A stretch of DNA of 64,000 nucleotides from Candidatus Latescibacterota bacterium (GCA_965205485.1 OZ242180.1:2880001-2944000), one strand, 5' to 3'; positions 1 to 64,000 are shown, counted from the stretch's first letter. A program made the numbers and translations. Notes: generated from the letters alone by a model not told the origin.

Positions 1-2
1 AG

Positions 3-1247
3 TCATCGTGGGGGTTCATCCTGTCCCTGGGCGTGTCCACGCCCTTTGTCGCATTGGCTGACGGGAAAGGCGTTGCGGGCGTTGCCCCGGCCGACCCTGC
101 GCTCCAACGGTTCGTGCAAGCGGTGGTCGACGCAAATCCACGCGTCAAGGCGGCTCGGGCCGCGCTGGAGGCGAGACGGAGCGATCGAGACGCCGCATCC
201 CGACCGCTTTACAACCCGGAAATCAATGCAGACTACGAAAGAACGCACGAAACCCGCTACTGGGTCGGCATCGGGTATACGATCGACTGGGGCGGTAAGG
301 GCAGGGCCCGCAGCGCGCTCGCGGAATCGGAGCGGCGTCTCGCCGAGGCGGCGGTCACCCTTGTACGCCGCGGCGTTGCCATTGACCTGCTGAACGGCCT
401 GGCCGCCCATCGGGCCGGCGTCGAACGCGACAGCCTGGCCGCGCGGCGCCAGAGGTTAATGTACGACTTCGCGGAGCTCGCGCAGCGCAGGTTCGAGACG
501 GGCGACGTGAGCCAGGTAGAACTTGATCTGGCGCGTCTTGCATCCGTGGAAGCGCGAATCAATAGAGCGACCGCGGCGGCTTCGCTTGCAGGAGCAAAAC
601 AGGCGGTCCGTGTTTTCGTTCCGGACCTCCCTCCGTCACAGTGGCCTTCGCTCTCTTCCTCTCTGCCGGACCTGCTCGATGGCACCGACGTTCAGTCCCT
701 GATCGAGGCGCTCCCGGAAGTCCTCGCCGCAACTCGCCGGGCGGATGCCGCCAAGGCCCTCGTTGAACTTCGCCGCAGGGAACGGCGACCGGATCCGACG
801 TTAAGCCTGGGTGGCGGCAGCGAGGCAGGCGACCGGCTCACGGTTGTGGAGCTGTCGATCCCGCTGCCGCTGCTCAACCGGTTCGGTGACGAAGTGGATG
901 CGGCCGCGGCCGAACACCGCGGGGCGCAGCAGGCCCGGGAAGACGTGGCGCGACGCGCCCGTGCCCGGCTGATCAGTGCGATGGAACGCTACCGGCTGGC
1001 GCGGACCGCGTGGGAAGACTGGCGGAAGACCGGACAGGCGAGCCTTGAGAGGCAGCGGGAACAACTGCGAAGGCTGTGGCAAGCCGGCGACATCGGCACG
1101 ACGGATTATCTTGTGCATGCCGGTAAGACGCTGGATCTCCGGAAAAGTGCGCTTGACCTGCGGGAAACGCTGTGGGGGGCGTGGCTGGAGTGGTTGTCGG
1201 CTTCGGGACAGGTGGACGCATGGATCGGTTTCACCGCGGACCGTTGA
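3..1247 (+). CDS. TolC/CzcC-family outer membrane efflux protein (probably 5'-truncated by the window edge)
   Basis: Frame is open from base 3. Ala/Arg-rich helical repeats, RRFETGDVSQVEL and LSIPLPLLNR motifs, first gene of a CBA-type operon. Confidence 0.85.
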   Translation, partial: SSWGFILSLGVSTPFVALADGKGVAGVAPADPALQRFVQAVVDANPRVKAARAALEARRSDRDAASRPLYNPEINADYERTHETRYWVGIGYTIDWGGKGRARSALAESERRLAEAAVTLVRRGVAIDLLNGLAAHRAGVERDSLAARRQRLMYDFAELAQRRFETGDVSQVELDLARLASVEARINRATAAASLAGAKQAVRVFVPDLPPSQWPSLSSSLPDLLDGTDVQSLIEALPEVLAATRRADAAKALVELRRRERRPDPTLSLGGGSEAGDRLTVVELSIPLPLLNRFGDEVDAAAAEHRGAQQAREDVARRARARLISAMERYRLARTAWEDWRKTGQASLERQREQLRRLWQAGDIGTTDYLVHAGKTLDLRKSALDLRETLWGAWLEWLSASGQVDAWIGFTADR

Positions 1248-1284
1248 ATCGTCGTATCGGGCGAATCGAGATGGAGAAACACCA

Positions 1285-2406
1285 ATGAACTCCAGGACAC
1301 TCGTTGCATTTTGCGTGAACCTGGCGATCGCTGCCCCTGTCTTTGCGGAGGATGCCGGCCACGGAAAGCCAGGAGGCGACGCGTCCGGAATAGTCGAACT
1401 GACCGCCGAGGAGCAGCGCGCTGCCGGCGTTGTTGTTGACCGCGTTTCACGACGGGCGTTGGGCGAGACCATTCGCGTGCCCGGGAACGTGGAGATCAAT
1501 ATGTACAGGTCCTCCCGGGTTACGCCCCGCATTACGGCTCAGGTCGTCGCACGCCACGTTATCCTCGGTGAATCGGTCAGCGCCGGCCAGCGGATGGTGA
1601 CGCTGTCCAGCGTAGCCATGGCGGAGGCGCAGGCTGAATTGATCGTTGCCAACCGGGAATGGGAACGTTCCAGGAGCCTTGGTCCGGAATCCGTGTCCGA
1701 ACGACGATACACGGAGGCGCGGGTCGCCCGACAGCTGGCGCTGGCCAGAGTTCTGGCCTACGGCATGACCGAGGCGCAGGCGGATGCGCTGATGAGTACC
1801 TCCGAGGCGGAAGGAGCCAGCGGCGTGTTCGATCTGCTGTCACCGCAGGACGGGACGGTTTTGCAGGACAACTTCATCGTAGGCGAACTGATTGAACCCG
1901 GACGCGTGCTGTTCGATATCAGTGACGAATCCGTAATGTGGGTGGAAGCCCGTCCGATCGCCGTGGGCGTGCCCGATATCCACACGGGCGTGCCGGCCCG
2001 GGTCACTCCCGATGGCGTGAACTGGATTGACGGCAAGGTTGTTCAACGCTACCACCGCGTGGACGAGACCACCCGCACCCACGGCGTTCGCATCGAAGTG
2101 GACAACGCGGACGACCAGTTGCACGAGAGGCAGTTCGTCGAGGTAGAGATCGTAACCGGAAGCGGGGATACGGTGTTGGCTGTGCCCAGCGCCGCGGTGA
2201 CAATGATCGGTAACACACCTACCGTGTTCAAAGTCGAGCACGGTCATGAATTTCACGCGGAATCCGTTGTTTCAGGTCCTACCGTAGGCGACTGGACGGC
2301 TGTCTCGGCCGGGCTTCGCGAGGGGGACGTGATTGCGGTCGCCGGCATATTTCATCTCAAATCGCTGATGCTCAAGTCCTCGCTGGGCGGCGGCCACGCG
2401 CACTAG
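1285..2406 (+). CDS. CzcB/CusB-family RND periplasmic adaptor subunit
   Basis: ATG at 1285 after GGAG, signal-peptide-like N-terminus, SPQDGTV and VDETTRT motifs, LAVPSAAV, His-containing C-terminus (GGGHAH). Confidence 0.88.
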   Translation: MNSRTLVAFCVNLAIAAPVFAEDAGHGKPGGDASGIVELTAEEQRAAGVVVDRVSRRALGETIRVPGNVEINMYRSSRVTPRITAQVVARHVILGESVSAGQRMVTLSSVAMAEAQAELIVANREWERSRSLGPESVSERRYTEARVARQLALARVLAYGMTEAQADALMSTSEAEGASGVFDLLSPQDGTVLQDNFIVGELIEPGRVLFDISDESVMWVEARPIAVGVPDIHTGVPARVTPDGVNWIDGKVVQRYHRVDETTRTHGVRIEVDNADDQLHERQFVEVEIVTGSGDTVLAVPSAAVTMIGNTPTVFKVEHGHEFHAESVVSGPTVGDWTAVSAGLREGDVIAVAGIFHLKSLMLKSSLGGGHAH

Positions 2407-2415
2407 GGGAACAGG

Positions 2416-5400
2416 GTGCTGGATAAACTGGTTGAAACCTCGGTGCGCTACAAAGTCCTCGTCCTCATCGCATTCGCGGTGGTCGCCTTTCTGGGGTGGC
2501 GCGCGTATGTAACCGTCCCGATCGATGCTTTCCCCGACGTGACACCCGCCCAGGTCAACATTTACACCGAATCGCCGGGTCTGGCCGCGGAGGACGTCGA
2601 ACAGCTTCTCACCTTTCCCATCGAATCCGGTATGGCGGGCTTGCCGAGGGTGCAGCAGATCCGCTCGGTCAGCCTGTTCGGTCTGTCGTACGTGGCGGTG
2701 TATTTCGAAGACGACATGGACATCTACTTTGCTCGTCGCCTCGTAATGGAACGCCTCCAGGAAGTCGGAGACCGGATTCCCGAAGGTTACGGCACGCCGG
2801 AGATGGGGCCGAATTCCTCGGGCCTGGGCCAGGTGTTCTGGTACACGCTCGAGCGGGCGGATGAAAAGCTCAACGCCGACATCTCGGACATGGATCTGCG
2901 GACGCTCCACGACTGGAGCGTCCGCCTGGTTTTGCGCACGGCGCCAGGCGTGGACGACGTGATTTCCTGGGGAGGCCAGGAGCGCCAGTACCAGGTGGTT
3001 ATGCATCCGTTGAGTCTCATTGAATACGACCTCACCTTCACCGACGTCATCGAAGTGATCGAGGCCAACAACAGGCAGGTCGGGGGTCAATACGTCAACC
3101 TCGGCGCAGAGCAGTTTCTCGTGCGCGGATTGGGCCTGGTCGCGAACGAAGAGGACATCGGCGCAATGGTCCTCAAGGTAGAGGACGGCACGCCGGTCTA
3201 CCTGCGCGACGTCGCGGACATTGTACAGGGTGGCGCCCTGCGTTTCGGCGCCGTGACCCGCGACGGTAAGGAAGTCGTGCTGGGTATGGCCCTTTCGCGC
3301 ATCGGCGAAAACGCCGCTAAGGTGGTCGATGCCGTAAAAGAGAAAGTTGCAATCGTCAACAGGTTGCTTCCGGAAGGCGTTATCCTGCGTCCCGTTTACG
3401 AACGCACGGACCTGGTGGAGCGATCGGTGAACACGGCGAGAAACGCACTTGTGCAGGGCGCTGTTGTGGTGGCCGTCGTGTTGTTTCTCTTTCTCGGCGA
3501 ACTGCGTTCGGCAGTGGTTGTGATCGCGTCCATACCGCTTGCGATGCTGGTCGCCTTCATCTTCATGGGTCAGGCGGGACTCTCTGCGAACCTGATGTCG
3601 CTGGCCGGCCTCGCGGTTGGGATCGGCATGATCGTCGACGGCGCCGTGGTCGTGGTCGAGAACGCCTTTCGCATTATGGCGGAGCAGAAGGAAGCCGGTC
3701 AGACCGTCGACCGTTCCCGCGCCGTGCTGGCCGCCGCGCGAAGCGTGGCGAATCCGATTGCCTTCGCCATCATTATCATCATTGTGGTGTTTCTACCGCT
3801 GTTTGCGCTTGAGGGACTCGAAGGAAAACTGTTCAAGCCCATGGCATTCAATATCAGCTTCGCGATGGCCGGTTCGCTCGTGCTGACGCTCACGCTGATC
3901 CCTGTGTTGGCCGCACTGATCCTCAAGCCGAAGGAGCAGCGCGATACGTGGCTCGTACGCGCGGTCAGGGCGTGGTATATCCCGCTCCTGTCCGGCGCCC
4001 TCGCGAACAAGAAGGTCGTGGTCCGTGTCGCCGTGGGGCTGTTGGCGGCAAGTCTCGCGCTCTTTCCCTTTCTCGGCAGGGAGTTCATGCCCCAGTTGCA
4101 GGAGGGCTCGATCATGTGGCGCGTCACGTCCATCCCGTCCGCGTCGCTCGAGCAGTCGATTGCAATTTCCAAGGACATTGAGAACGCCCTGTCCGGGTTT
4201 CCGGAGGTCAAGACCACCGTGGCCATGATCGGACGCGCCGAAAAGGGCGAGACGGCAGACGTAAACTACATGGAGATCTATACCGAACTCAAGCCCGAAG
4301 ATGAGTGGCCGGGCGACAGGGACATCGGGGAACTCGCAGTAGCGATGCGGGAGAAACTGGAACTCGTGGTACCCACGGCCGTCGTGGCGTTCACGCAGCC
4401 GATCCAGATGCGGGTGGAGGAACTCATATCCGGCGTTCGCGCGACGCTTGCCGCAAAGATCTACGGTGAGGACCTGTCGGAACTCGACCGGTTGAGCTCC
4501 CGGGTCAAGGATGTCATTGCCTCTGTCGACGGTGTGGCCGACCTGTCGCTCGAGGCCAATGTCGGCAAGCCGCAGATCCGCATCCAAGTCAGGAGAGACC
4601 GCCTTGCGCGCTTCGGTATGAACGCCGACGATGTGTTGTCGGTTGTGCGGACGGGTATCGGCAACGAACCGGTGTCTACCCTGATCGACGGCGTCCGACG
4701 GTTCGACATCACCGCACGACTGGAAGACGCGTCCAAGTCCTCCGTGCAGGCGATCGAGCGCATCCCGCTCAAGACGCCCACCGGCGCCATCATTCCCCTT
4801 TCGGAAGTCACCCACGTGAGCGTGGCGCAGGGATATTCGTTCGTGCGACGGGAGCAGCTGTATCGTTACGCCGTCATTCAAATGGACGTCCGGGGCCGCG
4901 ATATCGACGGGTTTGTCCGCGACGCGAACGCGGCCATTGAGAGACTCGTCGACCTGCCGCCGGGTTACTGGATCGAATGGGGTGGCGCGTTCGAGAATCA
5001 GCAGCGCGCGCTGGCGCGACTGTCGGTAATCGTTCCGCTGACAATTTTCTTTATTTTCGTGCTGCTGTACACGGCGTTCAATTCGGTGAAATATGCCACG
5101 TTGATCATCGCAAACGTGCCGTTTGCCACGATCGGGGGACTGATCGCGCTCTTCATCAGCGGACAGTACGTGTCGGTGCCCTCGGCAATCGGATTCATCG
5201 CCGTGTTCGGCGTGGCGATGCTGAACGGCATCGTTCTCGTCAGCTTTATCAACGAACTCAGGCAGCAGGGCCATTCCGTCGAAGAAGCGGTGCGGCAGGG
5301 CGCGGCGCTCCGCCTGCGACCCGTTCTGATGACCGCGAGTACGTCCATCCTGGGCCTGATGCCGATGTTGCTGTCTTCGGGTGTGGGCGCCGAGACGCAG

Positions 5401-5520
5401 CGTCCGCTCGCTTCCGTTGTGGTGGGCGGTCTCATCACCTCGACCCTGTTGACGCTGGTCCTCCTGCCGGTGATCTACGAGTGGATGGAAAAACGCGCCG
5501 AACGTCGGGCGAAACTGTAA
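2416..5520 (+). CDS. czcA: CzcA/CusA-family heavy-metal efflux RND permease
   Basis: 1034 aa with PIDAFPDVT, GMIVDGAVVVVEN, EGKLFKPMA and RLRPVLMTA motifs. Confidence 0.93.
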   Translation: MLDKLVETSVRYKVLVLIAFAVVAFLGWRAYVTVPIDAFPDVTPAQVNIYTESPGLAAEDVEQLLTFPIESGMAGLPRVQQIRSVSLFGLSYVAVYFEDDMDIYFARRLVMERLQEVGDRIPEGYGTPEMGPNSSGLGQVFWYTLERADEKLNADISDMDLRTLHDWSVRLVLRTAPGVDDVISWGGQERQYQVVMHPLSLIEYDLTFTDVIEVIEANNRQVGGQYVNLGAEQFLVRGLGLVANEEDIGAMVLKVEDGTPVYLRDVADIVQGGALRFGAVTRDGKEVVLGMALSRIGENAAKVVDAVKEKVAIVNRLLPEGVILRPVYERTDLVERSVNTARNALVQGAVVVAVVLFLFLGELRSAVVVIASIPLAMLVAFIFMGQAGLSANLMSLAGLAVGIGMIVDGAVVVVENAFRIMAEQKEAGQTVDRSRAVLAAARSVANPIAFAIIIIIVVFLPLFALEGLEGKLFKPMAFNISFAMAGSLVLTLTLIPVLAALILKPKEQRDTWLVRAVRAWYIPLLSGALANKKVVVRVAVGLLAASLALFPFLGREFMPQLQEGSIMWRVTSIPSASLEQSIAISKDIENALSGFPEVKTTVAMIGRAEKGETADVNYMEIYTELKPEDEWPGDRDIGELAVAMREKLELVVPTAVVAFTQPIQMRVEELISGVRATLAAKIYGEDLSELDRLSSRVKDVIASVDGVADLSLEANVGKPQIRIQVRRDRLARFGMNADDVLSVVRTGIGNEPVSTLIDGVRRFDITARLEDASKSSVQAIERIPLKTPTGAIIPLSEVTHVSVAQGYSFVRREQLYRYAVIQMDVRGRDIDGFVRDANAAIERLVDLPPGYWIEWGGAFENQQRALARLSVIVPLTIFFIFVLLYTAFNSVKYATLIIANVPFATIGGLIALFISGQYVSVPSAIGFIAVFGVAMLNGIVLVSFINELRQQGHSVEEAVRQGAALRLRPVLMTASTSILGLMPMLLSSGVGAETQRPLASVVVGGLITSTLLTLVLLPVIYEWMEKRAERRAKL

Positions 5521-5541
5521 GTTTCTCAAAAGGAGAAAACC

Positions 5542-6819
5542 ATGAAGAGCGGCGTTGCGGTGGCGGATATAACGCCCGAACCGGGTCCCGTGCTGCAGGG
5601 ACACTGGAGTACGAATCCCTCGCACTCGGTGCTGTATCCGCTGGAAGTCCGGGCAATCGTGTTCGAAGAGGGGGCCGTAAGGACGGCGATCGCCACCCTC
5701 GATGTCATCGGCGTGACGAAAGAGACGACCGACCGGATCCGCGCACGGGTGACCGAGGCGTGCGGCATCCCCGGGGATCACGTGATGGTGGCGTGCAGCC
5801 ACACGCATTCAGCGCCGGCAACGCTGCCGGCGCTGGGAATGGAACCGCCTGAGGGGTGGATGGATACGATCGAAAGAGAAACCGCGGCGAGCATCGTCCG
5901 CGCGGCTTCGGACCTCAAACCGGTACGGATCGGGTTGGGCTGCGGATCGGCGCATTTCAATATCTGCCGGCGGCCGCTGCCCGGCGCATCCGGCATGACG
6001 CTGAATTTCGGCGGTATCGTGGACCGGCGCGCACGCGTGCTTCTGGTCGAAGCGGAGGACGGCGTTCCACAGGCGGTCCTGTTTCACTATTCATGTCATA
6101 CCACCACCAAGAGTGGGTCCGAGGGTTATATTTCGCCCGACTACGCGGGTATCGCCCGCCGTGTGATCGAAGATGCGATGGGGTGTAAGGCGCTGTTTCT
6201 GGCCGGGTGTTTCGGGAATATCCGGCCCGCCGTAATCAACCGGGAAACGGGAGGGTTCAAATCCGCCACCAAGGCCGAACTGGATGCCTGCGGCGAAGAG
6301 TTGGGCCGGGAGGTGGTGCGCGTGGCAGGGTGTCTGAAGACCCGGCGGTCCTCGCAGTTGAACGCGCGGCGTGCCGACGTGCGGATCTCATTCGGCGACC
6401 ACGATCCGATAGAGGAACTTCGTGAAAAGGCGACCGACGAGAGTGCAAGGGGACGCCTGTTGACTGGGCCGTGGGCCGGCGGCGTTCTGGAGATGATCGA
6501 AAGCAGCGGCATTCCCGACAGCCGCGCGACAGAGATGCAGTTGATGGCGGTGGGTCCGTTGACGTGTGTCACCATACCGGGCGAGCCGGTGCAGGAAATC
6601 GGCCACGCGATCGAAAGACGACTGCGGGGGCTGGTGGACGCGGATGACGTGTGGCCGGTGGGATACGCGAACGACGAAATCGGATACCTCTGTACGGATC
6701 GGCACTACGAGGAGGGGGGTTACGAGCCCAACGCGTACCCCTACTACGGCGAACCGGCTCGATTCCAGGGGGAGGAGCAGACCATCGTGCAGACAGCGGA
6801 GTCCCTTGCGAGGGGGTAG
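5542..6819 (+). CDS. Neutral/alkaline ceramidase-like amidohydrolase
   Basis: AAGGAG RBS; ADITP, CSHTHSAP, YSCH, SPDYAG, PGE, GYAND and EGGYE motifs. Confidence 0.75.
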   Translation: MKSGVAVADITPEPGPVLQGHWSTNPSHSVLYPLEVRAIVFEEGAVRTAIATLDVIGVTKETTDRIRARVTEACGIPGDHVMVACSHTHSAPATLPALGMEPPEGWMDTIERETAASIVRAASDLKPVRIGLGCGSAHFNICRRPLPGASGMTLNFGGIVDRRARVLLVEAEDGVPQAVLFHYSCHTTTKSGSEGYISPDYAGIARRVIEDAMGCKALFLAGCFGNIRPAVINRETGGFKSATKAELDACGEELGREVVRVAGCLKTRRSSQLNARRADVRISFGDHDPIEELREKATDESARGRLLTGPWAGGVLEMIESSGIPDSRATEMQLMAVGPLTCVTIPGEPVQEIGHAIERRLRGLVDADDVWPVGYANDEIGYLCTDRHYEEGGYEPNAYPYYGEPARFQGEEQTIVQTAESLARG

Positions 6820-6823
6820 GGAT

Positions 6824-7888
6824 GTGGCAAGGGGACGCAGAAAAAGCCCTGAACGGTCAGGTTCGGCGAATGTGTCCGGGGGTGCAGTACGGGCGGCGAT
6901 TTATGGAACCGGTGCGTGGGCGAACCAGACCCACATTCCGAACCTGAAGAAGCTGGGCGTGGACGTCGTGGCAGCCTGCGACGTGGATGCCGAGGCCCTG
7001 CGACGTACGGCGGAGCGTTTTGAGATCCCGGCGGTCTATGCCGATGGTCGCGAAATGGTAGAGAACGAGCGGTTCGATGTGCTCTATTCGATTGTGCCCG
7101 CCTTTGCCCGCACGGACGTCGAAATCAGAGCCGTGGAACGCGGAATTCATCTGTTCAGCGAAAAGCCGCAGGCGCTTCGGATGGCCGTGGCGCTCGAGAT
7201 CGACCGGGCGGTCAGGAACGCGGGCGTGTTGAGCACGGTCTGTTTTCGGGAACGGTACCGACCGCTCTTCGGGGAGGCGCGGCGGATACTTTCCGATAAG
7301 CGGATCGTACACGTCGTGTTTCGATCCGTGGGCGGGCCGCCGCCGCGCAAGGAGGGAGTGGAACAGGCTTCCTGGTGGCGCCAGACACACAAATCGGGCG
7401 GTCCGGCGCTCGACTGGGGCGTGCATGCCGTGGATTACATCCGGTTTGCGACGGGATTGGAAGTCGAAAAAGTCCAGGCGTTCTATTGTGAGCAGTCCGA
7501 GGTCTTCAGCGAACCGCTCTCGTCCTCCTTCCATTTCCTGCTGAACAACGGCGCGACGATGGCGATGACGTTCGTACGTGCGGACCCGTCCGGAACACCG
7601 CAGCCGTGGTTCACGTTTTTCTTCGAAGGCGGACGACTGGAGATCTACAGTTACGACAGGATCGATCTGAACGGAGAGACGGTGTACCGCTGCGGGGAAT
7701 TCGATCCCTGGTTCGAGCAGGATCGGATCTTCGTTGAGGCGGTGCGTTCCGGTGATCGCGAAGGGATCCTGAATGATTATCACGATGGACTGTATTCCCT
7801 GGCGCCGGTTCTCGCTGGTTGGGACTCTGCCCGGCAGGGCGGTCGATGTATTGACCTCAAGGCCTACTTCAGTCAGGAGGGACATTGA
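6824..7888 (+). CDS. Gfo/Idh/MocA-family oxidoreductase (start uncertain)
   Basis: AAIYGTG Rossmann start, HLFSEKP, GGPALDWGVHAVD. Confidence 0.85.
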   Translation: MARGRRKSPERSGSANVSGGAVRAAIYGTGAWANQTHIPNLKKLGVDVVAACDVDAEALRRTAERFEIPAVYADGREMVENERFDVLYSIVPAFARTDVEIRAVERGIHLFSEKPQALRMAVALEIDRAVRNAGVLSTVCFRERYRPLFGEARRILSDKRIVHVVFRSVGGPPPRKEGVEQASWWRQTHKSGGPALDWGVHAVDYIRFATGLEVEKVQAFYCEQSEVFSEPLSSSFHFLLNNGATMAMTFVRADPSGTPQPWFTFFFEGGRLEIYSYDRIDLNGETVYRCGEFDPWFEQDRIFVEAVRSGDREGILNDYHDGLYSLAPVLAGWDSARQGGRCIDLKAYFSQEGH

Positions 7889-8721
7889 TGGAAGATAAGG
7901 GATATGCGAATCCCGATCTGCTGATGACGCCCGCGCAGTTGCATGTTCGCCTCCAGGACGCGTCGATATGCATTGTGGACGTCCGGCCCACGCACGAGTA
8001 CGTTTCCGCGCACATCCCGGGGGCGCTGCACCTGGACCTCTACGGTATCAGCCTCAATAACACCGGACGAGAGGCATTCGATGCGTTTATGTGGACGCTG
8101 GCCTACCTGATGGGAAGCCGGGGGATCAGCTCGGATACGACGGTGGTGTTTTACGAGAACGATTCCGGAATGCGCGCGGCCCGAGGTTTCTGGATCTGTG
8201 AATATCTGGGTCACCGCGACGTGCACGTTCTGGACGGGGGGCTTCATGCCTGGACGGCGGCGGGATTCGAGACCACGGTTGAAGTCCCTGTCCCGGTTCA
8301 GGCCACGTTCGCGATGGCGCCCGACGAGACGCGCCACATCGGATTCGAAGAGATTCGGGATTCGCTGGGGAAAGCCGATTTCGTGCCGCTGGATACAAGG
8401 AGCGACGACGAGTATTACGGTCGGGTGGCGCGTTCGGCCCGTGGCGGCGCCATTCCCGACGCGGTGCATATCGAATTTCTGGAAAATCTGGACGAGTCGG
8501 GTGAATTCAAGCCCGCGACGGAGTTGCGCGAAATGTACGAGCGGGCTGGCGTGACGCAGGAGCAGACGGTGGGGTGTTACTGACAGGGCGGGTACCGTTC
8601 CTCCCATTCGTACCTGGCGTTGCGCCTGCTGGGTTATCGAAACGTGCGCAACTATATCGGGTCGTGGAAGGAGTGGGGCGACCGGCTGGATCTGCCGGTG
8701 GAAGTTCCGGAGGCAAGGTAA
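7888..8721 (+). CDS. Tandem-domain rhodanese/sulfurtransferase, probable selenoprotein (in-frame TGA at 8581-8583, codon 232)
   Basis: [29 protein letters not shown] and GAIPDA motifs. After VGCY-TGA the frame continues [32 protein letters not shown] to TAA at 8719-8721. The TGA sits at the catalytic Cys position. Confidence 0.88.
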
Positions 8722-8790
8722 TCGGATCGGGGCAGATTGACGAGTCCTGAGACGTCGCCCGGGGTGTGGCGACGGGGGGACGGGATGACT

Positions 8791-9264
8791 TCAGACCCCT
8801 CCCATTTCACAGACGACTTCAAAGTCTGGTTTCATGACGGGCTGGACGGATAGACGCTGGCCCCGCCGGACAACCAGCATTTCACCCAGTTCAGGATTGG
8901 CCTTGAGGTCTTTAAGACGAACATACGTCTTGAAGGCCTTTTTCCATTTGACGTCGACGGAGTACCAACGGGGATCGTCCGGCGAGGATTTGGCATCGTA
9001 GTAGTTGCTCTCCGGGTCGAAGGCCGACGGGTCGGGGTAGGCCGCCCGCACGATTTCCGCCAACCCCGCAATGCCGGGTTCGTCACAATTTGACTGATAG
9101 AAGAGGACGATGTCGCCCGTTTGCATATCGTCCCGGATGAAGTTTCGGGCCTGGTAGTTGCGAACGCCGCGCCACTTTCCGGTGCTGTTCGGCCGTTTGT
9201 TCTTCAGGTCGTCGAAGCTGCATTCGCTGAATTCGCACTTCATCAGCCAGTATCTTGTCGGCAT
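8791..9264 (-). CDS. EVE domain protein
   Basis: YWLMK, W.GVRNYQARNF, GD.VLFY.S, YPDP.AFDP...YYD.KS and RLSVQPV motifs; GAGGAG RBS. Confidence 0.92.
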   Translation of the reverse strand: MPTRYWLMKCEFSECSFDDLKNKRPNSTGKWRGVRNYQARNFIRDDMQTGDIVLFYQSNCDEPGIAGLAEIVRAAYPDPSAFDPESNYYDAKSSPDDPRWYSVDVKWKKAFKTYVRLKDLKANPELGEMLVVRRGQRLSVQPVMKPDFEVVCEMGGV

Positions 9265-9314
9265 AATCTCCTCGTATACAATTGGGGCGCGGCGCAATCC
9301 GCGCGTTTTTTCGT

Positions 9315-10352
9315 TCAGGAGTCTTTCGCGATTTCCCTGAGCATTTTCGGCCAGGCATCCTCGGCATAGAACCGGTGGCCGCCGTCGCCGACAACAAGGT
9401 GGCAGCGGCGAGACGCGCCGGCGGCGGCATAGATTTCCTTGAGATGGCGAAAGGCCTTTCGTACGCCGGCGATGGGAAAGATACCGTCGTCCTTCCCAGC
9501 GACGAGTACGACCGGCCTGGGAGCGAAGAGCCCCATCACATCCGGCATTTCGGCGTATTTGAGCAGACCGGGCACGTAGTTGTCCGCACAGTGGTAGATT
9601 GACATGACGGAATGGCGGAACGTGCAGAAGTAGCAGGAAGGCATCGCGTAGGAAATTCTAGGCAAAAGCGCCGAGGCAAAGAGACTTACGGTCCCGCCGC
9701 CTGAGTTTCCCATGACACCGATGCGCCCGGGATGGGCATCGCCGCGTGAAAGCAGGTAGTCGATTCCCCTGTCCACGTCGTAGACGCGTTCGCCCAGCAG
9801 GGTTCTGCCAAGCATCAGGGCGTGCATGGTGGCGTCGTGACAGCCATGAGAGGATATCTTCTGCTGGACCCGCTCCCGCCGTTCGCCGAAAGAACGCTGT
9901 TCGATGCACAGGGCGGCGATGCCGCGCTTCATGCACCCGAGTCCGAAGTCCCTGTCTCCGGGAACGTCGATTGGCGCGGCATTGTTCTCCCTGTCCACCG
10001 CAATGGAGTTGTGCATTCCCGTCGAGTGTCCCTGAAGACAGATGAAAAAAGTGTAGGGCGGCTGGGCGCCCACCGGCAGGCACACGTACGCAGGAACGTC
10101 GGCGTACGGCTCGGCGGCGTACACGATCTTCTCGATACTCCCGAGCGGGTGGTCCATCTTCCATAGCGTGCGGACATCCAGGGAGACACGTTCTTCGGGC
10201 ATATCCCCTATAAGCTGACGGACCTTTCGGCGAAGTTTCCGCTGCCACGGATTGAGGTCGTCGCCGCCATACGACAGCGAAGGCTCGAGTGTGTCCATCA
10301 GGTGCCGGTGATGCACCGACGGGGAGAAGCTGAAGTCCGTCTCGGTTGCCAT
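9315..10352 (-). CDS. Alpha/beta hydrolase (dienelactone hydrolase/acetylxylan esterase-like)
   Basis: GNSGGG nucleophile elbow, APRP...G..DGIFP and GGHRFY. Confidence 0.85.
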   Translation of the reverse strand: MATETDFSFSPSVHHRHLMDTLEPSLSYGGDDLNPWQRKLRRKVRQLIGDMPEERVSLDVRTLWKMDHPLGSIEKIVYAAEPYADVPAYVCLPVGAQPPYTFFICLQGHSTGMHNSIAVDRENNAAPIDVPGDRDFGLGCMKRGIAALCIEQRSFGERRERVQQKISSHGCHDATMHALMLGRTLLGERVYDVDRGIDYLLSRGDAHPGRIGVMGNSGGGTVSLFASALLPRISYAMPSCYFCTFRHSVMSIYHCADNYVPGLLKYAEMPDVMGLFAPRPVVLVAGKDDGIFPIAGVRKAFRHLKEIYAAAGASRRCHLVVGDGGHRFYAEDAWPKMLREIAKDS

Positions 10353-10414
10353 GCGGTCGTCTCGTATCCCTTAAAACAGATCCTCAAGTGCTGTTCAGAC
10401 GCGGGGTTTCGGGG

Positions 10415-11884
10415 CTAGCCGCCTTCCGGTGCTTTCGCCCGTTGTTTCCATTCCTCGTAGTTGGGCGAAAGTGCCAGCGCGCCGTCAGGCTGAGGCACGA
10501 GTTTGCCGTTTCGGCCCCTCGGATCGCCGCGTTTTTCATTGATCCCGGCCAAACGTCTCCGCCAGACCTCGATTCGTGGTTGATGAACGGAATCCGCCGC
10601 AAGGTCGTTGCATTCCAGAGGATCGGCTTCCAGGTCGAAGAATTGTTCGGCGCCCGTATGGTGAAACCAGATGTATTTTTCGCGTCCGTCGGTAACGTAC
10701 TGCATCCCGTGTTCTTTGTCGTAACAGGTAGTGTGTTCGCCCTGTACGAACGCTCGCCAGCCGTCGTCTGCGCCCCTGGACAATTCCAGCAGGCTGAGGC
10801 CGTCTACGGATTCGGGGACGGGAACACCCGCGGCTTCGAGAAACGTGGGCATGACGTCACGCAACTCGACCGGCTGAGTCAGCGTCCGGTTACGGGGAAT
10901 CTCCCACGCTTCCGGGTATTTGAGGATGAAGGGGATTCGGGCGGAACCTTCATACGCGTACGTCTTTCGCCAGTGGTGATGGTCGCCCATCATGTCGCCG
11001 TGGTCCGAGGTGAAAAGAATGAGGGTGTTGGCCGACGCCACCGGGTCGCGCCGGCGCAATTCGTGGAGGACGCGGCCGATCTGGTGGTCGATGAACGTGA
11101 TGTTGCCGTAATACGCGGCGCGCGCGCGATGGGTTTCGGTGTCGGAGCGACGGGAGCGCGGGGCGTTCACGTCGGCGACTCGACGGTCGTACCGAGCGGA
11201 CCACGCTCCCATGGCCGCTTTGGGCACGCGTGGATTGTCGATGTACATATCGTAGTAGGTCTGCGGCGCGTCGTACGGAGAATGGGGGCGGGCGAAAGAC
11301 AACCAGAGGAAGAAAGGTTTGGTTGGGTCCCGATTCTCAAGGAACCGGATGCCCTCCGATGCCGTCCAGTGCGTGGGGTGAAGGTGTTCCGGAAGATGGG
11401 TCGGGCGGGCCATCCAGGAGTTCCAGTCGACGCTGTGGTCGCGGTAGCCGTATTCGCCGTCTTTGTGTTTGTCGAAGAAAATGTGGTAGTCGCTGATGAA
11501 GTTGCCCAATCGCCGTCCGCTCTCGTCCAGGACCATATGGTGAAAGCCGTGGAGTCTGCGCTGGGGGTGGAAGTGCATCTTGCCCACGGCCTGGGTGTGA
11601 TAGCCCGCACTGGCAAGTTCGCCGGGCAACGTTGCCGGATACTCGAGCGGGTCCGCGCCGGTCATCGCGAGACGGCCGTGGTTCCACTGGTCCATTCCCG
11701 TCAGGATGCCCGCGCGGGCCGGGGTGCAGGAAGGGACGGAGGTATAGGCGTGGTTGAAACGCGCGCCGCCCTCCGCCAGTTCATCCAGATAGGGAGTTTC
11801 GAGTACCGGGTGGCCGTCGCAGCCGAGGCAGTCGCCGCGCTGCTGGTCGGTCGTGATAAGCAGCAGGTTAGGTCTGGAAGGCAT
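10415..11884 (-). CDS. Arylsulfatase-family (formylglycine-dependent) sulfatase
   Basis: PNLLLITTDQQR, CTPAR sulfatase motif, GKMH, PHSPYD, SDHGD. Confidence 0.93.
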   Translation of the reverse strand: MPSRPNLLLITTDQQRGDCLGCDGHPVLETPYLDELAEGGARFNHAYTSVPSCTPARAGILTGMDQWNHGRLAMTGADPLEYPATLPGELASAGYHTQAVGKMHFHPQRRLHGFHHMVLDESGRRLGNFISDYHIFFDKHKDGEYGYRDHSVDWNSWMARPTHLPEHLHPTHWTASEGIRFLENRDPTKPFFLWLSFARPHSPYDAPQTYYDMYIDNPRVPKAAMGAWSARYDRRVADVNAPRSRRSDTETHRARAAYYGNITFIDHQIGRVLHELRRRDPVASANTLILFTSDHGDMMGDHHHWRKTYAYEGSARIPFILKYPEAWEIPRNRTLTQPVELRDVMPTFLEAAGVPVPESVDGLSLLELSRGADDGWRAFVQGEHTTCYDKEHGMQYVTDGREKYIWFHHTGAEQFFDLEADPLECNDLAADSVHQPRIEVWRRRLAGINEKRGDPRGRNGKLVPQPDGALALSPNYEEWKQRAKAPEGG

Positions 11885-11917
11885 ACGCACGCGGTTAGAA
11901 AGACGGGAAATCCAGGG

Positions 11918-12646
11918 TCAACTTTCGTTCAGATAAGTCGTCGAATATTGCCGTTCAACGCGACCACTGGCCAGCATGGATCCGATGACGATCAGCCAGA
12001 TCAGGAAGGCTGTACCGATCACAGAGTGGAGGTTCGTTCCCGCGTCGATCCAGATGAGCTGCATCGCGACGCCCAATACTGCCGATATCGGAGCAATCTT
12101 GCGCAGCGTACCGCCCACTTTCCACTGATACACGGAAGCCACCGCCAGCGCGACTCCGGCTGCCGAGAAACCCGCTGCGCCTGTCAGCCATCGAAGGCCG
12201 GACATCGACTCCAGCACGGACATGTCGGGAGCAGGTGAGGCGCCGGCGCCTGAAACGGTCTCGAGTGTGGGATGGATGGCGATCAGGACTGTGATCCCTC
12301 CCGAAAACGTGGTCAACGCACCCGACAACACGAACAGGCAGGGGACGGCAGACGTCGCCCATCCCCCTCGAATGATCCAGGTCCGCAACAGGAGCAAGCC
12401 CGCCCCCAGGAGCGCAATGCCGGACAACAGCCGGGCAACTCCTGAAAGGATGTACATGACCGGGCGCCGCAAAATGGCCGCCAGCGATTCGAGCAGCGTT
12501 GCCTGGTCGGCGTCGGCGGCAACCCGCGTGTAGACGAGCGCAACCGTAAAGATCACGGTGAGCAGCAAGAGGAATCCCGCCTTCCGAGCCGCGTGGTCCG
12601 GTGACTCGCTCCGTAAGGATGGCGTCGATTTGACAGAATCCGACAT
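11918..12646 (-). CDS. Integral membrane protein of unknown function
   Basis: About six hydrophobic segments; co-oriented with its neighbours. Confidence 0.65.
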   Translation of the reverse strand: MSDSVKSTPSLRSESPDHAARKAGFLLLLTVIFTVALVYTRVAADADQATLLESLAAILRRPVMYILSGVARLLSGIALLGAGLLLLRTWIIRGGWATSAVPCLFVLSGALTTFSGGITVLIAIHPTLETVSGAGASPAPDMSVLESMSGLRWLTGAAGFSAAGVALAVASVYQWKVGGTLRKIAPISAVLGVAMQLIWIDAGTNLHSVIGTAFLIWLIVIGSMLASGRVERQYSTTYLNES

Positions 12647-12745
12647 GTCTGGCAGCCTCTTGGTGGCGGCGTTAGGAAATGGAATGGGCACGAGGGAACG
12701 ATCCCGACATATCGCGATTCTTGCCACTTGCGTCCAACGGATCTC

Positions 12746-13828
12746 CTACCCCCAAACTTCCTTGAGGAATCGGACCCAGTTGCCGGAGAGGATGTTGCGA
12801 ACGTCAGGTTCGTCGTAACCGCGGCGCTGGAGGATGCCGACCAGGTTCTGAAGATCGGCAATGGTGTTGAGGTCGCGCGGGGACTGTTCCTGTCCGAAGC
12901 CGCCGTCCAGGTCCGTTCCAATGCCGGCATGCCGCGAATTGCCGGCGAGTTGGCAGACGTGATCGATGTGATTGGCTACGGTCTCGAGGGTGGCATTCGT
13001 GCTCTGGGCCCAGCAGGGAATCTCACGATTCCAGTCCGGATCCAGCATCCAGGCATCGAATGCGGCGCCGATCACGCCGCCCCGTTCAACGATGGCCGCG
13101 ATCATCTCGTCGGTAAGCTGGCGCTGGCCGGGGGTGAGTGCCCGGCAGTTGTGGTGGGAGGCGGCCACCGGTCCGTCGTAGACGTCGAGGATTTCCCAGA
13201 AGGCCTGGTCTGTGGTGTGGGTGAGGTCGACGACAATCCCCGCTTCCTTCAATGCATCGAGCAGGGGTTTGCCGCGTTCAAGGAGGCCGCCCTCGGTGCC
13301 CGTTCCGTGGCAATATGAGCTGACGCCATAGTGGGAAATACTCACCATGCGGAGGCCCAGATCGTACCATTCGGGAACCTGCGTCGGGTCCAGGATCGGG
13401 TCGGCGCTTTCCATGGCCACCACGAGACCGATGGGCGTATCCGGCGCGGGGTTTTTCCAGGCGGCCACTGTTTCGTCCAGGTCCCGTGAATTGCGGACGA
13501 TACGTACGACGCCTTCGCGTTCCATCGCCTGATAATAGGCGAGGTGGCCTCTGCCCACGCCGTGACACTGGTCCTGGCAATACATCCCGGTGCGGGTCCA
13601 ACGGTCGTTGGGGTCGGTTCGGGACATCATCGTGCCGAATATGATGCCCACGTTACCCCGGCGGAGTTCTGGAAAGGTCACGGTACAGCTGCCGAAACTG
13701 CGCATGACGGGTTCGGCGTCGTGGACGCGGACGGTCGCGGCCGGCTGCGTGAGGTCCCGGTTGACCTGAATGGCGCTGAAACCGAGGTCAAGGTGGCTGT
13801 CTGCGATAAGGTACGGGCGGTCCGGCAT
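12746..13828 (-). CDS. Membrane dipeptidase (peptidase M19) family protein
   Basis: DSHLD, ESAD, DLTH, ASHHN, GGVIG and GIGTDLDGG motifs. Confidence 0.9.
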   Translation of the reverse strand: MPDRPYLIADSHLDLGFSAIQVNRDLTQPAATVRVHDAEPVMRSFGSCTVTFPELRRGNVGIIFGTMMSRTDPNDRWTRTGMYCQDQCHGVGRGHLAYYQAMEREGVVRIVRNSRDLDETVAAWKNPAPDTPIGLVVAMESADPILDPTQVPEWYDLGLRMVSISHYGVSSYCHGTGTEGGLLERGKPLLDALKEAGIVVDLTHTTDQAFWEILDVYDGPVAASHHNCRALTPGQRQLTDEMIAAIVERGGVIGAAFDAWMLDPDWNREIPCWAQSTNATLETVANHIDHVCQLAGNSRHAGIGTDLDGGFGQEQSPRDLNTIADLQNLVGILQRRGYDEPDVRNILSGNWVRFLKEVWG

Positions 13829-13894
13829 TCGAATTCCTTGATGTAGACGGCGAAGAGGGCTGCAAGAGACGGTCCGGCGGCAAAACGGCCGGCG

Positions 13895-15028
13895 TCAGTT
13901 CCACGACTCTTTGAAAAACCGGATCAGATTCCCATGACAGATGTTGTCGATGTCTTCAGAATTGTATCCGTGTGCTTCCAGGATGTCGGGAAACCGCTGG
14001 AGGTCAACGATGGTATTGTAGTCCGTGGGCGAGAGTTCCAGGCCGAATCCACCGTCAAGGTCCGTCCCAATGGCCACGTGGCGGCTGTTGCCGGTGAGTT
14101 GGCAGATGTGGTCGACGTGTTCGACCACCGCCTTCATCGGCCGTGTGGCAGTGGTGTAATGCGTTGAAGGATCGTCCCAGTCCCAGGATGGGCTGAGCAT
14201 CTGTTCTGCGAAGACCATTCCGATGACGCCGCCGCGATCCACAATAGCCCGAATCATCTCGTCGCTCAGGTGCCTCTGGCCGCGCAGGAGCGCACGGCAG
14301 TTGCAGTGGCTGGCGTGGACCGGTCCGTCCCAGTAATCCAGGATCTGCCAGAACGTCAGGTCCGAGGCGTGGGTGAGGTCGATGACCATGCCCGCGTCTT
14401 TAAAGGCGTCCATCAGGGGGTACGCCGGCGGGTAGAGTCCGCCCACCGTGCCGGTGCCGTGGCCGTACGTGTTTGCGCCGAAGTGGGTGAGAGATACCGA
14501 TCGCAGGCCGGCGTCCCACCAGTCTCCCACCTGGTCGGGCCCCAGGATAGGGTCGGCGCTTTCGGCGGTCAGAATCAGGCCGATCGGCGTTGTGTCCGTC
14601 GGGTTGTGCCAGGTTGCCACGCATGCGTCCAGGTCGGCGGAATCCCTGATGAAGGTGATTTCGCCCCGTCGGGCGAGCGCGTTGTAGTAGTGGAGGTGGC
14701 TCTGGCCCCTCGCGTATGCGACCGACTGGGCGCGGACGGAGTTGTGGGAGTCGATGGACGGGGCCTGAACGCGCGCCATGATGGTGGAGAGCATGATGCC
14801 GACGTGGCCCTCTCGCATCTCTGGCAGGGTTACGGTCACCGTGTAGCGCTTGTCCTCCAGGCCAGCACGTCGTTCCAGCGAGTCCTTATGGGTCGACAGG
14901 CCGGCGCGAACGACGTCTTCACGTTCGCGCAGCACATGCACCGGTTGCGTGAGGTCGCGCCTGTAGAACAGAGCGTTGAAGGCCATATCCAGATGGCCGT
15001 CGATGATGAGTACCGGTTTGTCGGGCAT
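13895..15028 (-). CDS. Membrane dipeptidase (peptidase M19) family protein, paralogue of 12746-13828
   Basis: DGHLD, ESADPIL, DLTH, ASHCN and IGTDLDGGFG motifs. Confidence 0.9.
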   Translation of the reverse strand: MPDKPVLIIDGHLDMAFNALFYRRDLTQPVHVLREREDVVRAGLSTHKDSLERRAGLEDKRYTVTVTLPEMREGHVGIMLSTIMARVQAPSIDSHNSVRAQSVAYARGQSHLHYYNALARRGEITFIRDSADLDACVATWHNPTDTTPIGLILTAESADPILGPDQVGDWWDAGLRSVSLTHFGANTYGHGTGTVGGLYPPAYPLMDAFKDAGMVIDLTHASDLTFWQILDYWDGPVHASHCNCRALLRGQRHLSDEMIRAIVDRGGVIGMVFAEQMLSPSWDWDDPSTHYTTATRPMKAVVEHVDHICQLTGNSRHVAIGTDLDGGFGLELSPTDYNTIVDLQRFPDILEAHGYNSEDIDNICHGNLIRFFKESWN

Positions 15029-15171
15029 AGGGATAGTAACTCTCGAAATCGGTTTGCAAGACGACTCGGTTACAACCGCACGCCAAATTACCTTGCGCCG
15101 TCAGTCCGGGCAAGTGAAATCCATGGACCCCGGCCGACGCCGCAGCCTGTGTGCCCGATTCACCTTTTTTC

Positions 15172-15200
15172 TTGCTCGCCGCAATGGTTTTGTGGATATT
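15172..15200 (+). promoter_or_regulatory. Possible sigma70 promoter for tRNA-Pro
   Basis: TTGCTC-17 nt-GATATT about 32 nt upstream of the tRNA. Confidence 0.35.
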
Positions 15201-15232
15201 CCGAAGACACGAATTATCCTGGCACGACATAT

Positions 15233-15309
15233 CGGGGAGTGGCTCAGTCCGGCAGAGCACCTGCTTTGGGAGCAGGGGGTCGCGGGTTCGAATCCCGCCT
15301 CCCCGACCA
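15233..15309 (+). tRNA. tRNA-Pro (anticodon TGG)
   Basis: CGGGGAG/CTCCCCG acceptor stem, D-arm GCTC..GAGC, anticodon arm CCTGC-TTTGGGA-GCAGG, GGTTCGAATCC T-loop, encoded CCA. Confidence 0.97.
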
Positions 15310-15317
15310 CCAAAAAC

Positions 15318-15349
15318 AAAGGTTTACGTCAAATTGGCGTAAACCTTTT
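15318..15349 (+). terminator. Intrinsic terminator-like hairpin after tRNA-Pro
   Basis: AAAGGTTTACGTC / GGCGTAAACCTTT inverted repeat with a 5-nt loop and short T tail. Confidence 0.7.
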
Positions 15350-15964
15350 CTACAATGAGTCGTACCCACACCTGTCCAAAATCGTCTTTTCCAACCGCTA
15401 TAACGACACGGTCCACCTGCAACCGGAGCGAGGGCATCCTGCCCTCGAACTTCGCGTCACCGACCCCATTCGCGTCGAGAGACTGACAGGGCCATTCAAT
15501 CCGACTCCGGTTCTCGGAAAACACCGTGTGCGACGAGTTATCCGATCTCGAGGGCAGGATGCCCTCGCTCCCGGGAAAGCCAACCACCCCGGTCCCATAT
15601 CGGTTTCTGTCTTGGACAGTCGTGGTCAAAAGATAGGGACCTGCGTTAGTACTTCGCAACGACTTTCAAGAAAACCTGGCACTTACGCATCCAAGATCGT
15701 CTTTTTCAAACTATCTTGGACAGCAGTGAGTCGTACCGTATTCTGGCATGACTCTTTTTCGCCATTCTTATGACTTGACATGATCGACGAACGATACTTA
15801 CTTCCTTTGAGCCACTGAACGTGCGAATGTGCCTAGGTGGTGAGAGTCGCCCCCGGGTCAAACCGGGGGCGATTCCTATTTGGGATAGCACACAACTCCG
15901 AATTGATCGAAGCCCGCCCGGTGCTACGACCGAGAAACTTCCAACGGGAGTCCCCTCTCCCGAA

Positions 15965-16858
15965 TCAACCGCTGAACCGCGCTTTAAACGCCGATTTTGC
16001 TCGCTGCACGACGTCATCCGGCAGCTGACGCCCGTCGGAGATCCCGACGTTGGCGCGGATGTGATCGGGATTGGTTGAGCCGATGATGGCGGTGCAGACG
16101 TCCGGATGCGAAAGCGTGAATCGCAGTACGAATTCGAGAATGGGCATCTCACCCGCCAGGTCGGCCAGCGGGATGGATTGCGCACGGTCCCAGGGACCGC
16201 CCATGTAGTCGCCTTTGGGACGCTCCGTCTGCTGCCACACGGCATTGGAAATGGGGCGTTTGATGATGGTACCCATCCCTTGTGACTTCAAGGCGGGCAT
16301 GAGAATGGCGGCAGATTCCTGGTAGAGGATGTTGTAGGTGAATTCCTGCGTGTCGAGGGGCCAACGACGGGCCGCCGCCGCGGCCGCGGGTCCATCTGCC
16401 GAAACGCCCACAAACCGCGTCCAGCCCCTGTCCCTCGCGTCGAGCAGCGCCTCGAATGCCACCTCGTCGTCATCGTCCGGATCCGGCAGGCCGTGAAACT
16501 GTACGATATCGATTACGTCCATATCCAGCTTTTTTCGACTCTGGTCGATCGTCCGCAGAATACCGTCCCGGGTGTAGTCCCTCACGATGTGGTATTGACC
16601 GTCGGTTTCCCCCACGAAGTCGCCGCATTTCGTGGCCACGATGAATTCGTCGCGTCTGCGTGAGATGTACTTGCCGATTCGGGCTTCGCTCTGTCCGTAC
16701 ATGGCGGCCGTGTCGATGAAATTGATGCCGGCGTCCAGAACGGCATTGAGGACCTCCTCGACGCGGTCTTCGGGCATATTGATATTGCCGATCTGGGCCG
16801 CGCCATAGCCGATTTCCGATACGCGCAGTCCGGTTTTTCCAAGGGTTCGATATTCCAT
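15965..16858 (-). CDS. Aldo/keto reductase
   Basis: YRTLGKTGLRVSEIGYG, GINFIDTA.MYG.SE..IG, ATKCG. Confidence 0.93.
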   Translation of the reverse strand: MEYRTLGKTGLRVSEIGYGAAQIGNINMPEDRVEEVLNAVLDAGINFIDTAAMYGQSEARIGKYISRRRDEFIVATKCGDFVGETDGQYHIVRDYTRDGILRTIDQSRKKLDMDVIDIVQFHGLPDPDDDDEVAFEALLDARDRGWTRFVGVSADGPAAAAAARRWPLDTQEFTYNILYQESAAILMPALKSQGMGTIIKRPISNAVWQQTERPKGDYMGGPWDRAQSIPLADLAGEMPILEFVLRFTLSHPDVCTAIIGSTNPDHIRANVGISDGRQLPDDVVQRAKSAFKARFSG

Positions 16859-16870
16859 GGTGGGTCTCCT

Positions 16871-18136
16871 TCAGGACGGGTTCATTGATGTCGGCCGGGC
16901 AAACTCGCCGCGCGGGGTGCGGAAATAGGCCCAGAAAATCAGGGTGCCGAGCGCGGTAAACGCGGCGCTTGTCAAAAAGAGGGCGGGGTATCCGGCGGTG
17001 GAGATGATGTAACCGCCGCCCATCGCGATCACGGAATAGCCGATGCCCGCCATCATGGAGGAGGCGCCTGACATCGTCGCGCGCCATCGCGGTGGGACGA
17101 TTTCCTGATTGTAGACAACGAAGGCGGGACGGCGGATGGCGGCCAGAGCGACGATGTTCATAAAGCAGAAGCCCGCGGGAATCCAGTGCGGCAGCAGCGC
17201 CATGGGTATCAGCATGAGCGGCGTACAGATGGCGCTCAAAACGACTGTGGGGTGATTGCCCAACCGTCCGGTGAAAAACGGCAACATGAGGGCGGCGGGC
17301 ACGGCCAGAAGTTGTCCCGTGGCCATCAGCGTGCCGATGAGGGACGTGGGTATCTGAAGGCCGGCATCCATGTAAACGTTGAAAAAGGTACGAACGGCGC
17401 CCTCGCCGGCAACATGCAGGAGGGAGACCACCGCGATCAGCGCGATCAGTCCCAATGGGAACGGCGCATCGGATTCTTCCACGCTTTCCGTGGGTTGCCG
17501 GACCTGAGGCCTTTGCATGGAGATGAGAAGGAACAGAGCCGGAATGAGCAGGGCGGAGGCGGCCAGCAGCGTGTATCGGAACGGCGCTGGGTGATACGGG
17601 GCGACGTTCATCAACCAGGCGATCCTGCCTGGGAGTATGCCGCCGACGAAGCTTCCGAAGAAACCGGCCAGCGGAAAGAGGGCGCCCTGCATCGAGAAGA
17701 CGTGGTTGCGTTCCTTCGCTCCGGTAACCCCCATCAGATAAGGGGCGCCGTTGACGATGTAGAGGGCCACACCCAGCAGCCCAAGCGCGTTGGTCGCAAT
17801 AACAAAGACGTCTCTGGCGCCGGGGGCGACGAGCTCGGCTTGTGAGAGAAGCCCGTTTCCGACGACGGCGATACCGATACCCGCAATCATGACCCGACGC
17901 GGATCCCATCGGGCCCCCATGAAACCGGCGGGCAGACTGCAGATTGCAAAGGAGAACGCGCCGGTGGCGTTTACCAACCCGACAAACGTGGGTCCGTATC
18001 CCAGGCGGAGCAGGTACAGGTTGAGCAGCAGTGAGGTAATTCCGCCGAAAAGACAGAAGCCGAAGAGGATGGTTGCGGCGAGATACAGCCGGACGTCGCG
18101 GTTGAACAGGCGCAGCGTTTGCAGGTAGGATTGCAT
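16871..18136 (-). CDS. MFS transporter
   Basis: About 12 hydrophobic helices, LNLYLLRLG, EIVPPRWRA; ATG at 18136. Confidence 0.85.
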   Translation of the reverse strand: MQSYLQTLRLFNRDVRLYLAATILFGFCLFGGITSLLLNLYLLRLGYGPTFVGLVNATGAFSFAICSLPAGFMGARWDPRRVMIAGIGIAVVGNGLLSQAELVAPGARDVFVIATNALGLLGVALYIVNGAPYLMGVTGAKERNHVFSMQGALFPLAGFFGSFVGGILPGRIAWLMNVAPYHPAPFRYTLLAASALLIPALFLLISMQRPQVRQPTESVEESDAPFPLGLIALIAVVSLLHVAGEGAVRTFFNVYMDAGLQIPTSLIGTLMATGQLLAVPAALMLPFFTGRLGNHPTVVLSAICTPLMLIPMALLPHWIPAGFCFMNIVALAAIRRPAFVVYNQEIVPPRWRATMSGASSMMAGIGYSVIAMGGGYIISTAGYPALFLTSAAFTALGTLIFWAYFRTPRGEFARPTSMNPS

Positions 18137-18180
18137 AGATTCGAAGACCGCGACCGGGCGGTGAATTGGCGGAACGCTAC

Positions 18181-19251
18181 CTACGCAAGCAGGCGTTTTC
18201 GCCTGGCTTTGAAGGAAGCCGAGAAGCGTTTCTTCATAGGGCTTCGCGTTTCTCCGACGGGCGGATTGACGGCCAGCGCGGAGCAAAGGTCGACCATGTT
18301 GGCGGCGTCGGATATGGAGATGATCTCTTCCGCAGGCCAGCGTTTGCCAAGATTGTGGTAGTTGCCCAGGGGGAAGGCCAGGGCCCCCACAACCATGTTA
18401 TACAGGACGTACAGGGTGGCTTCGCAGACGCCGCCGCTCATCAACTGGCGCTGATAACTGAATTTGCGCTTTTTCCTGGCGAGGTCGCGCGCGGTGCTGT
18501 GCATGGCGTACTCGATCCGCGGATCGAAGACACTCATTGAATCGCCGACACGGATGACGGGGCCGCCGCCGATTTCGGCGCCGGGAAGGGCTTTGCTGGT
18601 CTCGAGCACGATAATGGGCACGCGCTTTGGAACGGTTCGGGCGCGTACGATTCCGCCCGCGCCGAGCAGACCCACCTCTTCGGCGCGTGTGAAAACGCCC
18701 CACAGGTCGGCGTCTGCTTTCTCGCGATGCAGCCGGTCCATGACGGCCAGGATCGCCGCGCAGCCTGCCAGATTGTCCGCGCCCTTTGTCAGGATGAGAT
18801 CGCCGTCGAACGCGACCGGCTTGAGGCCCCAGTAACCGAACGCGTTTTCTGGACTCGCGAGCGGACTGGCGGCACGGGCCGTGAAGGTCTTGTCGTCGCC
18901 CAGCGCCGACGTGGCCCGGCCGGTTATCTCGTTCCGTTCCGAGACGATCGTGAGTCGGCCGCCGGGGAAATGGCGTTCGTCGCATGCGCCCAGCCAGCGC
19001 GCAAAGAGGTCCCGTCCGGCGGTGTCGAGGATTTCGAAGCCCGGGTGATCCATGTGTGCGGTCAGGGCTACGGATTCCGCCCGGTCCCCCTTTGTGTACC
19101 GAAGGACGATGTTGCCGTACCGGTCTGCTTCCGCCGGAATCCCGCGCCGCCCGGCAAATTTCCGGATGAATGCCGCGACGGCGTCTTCATAAAAGGGCGC
19201 CGTGGGTAGAGACAGGACGTCGTGGAAGATTTTCCGGAGGCGTTTGTTCAA
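18181..19251 (-). CDS. M20/M28/M42-clan metallopeptidase/amidohydrolase
   Basis: AHMDHPG, ADN..G, FTRAEEVG..GA and GNYHN motifs. Confidence 0.8.
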   Translation of the reverse strand: MNKRLRKIFHDVLSLPTAPFYEDAVAAFIRKFAGRRGIPAEADRYGNIVLRYTKGDRAESVALTAHMDHPGFEILDTAGRDLFARWLGACDERHFPGGRLTIVSERNEITGRATSALGDDKTFTARAASPLASPENAFGYWGLKPVAFDGDLILTKGADNLAGCAAILAVMDRLHREKADADLWGVFTRAEEVGLLGAGGIVRARTVPKRVPIIVLETSKALPGAEIGGGPVIRVGDSMSVFDPRIEYAMHSTARDLARKKRKFSYQRQLMSGGVCEATLYVLYNMVVGALAFPLGNYHNLGKRWPAEEIISISDAANMVDLCSALAVNPPVGETRSPMKKRFSASFKARRKRLLA

Positions 19252-19254
19252 AGT

Positions 19255-20715
19255 TCATCCCCAGCGGCTGATGGTCACTTTCTGACGGGTGAAGAAGGAG
19301 ACCCCTTCGTGGCCCTGAACATGCAGGTCGCCGAAGAAGGAGTTGTTCCAGCCGGAGAACGGAAAAAATGCCATAGGCGCAGGAACGCCGGTGTTGATAC
19401 CCACCATGCCGGCGTTGATGCGGTGGCGGAACCTGCGCGCGGCGCCTCCGCTTTCGGTAAAGAGGACTGCGGCGTTGCCGTAACCGCTGTTGTTGCAGGT
19501 CTCGATGGCGCCATCCAGGTCGTCCGTGTGCATCACAGACAGAACTGGGCCGAAGATTTCCTCGCAGGCGATCTGCATTCCGGGCGTAACCCGGTCGAAG
19601 ATGGTCGGCCCCAGGTAAAAGCCGTTGGGGCAGGTGTCCACAGCCACGTCGCGTCCGTCCACGATCAGAACGGCGCCCTCGGAAAGGCCGGTCCGGATAG
19701 AGCCCCTCACCCTTTCGAGGTGCTCGGGGGAAACGAGCGGTCCCATCTCTGCATCCGCATCCCGGTCGGTGGGACCGACGCGCAGACCGCGCGCGGCATC
19801 GCGGAGACGCGGGAGAAACCGCTCGGCGGCGTCGTGAGCGCACACGAGAACGCTGCCCGCCATGCACCGCTCACCGGCGCAGCCGTACGCGGAACCCATA
19901 ACCGCATCGATCGTAGCGTCCGGTTCGGCGTCGGGTAGGACGATCATAAAGTTCTTGGCGCCCCCCGCGGACTGCACCCGCTTGCCGTTGCGCGTCGCAG
20001 TCTCATAGATGTACCGGGCAACAGGCGTGGAACCGACGAAGGACACGGTGCGCACGTCCGGATGATGCAGCAGCGCGTTCACGGCGTCACGGCCGCCATG
20101 CACGAGGTTCAGGACCCCTCGGGGGAGTCCGGCTTCCGCCAGGAGCTCCACCATGCGGATGGCGCTGAGCGGCACCTTTTCGGAGGGCTTGAGTACGAAC
20201 GTGTTTCCGCAGACGAGGGCGACAGGCAGGGTCCAGAGCGGTACCATGATGGGAAAGTTGAACGGTGTGATGGCCGCGCACACGCCCAGGGGTTGGCGGA
20301 TCGTGTCGCAGTCGATATTCGGCGCGATGTTTTCCAGGGCTTCGCCCATCAGCAGCGAGGGCGCCCCGCACGCGAATTCCACGACTTCGATGCCGCGCCG
20401 GACGGAGCCCCTTGCCTCGTCGAGGGTCTTGCCGTGTTCACGGGTGACGATCCGGGAGAGTTCTTCAAAGTGTTTTTCCAGGAGTTCCTTGAACCGGAAC
20501 ATGAGCCGGGCGCGGTCGACGGCTGGGGTTTCGGACCAGTCCGGGAACGCAGCGCCCGCGGCCGTTACGGCGCGGTCAACTTCATCTGCGCCGCACATGG
20601 GCGTCGCAGAGATCTGTATCCCTTCCGACGGGTTGTACACCGGTTCCGTCCCATTGCGGCCGGATTCGACCCATTCCCCGTTGATGAACAGCGGACAGGG
20701 CTCGATTGCGGGCAT
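19255..20715 (-). CDS. mmsA: CoA-acylating methylmalonate-semialdehyde dehydrogenase
   Basis: ITPFNFP, KPSE, SFVGSTP, GGAKN, GCAGERCMA, EEIFGPVL, PAPMAFFPFSGW..SFFGDLH. Confidence 0.9.
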   Translation of the reverse strand: MPAIEPCPLFINGEWVESGRNGTEPVYNPSEGIQISATPMCGADEVDRAVTAAGAAFPDWSETPAVDRARLMFRFKELLEKHFEELSRIVTREHGKTLDEARGSVRRGIEVVEFACGAPSLLMGEALENIAPNIDCDTIRQPLGVCAAITPFNFPIMVPLWTLPVALVCGNTFVLKPSEKVPLSAIRMVELLAEAGLPRGVLNLVHGGRDAVNALLHHPDVRTVSFVGSTPVARYIYETATRNGKRVQSAGGAKNFMIVLPDAEPDATIDAVMGSAYGCAGERCMAGSVLVCAHDAAERFLPRLRDAARGLRVGPTDRDADAEMGPLVSPEHLERVRGSIRTGLSEGAVLIVDGRDVAVDTCPNGFYLGPTIFDRVTPGMQIACEEIFGPVLSVMHTDDLDGAIETCNNSGYGNAAVLFTESGGAARRFRHRINAGMVGINTGVPAPMAFFPFSGWNNSFFGDLHVQGHEGVSFFTRQKVTISRWG

Positions 20716-20820
20716 TGCGGAATCTCCTGTTGATTGCATAGTCGCCGGACGTGGGGACACACGGATTCGGAGCTGTCGTCCGTCGGTTCAGTTTGCCAGT
20801 GACGTGTAGATAAAGCCGTC

Positions 20821-21564
20821 TCAGGTTTCGACGGTATCCGGTCGTCGTCCAACGGATGGGGGCGCCATGAGACGCTGCTGCTGGTCCGTCAAGCCCCTGT
20901 ATTCCCCTGGGTCGTAATATCCCTGGGACCACGCCGAGTGCCCTGGGCTATACTTGTAAAGCAGGGCCCGGCGGTCGTGGTCGGCCGTCCAGGGCTTCGT
21001 CCCGTGGATTAGGGCCTCCGTGAAGATGAGCGCGTCGCCGGCGTCCGCTTCGGGCTGTACCACGTAATGGGCGTCGCGTTCGAAGCGCCGCACGTCCCTT
21101 GGCAGCCGATCGATGAAGTTGGACTTGTGGCTTCCGGGGATGCAGGCGAACCCGCCGTCTCCCGGCCCCGCGGGGGAGAGAAAGTAGGTAACCACCGTAA
21201 GTCCGTTGCGCATCACTCCGTCCCGATATTTGTACCAGTGGTCCGCCTCGCTGTCGGTTTCGCCGCCGTGAAGCCCGCCTCGCGCCGCCCCTTTCCTCAT
21301 GAATATGCAGTAGTCGTGGTCGATACGGAATTTGGGGCCGAGCAAATCGATCAGGTACGGCACGATCTTATGGTGGTCCATCAGTGCTTGAAATCCAGGG
21401 CCCCATTGAGAGATGCGGCTGATCGTACTCGTGCCCGGGTCGCCGTTTTCGGCAGCGAACCGGTCCGCAACCGCGTTCAACGACGTCATCTCGTCTGCGG
21501 TGAGTACGTCCTTTACAACCAGGTAGCCTTCCAGGTCGAAGGTGAATTTTTCTTCGTCAGTCAC
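20821..21564 (-). CDS. Phytanoyl-CoA dioxygenase (PhyH)-family Fe/2OG enzyme
   Basis: GTG start after AGGGAG; FDLEGYLVV, LHGG, IPGSHK, AGDALIFTEALIHG, RR. Confidence 0.85.
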   Translation of the reverse strand: MTDEEKFTFDLEGYLVVKDVLTADEMTSLNAVADRFAAENGDPGTSTISRISQWGPGFQALMDHHKIVPYLIDLLGPKFRIDHDYCIFMRKGAARGGLHGGETDSEADHWYKYRDGVMRNGLTVVTYFLSPAGPGDGGFACIPGSHKSNFIDRLPRDVRRFERDAHYVVQPEADAGDALIFTEALIHGTKPWTADHDRRALLYKYSPGHSAWSQGYYDPGEYRGLTDQQQRLMAPPSVGRRPDTVET

Positions 21565-21631
21565 GGTCGCACTCCCTGTTTTCAATTCTGGCGTTGTCGT
21601 GTACGCGTGGGCCCATTCTTCCTCGCGCCGG

Positions 21632-23075
21632 TCAGTGGACCCGGAAGGCCGCCGCCTCGCCAGGCACCGGGGAGTTGTCGAAGGCGCCCCTGTTCCGAAC
21701 GGCGTCTTCGCCGCCGAAAGATGCGATTTTCGCCAGTTGGTCCGCCTTGGCGCGCGCATCCGTGGCTTCGGGGTCCAGAAGTTCGCGCAGCCGCCGCTCG
21801 AAATGAGCGAGTGTGGATCGATGGTCCGGAGAACCAGAGAGGTCGACTGTTTCTGTCGGATCGTCTTCAAGGTTGAATAGCTGTGGCGGCTCACCCACGT
21901 AGTGTATGTACTTCCAGGTTCGATCGCGGAGCATGTATGCGGCATTGCGGGACCCGACGGCGTGGTACTCGCTGAAAACGGTCCGAATTTCGTCGGCGCT
22001 CCGGGCGATCTGCCAGAGGGAATGGCCGGGCAGGCGCTGGCGTTCGTACGCGGCGCCGGCGCATTCAAGCACCGTGGGATAGCAGTCCACCAGGGAAACG
22101 GGCGTATGGGCGACCCTGCCCTGAGGTACGTCGGGCCCGGCCAGGATGAGCGGGACTGACGCGGCTTCCTCGTACATCGTGAATTTTCCGAACAAACCGC
22201 GGGCGCCCAGGGATTCACCATGATCCGACGTATAGAGGATCCGGGTCGTATCGGTCAAATTGTGGTTCTTGAGCGCGTTCAGGACGCGGCCGATCTGTCG
22301 GTCGAGGTGCGTGCAGGCTCCGTAATAGGCCGCCGTGACGTTTCGCAGTTCGCTTTCGCAAAAGCCACGATCGTAGTGGAAAAACCGGCGGAAGCGCCGA
22401 ATGGCGGGGTGATCGGGCCAATCGTCCGAATGCCACTGGGCGGGCAGGGGGAGGGATTCCGGCGGGTAGGATTCAAAGAGCCCCGGCGGCGCGATGTAGG
22501 GCGGATGCGGGCAGACGAACGACAAGAATAACACCCATGGCTTCTCGTCGTTGCGATGCTCTGCCAGCCAGGCGCATGCGCGGTCGGCGTTCGAGATGTC
22601 GTACTGAAGATAGGTGGAATCTCCGGCGCCGGCGTTGAGGATAGCGGAACGCTTGTCGCGAAACGGCGGGTTTCCCCGGATACAACTCAATATATCACCC
22701 ACGCCGTCCACGACGTGCAGCGGGTCGATCTCCTGTGAAAAGCCGTTGGCGTCATTCGCTGTGCGGAAGTGCAGTTTACCGATGGAGGCGACCTGAAATC
22801 CCTGCTCCCCGAGACGATGGCCCCAACTGGATACGCTGCCATCGTAGGCGAACGCGTTGTCCCAGTTGCCCGTCTGATGGACGTATCGCCCGGTGGCCAG
22901 CGCGGCGCGCGCGGGCACGCAGATGGGACAGTTCGTATACGCGTTGGTGAAGCGGGTGCCCCGCCGGGCGAGACTGTCGATGTTCGGCGTCCGGACGACC
23001 GGGTGTCCGTAGCACCCCGTGATGTCCCGCGTGTGCTGGTCGGAGAGAATGAACAACAGGTTGGCTGGGATTCAT
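21632..23075 (-). CDS. Choline-sulfatase-like sulfatase; the natural ATG (23075) is 1 nt out of frame with the gene body
   Basis: ANLLFILSDQH, CVPAR, GKLH, PHPP, SDHG. First in-frame start in the ORF track is TTG at 23056. Confidence 0.85.
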
Positions 23076-23281
23076 CCGTTGGCTTCCTGATCGGTATCCA
23101 TGTCTACCTGGATCTGATCGGCGGGAATCCATACGACCTTTCCGTCTTGCCAGTCGGCGATTGGATTGCCGCTGTGTTTGTGTCTTAATACGGCATCGCG
23201 CACAGCTTCTCTCAATGCATTGTCAATCGGTGTGCCTTCTTCGAAGATTTGGCTAATGTCTTTTCGAGGCAACTCTTCCAT
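23072..23281 (-). CDS. Small conserved-looking protein, partner of the upstream P-loop ATPase (putative antitoxin-like)
   Basis: 69 aa, ALREAVRDAVLRHKHSGNPIADWQDGKVVWIP; starts 4 nt after the ATPase stop. Confidence 0.7.
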   Translation of the reverse strand: MEELPRKDISQIFEEGTPIDNALREAVRDAVLRHKHSGNPIADWQDGKVVWIPADQIQVDMDTDQEANG

Positions 23282-23285
23282 GATC

Positions 23286-23864
23286 TCATACGTCCCTTCT
23301 GATGCGTTTCCATAGTTCAATATCGCGGACTTCGAGGTCGATAACACCCTTACCCATTGCGACAAGGCGGGGCCCCGAAGTTGCCGCATTGTTGTAAAAG
23401 CGCCAATAATTCGCAATAGGACGATATAACCCGAAGAAATTTCGAAGACCTGAATCGTACCGTCGGCGAATGGTGGTCTCCGGGATATGATGGCCACCTG
23501 CACGGACACGCTCCGCCACCCTGGCAATCGCCATTTCCGGTTTCGGCAACCATAAATAAGCCAGATAAAAGACATATCCATCTTGTTTGAGGCGACTGAT
23601 CCAGGGTGCAAGACCGCGGCTCGCGAGCGTCGACTCAAAGGCGAAATCCGCTCGTCTCGACGCGAGGTCGCGGAGCCGTTGCAACATAACACGGCCCGCC
23701 GGAATAGCCGCTGATTCCGGTCTAAATCCGGAGAGTCCGGCTGCGATGGCATCGGCGTTGACGAATTCGACCAGATGGAGCGTATCCCTCAATAGCCGGG
23801 GTGCTGCCGTGCTCTTGCCCGAACCGTTGGGACCTCCGATCACAACAAGCTGTGGAGTGGACAT
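23286..23864 (-). CDS. Zeta-toxin-like/AAA_33 P-loop ATPase (predicted ABC-type ATPase, COG4185-like)
   Basis: IGGPNGSGKST Walker A, FVNADAIA, FAFESTL, RVAERVRAGGH.IPE..IRRRY. Confidence 0.88.
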   Translation of the reverse strand: MSTPQLVVIGGPNGSGKSTAAPRLLRDTLHLVEFVNADAIAAGLSGFRPESAAIPAGRVMLQRLRDLASRRADFAFESTLASRGLAPWISRLKQDGYVFYLAYLWLPKPEMAIARVAERVRAGGHHIPETTIRRRYDSGLRNFFGLYRPIANYWRFYNNAATSGPRLVAMGKGVIDLEVRDIELWKRIRRDV

Positions 23865-24043
23865 AGCCGTCACAGATTCAGTCTATTGGTAGATGTCTAG
23901 ACCTCCCATGCAGGCGCGTCAGGCAATATAACGGAGCGCATTGCCATTCTGCAAGGGTTTTGCCCACTGAAGAACCTCGCTGTGTGGGCCGTTACCGTGA
24001 AAGTTGACGGAGAGCGCCGCCGGTTCGAAGTGATGATTGACCC

Positions 24044-24072
24044 TTGAAAACGGATATCCGAGAGGCTATATT
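24044..24072 (+). promoter_or_regulatory. Sigma70-like promoter upstream of pdxJ
   Basis: TTGAAA-17 nt-TATATT. Confidence 0.55.
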
Positions 24073-24140
24073 TCCGATTGACTGGAATACTTATGTCGTG
24101 CCGGCCGACCGGAGACCGGCTTCCGCGAAAGGCGGCTCAA

Positions 24141-24869
24141 ATGACCAGACTCAGCGTAAACGTTAACAAGGTGGCGCTGCTGCGTAACACGCGAAACCTA
24201 GGCATCCCGAGCGTGACCCGGGCAGCGCAGGTCTGTATCGATGCCGGAGCATACGGTATTACCGTCCACCCCCGGCCCGACCAGCGCCATGTCAGGCCAT
24301 CAGACGTGTACGAACTGAACGCGCTCGTTTCTGGCGTCGAGTTCAATATCGAGGGGAATCCCTTCGAGGCCGGATACCTGGACATCGTGCGGAGCGTGAA
24401 GCCCACGCAGTGCACGCTGGTACCTGATACGCCGGACGCATTTACGTCCGATCATGGCTGGGACCTTTCGAAGGACGGCGACCGCCTGGTGCCGATCATT
24501 CAGGAACTGAAGGCTTTAGGCAGCCGCGTGAGCCTGTTTATGGACTACGATTCGGATGAGATCCCGCGAGCCGCGCTTGTGGGGGCCGATCGGATCGAGC
24601 TCTACACGGAACCCTATGCGGATGCGTTTCGAGAGAATGAGGATCTGGAGTCGGTGTTTGAGGGATACGCAAGGGCTGCCGCGATCGCTCAGGACGCGGG
24701 CCTTGGCGTCAACGCGGGGCACGATCTGAACCTGGAGAACCTGGGCAGGTTCTGTTCCATTCCCGGCGTACTGGAAGTCTCGATCGGCCACGCGCTCATC
24801 GGCGAAGCGCTGGAAATGGGGCTGGCGAACACGGTAAAGGCGTACCTGGGAATTCTGGCGAAAACGTGA
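24141..24869 (+). CDS. pdxJ: Pyridoxine 5'-phosphate synthase
   Basis: LSVNVNKVALLRN, GITVHPRPDQRH, NIEG, RIELYT, NAGHDL, EVSIGHA. Confidence 0.96.
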   Translation: MTRLSVNVNKVALLRNTRNLGIPSVTRAAQVCIDAGAYGITVHPRPDQRHVRPSDVYELNALVSGVEFNIEGNPFEAGYLDIVRSVKPTQCTLVPDTPDAFTSDHGWDLSKDGDRLVPIIQELKALGSRVSLFMDYDSDEIPRAALVGADRIELYTEPYADAFRENEDLESVFEGYARAAAIAQDAGLGVNAGHDLNLENLGRFCSIPGVLEVSIGHALIGEALEMGLANTVKAYLGILAKT

Positions 24870-24875
24870 CTGTGG

Positions 24876-26057
24876 TCAATGCAGGCCGCCCGCGTGCAGG
24901 TCCATGGAGAGACTGCGGTAGTTTCGAATGCGGTGGATGGTGCAAAGGTCGGAATCGTGCTGATCGCCGGAGTCCCGGCTGGTTCGGGAGAGTACCACGA
25001 TGTCGTCCCCGTCCACGACGGCGCTGGGATACATGAAGCTGCGATAGACGTTGTCGGGCCAACGGGCGACGCAACCGGCCGGGAACCAGTTGAGGCAATC
25101 GATTCCATAGTGCAGATAGAGCCACCGCCGTTCGTTTCCCGGACCTCCGTGATATCCGGTCTCGCGCATTCTTTCCGCCCAACCAAGCAGGTCCTGAGAG
25201 TTGGTAATGAGGTTGCTCAGCATCCAGTACATGGATGCTGAGCGGTCATGGATGATGTAGAATTTACACTGTGCGCCAGGCCACGCAGCGAATTGCGTAA
25301 AGCTCAGTTTGTGCAATTCGGGATCGTAGTCGAAAACCGCGGCAATGTGGGCGGCCGCGTATTCGTCGAAGACACAACGGCAGAACGCCCGGATACGGCC
25401 GCGGACGTCGACGGTGTTGGGCTCCAGCCACACGAGAGGGTCTCTCCAGCCGCCGGATAACTGCGGGCGGTTGCCGTCCGGGAAGAGGTTTCGGGTCATC
25501 GCCGCGGGAATTTCAGGCTGGCGCACGATGTTGGACAGCGTCCATGCTCCCGGATCAAGGGGCGACATGCTCCGATCCAGACGGAGCATTGTCTTGCCGC
25601 CGTGACCAAGGCCGGGCAGGTCGTAGTCCATCGCCCAGTAAAGGGCCTCGGGGCGGAGAACACGGGACGTGGAGATGTTCCAGATGGGGCCTTCGATCAC
25701 GGTCCGGGGATCGCTCCAGGTTTCGCCTCTGTCGTCGCTGGCCACAATTAGAAAGTCCTTGTGGCACTTTTCCTGCACGAACATGAGCAGTCGGCCGTCC
25801 AGCTCGAAAGGGGTGGCCTCTTCGTAAGGCAGGCCCGGGAGTTCCACCCAGTTGAGCCCTCCGTCGTCGCTTCGCAGGAGTCGCAGGCGGCGTGAATAAT
25901 CCCACCCAGGTCGGTGCCATTGCGGGGCTGCCAGCAGCAGCGTGCCGTCGTCCAGGCGGGTCAGGTCGGGGTCGTGAAAAAAGTATTGCACCGGATCCGG
26001 CACCTGAGCGGCAATGACGAAGTCCTGGGCGAGCGGTTGAACGTTGGGATTGGACAT
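24876..26057 (-). CDS. Sialidase-like Asp-box (BNR) beta-propeller protein
   Basis: SDDGGLNW and SDDRGETW Asp-boxes; YPSAVVDGDD. Confidence 0.75.
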   Translation of the reverse strand: MSNPNVQPLAQDFVIAAQVPDPVQYFFHDPDLTRLDDGTLLLAAPQWHRPGWDYSRRLRLLRSDDGGLNWVELPGLPYEEATPFELDGRLLMFVQEKCHKDFLIVASDDRGETWSDPRTVIEGPIWNISTSRVLRPEALYWAMDYDLPGLGHGGKTMLRLDRSMSPLDPGAWTLSNIVRQPEIPAAMTRNLFPDGNRPQLSGGWRDPLVWLEPNTVDVRGRIRAFCRCVFDEYAAAHIAAVFDYDPELHKLSFTQFAAWPGAQCKFYIIHDRSASMYWMLSNLITNSQDLLGWAERMRETGYHGGPGNERRWLYLHYGIDCLNWFPAGCVARWPDNVYRSFMYPSAVVDGDDIVVLSRTSRDSGDQHDSDLCTIHRIRNYRSLSMDLHAGGLH

Positions 26058-26107
26058 TGGGTTACCCGTGTTGAATGGTGAATTGACCCGTTGAATGAGG
26101 AGGCGGT

Positions 26108-26851
26108 ATGGACCAGGAGCAGAAATATCTATTCGACCTGCAGGGTTATATCGTCCTCGAGCAGATCGTGCCCCCGGAAACGGTGGCGGCCTGCAATGAC
26201 GCGCTCGACCGGTTCGAGGCCATGGATCCGGCGGATTACCCTCCCCCGGTCGTATTGGGCCAGGAGCGCTCGCCCGAGAACCTCTATCTATCGAACATCA
26301 TGGAGGGCGACGACGCGTTTCTGCCGCTGATGGAACTTCCTGAATTGCTGGATGCGGTCGAATGCGTAACCGGCGGTCCGTATCGTCTCAACCACACCTA
26401 TACGATCTATCGGTGGGGCGGGGGTTATACGGGGATGCACATGCACGGCACGCCGATCCTCCCCAAATGCCAGTATCACTGCCGCAACGGACAGATGGTG
26501 TCGACGCTGACGAAAGCGGTCTTTCCGATGCTGGACTGCGGGCCGGAAGACGGCTGCTTCGCGGTGATCCCAGGGGCGCACAAGAGCAATTTCCCGAGAC
26601 CCTGGGGCGGCCATCCGGACGACAACCCTCCCCTGCAGGCGGTTGCGGCGCGCGCGGGCGACGCCATTCTGTTTACAGAAGCGCTCACCCACGGCTCAAC
26701 GGTAAACGTCTCCGGACGCCCGCGTCGCTCGCTCTATTATTGCTACAGCATCGGCTATATGCCCGATTGGGGCGGCCAGCACCTGAAATTCAGCCCCGGC
26801 CTGGCCGACCGCCTCAGCCCCTCCCAGCGGGATATCATCTCTCTCAAGTAA
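26108..26851 (+). CDS. PhyH-family Fe/2OG enzyme
   Basis: GAGGAGG RBS; YLFDLQGY, IPGAHKSNF, AGDAILFTEALTHG, RR. Confidence 0.85.
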   Translation: MDQEQKYLFDLQGYIVLEQIVPPETVAACNDALDRFEAMDPADYPPPVVLGQERSPENLYLSNIMEGDDAFLPLMELPELLDAVECVTGGPYRLNHTYTIYRWGGGYTGMHMHGTPILPKCQYHCRNGQMVSTLTKAVFPMLDCGPEDGCFAVIPGAHKSNFPRPWGGHPDDNPPLQAVAARAGDAILFTEALTHGSTVNVSGRPRRSLYYCYSIGYMPDWGGQHLKFSPGLADRLSPSQRDIISLK

Positions 26852-26879
26852 AAACCACGGGCCGGGCTGGTTGAACACG

Positions 26880-27026
26880 GGAAGTAAGAAGGAAGAGGAC
26901 CGCACCGCACCCCGCCAGTCCTGCGCTCAGCTTCCCGTTTCACACATCGAAAGTCCATTCGCCGGCGTCACACACGGAAAAGTTATCGACTCTTCGTTCT
27001 TCCTTCTTCCTTTTTCCTTCTTCATT
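26880..27026. repeat. Heptamer-periodic imperfect inverted repeat between convergent genes
   Basis: GAAGTAAGAAGGAAGAG at 26881 is complementary to a (TTCCTTC)n-like tract at about 26990-27026. Confidence 0.55.
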
Positions 27027-27425
27027 TCATCGTCTCCGCTTATAGGCCTTCCCGTGCCCCTCCCGGATCAGGACTTTCGCGAGGTTGGTACCATCCTGCA
27101 GCCGGACCGTGGCTACGACGCGCCCGCCGAAGCTCCCATGCTTCACGTTTTCCAGGTATACGGTTTTCCCGATCCGCTCCCGGACGAAGTCGCGCGCCAG
27201 CAGTGCGCGTCGTTTCTCCGGCTCGCTCTTCGTCTGAATTTCCGGCGTGTCCACGCCCCGCACGCGCACCTTTCCGCGCCACGTCAATCCCGGCCAGAGC
27301 TCCACGTCAACGGTCATCGTATCCCCATCGTACACGGAAACCACCGTCGCCTCATGCCTGGGAAACAACGATGGTCCTCCTTCGGCTGTGGAAAACAACG
27401 CGATAACAACGAGAATCCATACCAT
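27027..27425 (-). CDS. Thermonuclease (SNase)-family secreted nuclease
   Basis: Hydrophobic N-terminus, VYDGDT, VRVRGVDTPE, GRVVA, LIREG. Confidence 0.88.
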   Translation of the reverse strand: MVWILVVIALFSTAEGGPSLFPRHEATVVSVYDGDTMTVDVELWPGLTWRGKVRVRGVDTPEIQTKSEPEKRRALLARDFVRERIGKTVYLENVKHGSFGGRVVATVRLQDGTNLAKVLIREGHGKAYKRRR

Positions 27426-27577
27426 AACACGCTCCTGAATATGGCTTGAGAAACGGAAACGCAACAGTATATTGCAATCGTACCGGGCTGTCAACTCTCT
27501 GGCGGCTATGCGTACGCGGAGTCCTGTCATCAGTGCCGAAGATGTGATAGAGCCGCCGCAACGAACTTACTCCCCAC

Positions 27578-28282
27578 ATGACCAACATCGAATGGATATT
27601 TCTGGATCTGGGTTGGACGCTGGTTGACGAAACCCGGGCGCACCGGGCGCGTCTTAAGGGCGTGTGCGAGCGTGTCCGGAAGTTCGGATTGAGCCACTCG
27701 GTTGATGACCTCATGCGGTTGTGCGAGCGAGCGGCGACGGATTTCGCATCCAGCCCGTTCCGCGACATGCTGGCGCGCCTCGATCTGACGGAGGAAGAGC
27801 GGCGCGCGGTTGCAAGCGCTGTTCGTTATGCGAAAGAACTGGAAGTCTTGTATCCCTGCGTTCCGGAGATGCTCGAGACGCTCTCGCGGAAATTCAGGCT
27901 TGGCGTCATCGCCAACCAATCCGAAGGGACGGAGAAGCGGCTTTCGGATTGGGGTATACGGGACCGGTTTTCCGTTGTTCTTGCATCCGCTGAACTCGGC
28001 CTTTCCAAGCCCGATTCGAGGATTTTCGGCGCTGCAGTTTCCCGTGCGGGGTGCGCACCCGAAGGCGTATTGATGGTTGGGGACCGGCTCGATAACGACA
28101 TCGGCCCTGCCAGATCTCAGGGATGTATGACCATGCGTGTCTTGCAGGGTTTTTCGCGGTTTCAGACGCCGCGCCGCGCCGCCGAGATTCCCGATTTCAC
28201 GATTTCGTCTATCAGGGAACTCCGTGGCATGCGGTCCGCAATGCGCCTGCGGCCGGGACGGTGCGGCCTGGCCCCGCTTTGA
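27578..28282 (+). CDS. HAD-family hydrolase
   Basis: FLDLGWTL, KPDSRIF, MVGDRLDNDI. Confidence 0.9.
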   Translation: MTNIEWIFLDLGWTLVDETRAHRARLKGVCERVRKFGLSHSVDDLMRLCERAATDFASSPFRDMLARLDLTEEERRAVASAVRYAKELEVLYPCVPEMLETLSRKFRLGVIANQSEGTEKRLSDWGIRDRFSVVLASAELGLSKPDSRIFGAAVSRAGCAPEGVLMVGDRLDNDIGPARSQGCMTMRVLQGFSRFQTPRRAAEIPDFTISSIRELRGMRSAMRLRPGRCGLAPL

Positions 28283-28290
28283 GGATCGTG

Positions 28291-29451
28291 ATGAAGATCA
28301 TCGGCGCAACGTGCTTCTCTCTCAGGATTCCTTTCGTCGAGGCCTTCGGTCACAGCGCTTCGGTGCGGTCCCGCTCGGACTCGGTCGTCGTGCGCCTGAC
28401 TGCCGAAGACGGCACGGTGGGCTACGGAGAAGGGCTGCCGCGTCCGTACGTGACGGGTGAAACGGTCGAGACCTGCGTCGATCGCATCGCGAATTGTCTC
28501 TGGCCCGCCATTGCGGACTCAGACTTTGGGGCGTTGGAACCCGGCCCGGACACGGTTCGTACTCTGCAGCCCGCGGCTCGAACATTGCCCGACTGCGGTG
28601 ACGACGGTGTCGTTGCGTGGCACGCCGCAAGAGCGGCTTGCGAACTGGCTTTGCTCGACGTCCTGTTGCGTCGCGGTCAACTGTCACTGGGCGAGATTCT
28701 GAGGCCGATGCGTGGCTCCGTCACCTACAGCGGCGTCATCAGCGGCGGTTCCATCGATAGTGCGGTCCGGCTCGCACGGGTCTGTGCGAAATTCGGTCTT
28801 CAGGCTGTCAAAATGAAGATTGATGGAGACGATGCACGTGACCGCGTCGCGGCCGTCCGCGATGCTGTGGGCCCCGACGTCTCGCTCAGGGTCGACGCGA
28901 ACTGCGCGTACACGCCTGACGAAGCGGTTGCGACGCTCGAGGCCCTGGCGCCGTTTGATATCGCCTGCGCCGAGCAGCCCATTCCCCGCGGCGACCCTGC
29001 GGTGTTGGCGATTGTGCGGTCCCGGTCGCCAATTCCGATCATGGCCGACGAATCCCTTGTCACCCTGGCCGACGCGGAAGCGCTGATTCAGGCAGGCGCA
29101 TGCGATTTCTTCAATCTGCGCGTCTCCAAGTGCGGCGGTCTGGCCCGCACGCTGGAGATCGCGCGAATGGCCGACGGTGCCGGGTTGGGACTGCAACTTG
29201 GCTGCCAGGTGGGAGAATCCGCCATCCTCTCGGCCGCCGGGCGACACCTGGCCGCCCATCTCGAGCGGGTATCGTTTGTGGAGGGATCTTACGGAACCAT
29301 GCTGCTCGTCGAAGACGTGTCTGAAGAATCGGTTGCGTTCGGACAGGGCGGGACGGCGCCGCTGCTGGGAGGTCCGGGGCTCGGCGTCGACGTACGCGAC
29401 GACGTCCTGCGCGCCCACGCGGAGACCGCGATGACCCTTGGTGAGGTATAG
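28291..29451 (+). CDS. Enolase-superfamily (MLE/dipeptide epimerase subgroup) enzyme
   Basis: GYGEG.PR.YVTGE, KMK, RVDAN, EQP, ADES, NLRVSKCGG, GPGLG. Confidence 0.88.
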   Translation: MKIIGATCFSLRIPFVEAFGHSASVRSRSDSVVVRLTAEDGTVGYGEGLPRPYVTGETVETCVDRIANCLWPAIADSDFGALEPGPDTVRTLQPAARTLPDCGDDGVVAWHAARAACELALLDVLLRRGQLSLGEILRPMRGSVTYSGVISGGSIDSAVRLARVCAKFGLQAVKMKIDGDDARDRVAAVRDAVGPDVSLRVDANCAYTPDEAVATLEALAPFDIACAEQPIPRGDPAVLAIVRSRSPIPIMADESLVTLADAEALIQAGACDFFNLRVSKCGGLARTLEIARMADGAGLGLQLGCQVGESAILSAAGRHLAAHLERVSFVEGSYGTMLLVEDVSEESVAFGQGGTAPLLGGPGLGVDVRDDVLRAHAETAMTLGEV

Positions 29452-29454
29452 GTC

Positions 29455-31131
29455 TTGGGTAAGCTCGTCAAAGCGATTATCCGGGTGAAGGGCTCCGGCC
29501 TGGCGCGGAAACTCGACCGCGCGGCCGAACGCCCGCAAGACGTGCAGAACGCCTTCCTCATGCGCCTGGTGAAGGCCAATGCCAACACCGCGTTCGGGAC
29601 GGACCATGGCTTTGGGTCGATCCGCACGGAGGCCGACTACCGCCGCCAGGTCCCCGTCAGGGACTACGAAGGGCTGCGGCCCTACGTCAACCGGATCACC
29701 GCGGGCGAGCAGGCGGTCCTCACCTCCGCGGCGCCCCGTATGTTGAATATGACGAGCGGGACCACGGGAGAACCGAAGTACATTCCCGTGACGCCCGAGT
29801 CCATGAAGCTCGCGTCGAGTTTCTCCCTGGAGTGGATCTATCGCGCGCTTCAGGACCATTCCGGATTTCTGAACGGTGCATTTGTCGGGATTGTCAGCAG
29901 GGCAATCGAGGGTTACACACCCTCCGGACTCCCGTACGGCAGCGCGTCCGGTATGCTCTACCAGCGGATTCCCGGGCCGATCCGCAGCACTTACGCGGTC
30001 CCTTACGCGGTTTCAGAAATCAAGGACTACGACCGCCGCTATTTTGTGGCCGCGCGCCTGGCGCTGGCCAGGCGCGTTTCGTACATCGGAACACCCAATC
30101 CAAGCACGCTCATTCGCCTCGCGGAAACCGCACTCAATAACGCCGAGGCCATTGTTCGCGCGGTTCACGACGGCACCCCTGGCATCGACCTGCCGGACCA
30201 GCCGCAACTTGCCGATCAACTGTCCGCCCTCATTGAACCGGATCCCGACCGCGCAGGGATCCTCGAGAGCATACTGGAGCGGACCGGTAGTCTCCTTCCG
30301 GCGGATTGCTGGCCGGACCTGAAACTCATCGGGTGCTGGCTGGGAGGCAGCGTGGGGGTTCAGGCACGGAAGCTGCCGGAGTATTACGGCGACGTTCCCA
30401 TGCGCGACCTGGGCTTTCTGGCCAGCGAAGGACACTTCACCCTTCCGAACCGGGACAATACTGCTTCGGGCATTCTCTCGCTGAACGGTAACTATTACGA
30501 GTTCATCCCCGAGGCGTCGCTGGATGACGCCGATCCACCGGTGTTGTCCAGTCACGAACTGGAGTCGGGCGTGAACTATGCCGTGCTGCTGACCACCCCC
30601 GGAGGGCTTTACCGTTACGATATTCACGACATCGTACAGGTGACCGGTTTCTACCGGAACGCCCCGCTGCTGGCCTTCATCCGCAAGGGCCGCGACATGA
30701 CGAGCATCACGGGCGAGAAAATGCACGTGAACCATCTTCTTCTGGCGCTCGAAGAGGTCCGCCGCCGGTATGACGTCTCCGTGGTCGAGCAGTTCCGGGT
30801 GGTGGCGAACGTGGAGGCCCGCCGGTACGAGATCTACGCGGAGTTGAAGGGAGAGTTCTCGCGGGATTTCCTGTTACACGAGGTGATTCCCCACCTGGAC
30901 CATGCACTGGCGGGGGTCAACGTGGAATACGCCGAGAAACGCGGTTCCCGAAGGCTGGCGCCGCCGTGCCTCCATCTGATGCGTCCGGGCTGGGCGGAAG
31001 CCGAGGTGCTGCGCGCCGCGGGCGCGGGGAAGCGGGATATCCAGTACAAATGGCGGATTCTCAGCGACGAACCCGCCGACGAGGACGCCGACGCGATTCT
31101 GAATACGCTCGAGACGGTGGAGGAGGGTTAG
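29455..31131 (+). CDS. GH3-family acyl-acid amido synthetase (adenylate-forming)
   Basis: TSGTTGEPKYIP P-loop, ASEG, YYEFIP, TTPGGLYRYDIHD, TGEK. Confidence 0.92.
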   Translation: MGKLVKAIIRVKGSGLARKLDRAAERPQDVQNAFLMRLVKANANTAFGTDHGFGSIRTEADYRRQVPVRDYEGLRPYVNRITAGEQAVLTSAAPRMLNMTSGTTGEPKYIPVTPESMKLASSFSLEWIYRALQDHSGFLNGAFVGIVSRAIEGYTPSGLPYGSASGMLYQRIPGPIRSTYAVPYAVSEIKDYDRRYFVAARLALARRVSYIGTPNPSTLIRLAETALNNAEAIVRAVHDGTPGIDLPDQPQLADQLSALIEPDPDRAGILESILERTGSLLPADCWPDLKLIGCWLGGSVGVQARKLPEYYGDVPMRDLGFLASEGHFTLPNRDNTASGILSLNGNYYEFIPEASLDDADPPVLSSHELESGVNYAVLLTTPGGLYRYDIHDIVQVTGFYRNAPLLAFIRKGRDMTSITGEKMHVNHLLLALEEVRRRYDVSVVEQFRVVANVEARRYEIYAELKGEFSRDFLLHEVIPHLDHALAGVNVEYAEKRGSRRLAPPCLHLMRPGWAEAEVLRAAGAGKRDIQYKWRILSDEPADEDADAILNTLETVEEG

Positions 31132-31162
31132 TCCCGTCACGGAATTGAAATCGGGATGATTT

Positions 31163-32524
31163 CTACTCGCGCCTGAGGACCGTCATCGGCATGCCGTACA
31201 GCGGCCATGTCTTCACGTCCATCGAAGGCGTAACGGGATGCCCGCGCACAAGCTGAAGCTGGTACCGCCGGACCACCATCGCCAGCACCAGGACGGCTTC
31301 CAGCATCGCGAAGTTTCCGCCCAGGCAGATCCGGGGTCCGGCGCTGAAGGGAAGGTAGGCGTAGCGGGAGCGTCGTTCCGTCTGCTCCGGGGTAAATCGT
31401 TCCGGGTCGAATTTTTCCGGGTTTTCCCACAGAGTAGGATGGCGTTGCGTGATATAGGGACTCACCAGCACGAGTGAGCCCGCGGGGATGCGGTACCCGT
31501 CAATCTCGTCGTCGCCCGCGGCCTCCCGGACGATCACCTTGATCGGCGGGTAGAGGCGCATCGCTTCCTGGAATACCATTCGGGCGTAGCTCAGTTCATG
31601 GACGGTCTGCATGGTGGGCGGACGCCCGTTCAGGATTGAACGCTGCTCCTCCCACAGCCTTCCCGCAACCCGTGGATGCCGATCCAGCAGGTACCACGTC
31701 CACGTCAGCGCATGCATCGTTGTCTGATATCCCGCAACGAACAGCGTGACCAGTTCGTCCCGCAGCTGCCGCCGGTCCATCCGCACACCCGTTTCTTCGT
31801 CCCGGGCATTCATGAGTACCGAGAGCAGATCCTCTTCCACTGTATGGTCGCGCCGCTCGTTGATGCGTTCGTCGATGTACCGGTGGATTTCGCTGAGGGA
31901 TTGTTTGAATCGCCGGTTCGCGGACGAGGGGACGAACATGGGCAGCGCGATCAGATCTGCGGAACGCCGGTCGATGAACCCGACGCAGTACTGAAATGCT
32001 TCGTCGATCCGACCCGCCTCGTCGTTCAGGTCCCTGCTGAACAGGATGCGAACGATGATATTTCCCGTCAGGCGCGCCATCTCCTCGTCGACCTGAATCA
32101 CACGCTCGCCATCCGCCAGGGGTTCCCATCGCGTGAGCATCTCGCGAATCGCGTTCACCATCACGTCCATGAAGCGCATCGTGCCCCTTGGCGTGAAGAA
32201 CGGCTGCATGATCCGGTGCTGTCGCTCCCAGAGTTCGCCCTCGCTGGTTATCAGGCCCTCTCCCAGCAGCAGCTTCTGGTCGTCGTATCCATATCCCTTG
32301 AAATAGGTGCGCCTTTTGCGCACCAGCACGTGTTCGATGTGCTCCGGGCGGGTGACCAGGTGCACCGTCTTGCCCCTGATGTCCAGCCGGACCACGTCCC
32401 CATACCTGGACCAGGCATCCATCAGGTACCGGACGGGGTCCTTACGAAACGGAAGCACGCAGCCCAGAAGGGGAAGCCCGCGCGGTCCGGGCGCGCGCGA
32501 CGTGGCAGGGGATGTATCAGACAT
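31163..32524 (-). CDS. Cytochrome P450
   Basis: PGPRGLP, AGYQTT I-helix, EAMRLYPP, FDPERF, FSAGPRICLG heme motif. Confidence 0.95.
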   Translation of the reverse strand: MSDTSPATSRAPGPRGLPLLGCVLPFRKDPVRYLMDAWSRYGDVVRLDIRGKTVHLVTRPEHIEHVLVRKRRTYFKGYGYDDQKLLLGEGLITSEGELWERQHRIMQPFFTPRGTMRFMDVMVNAIREMLTRWEPLADGERVIQVDEEMARLTGNIIVRILFSRDLNDEAGRIDEAFQYCVGFIDRRSADLIALPMFVPSSANRRFKQSLSEIHRYIDERINERRDHTVEEDLLSVLMNARDEETGVRMDRRQLRDELVTLFVAGYQTTMHALTWTWYLLDRHPRVAGRLWEEQRSILNGRPPTMQTVHELSYARMVFQEAMRLYPPIKVIVREAAGDDEIDGYRIPAGSLVLVSPYITQRHPTLWENPEKFDPERFTPEQTERRSRYAYLPFSAGPRICLGGNFAMLEAVLVLAMVVRRYQLQLVRGHPVTPSMDVKTWPLYGMPMTVLRRE

Positions 32525-32602
32525 GATCTTCACGACCCTCGCACGGGCTGCCGTGGCGGCGTACCGCGCTTCGGTCCGGGCCTCCGCCGATAGCCGCAGA
32601 GC

Positions 32603-33877
32603 TCACTTGGGGATTTCGGCCGTCAGGATACGTGGATCTCCGGCCGTGATGAGCACGTTGTCCTCGATCCGGACACCGCCCACCGGCCGCCAGGGTTCCA
32701 GAGCATCCCAGTTGACCATATCGGCGAATCGTTCGCGCCGTTCGGGGTCGTCGAGCAATGCGGGAACGAAGTACACACCGGGCTCGACGGTCATCAGGAA
32801 GTCTTCCTCCAGCGGAAGGTCCACGCGCATCCGGATACCGCAATGGACACTGACTTCGCGCCCGGCCGCGAGGCCGCCCACGTCCCGAACGCCAAGGCCG
32901 ACCATGTGGCCGACGCCGTGGGGCAGGAAGAGGGAGATGGCGCCGCCTTCGAGGAGGTCGTCGGGCGTGCCTTTCAGAATGCCCAGGTCACAAAGCCCCA
33001 GGGCGATTACGGCGGCCGCGGCACGGTGAACTTCGTGCCATTCGACGTCTTTGCGGCACGTGGAGATGGCTTCCAGCTGAGCGGCGAGGACGAGGTCGTA
33101 GATGGCCTGCTGCCTCGGCGTGAAGCGGTCTGCAGCCGGGTAGGTGCGGGTGACGTCGGCCGCATAGCCTGCGATGGACGCGCCGGCGTCGATGAGGACC
33201 AGGTCGTCGGGTTCCACGATCCGGTCGCCGGGTTCGAAATGAAGTACGGCCGCGTGAGTTCCCGCGCCGACGATGGTGTCGAAGGCGGCGCCGTCGGCGC
33301 CCTGCCGGAACATCTCGGCCTCGAGTTCAATGCGGATGCGGCGTTCGCTGACACCGGGCCGGATTGTTTCGCGGGCTCTCGCGTGGCCGGCTGCGGTTGC
33401 CGCGGCCGCCCGTTCGATCAGTGCGACCTCGGCGGCGTCCTTCCGGCGACGGACGCCATCGATGGATACCTGAAGCGCCGCTACCTGCTGAGGGTCGTTT
33501 TTGACGTTGTCCACGGCCGCGCCGATGACCGCGACGGGGTGGCCTGCACGTTGATCCAGCCAGCCCTGAAGTCCGGCGACGTCGTCGCCTTCGACGTCTT
33601 CACCGCCGCCTTCCCACAGCCGTTCGTTCTGTGAGACCGGCCGCACGAAGTGTCTCCAGCCATCCTGAGGATCGTAGGCCAGAACGCCACCCCAGCGTCT
33701 CGAACCCGTGAGCCAGTAGTATTCCGGATAGGGAATGAACGGATAGGTCTGGTCCTGTCCGCCGGGAATCTGAACGGGCTTCCCGGCGCCGAAGAGTACG
33801 ATCGGAGGGTCGTCACCGAAGGCATCGGCCGCACGCTGCCGCCGTCGTTCCAGCACGTCATTTTCAAATATGGCCAT
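32603..33877 (-). CDS. Xaa-Pro aminopeptidase/prolidase (M24B)
   Basis: LIDAG, DVTRT, HGVGH.VGL.VRD, TVEPG, GGVRIEDNV. Confidence 0.9.
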   Translation of the reverse strand: MAIFENDVLERRRQRAADAFGDDPPIVLFGAGKPVQIPGGQDQTYPFIPYPEYYWLTGSRRWGGVLAYDPQDGWRHFVRPVSQNERLWEGGGEDVEGDDVAGLQGWLDQRAGHPVAVIGAAVDNVKNDPQQVAALQVSIDGVRRRKDAAEVALIERAAAATAAGHARARETIRPGVSERRIRIELEAEMFRQGADGAAFDTIVGAGTHAAVLHFEPGDRIVEPDDLVLIDAGASIAGYAADVTRTYPAADRFTPRQQAIYDLVLAAQLEAISTCRKDVEWHEVHRAAAAVIALGLCDLGILKGTPDDLLEGGAISLFLPHGVGHMVGLGVRDVGGLAAGREVSVHCGIRMRVDLPLEEDFLMTVEPGVYFVPALLDDPERRERFADMVNWDALEPWRPVGGVRIEDNVLITAGDPRILTAEIPK

Positions 33878-33886
33878 GGGGTCTTC

Positions 33887-34651
33887 TCAAATCAGATTTT
33901 CGCGACGGAAGATCAGGTTCTGAACGATGCCCTCCGAGTAGTCGACCGGGCCGACGTTGGCCAGGGCGAAGCCCCGTTCGAAGAATGCCGTTTCAATCTT
34001 TTCGGCCATGTCTTCGAACATATACACTTCGATGAGCACAGTCTTGAGCCTCGCGTCCTCGAGCGTTCGCGATGCGCCGGCGACGATCTTGTCCTCGATG
34101 CCGTCGACGTCGATTTTGACGTGGTTCGGAAAGGGCAGGCCGAATCGGCAGGTGAGGTCGTCCAGTGAGACGGCCATCGTTCCCTGCCGGTTCTGCGGCT
34201 CGAAGGGCACGGCGCCCTGGGTTACGGGTTCGCCCAATGCGTGGAGCGCGGCGCCGGGGGCGAAGGTTTTGGAGTAGAAATGCTGGATGGCCGTGCGGTC
34301 CGATACGGCGATGGGGTAGGCCGTGACAATGTTCGCCAGGCCGTTCAGCAGGATGTTCCTGTTCAGCTTGGCGTGATTGAGCGTTTCCGGCTCAAAGGCG
34401 AGGATCCGCGCCTGCCCATCAAGTCTACGTGCCGCGTAAAGCGAGTACTGCCCGATATTTGCGCCGATGTCGTAAATCGTCTCGCCCGGCCGGAACCAGG
34501 TGTCGATCCAGTCCAGCGTATCGGGCTCTTTCTCGTTGAACGAACTCGCCCGCCAGAGTTCGTGGTTCCTGGAGGCCTCGCTCTCACCGTCCGTTTCAAC
34601 GTCGATGAGGATGGTCTGTTCCCGCACGTTGCAGGTGATTGTCTTGCCCAA
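33887..34651 (-). CDS. FkbM-family methyltransferase
   Basis: KEPDT..W, YDIGANIG.YS, AFEP, KIDVDG.E. Confidence 0.9.
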   Translation of the reverse strand: MGKTITCNVREQTILIDVETDGESEASRNHELWRASSFNEKEPDTLDWIDTWFRPGETIYDIGANIGQYSLYAARRLDGQARILAFEPETLNHAKLNRNILLNGLANIVTAYPIAVSDRTAIQHFYSKTFAPGAALHALGEPVTQGAVPFEPQNRQGTMAVSLDDLTCRFGLPFPNHVKIDVDGIEDKIVAGASRTLEDARLKTVLIEVYMFEDMAEKIETAFFERGFALANVGPVDYSEGIVQNLIFRRENLI

Positions 34652-34721
34652 GTTCGGTTCCTCAAAATGGTAGTTTTTTTATCAAAGTCATTGTATTATG
34701 GTAACGAAAATGACCGCGTCT

Positions 34722-34750
34722 GTAGGGGCAGGTTTGAAACCTGCCCCTAC
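34722..34750. repeat. GTAG-type REP-like palindrome
   Basis: GTAGGGGCAGGTTT-G-AAACCTGCCCCTAC, a perfect 14-bp inverted repeat in intergenic DNA. Confidence 0.8.
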
Positions 34751-34894
34751 CTGTGTCGAGAGATGTCGTGAGATACGGGTCACTGCTGGCGAGTGTCAAC
34801 GGTACGTGCCGTTCCACGCCAGCGATCAGTCGAAACCGTGCAGACCGCAGTGCCAATATGATAAGGAATCAGACCGATTATGCAAGGAGCGCGT

Positions 34895-35884
34895 ATGGCC
34901 AGGGCGTTTAATGTGTACGGCATCGGCAATGCGCTGGTGGATATTCAGTATCGGGTAACGCCTGACTTTCTCGCCAGGTTCGGAATCGAGAAGGGTGTCA
35001 TGACGTTGATTGAAGAGGACCGGCACCACGAACTCCTCGATCGTCTGGGCGATGACGTCCTGAAGCGCTCGTCTGGCGGATCCGCTGCAAATACGATGAT
35101 TGCCGTGGCCAGTCTTGGCGGAACGGCATACTATGCGTGCAAGGTGGCAAGGGACGCGTACGGGGACTTCTATCTCCGGGACCTGGCAGAAGCCGGTGTG
35201 GCTTCCAACCGGTTTCAGGGGGAGGGCATCACGGGCAAGTGTCTGGTTATGATCACGGATGACGCCGATCGTACCATGAATACGTATCTCGGCATAACCG
35301 GAACGTTCGGTCCCGAGCAGCTTGAGTCCGACGTGATCCGGCGGAGCGACTATCTATATATTGAAGGGTACCTGGTGGCCTCCGACGTTGGGTTCGCCTC
35401 GGCAATTGCCGCCCAGGCCGAAGCGCAGGCCGGGGGAACACGGGTGTCGTTGTCGTTGAGCGACCCCTCGATCGTGGCCGCGTTCGGGGACCGGATGCGC
35501 ACGCTGGTAACCCGCGGGGTGGATCTGCTGTTTTGTAACGAGGACGAGGCGCGGGCGTTCAGCGAAGCGGGCGAGACGGATGAGGCTTGCGTTGCGCTCG
35601 AGACGATGGTGGGCGCATACGCGGTCACGTGTGAGGCCAACGGCGCCATTGTATGGGACGGAGTCCAGCGGTTCGGTTCGCCGGGATTCAGCGTTGATGC
35701 GGTAGACACCAACGGCGCGGGGGACATGTTCGCCGGGGCCTATCTGTTTGGGATTACCCGGGGATTGGACGCGGAACAATCGGCGAAACTGGCGAACTAC
35801 GCATCGATGCGCGTGGTGGCGCAGTACGGGCCGCGGCTGGAGGAGTCGCTCAAGGATGAGACAGGGCGGATTCTGAGCATGTGA
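34895..35884 (+). CDS. PfkB-family kinase (adenosine kinase-like)
   Basis: GIGNALVD, GGSAANT, RTM.T.LG, YIEGY, FCNEDE, DTNGAGDMFAG. Confidence 0.92.
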   Translation: MARAFNVYGIGNALVDIQYRVTPDFLARFGIEKGVMTLIEEDRHHELLDRLGDDVLKRSSGGSAANTMIAVASLGGTAYYACKVARDAYGDFYLRDLAEAGVASNRFQGEGITGKCLVMITDDADRTMNTYLGITGTFGPEQLESDVIRRSDYLYIEGYLVASDVGFASAIAAQAEAQAGGTRVSLSLSDPSIVAAFGDRMRTLVTRGVDLLFCNEDEARAFSEAGETDEACVALETMVGAYAVTCEANGAIVWDGVQRFGSPGFSVDAVDTNGAGDMFAGAYLFGITRGLDAEQSAKLANYASMRVVAQYGPRLEESLKDETGRILSM

Positions 35885-35958
35885 TTCCTTGCCGGTGCAT
35901 TTCTAACAGACTGAAAATAATATGGATGATGGGGATACCGTCCTTCGGGGCGGTTTTT

Positions 35959-37230
35959 TCATGCATTCGCTTCCCGTGCGGCCGGAGCGTTTCGGAAACC
36001 GGACATGGCGAGCGTGACCGCAACGACGAACAGGGACGCGATGGCGCACGTGCCAAAGACGGCGAAAGGCGCGCCGAAGCGTTCGGCCACCGCGCCCGTA
36101 CTCAGGCGGCCCGGCGGCCCCGTGCCGATTGCAAGGACGATGCCGCCCATGGCGCGGCTTCGCATGTCGTCCCGCGCCGACAGCAGGACGATGGTGCTCT
36201 GGAGGAGACCGAATGCCGCGTGGCCGATTCCCGACAGGGTGAGAAGTCCCAGCGAGAGATAGAAGCCGGTCGAAGTGGAGAATGCAGCCACGGCGGCGGC
36301 CATCAGAAACGATCCGCCCGCATAGAGCCAGCTGACTCCAACATGGCGGCGGAGCCTGCTCACCATCCAGAGACCGGCAAACGCGCCGACTCCGTTGGCG
36401 GACGCGAGCACACCGAAACCGACCGGGCCCTGATTCAGGATATCTCTCGCGAACACCGGCAGCAGCGCCTGATAGGGAAAGACCAGGAAGTTCATGGCAA
36501 CGGTAATGAGCGTAACGCCCAGAATCGCCGGATTGCGACGGATATAGCGCAGCCCTTCCACGGTCCGGGTCCAGTAGGAAGCGTCCGTGGGCGTTCTCTC
36601 GAGGACGGGTTGCCTGGAGAGCCGGAAAAGGATCAATAGAGAAGCAAGGGCAATTCCGGTCAGAATCAGAAAACAGCCAAGAGGTCCCAGGGTCGCGTAG
36701 AATGCGCCGCTGGAAAAGGGTCCGGCAACCCGGGTGATGTTCTGGGAGATTCCCTCGAGGAGCATCGCGTCCATGGTTCGCGCTCTGCCCACGAGATCGG
36801 GAAGCAACGACCTTCGGGCGGTCCAGTCCACCGCCCAGGTCGTTCCCATGACCAGTGCGGCGACGGCCAGATGCCACACGGCGAGGCGGTCAGCCAGGAT
36901 AATCAGGGCGATCAGGAGGGATACGAGAAGATTGACCACCTGGGAGAAGATAATGATCTTCCGGCGGCCGAACCGGTCGGTCAGGGGACCTGAGACGAAG
37001 CCGACCACCAGCAGCGGGGCCATGCGGTAGAAACCGATCAGCGACACCTGCCAGGCCGAGTCCGTTAGCTCCAGGACCAGCCAGCCGGCCACGATGATTT
37101 CCATCCACATGAACTGCCACCAGAGGGCGTTGCTGGCCAGCAGACGGCGGTAGTCCGGGGTGTTCAGCGGCGCGAGCGCACCGTGCAGATTGGAGGGCGT
37201 TTCGGAGGGTCCTTCGGATCGCTGGGACAT
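35959..37230 (-). CDS. MFS transporter (MFS_3/EntS-like)
   Basis: WLVLELTDS, G.LTDRFGRR, EGLRYIRR; about 12 TM segments. Confidence 0.88.
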   Translation of the reverse strand: MSQRSEGPSETPSNLHGALAPLNTPDYRRLLASNALWWQFMWMEIIVAGWLVLELTDSAWQVSLIGFYRMAPLLVVGFVSGPLTDRFGRRKIIIFSQVVNLLVSLLIALIILADRLAVWHLAVAALVMGTTWAVDWTARRSLLPDLVGRARTMDAMLLEGISQNITRVAGPFSSGAFYATLGPLGCFLILTGIALASLLILFRLSRQPVLERTPTDASYWTRTVEGLRYIRRNPAILGVTLITVAMNFLVFPYQALLPVFARDILNQGPVGFGVLASANGVGAFAGLWMVSRLRRHVGVSWLYAGGSFLMAAAVAAFSTSTGFYLSLGLLTLSGIGHAAFGLLQSTIVLLSARDDMRSRAMGGIVLAIGTGPPGRLSTGAVAERFGAPFAVFGTCAIASLFVVAVTLAMSGFRNAPAAREANA

Positions 37231-37419
37231 GGACGCTTCGGGTGACGTCAATGAATCGCTTCGGAACGGACCGGGAACTCAGTGATGAAGCGCGAAAGCT
37301 GGATCTACCGTTCAGCCTGAAACAACCATACTGACTTCACTCCCGCAACACTGGATCTCGTCCTGTCACGCGAGCCCACAACAAGCCTAGTCGAGTGTAT
37401 CCACTTCTCGCGTGCAATC

Positions 37420-38907
37420 TCACTGGCATTTGTCCGACCTTATCGCCTCGAGCGCGATTGTCTTGGGCGCACTTCTTCCGCCACGTTTATCCTCGGCGAT
37501 CACTTGAAACGTGAATTCTCCACTGGAAATCTGAGGGAAGCATATCGCAAACATGACTTCCTTGCCGGACGCATGGTACTTGAATGCGTTCCGCTGGCCG
37601 CCGATTTTGACTTCAGGAGTGGCTGGCGACGTCTGTGTAACGAGATATCGAATCGCCTCGCCATCGAAGTCTTCAGCTCGAACGTTGAATTTGCGCCACA
37701 CAACCGTGCTGGCTTTTGTCTGTCCCCCCTCTGTGACCCATTTCCCGTCCTTGTACGTCATCTTGTCGGCGGAATAGGAAGCCGAAGCAGGTCTGTGATC
37801 TCCTGCATAGGCAACCGAAGACAAACGCGGCGGCCGGTTTCCGGACTCATCGAAATCAGTAGCCGCCTCCCAGTTTTCTATCCAGGTTCTGGCTCGTTTG
37901 TACCCCCGATCCGCCGATTTCTGCATCCACTCCCTGGCGGCAGCCAGATCCTTCGGTACACCGTCGCCCTCAGCCAGCATCTTCGCCAGACTGAATTGGG
38001 CAGCGGCGTTGTTCTGCTCGGCCGCCAATTTGTACCACCGCAGTGCCTCTCGCTTGTCCTTCTCGTAAAACCCCACGGCATATTGTGCATGCGCATGACC
38101 CTGCCTTGCCGCGGCACGGTACCACTCAAGCGCTTTCTTTTTGTCCTTTCTTATCCTGTGCTTTCCCGTGTCGAGAAAATAGGCCCATTGAGCCTGGGCT
38201 TCGGCATTTCCAGCTTCGGCATGCGTTTGCATGAGATGCGTTCCCTTTTTCTCATTCTTGAATACGCCGTCGCCGTTGATATATGCCACCGCCAGATCTC
38301 TTTGAGACTTGTGATCTCCCTGATTGGCGGCTTCGCGCAAGCGGGCAAATCTGGACAACCGCACCCAGCGCGCTTCCGATGTGCATCCGGCGGCGTTCAC
38401 GATGACCGACCTGGGTTCGCTCCTGGCGCCGTTCCTGTCCATCGCGACGACCTGAAGCGTGATCTCCGCCCCTGAGGGAGGAATGCATACCTTCACGTCG
38501 ACTGCCTGGCCGCTGGGAACGAAGGAATCATCCTGTTCTATGATCGCAACCGGCTTTTCAGGTGATAACTGAGACCAGATATACTGCACTTCGTCCCCGT
38601 CTGCGTCGCTGGCCTGCGCGGTGTAATAGAGCCATACCACGTCCTTGCCGGAACGGAATTCCGCAAGTCCTTCTTCCATCTTTTCCTCTGCCAGGGTCTT
38701 GCTGGAAGAGAAAGAAATGCCGGAACCGACTGTTTGGGAATATCCGTATGCTCCATTTCTTCCCACATTGCCGATCACGGGCGGCAGGTTACGGCCTTCG
38801 GCCGATGTTTCGGATTGGTCTGCCTCCGCTGCCGACGAGTTTTCAGTCCCCGTAAACATGCCGACGAAGATGGCGATAATCAAAAGCAAGGGATTGCTCA
38901 ATGGCAT
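37420..38907 (-). CDS. Secreted Sel1-like repeat protein with duplicated Ig-like domains
   Basis: Signal peptide; repeats such as AARQGHAHAQYAVG, ALRWYKLAAEQNNAAAQFSLA and GDGVPKD; similar N- and C-terminal beta domains. Confidence 0.8.
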   Translation of the reverse strand: MPLSNPLLLIIAIFVGMFTGTENSSAAEADQSETSAEGRNLPPVIGNVGRNGAYGYSQTVGSGISFSSSKTLAEEKMEEGLAEFRSGKDVVWLYYTAQASDADGDEVQYIWSQLSPEKPVAIIEQDDSFVPSGQAVDVKVCIPPSGAEITLQVVAMDRNGARSEPRSVIVNAAGCTSEARWVRLSRFARLREAANQGDHKSQRDLAVAYINGDGVFKNEKKGTHLMQTHAEAGNAEAQAQWAYFLDTGKHRIRKDKKKALEWYRAAARQGHAHAQYAVGFYEKDKREALRWYKLAAEQNNAAAQFSLAKMLAEGDGVPKDLAAAREWMQKSADRGYKRARTWIENWEAATDFDESGNRPPRLSSVAYAGDHRPASASYSADKMTYKDGKWVTEGGQTKASTVVWRKFNVRAEDFDGEAIRYLVTQTSPATPEVKIGGQRNAFKYHASGKEVMFAICFPQISSGEFTFQVIAEDKRGGRSAPKTIALEAIRSDKCQ

Positions 38908-39060
38908 AGGGAACATTCCTTTGTGTCGAACCGCACCCGGTTTGGAGCCTGCACCGCCTCGCATCAGAAGTCTGAATTCATGAGGCGATTTAGATTTCGC
39001 CGGCGACGGACGAGATCATACACGCCTCCCCGCGCCGGGTGGAAACTGGGGGAGGGGTCG

Positions 39061-40101
39061 CTACCCGCTCGTCTTGCCGAAATTCGCCGCGAAGGTGAGA
39101 AAGTCTGCGAAATCCACCTTACCGTTACCATCAAAATCCCCGATCAGACCGGTCGACGTGCCTGTATCACCGACGGCGGGCGCTTCGGAGGACCAGCGGA
39201 TTTCTTCGTCCGCGCCGCGAGTACGTGCGACGCCATTGCCGTTCTCATCGACAAACGCACTGAACCTGCCTCCTTCTATTCCCAGCCCGCCAATGCCCGT
39301 CGAATCCGCCCCCATGCCGGCGACAACACGCTCGGACGCATTGAGGAACCCGACGAGACCGTGACCGTTATCATTCGCGCCCATGGCGGCAACGACCCCA
39401 CCCTCCGCATTCGTGATACGAAAGGCTCCGGCGCCATTGTTGTCTATACCGAAACCGGATACCGCCTTATTGTCCGTGTTGAACACCGCCATCGCGCCGT
39501 CTCCGGCGTTGTCGAAGAAGAGCGCGGACGCAGAGCCGGTTGCGCTCCTTGCGTCGACCCATCCATTGGCCTGTTCCGACGGATCGGCGCCCATCGCGGC
39601 CGCGACCCGACCGGCAGCATTGAGGACCCCCAGGGTACCGTGTCCGTTAGCGTCAACGCCCACAATGGAAGCCACGTTGCCGTTGCTGTTCCCTATCACC
39701 AGTGAACCGTCGCCGGACTCGCCCGACCCGAGGGCTGCGACAACCTCGCCGCTTGCGTTTACAATGTGGAGTGTTCGCACGCGTAGGGTATCCCCGGCAT
39801 CGACAATTTGCTCCGGAGCGAACTTGCTCAGTGCATCGGTGCCGGCCTCCGGTAACGGCAGGTCGGCGCGGGCGAGAGATACATCTCCAAACTGGACGTC
39901 GCCCGTTGTCGTCGTGCCGTGCTTTAAGTTCAGCGAAGCCAGCTTGGCCGGAAGCATACTCCCAACCCACTTCGACGCCCGGGTGAGGGCAGGCGTCGCG
40001 CTGAAGAGGAATACAACCAGCAATCCTGAAATCATCCTTTTCTGCCAGCGTAATTTATCTTCCAGTGCTTCCAGCCTCTGGCGCACATCGTCACGATCCA
40101 T
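39061..40101 (-). CDS. Membrane-anchored repeat protein with C-terminal EF-hand/dockerin-like motif
   Basis: N-terminal coiled coil plus TM segment, about 22-aa Gly-rich repeats, terminal GDFDGNGKVDFADFLTFAANFG; AAGGAGG RBS. Confidence 0.75.
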   Translation of the reverse strand: MDRDDVRQRLEALEDKLRWQKRMISGLLVVFLFSATPALTRASKWVGSMLPAKLASLNLKHGTTTTGDVQFGDVSLARADLPLPEAGTDALSKFAPEQIVDAGDTLRVRTLHIVNASGEVVAALGSGESGDGSLVIGNSNGNVASIVGVDANGHGTLGVLNAAGRVAAAMGADPSEQANGWVDARSATGSASALFFDNAGDGAMAVFNTDNKAVSGFGIDNNGAGAFRITNAEGGVVAAMGANDNGHGLVGFLNASERVVAGMGADSTGIGGLGIEGGRFSAFVDENGNGVARTRGADEEIRWSSEAPAVGDTGTSTGLIGDFDGNGKVDFADFLTFAANFGKTSG

Positions 40102-40197
40102 TGTCTTCCTCCTTCGCGTGAATACCAGGCATATCCTGAACCTGAGTCTTTTGACCAGATTCGAACATCTCCGTAAGTGGTTGAAAACAACCGATGG

Positions 40198-41358
40198 CTA
40201 GGGGCCTTCGTCGCACGGGCGCCGCAGATTTCTTCCCGGGAACGACCGGAAAGGATGCTCGGCGAGCGCAGGTTCGTCCAGGTCAATGCCCAGGCCGGGG
40301 GCCGTGGGAAGCGTGATGTAACCGTCTTTGACGACGAAGGGTTCGACAGCGATTTCGTTGCCCGCGGGTTCGAAGTTTACGAAGTACTCGGTAATCAGAA
40401 AGTTGGGCATGCCGGCCGCGGCCTGCATCGTTGCGGCCAGCCCCACGGTGGTGCTGTTGTAGTTGTGCGGTGAGACCGCGATGTGACACGGTTCGGCCAT
40501 CGCCGCGATTTCGCGAAGCTCCAGAATGCCGCCGCAGTTGCAGACGTCCGGGTTGATGATGTCGGCGGCGCGTCTCTCGAAGACCTCGCGGAATTCCGTC
40601 TTTGTATAGAGTTCTTCTCCGGTGACAACCGGGATGCGGATGTCTCGTCTGGCTTCCACCAGGCCGTCGAGGTCCCGGGACGAAACCGGTTCTTCGTACC
40701 AGAAGGGACTGTATGGCTCCATGCCGCGGGCAACGCGGATGGCATGCGCCGGAGTGAGCCTGCGGTGTACCTCGACGAGAATATCCACGTCCGGGCCCAC
40801 GGCCTCGCGCACGGCCCTGACCCGGTCCACGGCGGTTTGTTCGTCCGTTCGGTCGATGATGCTGCGCCAGGGGCCCGGAAAGGGGTCGAACTTGAGCGCG
40901 GTGAACCCCCTCGCCACAACTCCGGCCGCCCGTTCGACGAGTTCATCCAACCCTTTACCGGGATCGTACCAGCTTCCCCAGCCGTTGGCGTAGACCTTGA
41001 TCCTTGTTCTGCATGCGCCGCCGAGCAGGTTGTAGACGGGCTGGTCCAGGGACTTGCCGACAATATCCCACATGGCCTGTTCGATGGCGCTGATGGCGGC
41101 ATAGAGATCCATCGCGCCCCGCTTGCTTGCGAAGTCCGTGTAGGCCACGTACGTGAAATGCTTGATATCGAACGGCGACCGTCCCCGCAGGTAGCGTCCC
41201 AGTTCATCGACGTGAATCTGGACGCTCCGGTCCCTGTCGTGCTGCGTGTAGGCCTCGCCCCATCCGTGGATACCCGCGTCGGTTTCCAGTTTGACGAAGA
41301 GCCAGTTCTTCGCGCTGCCGGGGTGAACGAGAAAGGTCTTTATACGCTCAATCCGCAT
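40198..41358 (-). CDS. Galactonate dehydratase-like mandelate racemase family enzyme
   Basis: WLFVK.ETD.G..GWGE, YANGW, KFDPF, EEP, TGE, PHN. Confidence 0.88.
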   Translation of the reverse strand: MRIERIKTFLVHPGSAKNWLFVKLETDAGIHGWGEAYTQHDRDRSVQIHVDELGRYLRGRSPFDIKHFTYVAYTDFASKRGAMDLYAAISAIEQAMWDIVGKSLDQPVYNLLGGACRTRIKVYANGWGSWYDPGKGLDELVERAAGVVARGFTALKFDPFPGPWRSIIDRTDEQTAVDRVRAVREAVGPDVDILVEVHRRLTPAHAIRVARGMEPYSPFWYEEPVSSRDLDGLVEARRDIRIPVVTGEELYTKTEFREVFERRAADIINPDVCNCGGILELREIAAMAEPCHIAVSPHNYNSTTVGLAATMQAAAGMPNFLITEYFVNFEPAGNEIAVEPFVVKDGYITLPTAPGLGIDLDEPALAEHPFRSFPGRNLRRPCDEGP

Positions 41359-41408
41359 TTCGCGAATGCTCCGGAAAGCCGTACGAGACGCCTATTGGCA
41401 ATACCCAC

Positions 41409-42176
41409 CTAAATCATCAGGTCTCCGCCGTTGATGTCCAGCGAAGCGCCGGTGATGTAGGCGGCCTGGTCGGAGGCGAGGAAGGCCACGAGGTTGGCCA
41501 CCTCCTCCGGTCTGCCCAGGCGGGGTATGGGGAAGCTTCTCGCATAGGCGCGTGTTCGTTCCTCATCGATCGTACCGCGGACCATCTCGGTATCGATCAG
41601 GCCCGGGCATACGGCATTTACGGTAATGTTGTAGGGCGCGACTTCCCTGGCAAGATGACGCGTGAATCCCAGTACCCCGGCCTTGGCCGCGGTGTAGTGC
41701 GCGCCGCCCACGGTACTGACGTTCTTGCCGGCGGTGGAAGAGAAATTGACGATACGGCCCCAGCCCGCCTCCCGCATGTGCGGAAGGACCGCCTTCGAGC
41801 AGAGAAAGGCGCCCTTGAGATTGACATCGATCACGCGATCCCACTCGTCTTCGTCAATATCCATGACACTCGTCGGAAAGAGGATTCCCGCGTTGTTGAC
41901 CAGAATGTGGACGGCCCCGAATGTGTCCGCCGTCCAGTCGACCATGGCCTGCACCCCCGGCGCATCGGTGACATCGGCCTGAAAGTGAAAGGCCGTGGTG
42001 ACCGACGACCTCAGTTCTTCGGCCGTACTTTCGGCGTTGGACTGGTCGAGGTCGTTCACGACGAGGTGGGCGCCATGATCCGCAAGGGTCCGGGCGACGG
42101 CCCGGCCGATGCCCTGACCCGCCCCGGTCACGATGGCGACGTGGTCACGAAGGGGTTGATGCTGGGGCATATCCAT
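41409..42176 (-). CDS. Short-chain dehydrogenase/reductase (FabG-like)
   Basis: TGAGQGIG, NNAG, YTAAK, VNAVCPG. Confidence 0.93.
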   Translation of the reverse strand: MDMPQHQPLRDHVAIVTGAGQGIGRAVARTLADHGAHLVVNDLDQSNAESTAEELRSSVTTAFHFQADVTDAPGVQAMVDWTADTFGAVHILVNNAGILFPTSVMDIDEDEWDRVIDVNLKGAFLCSKAVLPHMREAGWGRIVNFSSTAGKNVSTVGGAHYTAAKAGVLGFTRHLAREVAPYNITVNAVCPGLIDTEMVRGTIDEERTRAYARSFPIPRLGRPEEVANLVAFLASDQAAYITGASLDINGGDLMI

Positions 42177-42245
42177 GAGCGTGTCCTCTCGCTGTTGCCG
42201 GCCGCAACCGCTTCCTCTTCAGGAATCGAGGGAAGGGTTCAGGGG

Positions 42246-43439
42246 TCAGGGTGATACGACACCGAGTGACTTGCCGACGTCCACAAAGGTGTCGATGGCG
42301 CGGTCCAGTTGAACTCGGGTGTGGGCCGCGGAGATCTGGACGCGGATGCGGGCTTCGCCTCTGGGCACCACGGGATAACTGAAGCCCACCACGAAGATGC
42401 CGCGTTCGTTCATCGCCCGCGCCATGCGTACGGTCTTTTGTTCGTCTCCGAGCATGATCGGGACGATGGGGTGGATACCCTCTGTAATGCGGAAACCGCG
42501 TTGGCTCATTGCCTTCCTGAAGTACGCGGTGTTTTGCATGACGTTCCGCCGATATTCCGGCCGCGTCTCTACGAGATCCAGCGCCTTCAACCCGCCCGCG
42601 ACGATCGGCGGCGCAAGCGTGTTGGAAAAGAGGTAGGGACGGGAGCGCTGCCGCAGGTACTCGATGATTTCTCCGCGCCCCGTTGTAAACCCGCCCGACG
42701 CGCCACCCAGTGCCTTTCCAAGCGTGCTCGTCAGAATATCGATCCGGTCTTCGACGCCGCAGAATTCCGGTGTGCCGCGTCCGTTGTCGCCCAGAAATCC
42801 GGTCGCATGAGAATCGTCCACCATGACGAGCGCATCGTGAGCGTCCGCGAGACGGCAGATTTCCTCGAGCGGCGCGACGTACCCGTGCATGGAGAACACG
42901 CCGTCGGTGGCGATTACACGGAAACGGGCGTCCGCAGCGTTCTGCAGCAGGGTTTCGAGGTGCGCCATGTCCGCGTGAGGATAGATGCTGCGTTGCGCCT
43001 TGCACAGCCGGACGCCGTCGATAATGCTGGCGTGGTTGAGCGCGTCGCTGATTACGGCGTCATCGGGTCCAAAGAGGGTCTCGAACAGTCCTGCGTTGGC
43101 GTCGAAGCAGGACGTGTAGAGTACGGTGTCTTCCGTATTGAGAAAGCCTGAGATACGCCGTTCCAGGCTCTTGTGCAGATCCTGGGTGCCGCAGATGAAT
43201 CGTACGGATGCCATGCCGTATCCGTACGCGCCCATTCCCTCCGCCGCGGCGTTTACGATGTCGGGATGATTGGCCAGCCCCAGGTAGTTGTTGGCGCAGA
43301 AGTTGATTGTCTCACCGTCCGGGGTTCTGATCAATGTATCTTGCGGCGTGACGATCTGCGTTTCTGTCTTGTAAAGACCGTTTTCCCGGATGGATTTCAA
43401 TTCGTCCTGCAACCATGATTTCATGCCGGTGTAGGCCAT
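42246..43439 (-). CDS. kbl: Glycine C-acetyltransferase (2-amino-3-ketobutyrate CoA ligase)
   Basis: [56 protein letters not shown]. Confidence 0.95.
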
Positions 43440-43698
43440 ATCGGTTGTCTCGTGAAGGCGGAAATCGGCATCCTGACCTGCAACACCAAAATAGAAGATC
43501 CATCCTTCGAAATCAAGCCGGATGAACCGGGCACTGTCCCGAATTCCGGGAAGTTCATTTCACCTTGACATCGATTCCGGCCCGCTTCATATTTGCCCGG
43601 TGGATTGGGCGACATGCCCGGATTTCTTCGTACGAATCACGCACATGCCGCGAAGGGATTCACCCGTTCCCGGTAGATTGAGGCGAAGACGACCTAAG

Positions 43699-43861
43699 GT
43701 GTCCTGTCCCGAAAATTCCTCACCATTCGACCGGCGATTCATCCCGTCTCGCTACGTTCCCCTCGCTCGCCGACCATACGCAGGTCGGCTGCGCTCAGGC
43801 GCCTTGCGAGCCGGGCGACTCAGCGGTCGAATTTAGGCAACCCATTTCCGGGACAGAACAC
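43699..43861. mobile_element. Putative MITE (about 163 bp) with 18-bp imperfect terminal inverted repeats
   Basis: GTGTCCTGTCCCGAAAAT (43699) versus ATTTCCGGGACAGAACAC (ending 43861), 16/18 complementary; flanked by CTAAG and TAG; internal TTCGACCG/CGGTCGAA pairing. Confidence 0.65.
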
Positions 43862-43897
43862 TAGGTGTTCGCCCGTTGCTTCGAAGGGCGGTTACAG

Positions 43898-45082
43898 ATG
43901 TCCGAACTGAAGAAGATCGCGGCCATTGTGACGACGTACTATCGGTATTCTCACGCCGACGTCATCATGACCAAGTTTCTGAAGGGGTTTCCGTCGGACG
44001 ACGGGTTGATACCGCCGGAGGTGGAGGTCGCGTCGATGTACATGGACCAGGTTCATGAGAAAGACGTCGGCCTCGAACTCGCGAAGGAACACGGGGTGCC
44101 GGTCTACAACAGCATTCCGAAGGCATTGACGCTGGGCGGAGAGAAACTTGCGGTCGACGGCGTGCTGATCATCGGCGAACACGGCGACTACGCATGGAAC
44201 GAGAAGCAGCAGCATATGTATCCGCGCCGGTACTTCTTCGAGCAGGTATGCGGGGTTCTTGCGACTTCCGGCCGGTCCGTGCCTGTTTTCAACGACAAAC
44301 ACCTCGCGTATGACTGGGTGAATTCTAAGTGGATGTACGACCGGGCCGGAGTGCTGAATGTGCCTTTTCTGGCCGGGTCCTCGGTTCCGCTAGGCTGGAG
44401 GCGTCCGTATCTCGAATACAACCTGGAGACGCCGCTTACGGAAGCGTTGTCAATCGGGTATTCGGGCCTGGACATCTACGGGTTCCACACGCTCGAACTG
44501 TTGCAATGTATGACCGAACGCAGGCGGGGCGGCGAGACCGGTATCGTCGCTGTGCAGTGCCTCGAGGGAGATGACGTCTGGAGGGCGGGAGACGAGGGGC
44601 AATGGTCCCGCGAGCTCGCCGATGCCGCACGCGAACCCATTGAGGCGAAAGCCGCCGGGGAAATGGAAGCTCACTGCCCGGACCCGGCGGTCTTTCTGCT
44701 GGAATACAAAGACGGTTTGAAGGCTGCCTCCCTTATGTTGAACGGATACACGCAGGGATTCGGATACGCCGGCCGCGAACGGGGCGGCGTACGGGGAATG
44801 GAGGTGTTCCTTCCGGACGATCCCCACGCCCATTTCAGCTATCTCGGCAGAAACATCCACGAACTCTTCCTCACCGGTAAACCACCGTACCCCGTAGAGC
44901 GCACGCTGCTGGTTAGCGGGGCCCTGGATGCGCTGATGGACTCCCGCCACAGGGGCCACGTAAGGGTGGAGACACCGCATCTCGACGTCCGGTATCGTTC
45001 GTACGAGCGCCCGCCCATCAGGCCCGTCGGGCCAAGACCGTCGGGTGCAAGCCTGGTGCCGATTGTGCCGGGACGAAGCTGA
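43898..45082 (+). CDS. Conserved hypothetical protein, Gfo/Idh/MocA-like fold
   Basis: SHADVI, LAVDGVLIIGEHGDY, PVFNDKHL, AGSS.P, YGFH.LE, PYPVERTLL. Confidence 0.75.
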   Translation: MSELKKIAAIVTTYYRYSHADVIMTKFLKGFPSDDGLIPPEVEVASMYMDQVHEKDVGLELAKEHGVPVYNSIPKALTLGGEKLAVDGVLIIGEHGDYAWNEKQQHMYPRRYFFEQVCGVLATSGRSVPVFNDKHLAYDWVNSKWMYDRAGVLNVPFLAGSSVPLGWRRPYLEYNLETPLTEALSIGYSGLDIYGFHTLELLQCMTERRRGGETGIVAVQCLEGDDVWRAGDEGQWSRELADAAREPIEAKAAGEMEAHCPDPAVFLLEYKDGLKAASLMLNGYTQGFGYAGRERGGVRGMEVFLPDDPHAHFSYLGRNIHELFLTGKPPYPVERTLLVSGALDALMDSRHRGHVRVETPHLDVRYRSYERPPIRPVGPRPSGASLVPIVPGRS

Positions 45083-45268
45083 AAACGGCGAAAAACGAAA
45101 AGACGCGAATGAACGAGACTACGAAGAAACGAGACTACGAACAGACGAAACTACGAGAGAATGAAACAACGGGAATACATCATACACTCTTGGCCTCGTC
45201 ATCTCTTCGCCTTTTCGTATTCTCGTACTCTCGGCTTTTCGAATAAACGAAACGACGAAGAATCCGTG
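45083..45268. repeat. ACGA-periodic palindromic intergenic repeat, copy 1
   Basis: ACGAGACT/ACGAAGAA-type octamers followed by complementary TTCG units; a 54-bp core is repeated in inverted orientation at about 57885. Confidence 0.75.
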
Positions 45269-45392
45269 GCTGAGATACATTTTCATCATTATGGGCGACC
45301 CATACGGGCATGACAACTGTTATAAGGTTGTCGATGCGTTCCCGAGCGCGAGCGAAAGAGTGGCGACGAGTTTCCAGGTGGAGGGCTGACGT

Positions 45393-46394
45393 GTGGCACT
45401 GAACGCGGCGGTGATCGGTCTGGGCGTGGGCACGGGGCACATCGCCGCCTACCGGGAAGCGGGTGCGGAGGTAACCGCGATCTGCGACGTAAACGGGGAA
45501 TTGCTGGAACGGGTCGGGGACGAGCAGGGCGTTCCGCGCCGGTATACCGACTATCGCGCCCTGGCCGACCGGGATGACATCGACGTCGTCTCAATCTGCA
45601 CGCCCGATCATCTGCACGCCGACCCGGCCGTTGAAATGATGTCTTCCGGGAAGCACGTGCTTGTGGAGAAGCCGCTGGCCACCACGTTCGAGGATATCGA
45701 AAGAATCGTGCGGACGTCACGCCGGATGGGACGGAAGGTGTCTCACGGTTGCCAGATCCGGTTCGATGAGACGTTTCAGGAGTTGAAACGCCAGGTCGAG
45801 GCGCAGGCGTTCGGCAAGGTGTTCTACGCCGAGGCGGACTATATATCCAACCACCTGAATCTGTTTAAGGAGGGATGGCGCGGCAAGCTGGGCCCGCGTT
45901 ATAATGCGGCGGCCGGCGGCAGCATCCATCCCGTCGACGTGATCCAGTGGATCATCGACTCGCCGGCGGCGGAGGTGACGGCCTACGGAAACGGCATATC
46001 CGCGGGGTCCCACGGTCTGGACGTGACCGACTGCATCGTGGGGATCATCCGCTTCGAGAACGGATGTGTCGCCAAGACGTTTACGACAATGGGCTCCGCC
46101 CGGCCCGGCTTTCGCAACTTGCAGATATACGGCACACGCAAGACGTTCCTGACCGCCCAGGCGCCGCCCGCGCGCCTGGTTTCGGATCTTCAGAGTCGAA
46201 AGTGGACGCCGCTTGAGGTTGCGGACGACGGCCGGGACAGCCGGCGGAAGCTGATCGAAGACCTGCTTCAGGCCATAGTGAACGACACGGACCCGCAGGT
46301 GAATCTGGAGCAATCCGTCCGCACGGCGGCGATCTGCGTGTCGCTGTTTGAATCGATACGGGCAGGTAAGCCGATCGCCGTGCCCGGATTCTGA
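45393..46394 (+). CDS. Gfo/Idh/MocA-family oxidoreductase
   Basis: AVIGLG.G, ICTPDHLH, GKHVLVEKP, IHPVD; GGAGG RBS before GTG. Confidence 0.92.
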   Translation: MALNAAVIGLGVGTGHIAAYREAGAEVTAICDVNGELLERVGDEQGVPRRYTDYRALADRDDIDVVSICTPDHLHADPAVEMMSSGKHVLVEKPLATTFEDIERIVRTSRRMGRKVSHGCQIRFDETFQELKRQVEAQAFGKVFYAEADYISNHLNLFKEGWRGKLGPRYNAAAGGSIHPVDVIQWIIDSPAAEVTAYGNGISAGSHGLDVTDCIVGIIRFENGCVAKTFTTMGSARPGFRNLQIYGTRKTFLTAQAPPARLVSDLQSRKWTPLEVADDGRDSRRKLIEDLLQAIVNDTDPQVNLEQSVRTAAICVSLFESIRAGKPIAVPGF

Positions 46395-46447
46395 CGTCGT
46401 TCGTGCCGCGAAATCCGTATCCCGAAACGTAATTGCGGAGTGTCCAT

Positions 46448-46843
46448 GTGGGTTTGAAGGCGATAGAAAACCCTCAGCCGTGCAGGCCGTATACGATCGA
46501 GTTTGTATTCCCCGAATTCACGGCGGTATATCAGCAAACGAACGAACCGGTCTTCGCGACGATCACCGTTCGATATGTGCCTGGCGACACGTGTATCGAG
46601 ACCGTTTCGCTCAAGCGGTATCTGGGGTCGTATCGAAATCAGTCGACGTCGTACGAGGCGGCCGTCAACCTGATTTGGGATGATCTGGTCGCGGCCTGTA
46701 ATCCGAAGCGAATGACGGTTGTCGGCGAGTTCACGGTGAGGGGAGGAATTTCCGCTACGGTCACCGTTGATACAGTAGAGAACGGGGCTGCATATTCTTC
46801 AGAGGAGCGGCAGATTGGGGACAAGGGCAGGCGAAATCCTTGA
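46448..46843 (+). CDS. QueF-like T-fold protein lacking the catalytic Cys and Asp
   Basis: ENP.P.R.YTIEF.FPEFT([11 protein letters not shown])[23 protein letters not shown] start after GGAG. Confidence 0.75.
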
Positions 46844-47177
46844 GGTCTTCGAGAATCCGCGTCCCGGAAGGCGGTACACGATCGAATTTACGTGCCGGGA
46901 GTTCACTTCGCTGTGTCCGCTTACGGGACAGCCTGACTTTGCCACGATCGTCGTCCGGTACGTTCCGCGCGACAAGTGCGTGGAGCTCAAGTCGCTCAAG
47001 CGCTACTTCAGGTCGTTTCGCGATACGGGCGCCTTTTTCGAAGAGGTGACGAACCGGATCCTGGACGACCTGGTTCTGGCATGTGCGCCAGTGGAAATGA
47101 TGGTGGCCGGTCGATTCAACGTCAGGGGCGGGATCGAACACGAAATCACCGCGGACTACAGCTCAAATCGACAATAG
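46815..47177 (+). CDS. queF: NADPH-dependent 7-cyano-7-deazaguanine reductase (type I QueF)
   Basis: [23 protein letters not shown] QueF motif, RGGI; TTG start after AGAGGAG. Confidence 0.88.
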
Positions 47178-47242
47178 CAGAGTGGCCTGGCGGGTCGATG
47201 AGGAATGATCGCTCCACCCGGTGAAACCTGCCGCTCGTTGAC

Positions 47243-48067
47243 TCAAACGACGAACGACTTCAGAAATCTTGCGGATCGGGCCGCGGCTTCGTCCGGGGTC
47301 AGGCGCCCGCCGAACGCCTGGTGCACGGTGACGTACCCGCTGTAGGAGATGGCGCGCAGCCCCTCGAAGACCCTGCCGAAGTCGATGCCCCCGGCGGCAT
47401 CGAGGGGACGCAGGATGGACATTACGGTACCATTGGCCCAGGTGGTCATCGGCATGTCGCCATCGGGGTGGGGCGCGTGGTTCTGCACGTAGACATTGAA
47501 CAGGTACGGCTGAAATTTCCGAAGCGTTTCCGGCCCGTAATCTTCTCCGCAGAGGGCGAGATTGGCGGGCTCGTAGATCAATCCGAAGTTGGATCTGCCA
47601 ATTCGTCCAAGGACGTTCAACGAGCCCTCAACGGTCTCGAACAGGCTGAGCGTATGGCTCTGGTGGGCGAGGCGGATATTCCGGTCGGCGGCCTCATCGG
47701 CGGATTCTCGCGCAAAGGGGATGTCGGCCTCGGTCTTGATGCAAACGCGGATCAGATTGGATCCGAGGGCCTGCGCCAGATCGAGGTACGGCGTGATGTT
47801 CCGAAGGCAACCCGGCCCCTCGTCCCCGTTTTCGGGAACGGCAAAATCACCCGTAACCATCGACACCGTGAGGCCTTCCCGCCTCAGAAGCGCGCTGGCG
47901 GAATCCACGGCTTCCGGCGCGCTCCGGACGCCAACAACCGAAGCCCGCATGCACAGCGCTCCAAATCCGGCCCTTCTTGCGATGCCGGCAAGGTCGGGCA
48001 GCGGTATGTCCACGACGCGTTTGTTGCTGAAGCTTTCTGCAACCCGCACGGAAAGCGAGAGTTTCAT
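47243..48067 (-). CDS. Sugar phosphate isomerase/epimerase (xylose isomerase-like TIM barrel)
   Basis: GF.ALCMRAS, LAHQSH, NFGLIYEPANL, GYVTVH. Confidence 0.8.
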   Translation of the reverse strand: MKLSLSVRVAESFSNKRVVDIPLPDLAGIARRAGFGALCMRASVVGVRSAPEAVDSASALLRREGLTVSMVTGDFAVPENGDEGPGCLRNITPYLDLAQALGSNLIRVCIKTEADIPFARESADEAADRNIRLAHQSHTLSLFETVEGSLNVLGRIGRSNFGLIYEPANLALCGEDYGPETLRKFQPYLFNVYVQNHAPHPDGDMPMTTWANGTVMSILRPLDAAGGIDFGRVFEGLRAISYSGYVTVHQAFGGRLTPDEAAARSARFLKSFVV

Positions 48068-48133
48068 CTGATACCCCGTTTAACCTCAATTCGAAACAAG
48101 ACAACTGTCAATTTGGCCACAAAGAGCCAGAAT

Positions 48134-48328
48134 GCGGGTAGAGGGTAGACCAAGAGCGGTGAGACGTAAGCCGGGAGAGGTTAGAGATGTCCTGCCTCGT
48201 GAGGATTCTTTTCGTGCCGAAGGAAGCGAGGGATTAAATATCGGGCGAGGATATCATCTACCGTCTACCCTCTCACCTCTACCCGCCTTTCTTCTACCGT
48301 CTTGCGTCTCCCGTCTTCCTTCTCACGG
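48134..48328. repeat. Heptamer-periodic imperfect inverted repeat between divergent genes
   Basis: GGGTAGA/GGGTAGA/CGGTGAGA units versus TCTACCG/TCTACCC/TCTCACC/TCTACCC units. Confidence 0.6.
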
Positions 48329-48391
48329 ATGCGGGTGTAATTTATCCGCGTAATCTGCCCATGTCAACACGGGATTGACGGAGTATCTGAT

Positions 48392-49693
48392 TTGCTGATG
48401 GCCGGCGCGGCAAAGCGGTGTGTAACCCCGCCCACCTGGGTGCCGTATCTGACCTCGTCCGGGAACGGCACCTGCGAGCCGTTCGACGGCGTTCACGACG
48501 ACCTGTACGCCAGGGCCCTCGTACTCGACGACGGCCGCAGGTCGATTGCGGTGCTGTCGGTGGACGCGGTCGGATACGACAACGCGATTCTCGGCCCGGA
48601 TCGAAACTTCACTTCGGAGTTGCGTTCGCGGATCGCCAGCCGGACAGGGCTTGCGCAGGAAGGCGTGATGCTGACGGCCACCCATTCCCACTCCACGCCC
48701 GAGACGCTGGGGTTGACGCCGTTCCGTGAAACGGAGGGGATTCACGACTGGCTGGAAGGGCACCTCGAGGCGCTGGCGTCCACGGTTACCGAAGCGTGGG
48801 AAAAGCGGACGGCCGTCCGGGCCTACGCCGGGGTGACACAGGTGCCGGGCGTGGCCCGGCATCGGCGAATCCCTCTGAAAGACGGCACACTGAACCGTGC
48901 CGGGGCGTATCCACGGCTCGAGGAGGCGGCCGGATCCTGGGCCGTGGACGAGGCGCTGGCCGTACTGTATTTTGAAGCCGGGAACGGAGAGCCGCTGGCT
49001 GTGATGGTGAATTTTGCCGCGCATCCCGTCGTCGCCATGCTGCTCCCGCCGGTGTCGGCGGATTATCCCGGCACCCTCACGGCTTCCGTGGAAGCGGGCC
49101 TGGATGGCGCAACGTGTCTATTCGTCAACGGGGCGTGCGGCAATGTCAATTCGATCCGTGTAACGACCGGTTTCGATGACGTGTCCTGGATCGGACGAAC
49201 GCTGGGTAGAGCCGCGCTGGAGGTGATCGCCCGTCTGAAAGAGGGCCCTCCGCTGCGTTCTCCCGGGGTGGCTTACGATACGGACGGGCTTGAGCTGGAT
49301 CCGAGGCCCTGTCCGCCGCTGGAAGCGGCTGAGAGAACCGCCGCGCGGAATCCTTCCTTCGAAAACCGCCTGGCGTTGCGGCTTGCGCGCAAACTCGCTG
49401 AGGGTCCGATTCGGGTCGAGGTACAGGCCATGGCGCTGGGCCGCCTGCGCTGGGTCGCGCTCCCCGGGGAGGTGTTCGTCGAGACCGGGCTTGCAGTCAA
49501 ACGGGCCGGCGCCTGGTTCGTAACCGGCAACGCGAACGGATGGGTGGGGTATTTCCCAATCCACAGAGCGTATGAAGAGGGTGGTTACGAAGTGGTTGCC
49601 GGACCCTGGTCGCGGGTCGCGCCCGGGAGTGCCGAACGGATCGAGGCGGTGTGTATCCGGCTGATGGAACGGTTCGCTGCGCAATGCGTTTAA
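48392..49693 (+). CDS. Neutral/alkaline ceramidase-like amidohydrolase
   Basis: GVHDDLYARALVL, ATHSHSTP, NFAAHP, SADYPG, GACGN, LPGE.F, EGGYE. Confidence 0.78.
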   Translation: MLMAGAAKRCVTPPTWVPYLTSSGNGTCEPFDGVHDDLYARALVLDDGRRSIAVLSVDAVGYDNAILGPDRNFTSELRSRIASRTGLAQEGVMLTATHSHSTPETLGLTPFRETEGIHDWLEGHLEALASTVTEAWEKRTAVRAYAGVTQVPGVARHRRIPLKDGTLNRAGAYPRLEEAAGSWAVDEALAVLYFEAGNGEPLAVMVNFAAHPVVAMLLPPVSADYPGTLTASVEAGLDGATCLFVNGACGNVNSIRVTTGFDDVSWIGRTLGRAALEVIARLKEGPPLRSPGVAYDTDGLELDPRPCPPLEAAERTAARNPSFENRLALRLARKLAEGPIRVEVQAMALGRLRWVALPGEVFVETGLAVKRAGAWFVTGNANGWVGYFPIHRAYEEGGYEVVAGPWSRVAPGSAERIEAVCIRLMERFAAQCV

Positions 49694-49759
49694 GAAAAGC
49701 GAAAATTACCCTTGTCGGGGAATCTGGCTTTCGTATATTGCTGAGCACATTCCGGGGAA

Positions 49760-50452
49760 ATGAGAATCCGGAGGATGGAGATGGTCGAAGTCAAGATCGA
49801 CATCGAGCGCACGTTGAACGCGCTGCGGCCTGTTCAGGTTTCGCAGCCGCGTATGGTCTGGCTTTGCAACAGCGAGCACAACGTTTTGCTGCCGATCGTA
49901 ATCGGACTGATGGAGGCCAGCGCCATCTACGCCGAACTGACGAACGAGCGCCCGCCTCGCCCGCTCACTCACGACCTGGTCCGGTCCATTCTGGGCCAGC
50001 TCGACACCACAATAGAAGGCGTCTACATTGTGGCATTGAAGAAAGGTATCTTCTACGCGGAACTGGCGCTCGCACGCGGCGCCAGGCGCTGGCGGGTCGA
50101 CGCCCGGCCGAGCGATTGCGTTGCCCTGGCGCTTCGTTACGAAGCGGCGATATATGTATCGGAAGCCGTTCTCACCGAAGCCGGACACGAAGACCGCCCC
50201 GAAGTTGGCGCTGAGGAGCCGGAATCGATCGAAGCCCTGGCGCCGCCCCAGTTTGTCGAGGACAAGGAAGAAGCCGTCATGACGGTCGCGGAGGTTCCCA
50301 GGAGCGGGACAGCCGATGCCGGAGACCCTGTCGAGACCCGGATCAACGATCTCCGACGCAAGATGGAACAGGCCAGCCGGCAGGAGCGGTATGAAGAGGC
50401 CGGCAGGCTGCGGGATGAAATCGACCGGTTGAAGAACAGCCGGGAGGCATGA
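49760..50452 (+). CDS. Bifunctional nuclease (DUF151) family protein with C-terminal UvrB/UvrC coiled-coil motif
   Basis: LPIVIG..EA, PPRPLTHDL, DARPSD..ALALR; ERYEEAGRLRDEI. Confidence 0.9.
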   Translation: MRIRRMEMVEVKIDIERTLNALRPVQVSQPRMVWLCNSEHNVLLPIVIGLMEASAIYAELTNERPPRPLTHDLVRSILGQLDTTIEGVYIVALKKGIFYAELALARGARRWRVDARPSDCVALALRYEAAIYVSEAVLTEAGHEDRPEVGAEEPESIEALAPPQFVEDKEEAVMTVAEVPRSGTADAGDPVETRINDLRRKMEQASRQERYEEAGRLRDEIDRLKNSREA

Positions 50453-50736
50453 AGAGGCCGTACACGAAACGGGCGGATGAGCGTCGTTCTCATCCGCCCG
50501 TTTCGTGTACGATACCCGCAGCCCGCATTACATCAGCCACGCCTGTTTTGTTCCCATTGCTCAAGAACCTGACCGGATCGGGCGAGGGCCCATATCCGGC
50601 GTTTTTCATGTTGACAGGGGTTCCATCCTGTACATTTATGAGAAAATCAGGCCGATGAACGGGGGTGCATCGGCCGCGGTATCCATGACGCGGTTTCCAT
50701 CGAATTAAACTCCCCAAATTCAGAAGGAGACACACG

Positions 50737-51171
50737 ATGGCAGGCACGATTCCCCTTATCAGTTCCGGTGTTGCGGGGCCTCTCGGCGCCATCCACCTCC
50801 CCAGGTTGTGGTTGAAGCTGACGCTTTCCGCGAAGGGCCAGCTGGCGGACGACTATCCCGAATGCGGCGCCGGTTACGACCAGATGGTGCTCGACGGATT
50901 GAAAGTCGATCGGGATGCGGCGGTTGACTACGTAAAAGGCAACCTGCCGACGTATATCGAATTTGAGAACTGGGTGGTGAGCCAGCGCGGCGGCAGCATC
51001 CCGCAGGACGAGATCGACGCATCCAATGCGGCTATTCTCGGGTATCACCACGACGACGAAACGCGCGGCTCGATTCTGTCGGCGGCCGGGGTGGCGGACG
51101 ACGGGTCGATCCTGGATGCGGTGAATCTGAACAATCTGGACGATTGGACCGAATTCCACGATAGCCTGTAG
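50737..51171 (+). CDS. DUF5069-like conserved protein
   Basis: GPLG..HLPRLW.K, G.L..DY..CG.GYD, LNNLDDW..FH; AAGGAG RBS. Confidence 0.65.
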   Translation: MAGTIPLISSGVAGPLGAIHLPRLWLKLTLSAKGQLADDYPECGAGYDQMVLDGLKVDRDAAVDYVKGNLPTYIEFENWVVSQRGGSIPQDEIDASNAAILGYHHDDETRGSILSAAGVADDGSILDAVNLNNLDDWTEFHDSL

Positions 51172-51259
51172 CTTGTTCCGTACGGAGCGTTCGACCGCTG
51201 GCCGCGCGTGCAGGGAAGCCGGTAGTTGAACGCTCTTTCTTTGTATGCCGGAGGGTCGC

Positions 51260-52150
51260 ATGGAGACTTCTGATTTCAAAATCGGCGTGGTGGGTGTGGG
51301 GCGTATGGGCGCGAATATAGCAAGGCATCTCAAGGACGACGGATTTGTCGTAACATCAGTTTACGATGTCCGATCGGATGCCGCGGCCGAACTGGCGCGT
51401 GAACTCGGGTGTGAGGCATCCGGCTCGCTGGCGTGCGTGACTGCAGCCGCGGATCAGATCATTACGGTCGTCACGGACGACGAAGCGATGCGTGCGGTAT
51501 TTTCAACCGAGGGCGACAGCCTGCTTTGCGGCGCGGACGGAAGGGTCTTCATCAATTGCGCAACCATTGCCCCGCAGGTCCACGTCGACGTCCAGGCGCT
51601 GGCTGAGGCGGCGGGTGCAAGAAGCCTTGAAGGGTGTATGGCAAGCAGTATCACACAGGCCCGGGAAGGCACGCTCTATCTCATGTGCGGCGGCAGGAAG
51701 GAAGTCTTCGACGACATGCGCCCGATTCTGGACTCGATGAGCACGGATTTGAAGTACATCGGCCAGGCCGGACAGGCGGCGCAGGTCAAGGCGCTCGTCA
51801 ATATGGTCATGAACATCAATACGGCAAGCCTCGCGGAGGGGCTCGGGCTGGGGGCGGCCCTGGGTCTCGATCTGGAGATGTTGCAGCAGGTATTCTCGCA
51901 GACGGGCGCCAATTCCCGCGTCCTTGAAACGGACGGGGAGGATATGGTGGCGCGGGACCACGAGTGTTACTTTTCCTCCGCGCACGCCGCGAAGGATTCG
52001 GGCATCGCACTGGACCTGGCCCGGGATGCCGGGCTGAATCTGCCGCTGGCCGACGCGACGAAGAGGCAGTACGACCGGATGATCGAAATCGGCAAGGGCG
52101 AACTGGACAAGTCGGGCGTCGCCGAACTGACGTTTCCTGGCAGAGGATAG
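51260..52150 (+). CDS. NAD(P)-dependent 3-hydroxyisobutyrate dehydrogenase-family oxidoreductase
   Basis: IGVVGVGRMG, K.LVN, HAAKD. Confidence 0.88.
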   Translation: METSDFKIGVVGVGRMGANIARHLKDDGFVVTSVYDVRSDAAAELARELGCEASGSLACVTAAADQIITVVTDDEAMRAVFSTEGDSLLCGADGRVFINCATIAPQVHVDVQALAEAAGARSLEGCMASSITQAREGTLYLMCGGRKEVFDDMRPILDSMSTDLKYIGQAGQAAQVKALVNMVMNINTASLAEGLGLGAALGLDLEMLQQVFSQTGANSRVLETDGEDMVARDHECYFSSAHAAKDSGIALDLARDAGLNLPLADATKRQYDRMIEIGKGELDKSGVAELTFPGRG

Positions 52151-52212
52151 ACCCACCCCGCCCGCGTCCCCACGTACGGGATGGTTTGGAGGCCGAACAT
52201 CCGGCGCCGGGT

Positions 52213-53013
52213 ATGAAAACGGTTCGTTGTCGTTACGTGAAGGAATTCACGAGACTTTCCCTCTGGTACGTGTGGCGCCTGGCGAAGGCCGGAACGGAGC
52301 CCTTCGTCGATGTGGTGAACAAGCGGGTCAACATCTACAGGAACACATCACTCTACGACGGGAAACGCCATCCTTCCGGCGAGGATGTTGGGCCGGAGTG
52401 GGCCGACGTGGTCGGCAGGCTGGCGGCCCTGTACTCGCTGCATGAGTACGACGCGGCAACAGACGGTTTCGAAGAGGAAGGTCTGAACCTGCTGTGGCCC
52501 TTTCTGGAAGCCCGTTTGCAGGCAGCCGACGACGGTCTCTCCGGAGAACGACCCTACGAATGCTGGTCTTACGACTATACGGATTCCGGTCGGTTGAATA
52601 TTCACATCGACAATGTCTACCGGCCTGAATCGCCATTGAGTGAGATGTTCACGCCCTTCGCAGCGTCGCTGATTCGCATGCTCCGGGATTCACGGACGCG
52701 TCGACCCGATATCACGATCGTTCGCTGCAGCAGCTGGATGAATTCAACGCCCCGATTCCGGTCGCTGTTTCCGGCCCGATGGGCGGAAAGCGAGGTAGTG
52801 AATCCCCATATCGGCTATACTATGGGCCACTGGGGGCAGTTCATGGACCGGCGAGGCGACTTTCATGCCGGGAACGGACGTCTGTTTCGCGCCACCGGAA
52901 CGCTGCCTTTCGCGGCCTCGGCCTGCGATTGTGAAATCGCCGAGGCCCTGAGCCATCTGACGACCCGGTTTCCGGAGGCGGTCGAGTTCAACCGCCGGCG
53001 GACTTCGGATTGA
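52213..53013 (+). CDS. Hypothetical protein (possibly GNAT-like C-terminal half)
   Basis: Fills the operon gap on the same strand; LNIHI..PESP and CSSW motifs. Confidence 0.55.
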   Translation: MKTVRCRYVKEFTRLSLWYVWRLAKAGTEPFVDVVNKRVNIYRNTSLYDGKRHPSGEDVGPEWADVVGRLAALYSLHEYDAATDGFEEEGLNLLWPFLEARLQAADDGLSGERPYECWSYDYTDSGRLNIHIDNVYRPESPLSEMFTPFAASLIRMLRDSRTRRPDITIVRCSSWMNSTPRFRSLFPARWAESEVVNPHIGYTMGHWGQFMDRRGDFHAGNGRLFRATGTLPFAASACDCEIAEALSHLTTRFPEAVEFNRRRTSD

Positions 53014-53032
53014 AGCGGGTTTGTGAAACAGG

Positions 53033-54139
53033 ATGAAGATCACCGACATCAAGGTCTACAATCTCCGGTATCCGCTGACAGAGCCGTTCGCGAATTCGAT
53101 TGCCTGGAATACGGCACGGACCGCCGGTGTGATCGAGGTCATCACCGACGCGGGCGTGACGGGTTGGGGCGAAGGGGTCTCGGGTCTGAACGAAACGGCG
53201 TTGCGGGCGAGGCTCGTGGGCCGGGACCCGTTCGACGTCGAAGTCATCTGGAACGACCTCTATCTGCGGGGCGGCGTAGGTTTTTCGGAGCTGAGCGCTG
53301 TGGATATCGCGCTGTGGGATATCGTGGGCAGGGCTCTCGAGATGCCCGTTTACAGACTCCTTGGCGGCGCGTTCCGGGATCGGATTCCGGCATACGCCAG
53401 CGGGTTGTTCCTGCAGCGAAAAGCGGACATGACCCGGGCGCTGTCGGAAGAGGCGGCCTCATACGTGGATATGGGGTTCCGCGCGGTGAAGATGAAGATC
53501 GGGTTCGGCGCGGACTACGATGTCACGAACGCGGGCGCGGTACGAGGGGCGATCGGCGATTCGACTCTGCTCGCCGTGGACGCCAATTGCGGCTACGATA
53601 CCGGCACGGCGATGCACGTGGGGCGCCGGCTGCTCGAGAACGATCTGCTCTGGTTCGAGGAACCGATCTCGACCGACGACGTTTCCGGCTATCGCGAGAT
53701 CCGTCAGGCGCTGGGCGTGCGGGTTGCCGGCGGCGAGGCCCTGCAGGGCAGGTGGGCATTCCGAAACCTGATCCAGGAACGGGGGCTGGATATCGTGCAA
53801 CCGGACATCAGCGACGCGGGCGGGTTTACGGAGTGCAGGAGAGTTGCCGCGCTTGCAAGCGCAAATCACGTGAGGGTGCTGCCTCATATGTGGGGAACCA
53901 GCATCCGCCTGGCCGCTACGATACACTGGCAGGCAACCCTGCCCGACTCGCCGGATACGCTGAATCCGTTTCCATCTCTGTTTGAATTCGATATGACCGA
54001 AAACAGGCTGCGCACTGAACTCGCCAGAGAGCCGATCGTGGCAGTGGACGGGGACGTGCCGGTGTTACAGTGTCCGGGTCTTGGAATCGACATTGACAGA
54101 GAGATACTGGAAGAATACGCTGTTGCAGGAAACATATAG
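53033..54139 (+). CDS. Mandelate racemase/MLE family enzyme (galactarolactone cycloisomerase-like)
   Basis: TD.G.TGWGE, DIALWDI.G, KMKIGFG, VDAN, WFEEP, GGE, QPD, PHMWG. Confidence 0.88.
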   Translation: MKITDIKVYNLRYPLTEPFANSIAWNTARTAGVIEVITDAGVTGWGEGVSGLNETALRARLVGRDPFDVEVIWNDLYLRGGVGFSELSAVDIALWDIVGRALEMPVYRLLGGAFRDRIPAYASGLFLQRKADMTRALSEEAASYVDMGFRAVKMKIGFGADYDVTNAGAVRGAIGDSTLLAVDANCGYDTGTAMHVGRRLLENDLLWFEEPISTDDVSGYREIRQALGVRVAGGEALQGRWAFRNLIQERGLDIVQPDISDAGGFTECRRVAALASANHVRVLPHMWGTSIRLAATIHWQATLPDSPDTLNPFPSLFEFDMTENRLRTELAREPIVAVDGDVPVLQCPGLGIDIDREILEEYAVAGNI

Positions 54140-54194
54140 CCGACGGTGCGCAAGGCTCGGCAGGTTTGTCAGTTTAATATTCAAGGAGGGTCGT

Positions 54195-55448
54195 TTGGTA
54201 ACAGGCACGAGGAAGTCCGATCTGGCGGTTCACGGCGGCCGGCCGGTACACAGCAAGCCGTGGCGTTCGGGAGCGTTTCACTTCAGGGAGGAACTGGCTG
54301 CGCTGGAAAAGCTGCTTTCCGGCCCGGCGCTGCCGCTGGCTCGCGGCAAGGCCGTCATGGCCTATCGCGAGGGTTTGCAGAAGCTCTACGGGTTGCCGTA
54401 CGCCGTACCCACGAGTTCCGGGAGCGCGGCCATCCACGTCGCGCTGGCTGCTGCCGGCATTGGTGCTGGCGACGAGGTCATATTAAGCCCCCTGACCGAC
54501 TACGGCAGCATTATGGGGATTTTTCAGTTGAACGCGATACCTGTCTTTGCAGACGTGCAGCGGGACGGTCTTCTGATGGACGTGGCCTCGATGGAGGCGG
54601 TGGTCACGCCGTTCACCCGGGCGATTATGCCAATACATAACGGTGGGTACGCGGTGGATATGCCCGCGGTCATGAGGGTGGCACGCAGACATCGATTGAT
54701 GGTCGTCGAAGATTGCGCGCAGGCGCATCTCGCGTCCATCAAGGGCAGGTATCTTGGCACGTTCGGACAGCTCGGCGCGTGGAGTACAAACGAAAGCAAA
54801 CACATGAAGTCCGGCGAAGGAGGGTTCGTCCTGACCCGAAGCCGCAAACTTGCGGAAACAGCGGATCTGTTTTCCGACAAATGCTATCCGAGGTTCCCCG
54901 GCGCGCCGGCGACGCCCGCCTTCCCAGCGTTGAACGTGCGATTGAGCGACGTCAACGCCGCACTGGCATCGGTACAACTCAAGCGGGTACCGGGGTGGAT
55001 CGCCAGACGCCAGGCGTTCGGCGAGAGGTTCGATTCGGGGATTGCGGGGTTGCCGGGCGTCAAGCCGCATCCACAGCCGCCGGGGGCGAAGCCCAGTTAC
55101 TGGTGGGCGCTGTTTTCGGTAGATCCGGAGGTGCTCGGGGTGAATGCAGGGGAGTTTTGCCGGATGGTCGCGGCGGAAGGCATTCCGGCATTCGCGAAAC
55201 CTCAGCAGTACGTCATTGAATGGCAGGTCTTCCGGAGGCTGCACAGGGACCCCGCGGCGTTCAACAGCTACAGGCCCGGCCGGCTGGAAAATAAGGCGTA
55301 TCCGCTCGAGACGTGCCCGAACGCAAGGACCTGTGGAGAACGCGTCGGCGCGGTCCGGATGACCCAGCACAATACCGTGGGCGAAGCGAACGCCGCTGTC
55401 CGGGCGGTGCGAAAGGTCACGGAGGCGTTGTTGGGGCAACGGGTATGA
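54195..55448 (+). CDS. DegT/DnrJ/EryC1/StrS-family PLP aminotransferase
   Basis: SGSAAIH.AL, GDEVI, VEDCAQAH, S.N.SKHM.SGEGG; AAGGAGG RBS. Confidence 0.9.
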   Translation: MVTGTRKSDLAVHGGRPVHSKPWRSGAFHFREELAALEKLLSGPALPLARGKAVMAYREGLQKLYGLPYAVPTSSGSAAIHVALAAAGIGAGDEVILSPLTDYGSIMGIFQLNAIPVFADVQRDGLLMDVASMEAVVTPFTRAIMPIHNGGYAVDMPAVMRVARRHRLMVVEDCAQAHLASIKGRYLGTFGQLGAWSTNESKHMKSGEGGFVLTRSRKLAETADLFSDKCYPRFPGAPATPAFPALNVRLSDVNAALASVQLKRVPGWIARRQAFGERFDSGIAGLPGVKPHPQPPGAKPSYWWALFSVDPEVLGVNAGEFCRMVAAEGIPAFAKPQQYVIEWQVFRRLHRDPAAFNSYRPGRLENKAYPLETCPNARTCGERVGAVRMTQHNTVGEANAAVRAVRKVTEALLGQRV

Positions 55449-55524
55449 CAGTGCGTACACCGGCGGTTCCCGGATGAACGCCATCCGCGGCGGCGCCGTG
55501 TTCTGCCATTTTCTGGAGGGTCGG

Positions 55525-56094
55525 ATGGATGTACTGGATGTGTTGAAGGCGCGGCGCACGATCTTCAAGTTCAACTCGAGGCCCGTTTCCGGCGAGATGC
55601 TGAAACGCATTTTTGAGTTCGGTTTGTGGGCGCCGAATCACCATGTCACGGAGCCGTGGCGTTTTGTCGTCCTGGGCGAGCGCACGAAAGAAGCGCTTGG
55701 GCGACGATATGCGGACATCCAGGAAGCCAAGGCACCGGACCATGCCGACGGCGAAAGCCGAAGGAAGCTGTGGCAGGCGGGTTACGACAAGTTTATGTCC
55801 AAACCCTCAATCGTCGCCGTGTCCTGCGTCCAGGAAGGAGATGAACAGCAGCGGCGGGAGGACTATGCGGCGGTCTGCTGCGCGATGCAGAACGTGCAGC
55901 TCGCGGCATGGGAACTGGGCGTGGGCATGCAGTGGAGCACCGGTCCCATTACCATGCAAAAGGATACCTACGAATTGCTCGGCGTGGATCAGGACCGTGA
56001 GTATATCATCGGTTTCTTCTACACGGGGTATCCGCGCGAGATCCCGAAACCCAGGCGAAAGCCGCTGGAAGACGTGATGCGCTGGACGGCGTAA
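55525..56094 (+). CDS. Nitroreductase (YdjA-like)
   Basis: RRTI.KF, WAPNHHVTEPWRF, QN.QLAAW..G.G..WSTG. Confidence 0.9.
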   Translation: MDVLDVLKARRTIFKFNSRPVSGEMLKRIFEFGLWAPNHHVTEPWRFVVLGERTKEALGRRYADIQEAKAPDHADGESRRKLWQAGYDKFMSKPSIVAVSCVQEGDEQQRREDYAAVCCAMQNVQLAAWELGVGMQWSTGPITMQKDTYELLGVDQDREYIIGFFYTGYPREIPKPRRKPLEDVMRWTA

Positions 56095-56101
56095 CAGCCC
56101 T

Positions 56102-57007
56102 TCATTCCGCGCCGGCCGTACGGGCCTGTACGCCGGCCAGGTCTTCGACGACGGTCAACAGTCCGGAGTGATCCAGTTCGCCCCGGTCCCTGGCCATCGC
56201 CAGGTTGAACAGTTCGTGAACGATGCTCGTAACCGGCAGCGGCACATTGTAGTCGCTGCCGGTTTTCATGATGATGTTGAGGTCCTTGTAGTGAAGCCGG
56301 ATGCGGAAGCCGGGGTCGAAGTCGCCGTTGACCATGCGCTCTCCCCGGTTTTCGAGTACGCCGCACCGCGCGAGACCCCCGCTCAGGACCCGCACGATGT
56401 TGGCCGGGTCGACGCCCGCCCTGGCGCCGAGCGTCAACGCTTCCGACACGCCGGCGATGGTTACGGCAACCAGCACCTGGTTGCAGGCCTTCACGGTCTG
56501 ACCGGCGCCGAGGGGCCCGCACATTACGATATTCTGACCCATCGCCGCGAAGATCGGCTGTACTGAGTCGAATACATCCTCGTCGCCGCCGACCATGATG
56601 GAAAGGGTGGCATTCTCCGCTCCGATATCGCCTCCGCTTACCGGCGCATCCAGGCAGCGAACGCCTTTTTCAGCCATCGCCCGGCCCACGTCCTGAGAAA
56701 CGGTGGGCGCGATGGTGCTCATATCGATGTAGATGTCGTCCCGGCTCACGCCTTCGATGATGCCGCCGGGTCCGAGAGCGACTTCCTCCACATCCGGAGA
56801 GTCGGGCAACATCGTGATGATGACGTCGCTGTTTTCGGCGACTTCCCTGGGAGAACGGGCTTCGCTGGCGCCGGCGTCAGTCAGTTCGGCCACGGGTTCC
56901 CGGCTTCGGTTGTGCACAACCACCTCGTAACCGGCTGCGAGCAGGTGTTTGGACATGGGTTTTCCCATAATCCCGAGTCCAATGAATCCGATCCTGGGTC
57001 TGGACAT
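56102..57007 (-). CDS. 2-hydroxy-3-oxopropionate (tartronate semialdehyde) reductase family
   Basis: IGFIGLGIMG.PM, ITMLPDSPDVE, DAPVSGG, GAGQTVKACNQ, PGFRI.LH.KDL. Confidence 0.88.
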   Translation of the reverse strand: MSRPRIGFIGLGIMGKPMSKHLLAAGYEVVVHNRSREPVAELTDAGASEARSPREVAENSDVIITMLPDSPDVEEVALGPGGIIEGVSRDDIYIDMSTIAPTVSQDVGRAMAEKGVRCLDAPVSGGDIGAENATLSIMVGGDEDVFDSVQPIFAAMGQNIVMCGPLGAGQTVKACNQVLVAVTIAGVSEALTLGARAGVDPANIVRVLSGGLARCGVLENRGERMVNGDFDPGFRIRLHYKDLNIIMKTGSDYNVPLPVTSIVHELFNLAMARDRGELDHSGLLTVVEDLAGVQARTAGAE

Positions 57008-57025
57008 TGATACGGCTCCTTTCAC

Positions 57026-57859
57026 TTAACCATCGACAAAGAGAGATCTTTCGGACGTCGGAATGATGCGAGCGGTTTCGGCGCGCGCGACGATTTCGGC
57101 TATCGCGGCTTCCCCGTCCGGACCGTAGTCCAGAGTATAGGCGTTGACGTACAGGTCGATGAACCGTTGCACGACGGACACATCCATTTCCGGTGCATTC
57201 CGGAGGATGTCCTCTCGGACCAGGCCCGCGTGGGTGTGGGCGTATTCCACGCTCTCCCGCACAGCCTTGTCGATGGCGCGGATCCGGTCGGCGCCCAGGT
57301 CGCGGCGGGCAAGGATGCCTCCAAGCGGAATGGGGTGGCCGGTGGTGCGTTCCCACCATTCGCCCAGATCGATGACTTCACGCAGCCCGAAATCGGGAAA
57401 GGTGAACCGGCTTTCATGAATGATGAGACCGGCGTCGACTTCACCGTTCCGTACCGCATCCATAATGCCGTGGTAAGGCAGAACGACGAGATTCAGGAGG
57501 GAGGGCTCGAACAGGCGCAGCAGCAGGGCGGCGGTGGTCAGTCTTCCGGGTATCGCGATCTTTTTTCGGGTCAGTTCCGACGGTCTCAGGGGTCTGAGGG
57601 AAACGACGAGAGGACCGCACCCGCGGCCCAGGGCGCCGCCCGAATGGAGAAGGCAGTACCGGTCTCGAAGGCGGCCCAGGGCGTGAAAGGAAACCTTGGT
57701 GACGTCCAATCGCCCGTCGATGGCCAGCCGGTTGAGCGCTTCTATGTCATCGAGGATCGTCTCAAACACGGGTGCATCGGAGATCTTGCCATGGGCGAGG
57801 CCGTAGAAGATGTAGCTGTCGTTGGGACTGGGAGAGTAACCGAGTGAAACGACGGCCAT
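57026..57859 (-). CDS. mqnD: 1,4-dihydroxy-6-naphthoate synthase (futalosine pathway)
   Basis: GYSP.PND..IF, DIE.LN, GGALGRGCGP, TTAALL, IIHE.RF, DLGEWW, PIPLG. Confidence 0.93.
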   Translation of the reverse strand: MAVVSLGYSPSPNDSYIFYGLAHGKISDAPVFETILDDIEALNRLAIDGRLDVTKVSFHALGRLRDRYCLLHSGGALGRGCGPLVVSLRPLRPSELTRKKIAIPGRLTTAALLLRLFEPSLLNLVVLPYHGIMDAVRNGEVDAGLIIHESRFTFPDFGLREVIDLGEWWERTTGHPIPLGGILARRDLGADRIRAIDKAVRESVEYAHTHAGLVREDILRNAPEMDVSVVQRFIDLYVNAYTLDYGPDGEAAIAEIVARAETARIIPTSERSLFVDG

Positions 57860-57865
57860 CGGTAC

Positions 57866-57985
57866 CTCGAGATATACGAGATAAACGAGAATACGAAAAG
57901 GCGAAGAGATGACGAGGCCAAAAGTGAATGATGTATTCGCCTTTCGTAGTTTCGATTATTCGTAGTTTCGTTTCTTCGCAGTTTC
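57866..57985. repeat. ACGA-periodic palindromic intergenic repeat, copy 2 (inverted relative to copy 1)
   Basis: ACGAGAATACGAAAAGGCGAAGAGATGACGAGGCCAAAAGTGAATGATGTATTC matches the reverse complement of about 45173-45226 with 2 mismatches. Confidence 0.75.
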
Positions 57986-58717
57986 TCACGGCGCCAGGTT
58001 TTCGATCAGGACGCGCGCAGCCTCTTGGGCGTTTCCGGATGCCAGAGGGAGCTTCCAGGCGGCCGTGTTCCGGTCTTCCACGAGATTGCTGATGCCGCGC
58101 AGTTCGATGAAAGGAACGTCGTACAGCGTGCACACATGCGCGGCGGCCGCGCCTTCCATATTCTCGCAGATCGCGTTGAACCGCGCTGCGAGTTCGTTGC
58201 CTTTGGCGGCGAGGCCGCTGCATTGCTGTACAGTCACGAAAGGACCCGAGCGCACGGCCGGAACTGCATCCGGCCGCATATTGAGAATCACGGCTGCCGC
58301 GCGCCGGGCAAGGGCCGCGTCGAGCGGAAAGGTATTGTAGTGGTTCCGGTTTCTGCTCAGAACCGGGATGCCGATGCGATCGGCCGAAAGCCAGCCGTTG
58401 GGCGCGAGGATGCCCAATTCCCCGTCGTTCTCTTCGGTGGCCACGGCGAGGTCGCCCACGTTCAGCTGAGAGCCAGGGTAGGCGCCGCCGACGCCGACCT
58501 GAAGAACGATGTCGGGCCGGCCGGACTCCAGAGCCGCGGTGAGCGCCTGCGCCGTATTGACGGCGCCGATACCGGTCTCGATCAGGGCAACGCGGCGCGT
58601 CCCCAATGTACCGTCGGTTCGCGCCCTGTGGGCGAAGGTGCGCGAGGTCGGGTGCGAAATGCTCCTTCTGAGCGTCTCCTGCTCGAATGCAGTGGCTGTG
58701 AGTACCAGGATGTCCAT
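57986..58717 (-). CDS. mqnB: Futalosine hydrolase
   Basis: ILVLTAT..E, GIG.VN, GVGGAY, FVTV...SG, ENMEGAAAAH, RGISN.VEDR...W; adjacent to mqnD. Confidence 0.92.
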   Translation of the reverse strand: MDILVLTATAFEQETLRRSISHPTSRTFAHRARTDGTLGTRRVALIETGIGAVNTAQALTAALESGRPDIVLQVGVGGAYPGSQLNVGDLAVATEENDGELGILAPNGWLSADRIGIPVLSRNRNHYNTFPLDAALARRAAAVILNMRPDAVPAVRSGPFVTVQQCSGLAAKGNELAARFNAICENMEGAAAAHVCTLYDVPFIELRGISNLVEDRNTAAWKLPLASGNAQEAARVLIENLAP

Positions 58718-58817
58718 CGGATGTTTGCAGATCGGGCAGGCGTTCTGCGCGGTGAAGCGGGACGGGGTTTCGGATCAACCCGATACCATTCCCATCGGCG
58801 GGTCCGGTACGCGACCG

Positions 58818-59837
58818 TCATCCCAGGCGGGTCGATACCCCGAGCTGGCGGGCGACGGATTCAAGATCGGTCACATGGGGAAGCAGCATGGGGATACCGT
58901 TTTCGAGATTGCGTTCGCGGGTGATCCATTCGGGCTCACCGGGGTAGTGGACGCGGTCGACGCCGGGCGCCGGCCGGGCCTCGCGGATCGTCTGAATGCG
59001 GGCGTCGACTTCTGCTGCGAAGGTATCGGGATCGGCGAAGGTTGACACGTCGATCGCGATGAACAGATAGCCGAACTTTTCGACGTCGGGAAAAGCGGCG
59101 CCGGCCAGGATGCCGCCGATACAATGCATCACGATTGCGAGGCCCGATCCCTTGGGGCCGAGAGGTACGACAATACTTGCTTCAGCCGGGTCGTCCGTGG
59201 GATTGCCAGCCGCGTCCAGCGCCCACCCCAGGGGGATCTTCTCGCCGCGGGCCCGGGCAATCTCGATCTTGCCGGCGGCAACAACACCGGTGGCCATATC
59301 CAGGATGATGGGGCGTTTCCGCCCGGCGGGGATCCCGTACGCGAAAGGCGCGTTCCCGATGGCGGGTTCAATGCTGCCGTACGGCGCCATGTTGCCCCGG
59401 TTTTTTCGTCCGCCGGTGGTGTTGAATCCCACCATGCCGGCCTCGGCCGCCATGTTGGCATAGTAGGCCGCGGCGCCGTAGTGGTTGGTATTCCGGACCG
59501 CGGCCATGCCGATGCCCGACCCCTCGGCTTTCCGGATCGCTAGCTTCATCGCCCTGTATGCGGCCACCTGTCCGAGGGCGTTGTCCGCGTCCATGTGAAC
59601 GTACGCGGCCCCCTCGCTCAGGACACGGGGATGGGCGTTCGGGTTGATATCGCCTTTCAGGATCTGGCGGATATAGCCCGCGATGGCGCGCGCACCATGA
59701 GAATGCACACCGCGGAGGTCTGCTTCAACCTGGATGCGGGCCGTGATTCTGGCGTCGGTTTCAGGCACACCCGCTGCATTGAGGAGGTCAACGCAATAGG
59801 TATTGAGTGCGGTGTGCGAGACGGTGCGTGTCGTCAC
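58818..59837 (-). CDS. Ldh_2-family (malate/L-lactate/ureidoglycolate/sulfolactate-type) dehydrogenase
   Basis: ADLRGVHSHG, RNTNHYG, LDMAT, G.PTDDP, KGSGL, YPGE.E. Confidence 0.9.
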   Translation of the reverse strand: MTTRTVSHTALNTYCVDLLNAAGVPETDARITARIQVEADLRGVHSHGARAIAGYIRQILKGDINPNAHPRVLSEGAAYVHMDADNALGQVAAYRAMKLAIRKAEGSGIGMAAVRNTNHYGAAAYYANMAAEAGMVGFNTTGGRKNRGNMAPYGSIEPAIGNAPFAYGIPAGRKRPIILDMATGVVAAGKIEIARARGEKIPLGWALDAAGNPTDDPAEASIVVPLGPKGSGLAIVMHCIGGILAGAAFPDVEKFGYLFIAIDVSTFADPDTFAAEVDARIQTIREARPAPGVDRVHYPGEPEWITRERNLENGIPMLLPHVTDLESVARQLGVSTRLG

Positions 59838-59881
59838 AATACGGAGCCAGATGTCGGAATTGCAAGGCGAAAACGAGCGGA

Positions 59882-61273
59882 TCAGCTGGCTTTGCGCCCG
59901 GCCTGCCAGGTCGCATACCGGTCCGGGAGGTTGATCTTGACCTGTTCTTCCAGTTCCTCGTCCGTTATTGCGCTCATCCGTCCGTGTACTTCATATTGGT
60001 CCATCACCCAGCGGGCGACCTTGTGCACTTTGATCTTGCTGAGCCGGTCGCTGCCCTTGAGACCCAGGAACTCATTGACCCAGAGGGCGACCCCGTCGAC
60101 ACCGGTCTTGTCGGTAATGGCCACTCTGGGCGGACGTCCGAACAGTGCGGTCGTATCGAAGATGTTGTATATGCGTTCATCGGAACGCAGCCCGCCCGCG
60201 TGGATCCCGGCCCGCGTGGTGTTGAAGTCCCGGCCCACGAAAGGGTAGTTCGGCGCGATGTCCACGCCGATGGAGCGCATGTAGTCGGCCATCTCCTGGA
60301 TCATCATCGTATCGATGCCGCAAAGGTCTCCGTGAAGGCCGATGTATTCGAGTATGGCCCCCTCGAGGGGAGGGTTGCCGGTGCGTTCGCCGAAGCCGAA
60401 CAGCGTGGTGTTGAGCGCATTGCAGCCGTAGAGCCACGCGGTAGCCCCGTTGACGTGAACCTTGTGGAAGTCGTTGTGCCCGTGCCATTCCAGGCAATCG
60501 TACGGAACCCCGCCGTCGTTGGTCATCCGGTAGACGAGCTTGGGGATGGACCGCGGCAGGCTTGCGCCCGGATAGCTGATCCCGAATCCCATGGTGTCGC
60601 AGAGCCGTATTTTTGCGCGGAGCTCGGGAGAGACCTGCTCGGAACGGCGCATCAGTTCCTGGACGAAAGGCAGGACGTATCCGTCGATGTCCGCACGGGT
60701 GACGTCTTCAAGGTGACACCGCGGCCGTATGCCGGACTCCCAGGCGGCTTCGACAACCTCCAGGTAGTCGTTGTACGCCTTCCTGCGGTCTTTCTTGAGC
60801 TTGTAGAAGATGTGGTAGTCGGAACTGGGTGTGAGCATTCCGGTTTCCCGTACGCCAGCTTCCTTTACCAGCCGGAAGTCGCCCTTGTCCGCCCGGATCC
60901 AGGAGGTAATTTCGGGAAAACGGTGCCCCAGTGCGCGGCATTCTTCCAGGGTGCGCCGGTCGTTCTTCGTGTAGAGAAAGAACTCGGTCTGCCGGATAAC
61001 GCCGTTGGGCCCGCCGAGCCTGGCCATCATGTCGTAGAGTCTGACCTGCTGTTCCACGGTGTACGGCGGGCGGGCCTGCTGACCGTCCCGAAAGGTGGTG
61101 TCGGTGATGACGAGGTCTCGGGCGAGGGCTTCCTCCGGGTCGAATCTGACGAGTTGGTCTCCGATTTCTTCATAAATCGGGCCGTCAAACAGAATTCTGG
61201 GCGGCAGGTTGTAGTCGAACTGCTCGTCGAGGAGATTCGGCCGGTCAACTTCGATCAGGTCTCCTGCTTTCAT
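59882..61273 (-). CDS. Re-citrate synthase-like DRE-TIM metallolyase
   Basis: DV/EVDRPNL, ITDTTFRDGQQARPPY, EFFLY, PRCHLEDVTRAD, EWHGHNDF, GERTGN, YNIFDT; AGGAG RBS. Confidence 0.82.
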   Translation of the reverse strand: MKAGDLIEVDRPNLLDEQFDYNLPPRILFDGPIYEEIGDQLVRFDPEEALARDLVITDTTFRDGQQARPPYTVEQQVRLYDMMARLGGPNGVIRQTEFFLYTKNDRRTLEECRALGHRFPEITSWIRADKGDFRLVKEAGVRETGMLTPSSDYHIFYKLKKDRRKAYNDYLEVVEAAWESGIRPRCHLEDVTRADIDGYVLPFVQELMRRSEQVSPELRAKIRLCDTMGFGISYPGASLPRSIPKLVYRMTNDGGVPYDCLEWHGHNDFHKVHVNGATAWLYGCNALNTTLFGFGERTGNPPLEGAILEYIGLHGDLCGIDTMMIQEMADYMRSIGVDIAPNYPFVGRDFNTTRAGIHAGGLRSDERIYNIFDTTALFGRPPRVAITDKTGVDGVALWVNEFLGLKGSDRLSKIKVHKVARWVMDQYEVHGRMSAITDEELEEQVKINLPDRYATWQAGRKAS

Positions 61274-61314
61274 GGGGCACGCTCCTGGAAAAAGCGGGGG
61301 CAAGTGGTGCGGAA

Positions 61315-61560
61315 TCAATCGTTTACATACTGTGCGATGAAGTCGATGGCGCCACCCACGGTTTGTACGGCCAGGGCTTCATCTTCGTCCATCTCTATAT
61401 CGAACTCCTCTTCGAATCCGGCCATGAGTTCTACCGATTGTACGGATTCGGCGCCCAGATCCGCGGTGAAGCTCTGGTCCTCAGCGACCTCGGTTGTGTC
61501 GATTCCAAGAACCTTCGAGATCACCCGGTACACGCCTGCCTTGATTGATTCGCGATCCAT
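61315..61560 (-). CDS. Acyl carrier protein with atypical GAES attachment motif
   Basis: 81 aa, acidic, F..DLGAESVQSVEL...FEEEFDIE, TVG.AIDFI. Confidence 0.88.
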   Translation of the reverse strand: MDRESIKAGVYRVISKVLGIDTTEVAEDQSFTADLGAESVQSVELMAGFEEEFDIEMDEDEALAVQTVGGAIDFIAQYVND

Positions 61561-61641
61561 TTGACGCTCCATGAAAATGCAGGGAATATGGAAGGAAGTC
61601 CCGTCGAGGTGTGATGCAACGGATGGTCTTGACGTCCGGAT

Positions 61642-62394
61642 TTAACCCGATTCGAGCCTTGAAGCCGCTTCGCGGTCCACGATGAACGTACAGTCCGGAT
61701 GGCTCTGCAGAAGACTTGCCGGGCAGTCCGTCGAGGGCGGTCCTTCCAGGGCCTGCGCAACGGCATCTGCCTTTCCGGATCCGGTGGCCAGCAGGAGAAT
61801 ACGCCGCGCCTCCCGAATGGTTCCGATTCCGGCCGATAGGGCGAATCGGGGGACGCTGGCGGCATCCGAGAAGAAACGGCCGTCACTGTTCGACGCAATC
61901 GTACTCGGCGCAAGGTTGACGAGACGCGTGCGGCTGTCCACGGCGCTGCCGGGTTCGTTGAATGCGATGTGACCGTTGGTGCCGATGCCGAGCAGCCACA
62001 GGTCGATACCGCCTGCCGCGAGGATTTTCGTCTCGAAGGCCCTGCACTCCAAATCGGGATTGGCGGCCCTGCCGTTCAGGACGTGGGTATTCCAGGGTCG
62101 AATGTCGATTTTCCGAAAAAGGCGGTCGTCCATAAAATAACGGTAGCTCTGATTGTGATCGCCGTCCAGGCCCCAGTATTCGTCCAGGTTGAAGGAGGTT
62201 ACGCGGGCGAATTGGAGGCCCTCGCTGCGATGCAGATCGGCGAGTCTTTGATAGGTCTGTTCCGGTGTGGATCCCGTGGCCAGGCCGATCGCGGCATCCG
62301 GTGTCGCGCGGATCAGACTGGCGATGGTTTCCGACGCTTTGACCGCCACGTCGGCGCCGGTCTCGCATATCTCGAGTTTGATAGTGCCGGACAT
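61642..62394 (-). CDS. nagB: Glucosamine-6-phosphate deaminase
   Basis: GLATGSTP, FNLDEY.G, QSYRYFM, GGIDL.LLGIG.NGHIAFNEPG, CPAS.LQ.H. Confidence 0.95.
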   Translation of the reverse strand: MSGTIKLEICETGADVAVKASETIASLIRATPDAAIGLATGSTPEQTYQRLADLHRSEGLQFARVTSFNLDEYWGLDGDHNQSYRYFMDDRLFRKIDIRPWNTHVLNGRAANPDLECRAFETKILAAGGIDLWLLGIGTNGHIAFNEPGSAVDSRTRLVNLAPSTIASNSDGRFFSDAASVPRFALSAGIGTIREARRILLLATGSGKADAVAQALEGPPSTDCPASLLQSHPDCTFIVDREAASRLESG

Positions 62395-62540
62395 CGGTTA
62401 CTCCCACCGTGGATCGCCGCATAATGGATTGGCGACTGCCTGAAAAGGAAAGGCAATATACGAAATGGCCGGATTGAAGTAAAGGTTTTTGCCCTCGAAC
62501 CGGGAGTCGCGGAACCGGACGGGAAATCGATAGAAAACGC

Positions 62541-62569
62541 TTGCCGTCGGGTGCGGCGCAGGATATCTT
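62541..62569 (+). promoter_or_regulatory. Possible sigma70 promoter for the DUF4954 gene
   Basis: TTGCCG-17 nt-TATCTT in the divergent intergenic region. Confidence 0.4.
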
Positions 62570-62654
62570 ACCCGCCCTCCTGATTCGATAATGACCGGTT
62601 TTTCAGTGAGATACGCACGCCTGAACTGGAACATGAAGGAAGGAGAATTCACGC

Positions 62655-64000
62655 ATGGCTGGCTATCGTGCGCTTTCGAGGGTTGAGGTCGAGGCGATGG
62701 AACGCAACGGGTGCGCGTCCCCGGATTGGTCTAAGGTGAAAGTAAAACACGGATTCAACCCGGATCGGGTGAAGCGCGTCGGATTCTACGGACAGATAAA
62801 AGTGGGCGCCCTGGAAGGCGCGGTGTCCTTCGCCGGCGCGGATTTGCCCGCGGAAATCTCGGACGCAACCCTGATCGATTGCGTTCTGGGCGACAACGTG
62901 CGGGTGACCCGCGTTCGCGGTCACCTCGCGAACTACAGGATCGGCGATGGCGCGGTCGTAACGGACGTCGGGCAGATGGTGACGCGCGCCGGTGCGGCAT
63001 TCGGAAATGGTGTGGTTTTGGAACCCGTCAACGAGGGCGGCGGACGCGAGGTGCCGATGTTCAACGAGATGTCCAGCCAGTTCGCATACGTGATGAGTAT
63101 GCACCGGTACCGGACGGAGATGACGTTGCGCCTGCAGGAGATCGTCGATGCATACGTCACGGAAATCACCTCGGATACGGGCGTGGTCGGCGAACACGCC
63201 GTCGTCGCGCATGTAAATGAGATTCAGGATGTAAATGTCGGTTGCGGCGCGGAGGTCGTCGGGGCGGCCATGCTGAAGAACGGAACCGTACTGAGCGAGG
63301 CGAACGCGCGCACGCGGGTCGGCGCGTCCGTTGTGGCCGAGGATTTCATAATCGCGGAAGGCTCGAGCGTGGAAAGCGGCGCGATCCTTTCCCGGTGCTT
63401 CATTGGGCAGGGAGTCAAGATCGGCAAGCAGTTTTCGGCTGAGAATTCCCTCTTTTTCGCCAATTCGGAGTGCTTTAACGGCGAAGCCTGCGCCGTGTTC
63501 GGCGGTCCCTACACGGTAACGCACCACAAAAGCACGCTTCTGATCGCGGGACTGTATTCGTTCTACAATGCCGGCAGCGGGACCAACCAGAGCAACCACA
63601 TGTACAAGCTCGGCCCCGTGCATCAGGGTGTACTCGAACGGGGAAGCAAGACGGGATCTTCTTCCTATATGCTCCTGCCGAGCGCGGTCGGACCGTTCAC
63701 CGTTGTCATCGGCAAGCATATGACGAACTTCGATACCCGGGATCTGCCGTTTTCATACATCGTCGAGGAACGGGGCACAAGTTACCTGACGCCCGCGATG
63801 AACCTGCACACGGCCGGTACCGTTCGCGATGGCGACAAGTGGCCGAACCGGGACCGGCGTACGGCATCCGACAGGCGCGACAGGATCCGGTACGAGGTGT
63901 TCAGTCCCTACACGGTCGAGCGGATGATGCGGGGTGAGGCGCTTCTCAACGATCTGTACGACAAGACTCCTCGAGACGTGGATCAGGTGCGCCACAACGG
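62655..64000 (+). CDS. DUF4954-family protein (beta-helix-like; runs off the window, absent from the ORF track)
   Basis: ATG after AAGGAG; reads MAGYRALS..GCASPDWSKVKV..FGNGV...VNEGGGREV..GPYTVTHHKSTLLIAG.YSFYNAGSGTNQSNHMYKLGPVHQG; no stop seen before the window end. Confidence 0.82.
   Translation, partial: MAGYRALSRVEVEAMERNGCASPDWSKVKVKHGFNPDRVKRVGFYGQIKVGALEGAVSFAGADLPAEISDATLIDCVLGDNVRVTRVRGHLANYRIGDGAVVTDVGQMVTRAGAAFGNGVVLEPVNEGGGREVPMFNEMSSQFAYVMSMHRYRTEMTLRLQEIVDAYVTEITSDTGVVGEHAVVAHVNEIQDVNVGCGAEVVGAAMLKNGTVLSEANARTRVGASVVAEDFIIAEGSSVESGAILSRCFIGQGVKIGKQFSAENSLFFANSECFNGEACAVFGGPYTVTHHKSTLLIAGLYSFYNAGSGTNQSNHMYKLGPVHQGVLERGSKTGSSSYMLLPSAVGPFTVVIGKHMTNFDTRDLPFSYIVEERGTSYLTPAMNLHTAGTVRDGDKWPNRDRRTASDRRDRIRYEVFSPYTVERMMRGEALLNDLYDKTPRDVDQVRHN

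Follow-up and report, generated by a model that had tools for sequence, protein, structure and literature searches.

An in-frame UGA at the catalytic position of a two-domain rhodanese and a candidate distal signal for its decoding as selenocysteine

Why does the annotated reading frame of a bacterial rhodanese end at the very codon that aligns with its catalytic residue? The question is raised by a gene in a 64,000-nucleotide stretch of a Candidatus Latescibacterota genome (GCA_965205485.1, OZ242180.1:2880001-2944000), referred to here, as a whole, as the window. The ORF track of the window closes the gene at TGA 8581-8583, and an initial annotation of this DNA proposed that the frame stays open past the TGA for 45 codons to a TAA. 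The plus-strand translation of 7888-8721 agrees: its one in-frame TGA is codon 232, and 45 sense codons separate this TGA from the TAA at 8719-8721 (Table 1). The TGATG overlap with an upstream Gfo/Idh/MocA gene, also described there, is real (7886-7890), and the rhodanese gene has an AGGAGG of its own; the 14 closest loci shown likewise have a comparable run of purines ahead of the start. A promoter and terminator scan returned nothing useful for the rhodanese gene.

Table 1. Features of the rhodanese locus. Positions count from the first letter of the window; in RNA numbering the T of the TGA is +1.
Feature	Position	Strand	Remarks
Gfo/Idh/MocA oxidoreductase, upstream	6824..7888	+	start is the analysts' choice; local neighbour only
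Shine-Dalgarno-like AGGAGG	7875..7880	+	7 nt before the rhodanese ATG
Tandem-domain rhodanese (SseA/COG2897-like sulfurtransferase)	7888..8721	+	277 aa if TGA232 is Sec
Cys230 codon (C of C-x-U)	8575..8577	+	not conserved among Sec forms
In-frame TGA, inferred Sec232	8581..8583	+	catalytic Cys position, from alignment to 1E0C, 1UAR and 8K55
Active-site loop U-Q-G-G-Y-R (UxxG motif)	8581..8598	+	from translation and alignment
H1 5' strand	8595..8607 (+15 to +27)	+	11-nt spacer after UGA; compensatory changes 18-93, 21-90
Region enclosed by H1	8608..8663	+	weaker inner helix 8619-8625/8646-8652 possible, not established
H1 3' strand	8664..8676 (+84 to +96)	+	overlaps the S-W-K-E-W signature codons
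Hairpin H2	8681..8699 (+101 to +119)	+	proposed SelB-binding element, 103 nt after UGA

The read-through protein contains two PF00581 Rhodanese stretches, and a six-frame genome search places the second of them across the TGA. In alignments, codon 232 falls on the active-site Cys of 1E0C (loop HCQTHHR, A. vinelandii sulfurtransferase), 1UAR and 8K55, in keeping with the annotation's placement of the TGA at the catalytic Cys of a tandem rhodanese. In tandem rhodaneses, this Cys is the sulfur-carrying nucleophile. An alignment-based AlphaFold model (67 sequences) has a pLDDT of 96.8, and Foldseek relates it to Thermus thermophilus 1UAR (TM 0.86) and to 1E0C (TM 0.84), RhdA of Azotobacter vinelandii, at 32-34% identity; the top ten rows (TM 0.82-0.86) are tandem rhodaneses. 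The hallmarks of tandem rhodaneses are present, namely a six-residue loop that starts with Sec for Cys and the C-terminal GSW.EW signature in invariant columns. The protein is thus a predicted SseA/TST-type tandem rhodanese with predicted sulfurtransferase activity. Unlike the window protein, with its UQGGYR loop, 1E0C and 1UAR are Cys enzymes (CQTHHR and CRIAER, respectively), and because the active-site loops differ, their substrates are not directly transferable. No NCBIfam model scores above its cut-off for the read-through protein: the 3-mercaptopyruvate sulfurtransferase equivalog NF008557 gives 101.8 bits against 250 and NF041203 (rhodanese_LYCAU, CxU rhodanese form 3) gives 43.8 bits against 115. 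NF041203 also describes a rhodanese selenoprotein with a Cys two residues before Sec, but it is a short, single-domain model of 126 positions, whereas the window protein has two domains; going by the family name, Cys rather than Sec would follow the Tyr in NF041203.

The initial annotation held that Sec-containing rhodaneses are known from metagenomic surveys, and so they are: the Sargasso Sea selenoproteome (Zhang et al.) includes a rhodanese-related sulfurtransferase family, COG2897, with three genes, and its supplement gives the loops YuQAGVR and Y-U-QGGIR. The Olavius study adds three more COG2897 Sec-sulfurtransferase members, a 2022 review enters the Sec-sulfurtransferase family as COG2897/SseA, and a 2026 review (PMC13188914) lists form 4, UxxG, among predicted, unverified families. 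The window protein has the UxxG of this form 4, as U-Q-G-G. It shares with the COG2897/SseA family a Sec placed in a Y-U-Q-[AG]-G-x-R loop and followed by the C-terminal rhodanese signature, and both are computational predictions. They differ in overall similarity: published members and the metagenomic Sec rhodaneses that we call RAAH-type are 26-44% identical to the window protein over near-full length, while the window clade, which encodes R-S-S-H, is nearer to Cys enzymes (51-69% identity). By eye, one locus, L165, resembles the published fragment AACY01016424; over 163 aa it shares 28% identity with the window protein.

Conservation of the TGA was assessed in the best 80 of 331 related stretches found in species genomes. 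These loci are labelled mostly Latescibacterota and Poribacteria, and the closest (82-91% identity) carry the labels Latescibacterota, Gemmatimonadota or uncultured bacterium. Codon 232 is TGA in 73 of the best 80, TGC in 6, TGT in one, and TAA or TAG in none; with the window included, this set provides the 74 Sec genes and 7 Cys genes compared below. At every TGA locus, a further 44-54 codons are open and are 71-98% identical to the window, as compared to 53-90% upstream. The annotation had suggested asking whether homologues have Cys or TGA at this codon with conservation on both sides, and both flanks are indeed conserved, a pattern that chance is far from explaining.

The window genome (5.13 Mb, one contig, 97% complete) also holds the Sec machinery for which the annotation recommended a search: selA, selB and tRNA-Sec lie adjacent at C1:3225171-3228695, and selD, with an in-frame TGA of its own, is present as well, all above cut-offs. 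In a survey of 50 of the 80 locus genomes, selA was found in 42 of 43 that have the Sec gene and in all 7 that have the Cys gene; its presence in the latter means that selA is not discriminating. Taken together, TGA conservation, the Sec machinery, the selA survey and a standard genetic code strongly support the core of the initial annotation, a selenoenzyme of 277 aa whose catalytic residue is Sec232, and the conserved UGA at codon 232 is very likely decoded as selenocysteine. Among the best 120 of 6021 database matches, 99 are full-length with Cys, 20 end exactly at codon 232 and one is unaligned; databases cut family members at the Sec codon, and the window protein is a new, database-truncated member of the family. 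Relatives' contigs from RNA libraries were not taken as evidence of expression, nor sequencing runs with a small share of matches as evidence of habitat.

Three other readings of the TGA and its surroundings can be weighed against these data. The 20 truncated database entries, listed as proteins of 230-232 aa, would suit a true stop or a sequencing error that leaves a truncated gene or a pseudogene, but this idea deserves next to no credence: the same TGA recurs in two phyla in the best 80 of 331 loci, the codons downstream are conserved more than those upstream, and truncation would delete the catalytic loop. A contig assembled from a public run, possibly of the source sample, shows 0 differences over 7800-8603, TGA included, and a second, over 7903-8633, shows one difference whose place is not shown; both are assembled sequences, not raw reads. 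The conservation of the TGA already effectively refutes a stop or an error. Decoding of the UGA as Cys or Trp, through a SECIS-dependent Cys tRNA, a suppressor or a changed code, would yield a Cys-type enzyme. It has a precedent in SECIS-dependent UGA-to-Cys decoding by tRNA-ReC, which exists in some bacteria according to one report (PMC13582414), yet it is highly improbable here. The 48 tRNAs detected in the window genome at the default threshold include a single UCA tRNA, which matches the Rfam tRNA-Sec model with 73.4 bits, and a single Cys tRNA; TGA is the commonest stop, ending 651 of 1148 long open frames. One UCA tRNA among 48 and this stop usage indicate a standard code with no TGA reassignment.

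The initial annotation went beyond the Sec assignment, proposing that Cys230 and Sec232 form a resolving selenenylsulfide in a thiol oxidoreductase that belongs to a catabolic operon with the Gfo/Idh/MocA gene, a combination that we regard as distinctly unlikely. A Cys at -2 is found in 38 of the 74 Sec forms, the window among them, and the TGATG overlap is kept in the window and at 9 of the 11 loci that have this neighbour. Against it, residue 230 is Pro in 20 and Ser in 16 Sec forms, whereas Cys230 is present in 6 of the 7 Cys forms (best 80 of 331 loci) and in 14 of the 99 full-length Cys homologues (among the best 120 of 6021 matches); it lies within beta-strand 227-231 of the AlphaFold model, and the CxU family NF041203 scores far below its cut-off. 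Cys230 follows clade rather than Sec, which excludes a general resolving role, and C-x-U is rejected as a Sec-linked redox motif. The operon fares no better: a Gfo/Idh/MocA orthologue lies upstream in only 11 of the best 80 of 331 loci, all among the 12 closest, and is missing from 69, while the close relative L034 keeps the Sec gene without it. A twelfth match, at L047, is a paralogue (28% identity, 5 kb off). The upstream gene at other Sec loci encodes a MATE transporter (11 loci), an aldo-keto reductase or other proteins; downstream, a Cys/Met PLP enzyme in 15 Poribacteria loci and MoeA in 8 loci are convergent, on the opposite strand. With neighbours that vary by lineage, and with the PLP enzyme and MoeA on the other strand, a conserved operon is rejected, and gene order points to no substrate.

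If UGA232 is decoded as selenocysteine, a signal must be sought in the mRNA. The bacterial SECIS model (Zhang and Gladyshev, 2005, as summarized in PMC13188914) has a 3-9-nt loop with a G in its first two positions, a 4-16-bp stem, an energy of -7.5 kcal/mol or lower and a spacing of 16-37 nt from the UGA. In a test that accepts perfect helices only, differs from bSECISearch and may let bulged forms escape, hairpins pass at 16-37 nt in none of the 74 Sec genes but at 95-110 nt in 73 of the 74 Sec genes and none of the 7 Cys genes. The window's distal hairpin, H2, has a 6-bp stem and a 7-nt loop, UGGAUCU (8687-8693), with a C-G closing pair and -10.2 kcal/mol; its loop, stem, UGG and energy are those of a canonical element, and it departs from the model in spacing only, which is 103 nt in 71 of 74 Sec genes and would be bridged by a predicted long-range helix, H1, within the coding region. 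In the same genome, selD and two other TGA genes have canonical hairpins at spacings of 17, 24 and 31-32. Two blind scans of the genome for additional TGA genes gave noisy output, from which two leads were followed. The initial annotation had not mentioned a displaced insertion signal.

RAAH-type Sec rhodaneses serve as a control. They were collected from metagenomes with a search pattern that fixed amino acids and left third positions free; of 120 stretches, 80 were listed, and 68 genes were kept once 5 duplicates had been removed and a filter on a C-terminal motif had excluded 7 rows. Among the matches listed, all 68 have a GGC-loop hairpin at spacing 17, starting at +13 to +15, with -7.5 kcal/mol or lower in 63, and none has H1 (at least 10 of 11 pairs) or the full H2. 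Of the 7 rows that the filter removed, one does not encode a rhodanese and the other six share this canonical hairpin. Published and RAAH-type members have a canonical hairpin 17 nt after the UGA, where the window clade has a distal element.

Several lines of comparison bear on H1 and H2. Over 72 distinct rows, 97.6% of H1 cells and 95.2% of H2 cells are paired, and two-sided changes number 105 cells as compared to 1-17 in slid controls. Watson-Crick pairs of the two helices make up four of the top five covarying column pairs (102-118, 18-93, 103-117 and 21-90). Because kinship inflates covariation counts, changes were also counted on a tree built from upstream codons only: 18-93 has 5 shared changes (rank 1 of 1114 pairs), 103-117 has 3 (rank 2), 21-90 has 2 (rank 6) and 102-118 has 2, unranked since one of its columns changes only twice. 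Independent compensatory events are therefore few (5, 2, 2 and 3 for the four pairs), and the loci are kin. The weaker helix inside H1 (+39-45/+66-72), with 82.7% of cells paired, is not distinguished from background on this tree. Eight of the 18 stem pairs of H1 and H2 never vary and are largely fixed by the protein; both helices are nonetheless complete in 65 of 74 Sec genes, where synonymous resampling expects 0.1.

When Sec genes are compared in 2274 distant pairs, synonymous variation over codons 1-225 is 0.87-1.13 of expectation, but the ratio is down to 0.70 in codons 226-234, 0.72 in codons 235-243 and 0.60 in codons 262-270. With +1 to +14 held unpaired, H1 has a probability >0.5 in all 74 Sec genes and in 2 of the 7 Cys genes; for H2, the counts are 72 of 74 and 0 of 7, respectively. 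The H2 loop begins C-UGGA in all 74 Sec genes; Leu267, which carries this motif, is CTG in all of them, whereas only 34 of 99 Cys homologues have Leu at this position. These comparisons demonstrate selection on the predicted helices H1 and H2 in Sec genes only, with loss in Cys genes. The folding stability of the region is modest (z = -1.42, with 18 of 200 shuffles folding as well), and one Cys gene, L089, still has the loop together with every one of the 11 H1 pairs, although its place in the tree is outside the Sec-containing clade. Rfam gives no match in 7800-8900. A covariance model of the region, R1, is no test of the fold, since what it mainly recognizes is coding sequence and it gives scores to Cys and RAAH genes too. 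In many single-sequence folds a hairpin forms at +5 to +22, where it would lie under the ribosome.

Selection on H1 and H2 could also reflect pausing, mRNA stability or regulation, with SelB binding a hairpin at an ordinary distance, either at spacing 35 or in a bulged form; the protein would be a selenoprotein all the same. The window's best canonical candidate gives this reading some substance, since its 7-bp stem, G-first loop and spacing of 35 come with -7.4 kcal/mol, just short of the -7.5 rule, and Leu245 is TTG in 63 of 74 Sec genes. The candidate is poorly kept, however: an energy of -4 kcal/mol is reached in only 11 of the 74 Sec genes and in 2 of the 7 Cys genes, the loop starts with a base of codon 244, for which 16 of the 74 Sec genes have GCA, two-sided changes are absent, and all of 500 shuffles pair equally well. 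The absence of two-sided change rules it out as a conserved element. In H2, by contrast, the GG of the loop is invariant, and Cys genes have lost the hairpin. We therefore consider an ordinary-distance SelB site rather unlikely.

The preferred reading is that the gene encodes a two-domain rhodanese whose UGA is very likely read as Sec, probably under the direction of a distal G-loop hairpin bridged by H1. When the UGA occupies the A site, the 11-nt spacer would lie beneath the ribosome. H1 would stand at the mRNA entrance, where canonical stems start, looping out 56 nt; since it begins 11 nt after the UGA, much like the canonical stems seen here (+13 to +15), it would survive there. H2 would follow the 3' strand of H1 after a 4-nt linker, placed about where a canonical hairpin stands, and would present its GG loop 6 bp above the base, as in the canonical element; it is the probable SelB site. 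Once bound to this GG loop, SelB would hand over Sec-tRNA, after which the ribosome would melt H1 and H2. In the finished enzyme, Sec232 would accept a sulfane sulfur, for example from thiosulfate or a persulfide, forming a selenylsulfide, and this sulfur would pass to a thiol or another acceptor. The displacement of the signal likely stems from a coding conflict: the hairpin of RAAH-type relatives is spelled by the R-A-A-H codons, where the window clade encodes R-S-S-H. On the comparative evidence, a new SECIS architecture, with the SelB hairpin about 100 nt downstream and H1 looping out the codons between, is fairly likely.

An engineered SECIS placed in the 3'-UTR is said to work in E. coli from further downstream, as Su, Li and Gladyshev reportedly found in 2005. 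That element was artificial and outside the coding region, whereas H2 is natural, conserved, inside the coding region and accompanied by a bridging helix. Neither a natural distal or bridged bacterial SECIS nor the window clade of Sec rhodaneses was found described in the literature searched, whose scope lay outside subscription journals and BSepDB entries. The selenoprotein family itself has been known since 2005; the distal recoding signal is well supported and apparently unpublished. According to the 2026 review (PMC13188914), some bacterial selenoprotein genes have no canonical element, a share put at 12.6% of bacterial selenoprotein genes in BSepDB, with no reason established (PMC13326102). 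Distal elements, if real, could explain part of this 12.6%, would break the rule that a bacterial SECIS immediately follows the UGA, and would mean that SECIS-based gene finders miss a class of genes. Sec insertion would no longer constrain residues beside the active site, and a hairpin away from the active-site codons could aid the design of recombinant selenoproteins. The system comes with built-in controls, Cys forms that lack the fold and RAAH-type relatives with the canonical hairpin, and since most key pairs fall at synonymous positions, the RNA model can be tested without altering the protein.

One protein family would then have solved Sec recoding in two ways, according to the residues after the active site. 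In a midpoint-rooted rhodanese tree, from which Cys relatives of the RAAH clade were left out, RAAH-type Sec forms cluster as a clade of their own (100%), separately from a group that mixes the window clade with Cys forms. The Sec label needs 5 changes in the latter group (63 of 100 rows used), a number that fits repeated Sec-to-Cys loss or several gains. Reversion to Cys through loss of the Sec machinery was considered as well; the selA found in 7 of 7 Cys-gene genomes speaks against it. A shared Sec origin of the window and RAAH clades is not rejected (p-AU 0.45), so that relocation of the signal and independent invention are both compatible with the tree. Two of the RAAH rows dropped by the filter, L109 and L174, have all 6 H2 pairs beside the canonical hairpin, which may be chance or an intermediate.

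A further in-frame TGA codon in the source genome of the window (C1) belongs to a gene for an M20/AbgB-like amidohydrolase. A single TGA is present in all 29 matches among the 31 genomes examined, and in the 20 loci inspected it invariably lies inside the HG-x-GHN motif, at a place occupied by Cys in HmrA (3RAM), and is accompanied by a conserved hairpin. The TGA-containing amidohydrolase likely constitutes a non-redox selenoprotein family. The family is absent from the 119-family selenoprotein table of PMC13188914, and a literature search returned no relevant title. The AhpD-like protein, which carries a C-x-x-U motif, is a member of an already known selenoprotein family; read through the TGA, it scores above the TIGR01926 cut-off, and its gene has a canonical hairpin at a spacing of 24 nt from UGA to apical loop. 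In the selA/selB cluster, tRNA-Sec (C1:3228602-3228695) may overlap the end of selB, because its start falls inside the 689-codon open frame that contains selB.

Features in the window, its source genome (C1) and related loci (L)
Feature	Position	Strand	Remark
M20/AbgB-like amidohydrolase, in-frame TGA	C1:2012661-2013980 = L108:362-1684	+	source genome, outside window
AhpD-like protein, C-x-x-U motif	C1:4952665; L107:223-810	+	source genome
selA, selB, tRNA-Sec, side by side	C1:3225171-3228695	+	source genome
Rhodanese, Cys (TGC) form	L089:5595-5723		11/11 H1 pairs, H2 loop
RAAH-type Sec rhodanese	L109:904-1032	+	canonical hairpin, 6/6 H2 pairs
RAAH-type Sec rhodanese	L174:798-926	-	canonical hairpin, 6/6 H2 pairs
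Three-gene efflux cluster	window 33-5520	+	
EVE-domain gene	window 8791-9297	-	convergent with rhodanese
Two similar genes in tandem	window 12746-13828, 13895-15028	+	
tRNA-Pro	window 15233-15309		just 3' of the tandem, presumably membrane-dipeptidase-like, genes

The Cys form L089 of the rhodanese retains 11/11 pairs of the long-range helix H1 and the loop of the G-loop hairpin H2, with one H2 stem pair broken, and the protein tree places it outside the Sec-containing clade; it could be a relic or a recombinant, or else represent a pre-adapted state. The distant, RAAH-type L109, in which a hairpin with a GG loop (-9.2 kcal/mol) lies at a spacing of 103 nt, and L174 are possible intermediates. 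The Tyr codon directly 5' of UGA (window 8578-8580) is TAC in 72 of the 74 Sec genes, its synonymous variation being 0.13 of expectation, a bias that possibly reflects a 5' context effect on recoding, unexplained by H1 or H2.

Among the best 80 of 331 rhodanese loci, the EVE-domain gene is the most persistent neighbour, found no more than 6 kb away in 22, distant Latescibacterota included. The efflux cluster, which from its sequence we take to be RND-type (outer-membrane, adaptor and 1034-aa transporter genes), is a neighbour in 8 of the 12 closest loci; the others lack it.
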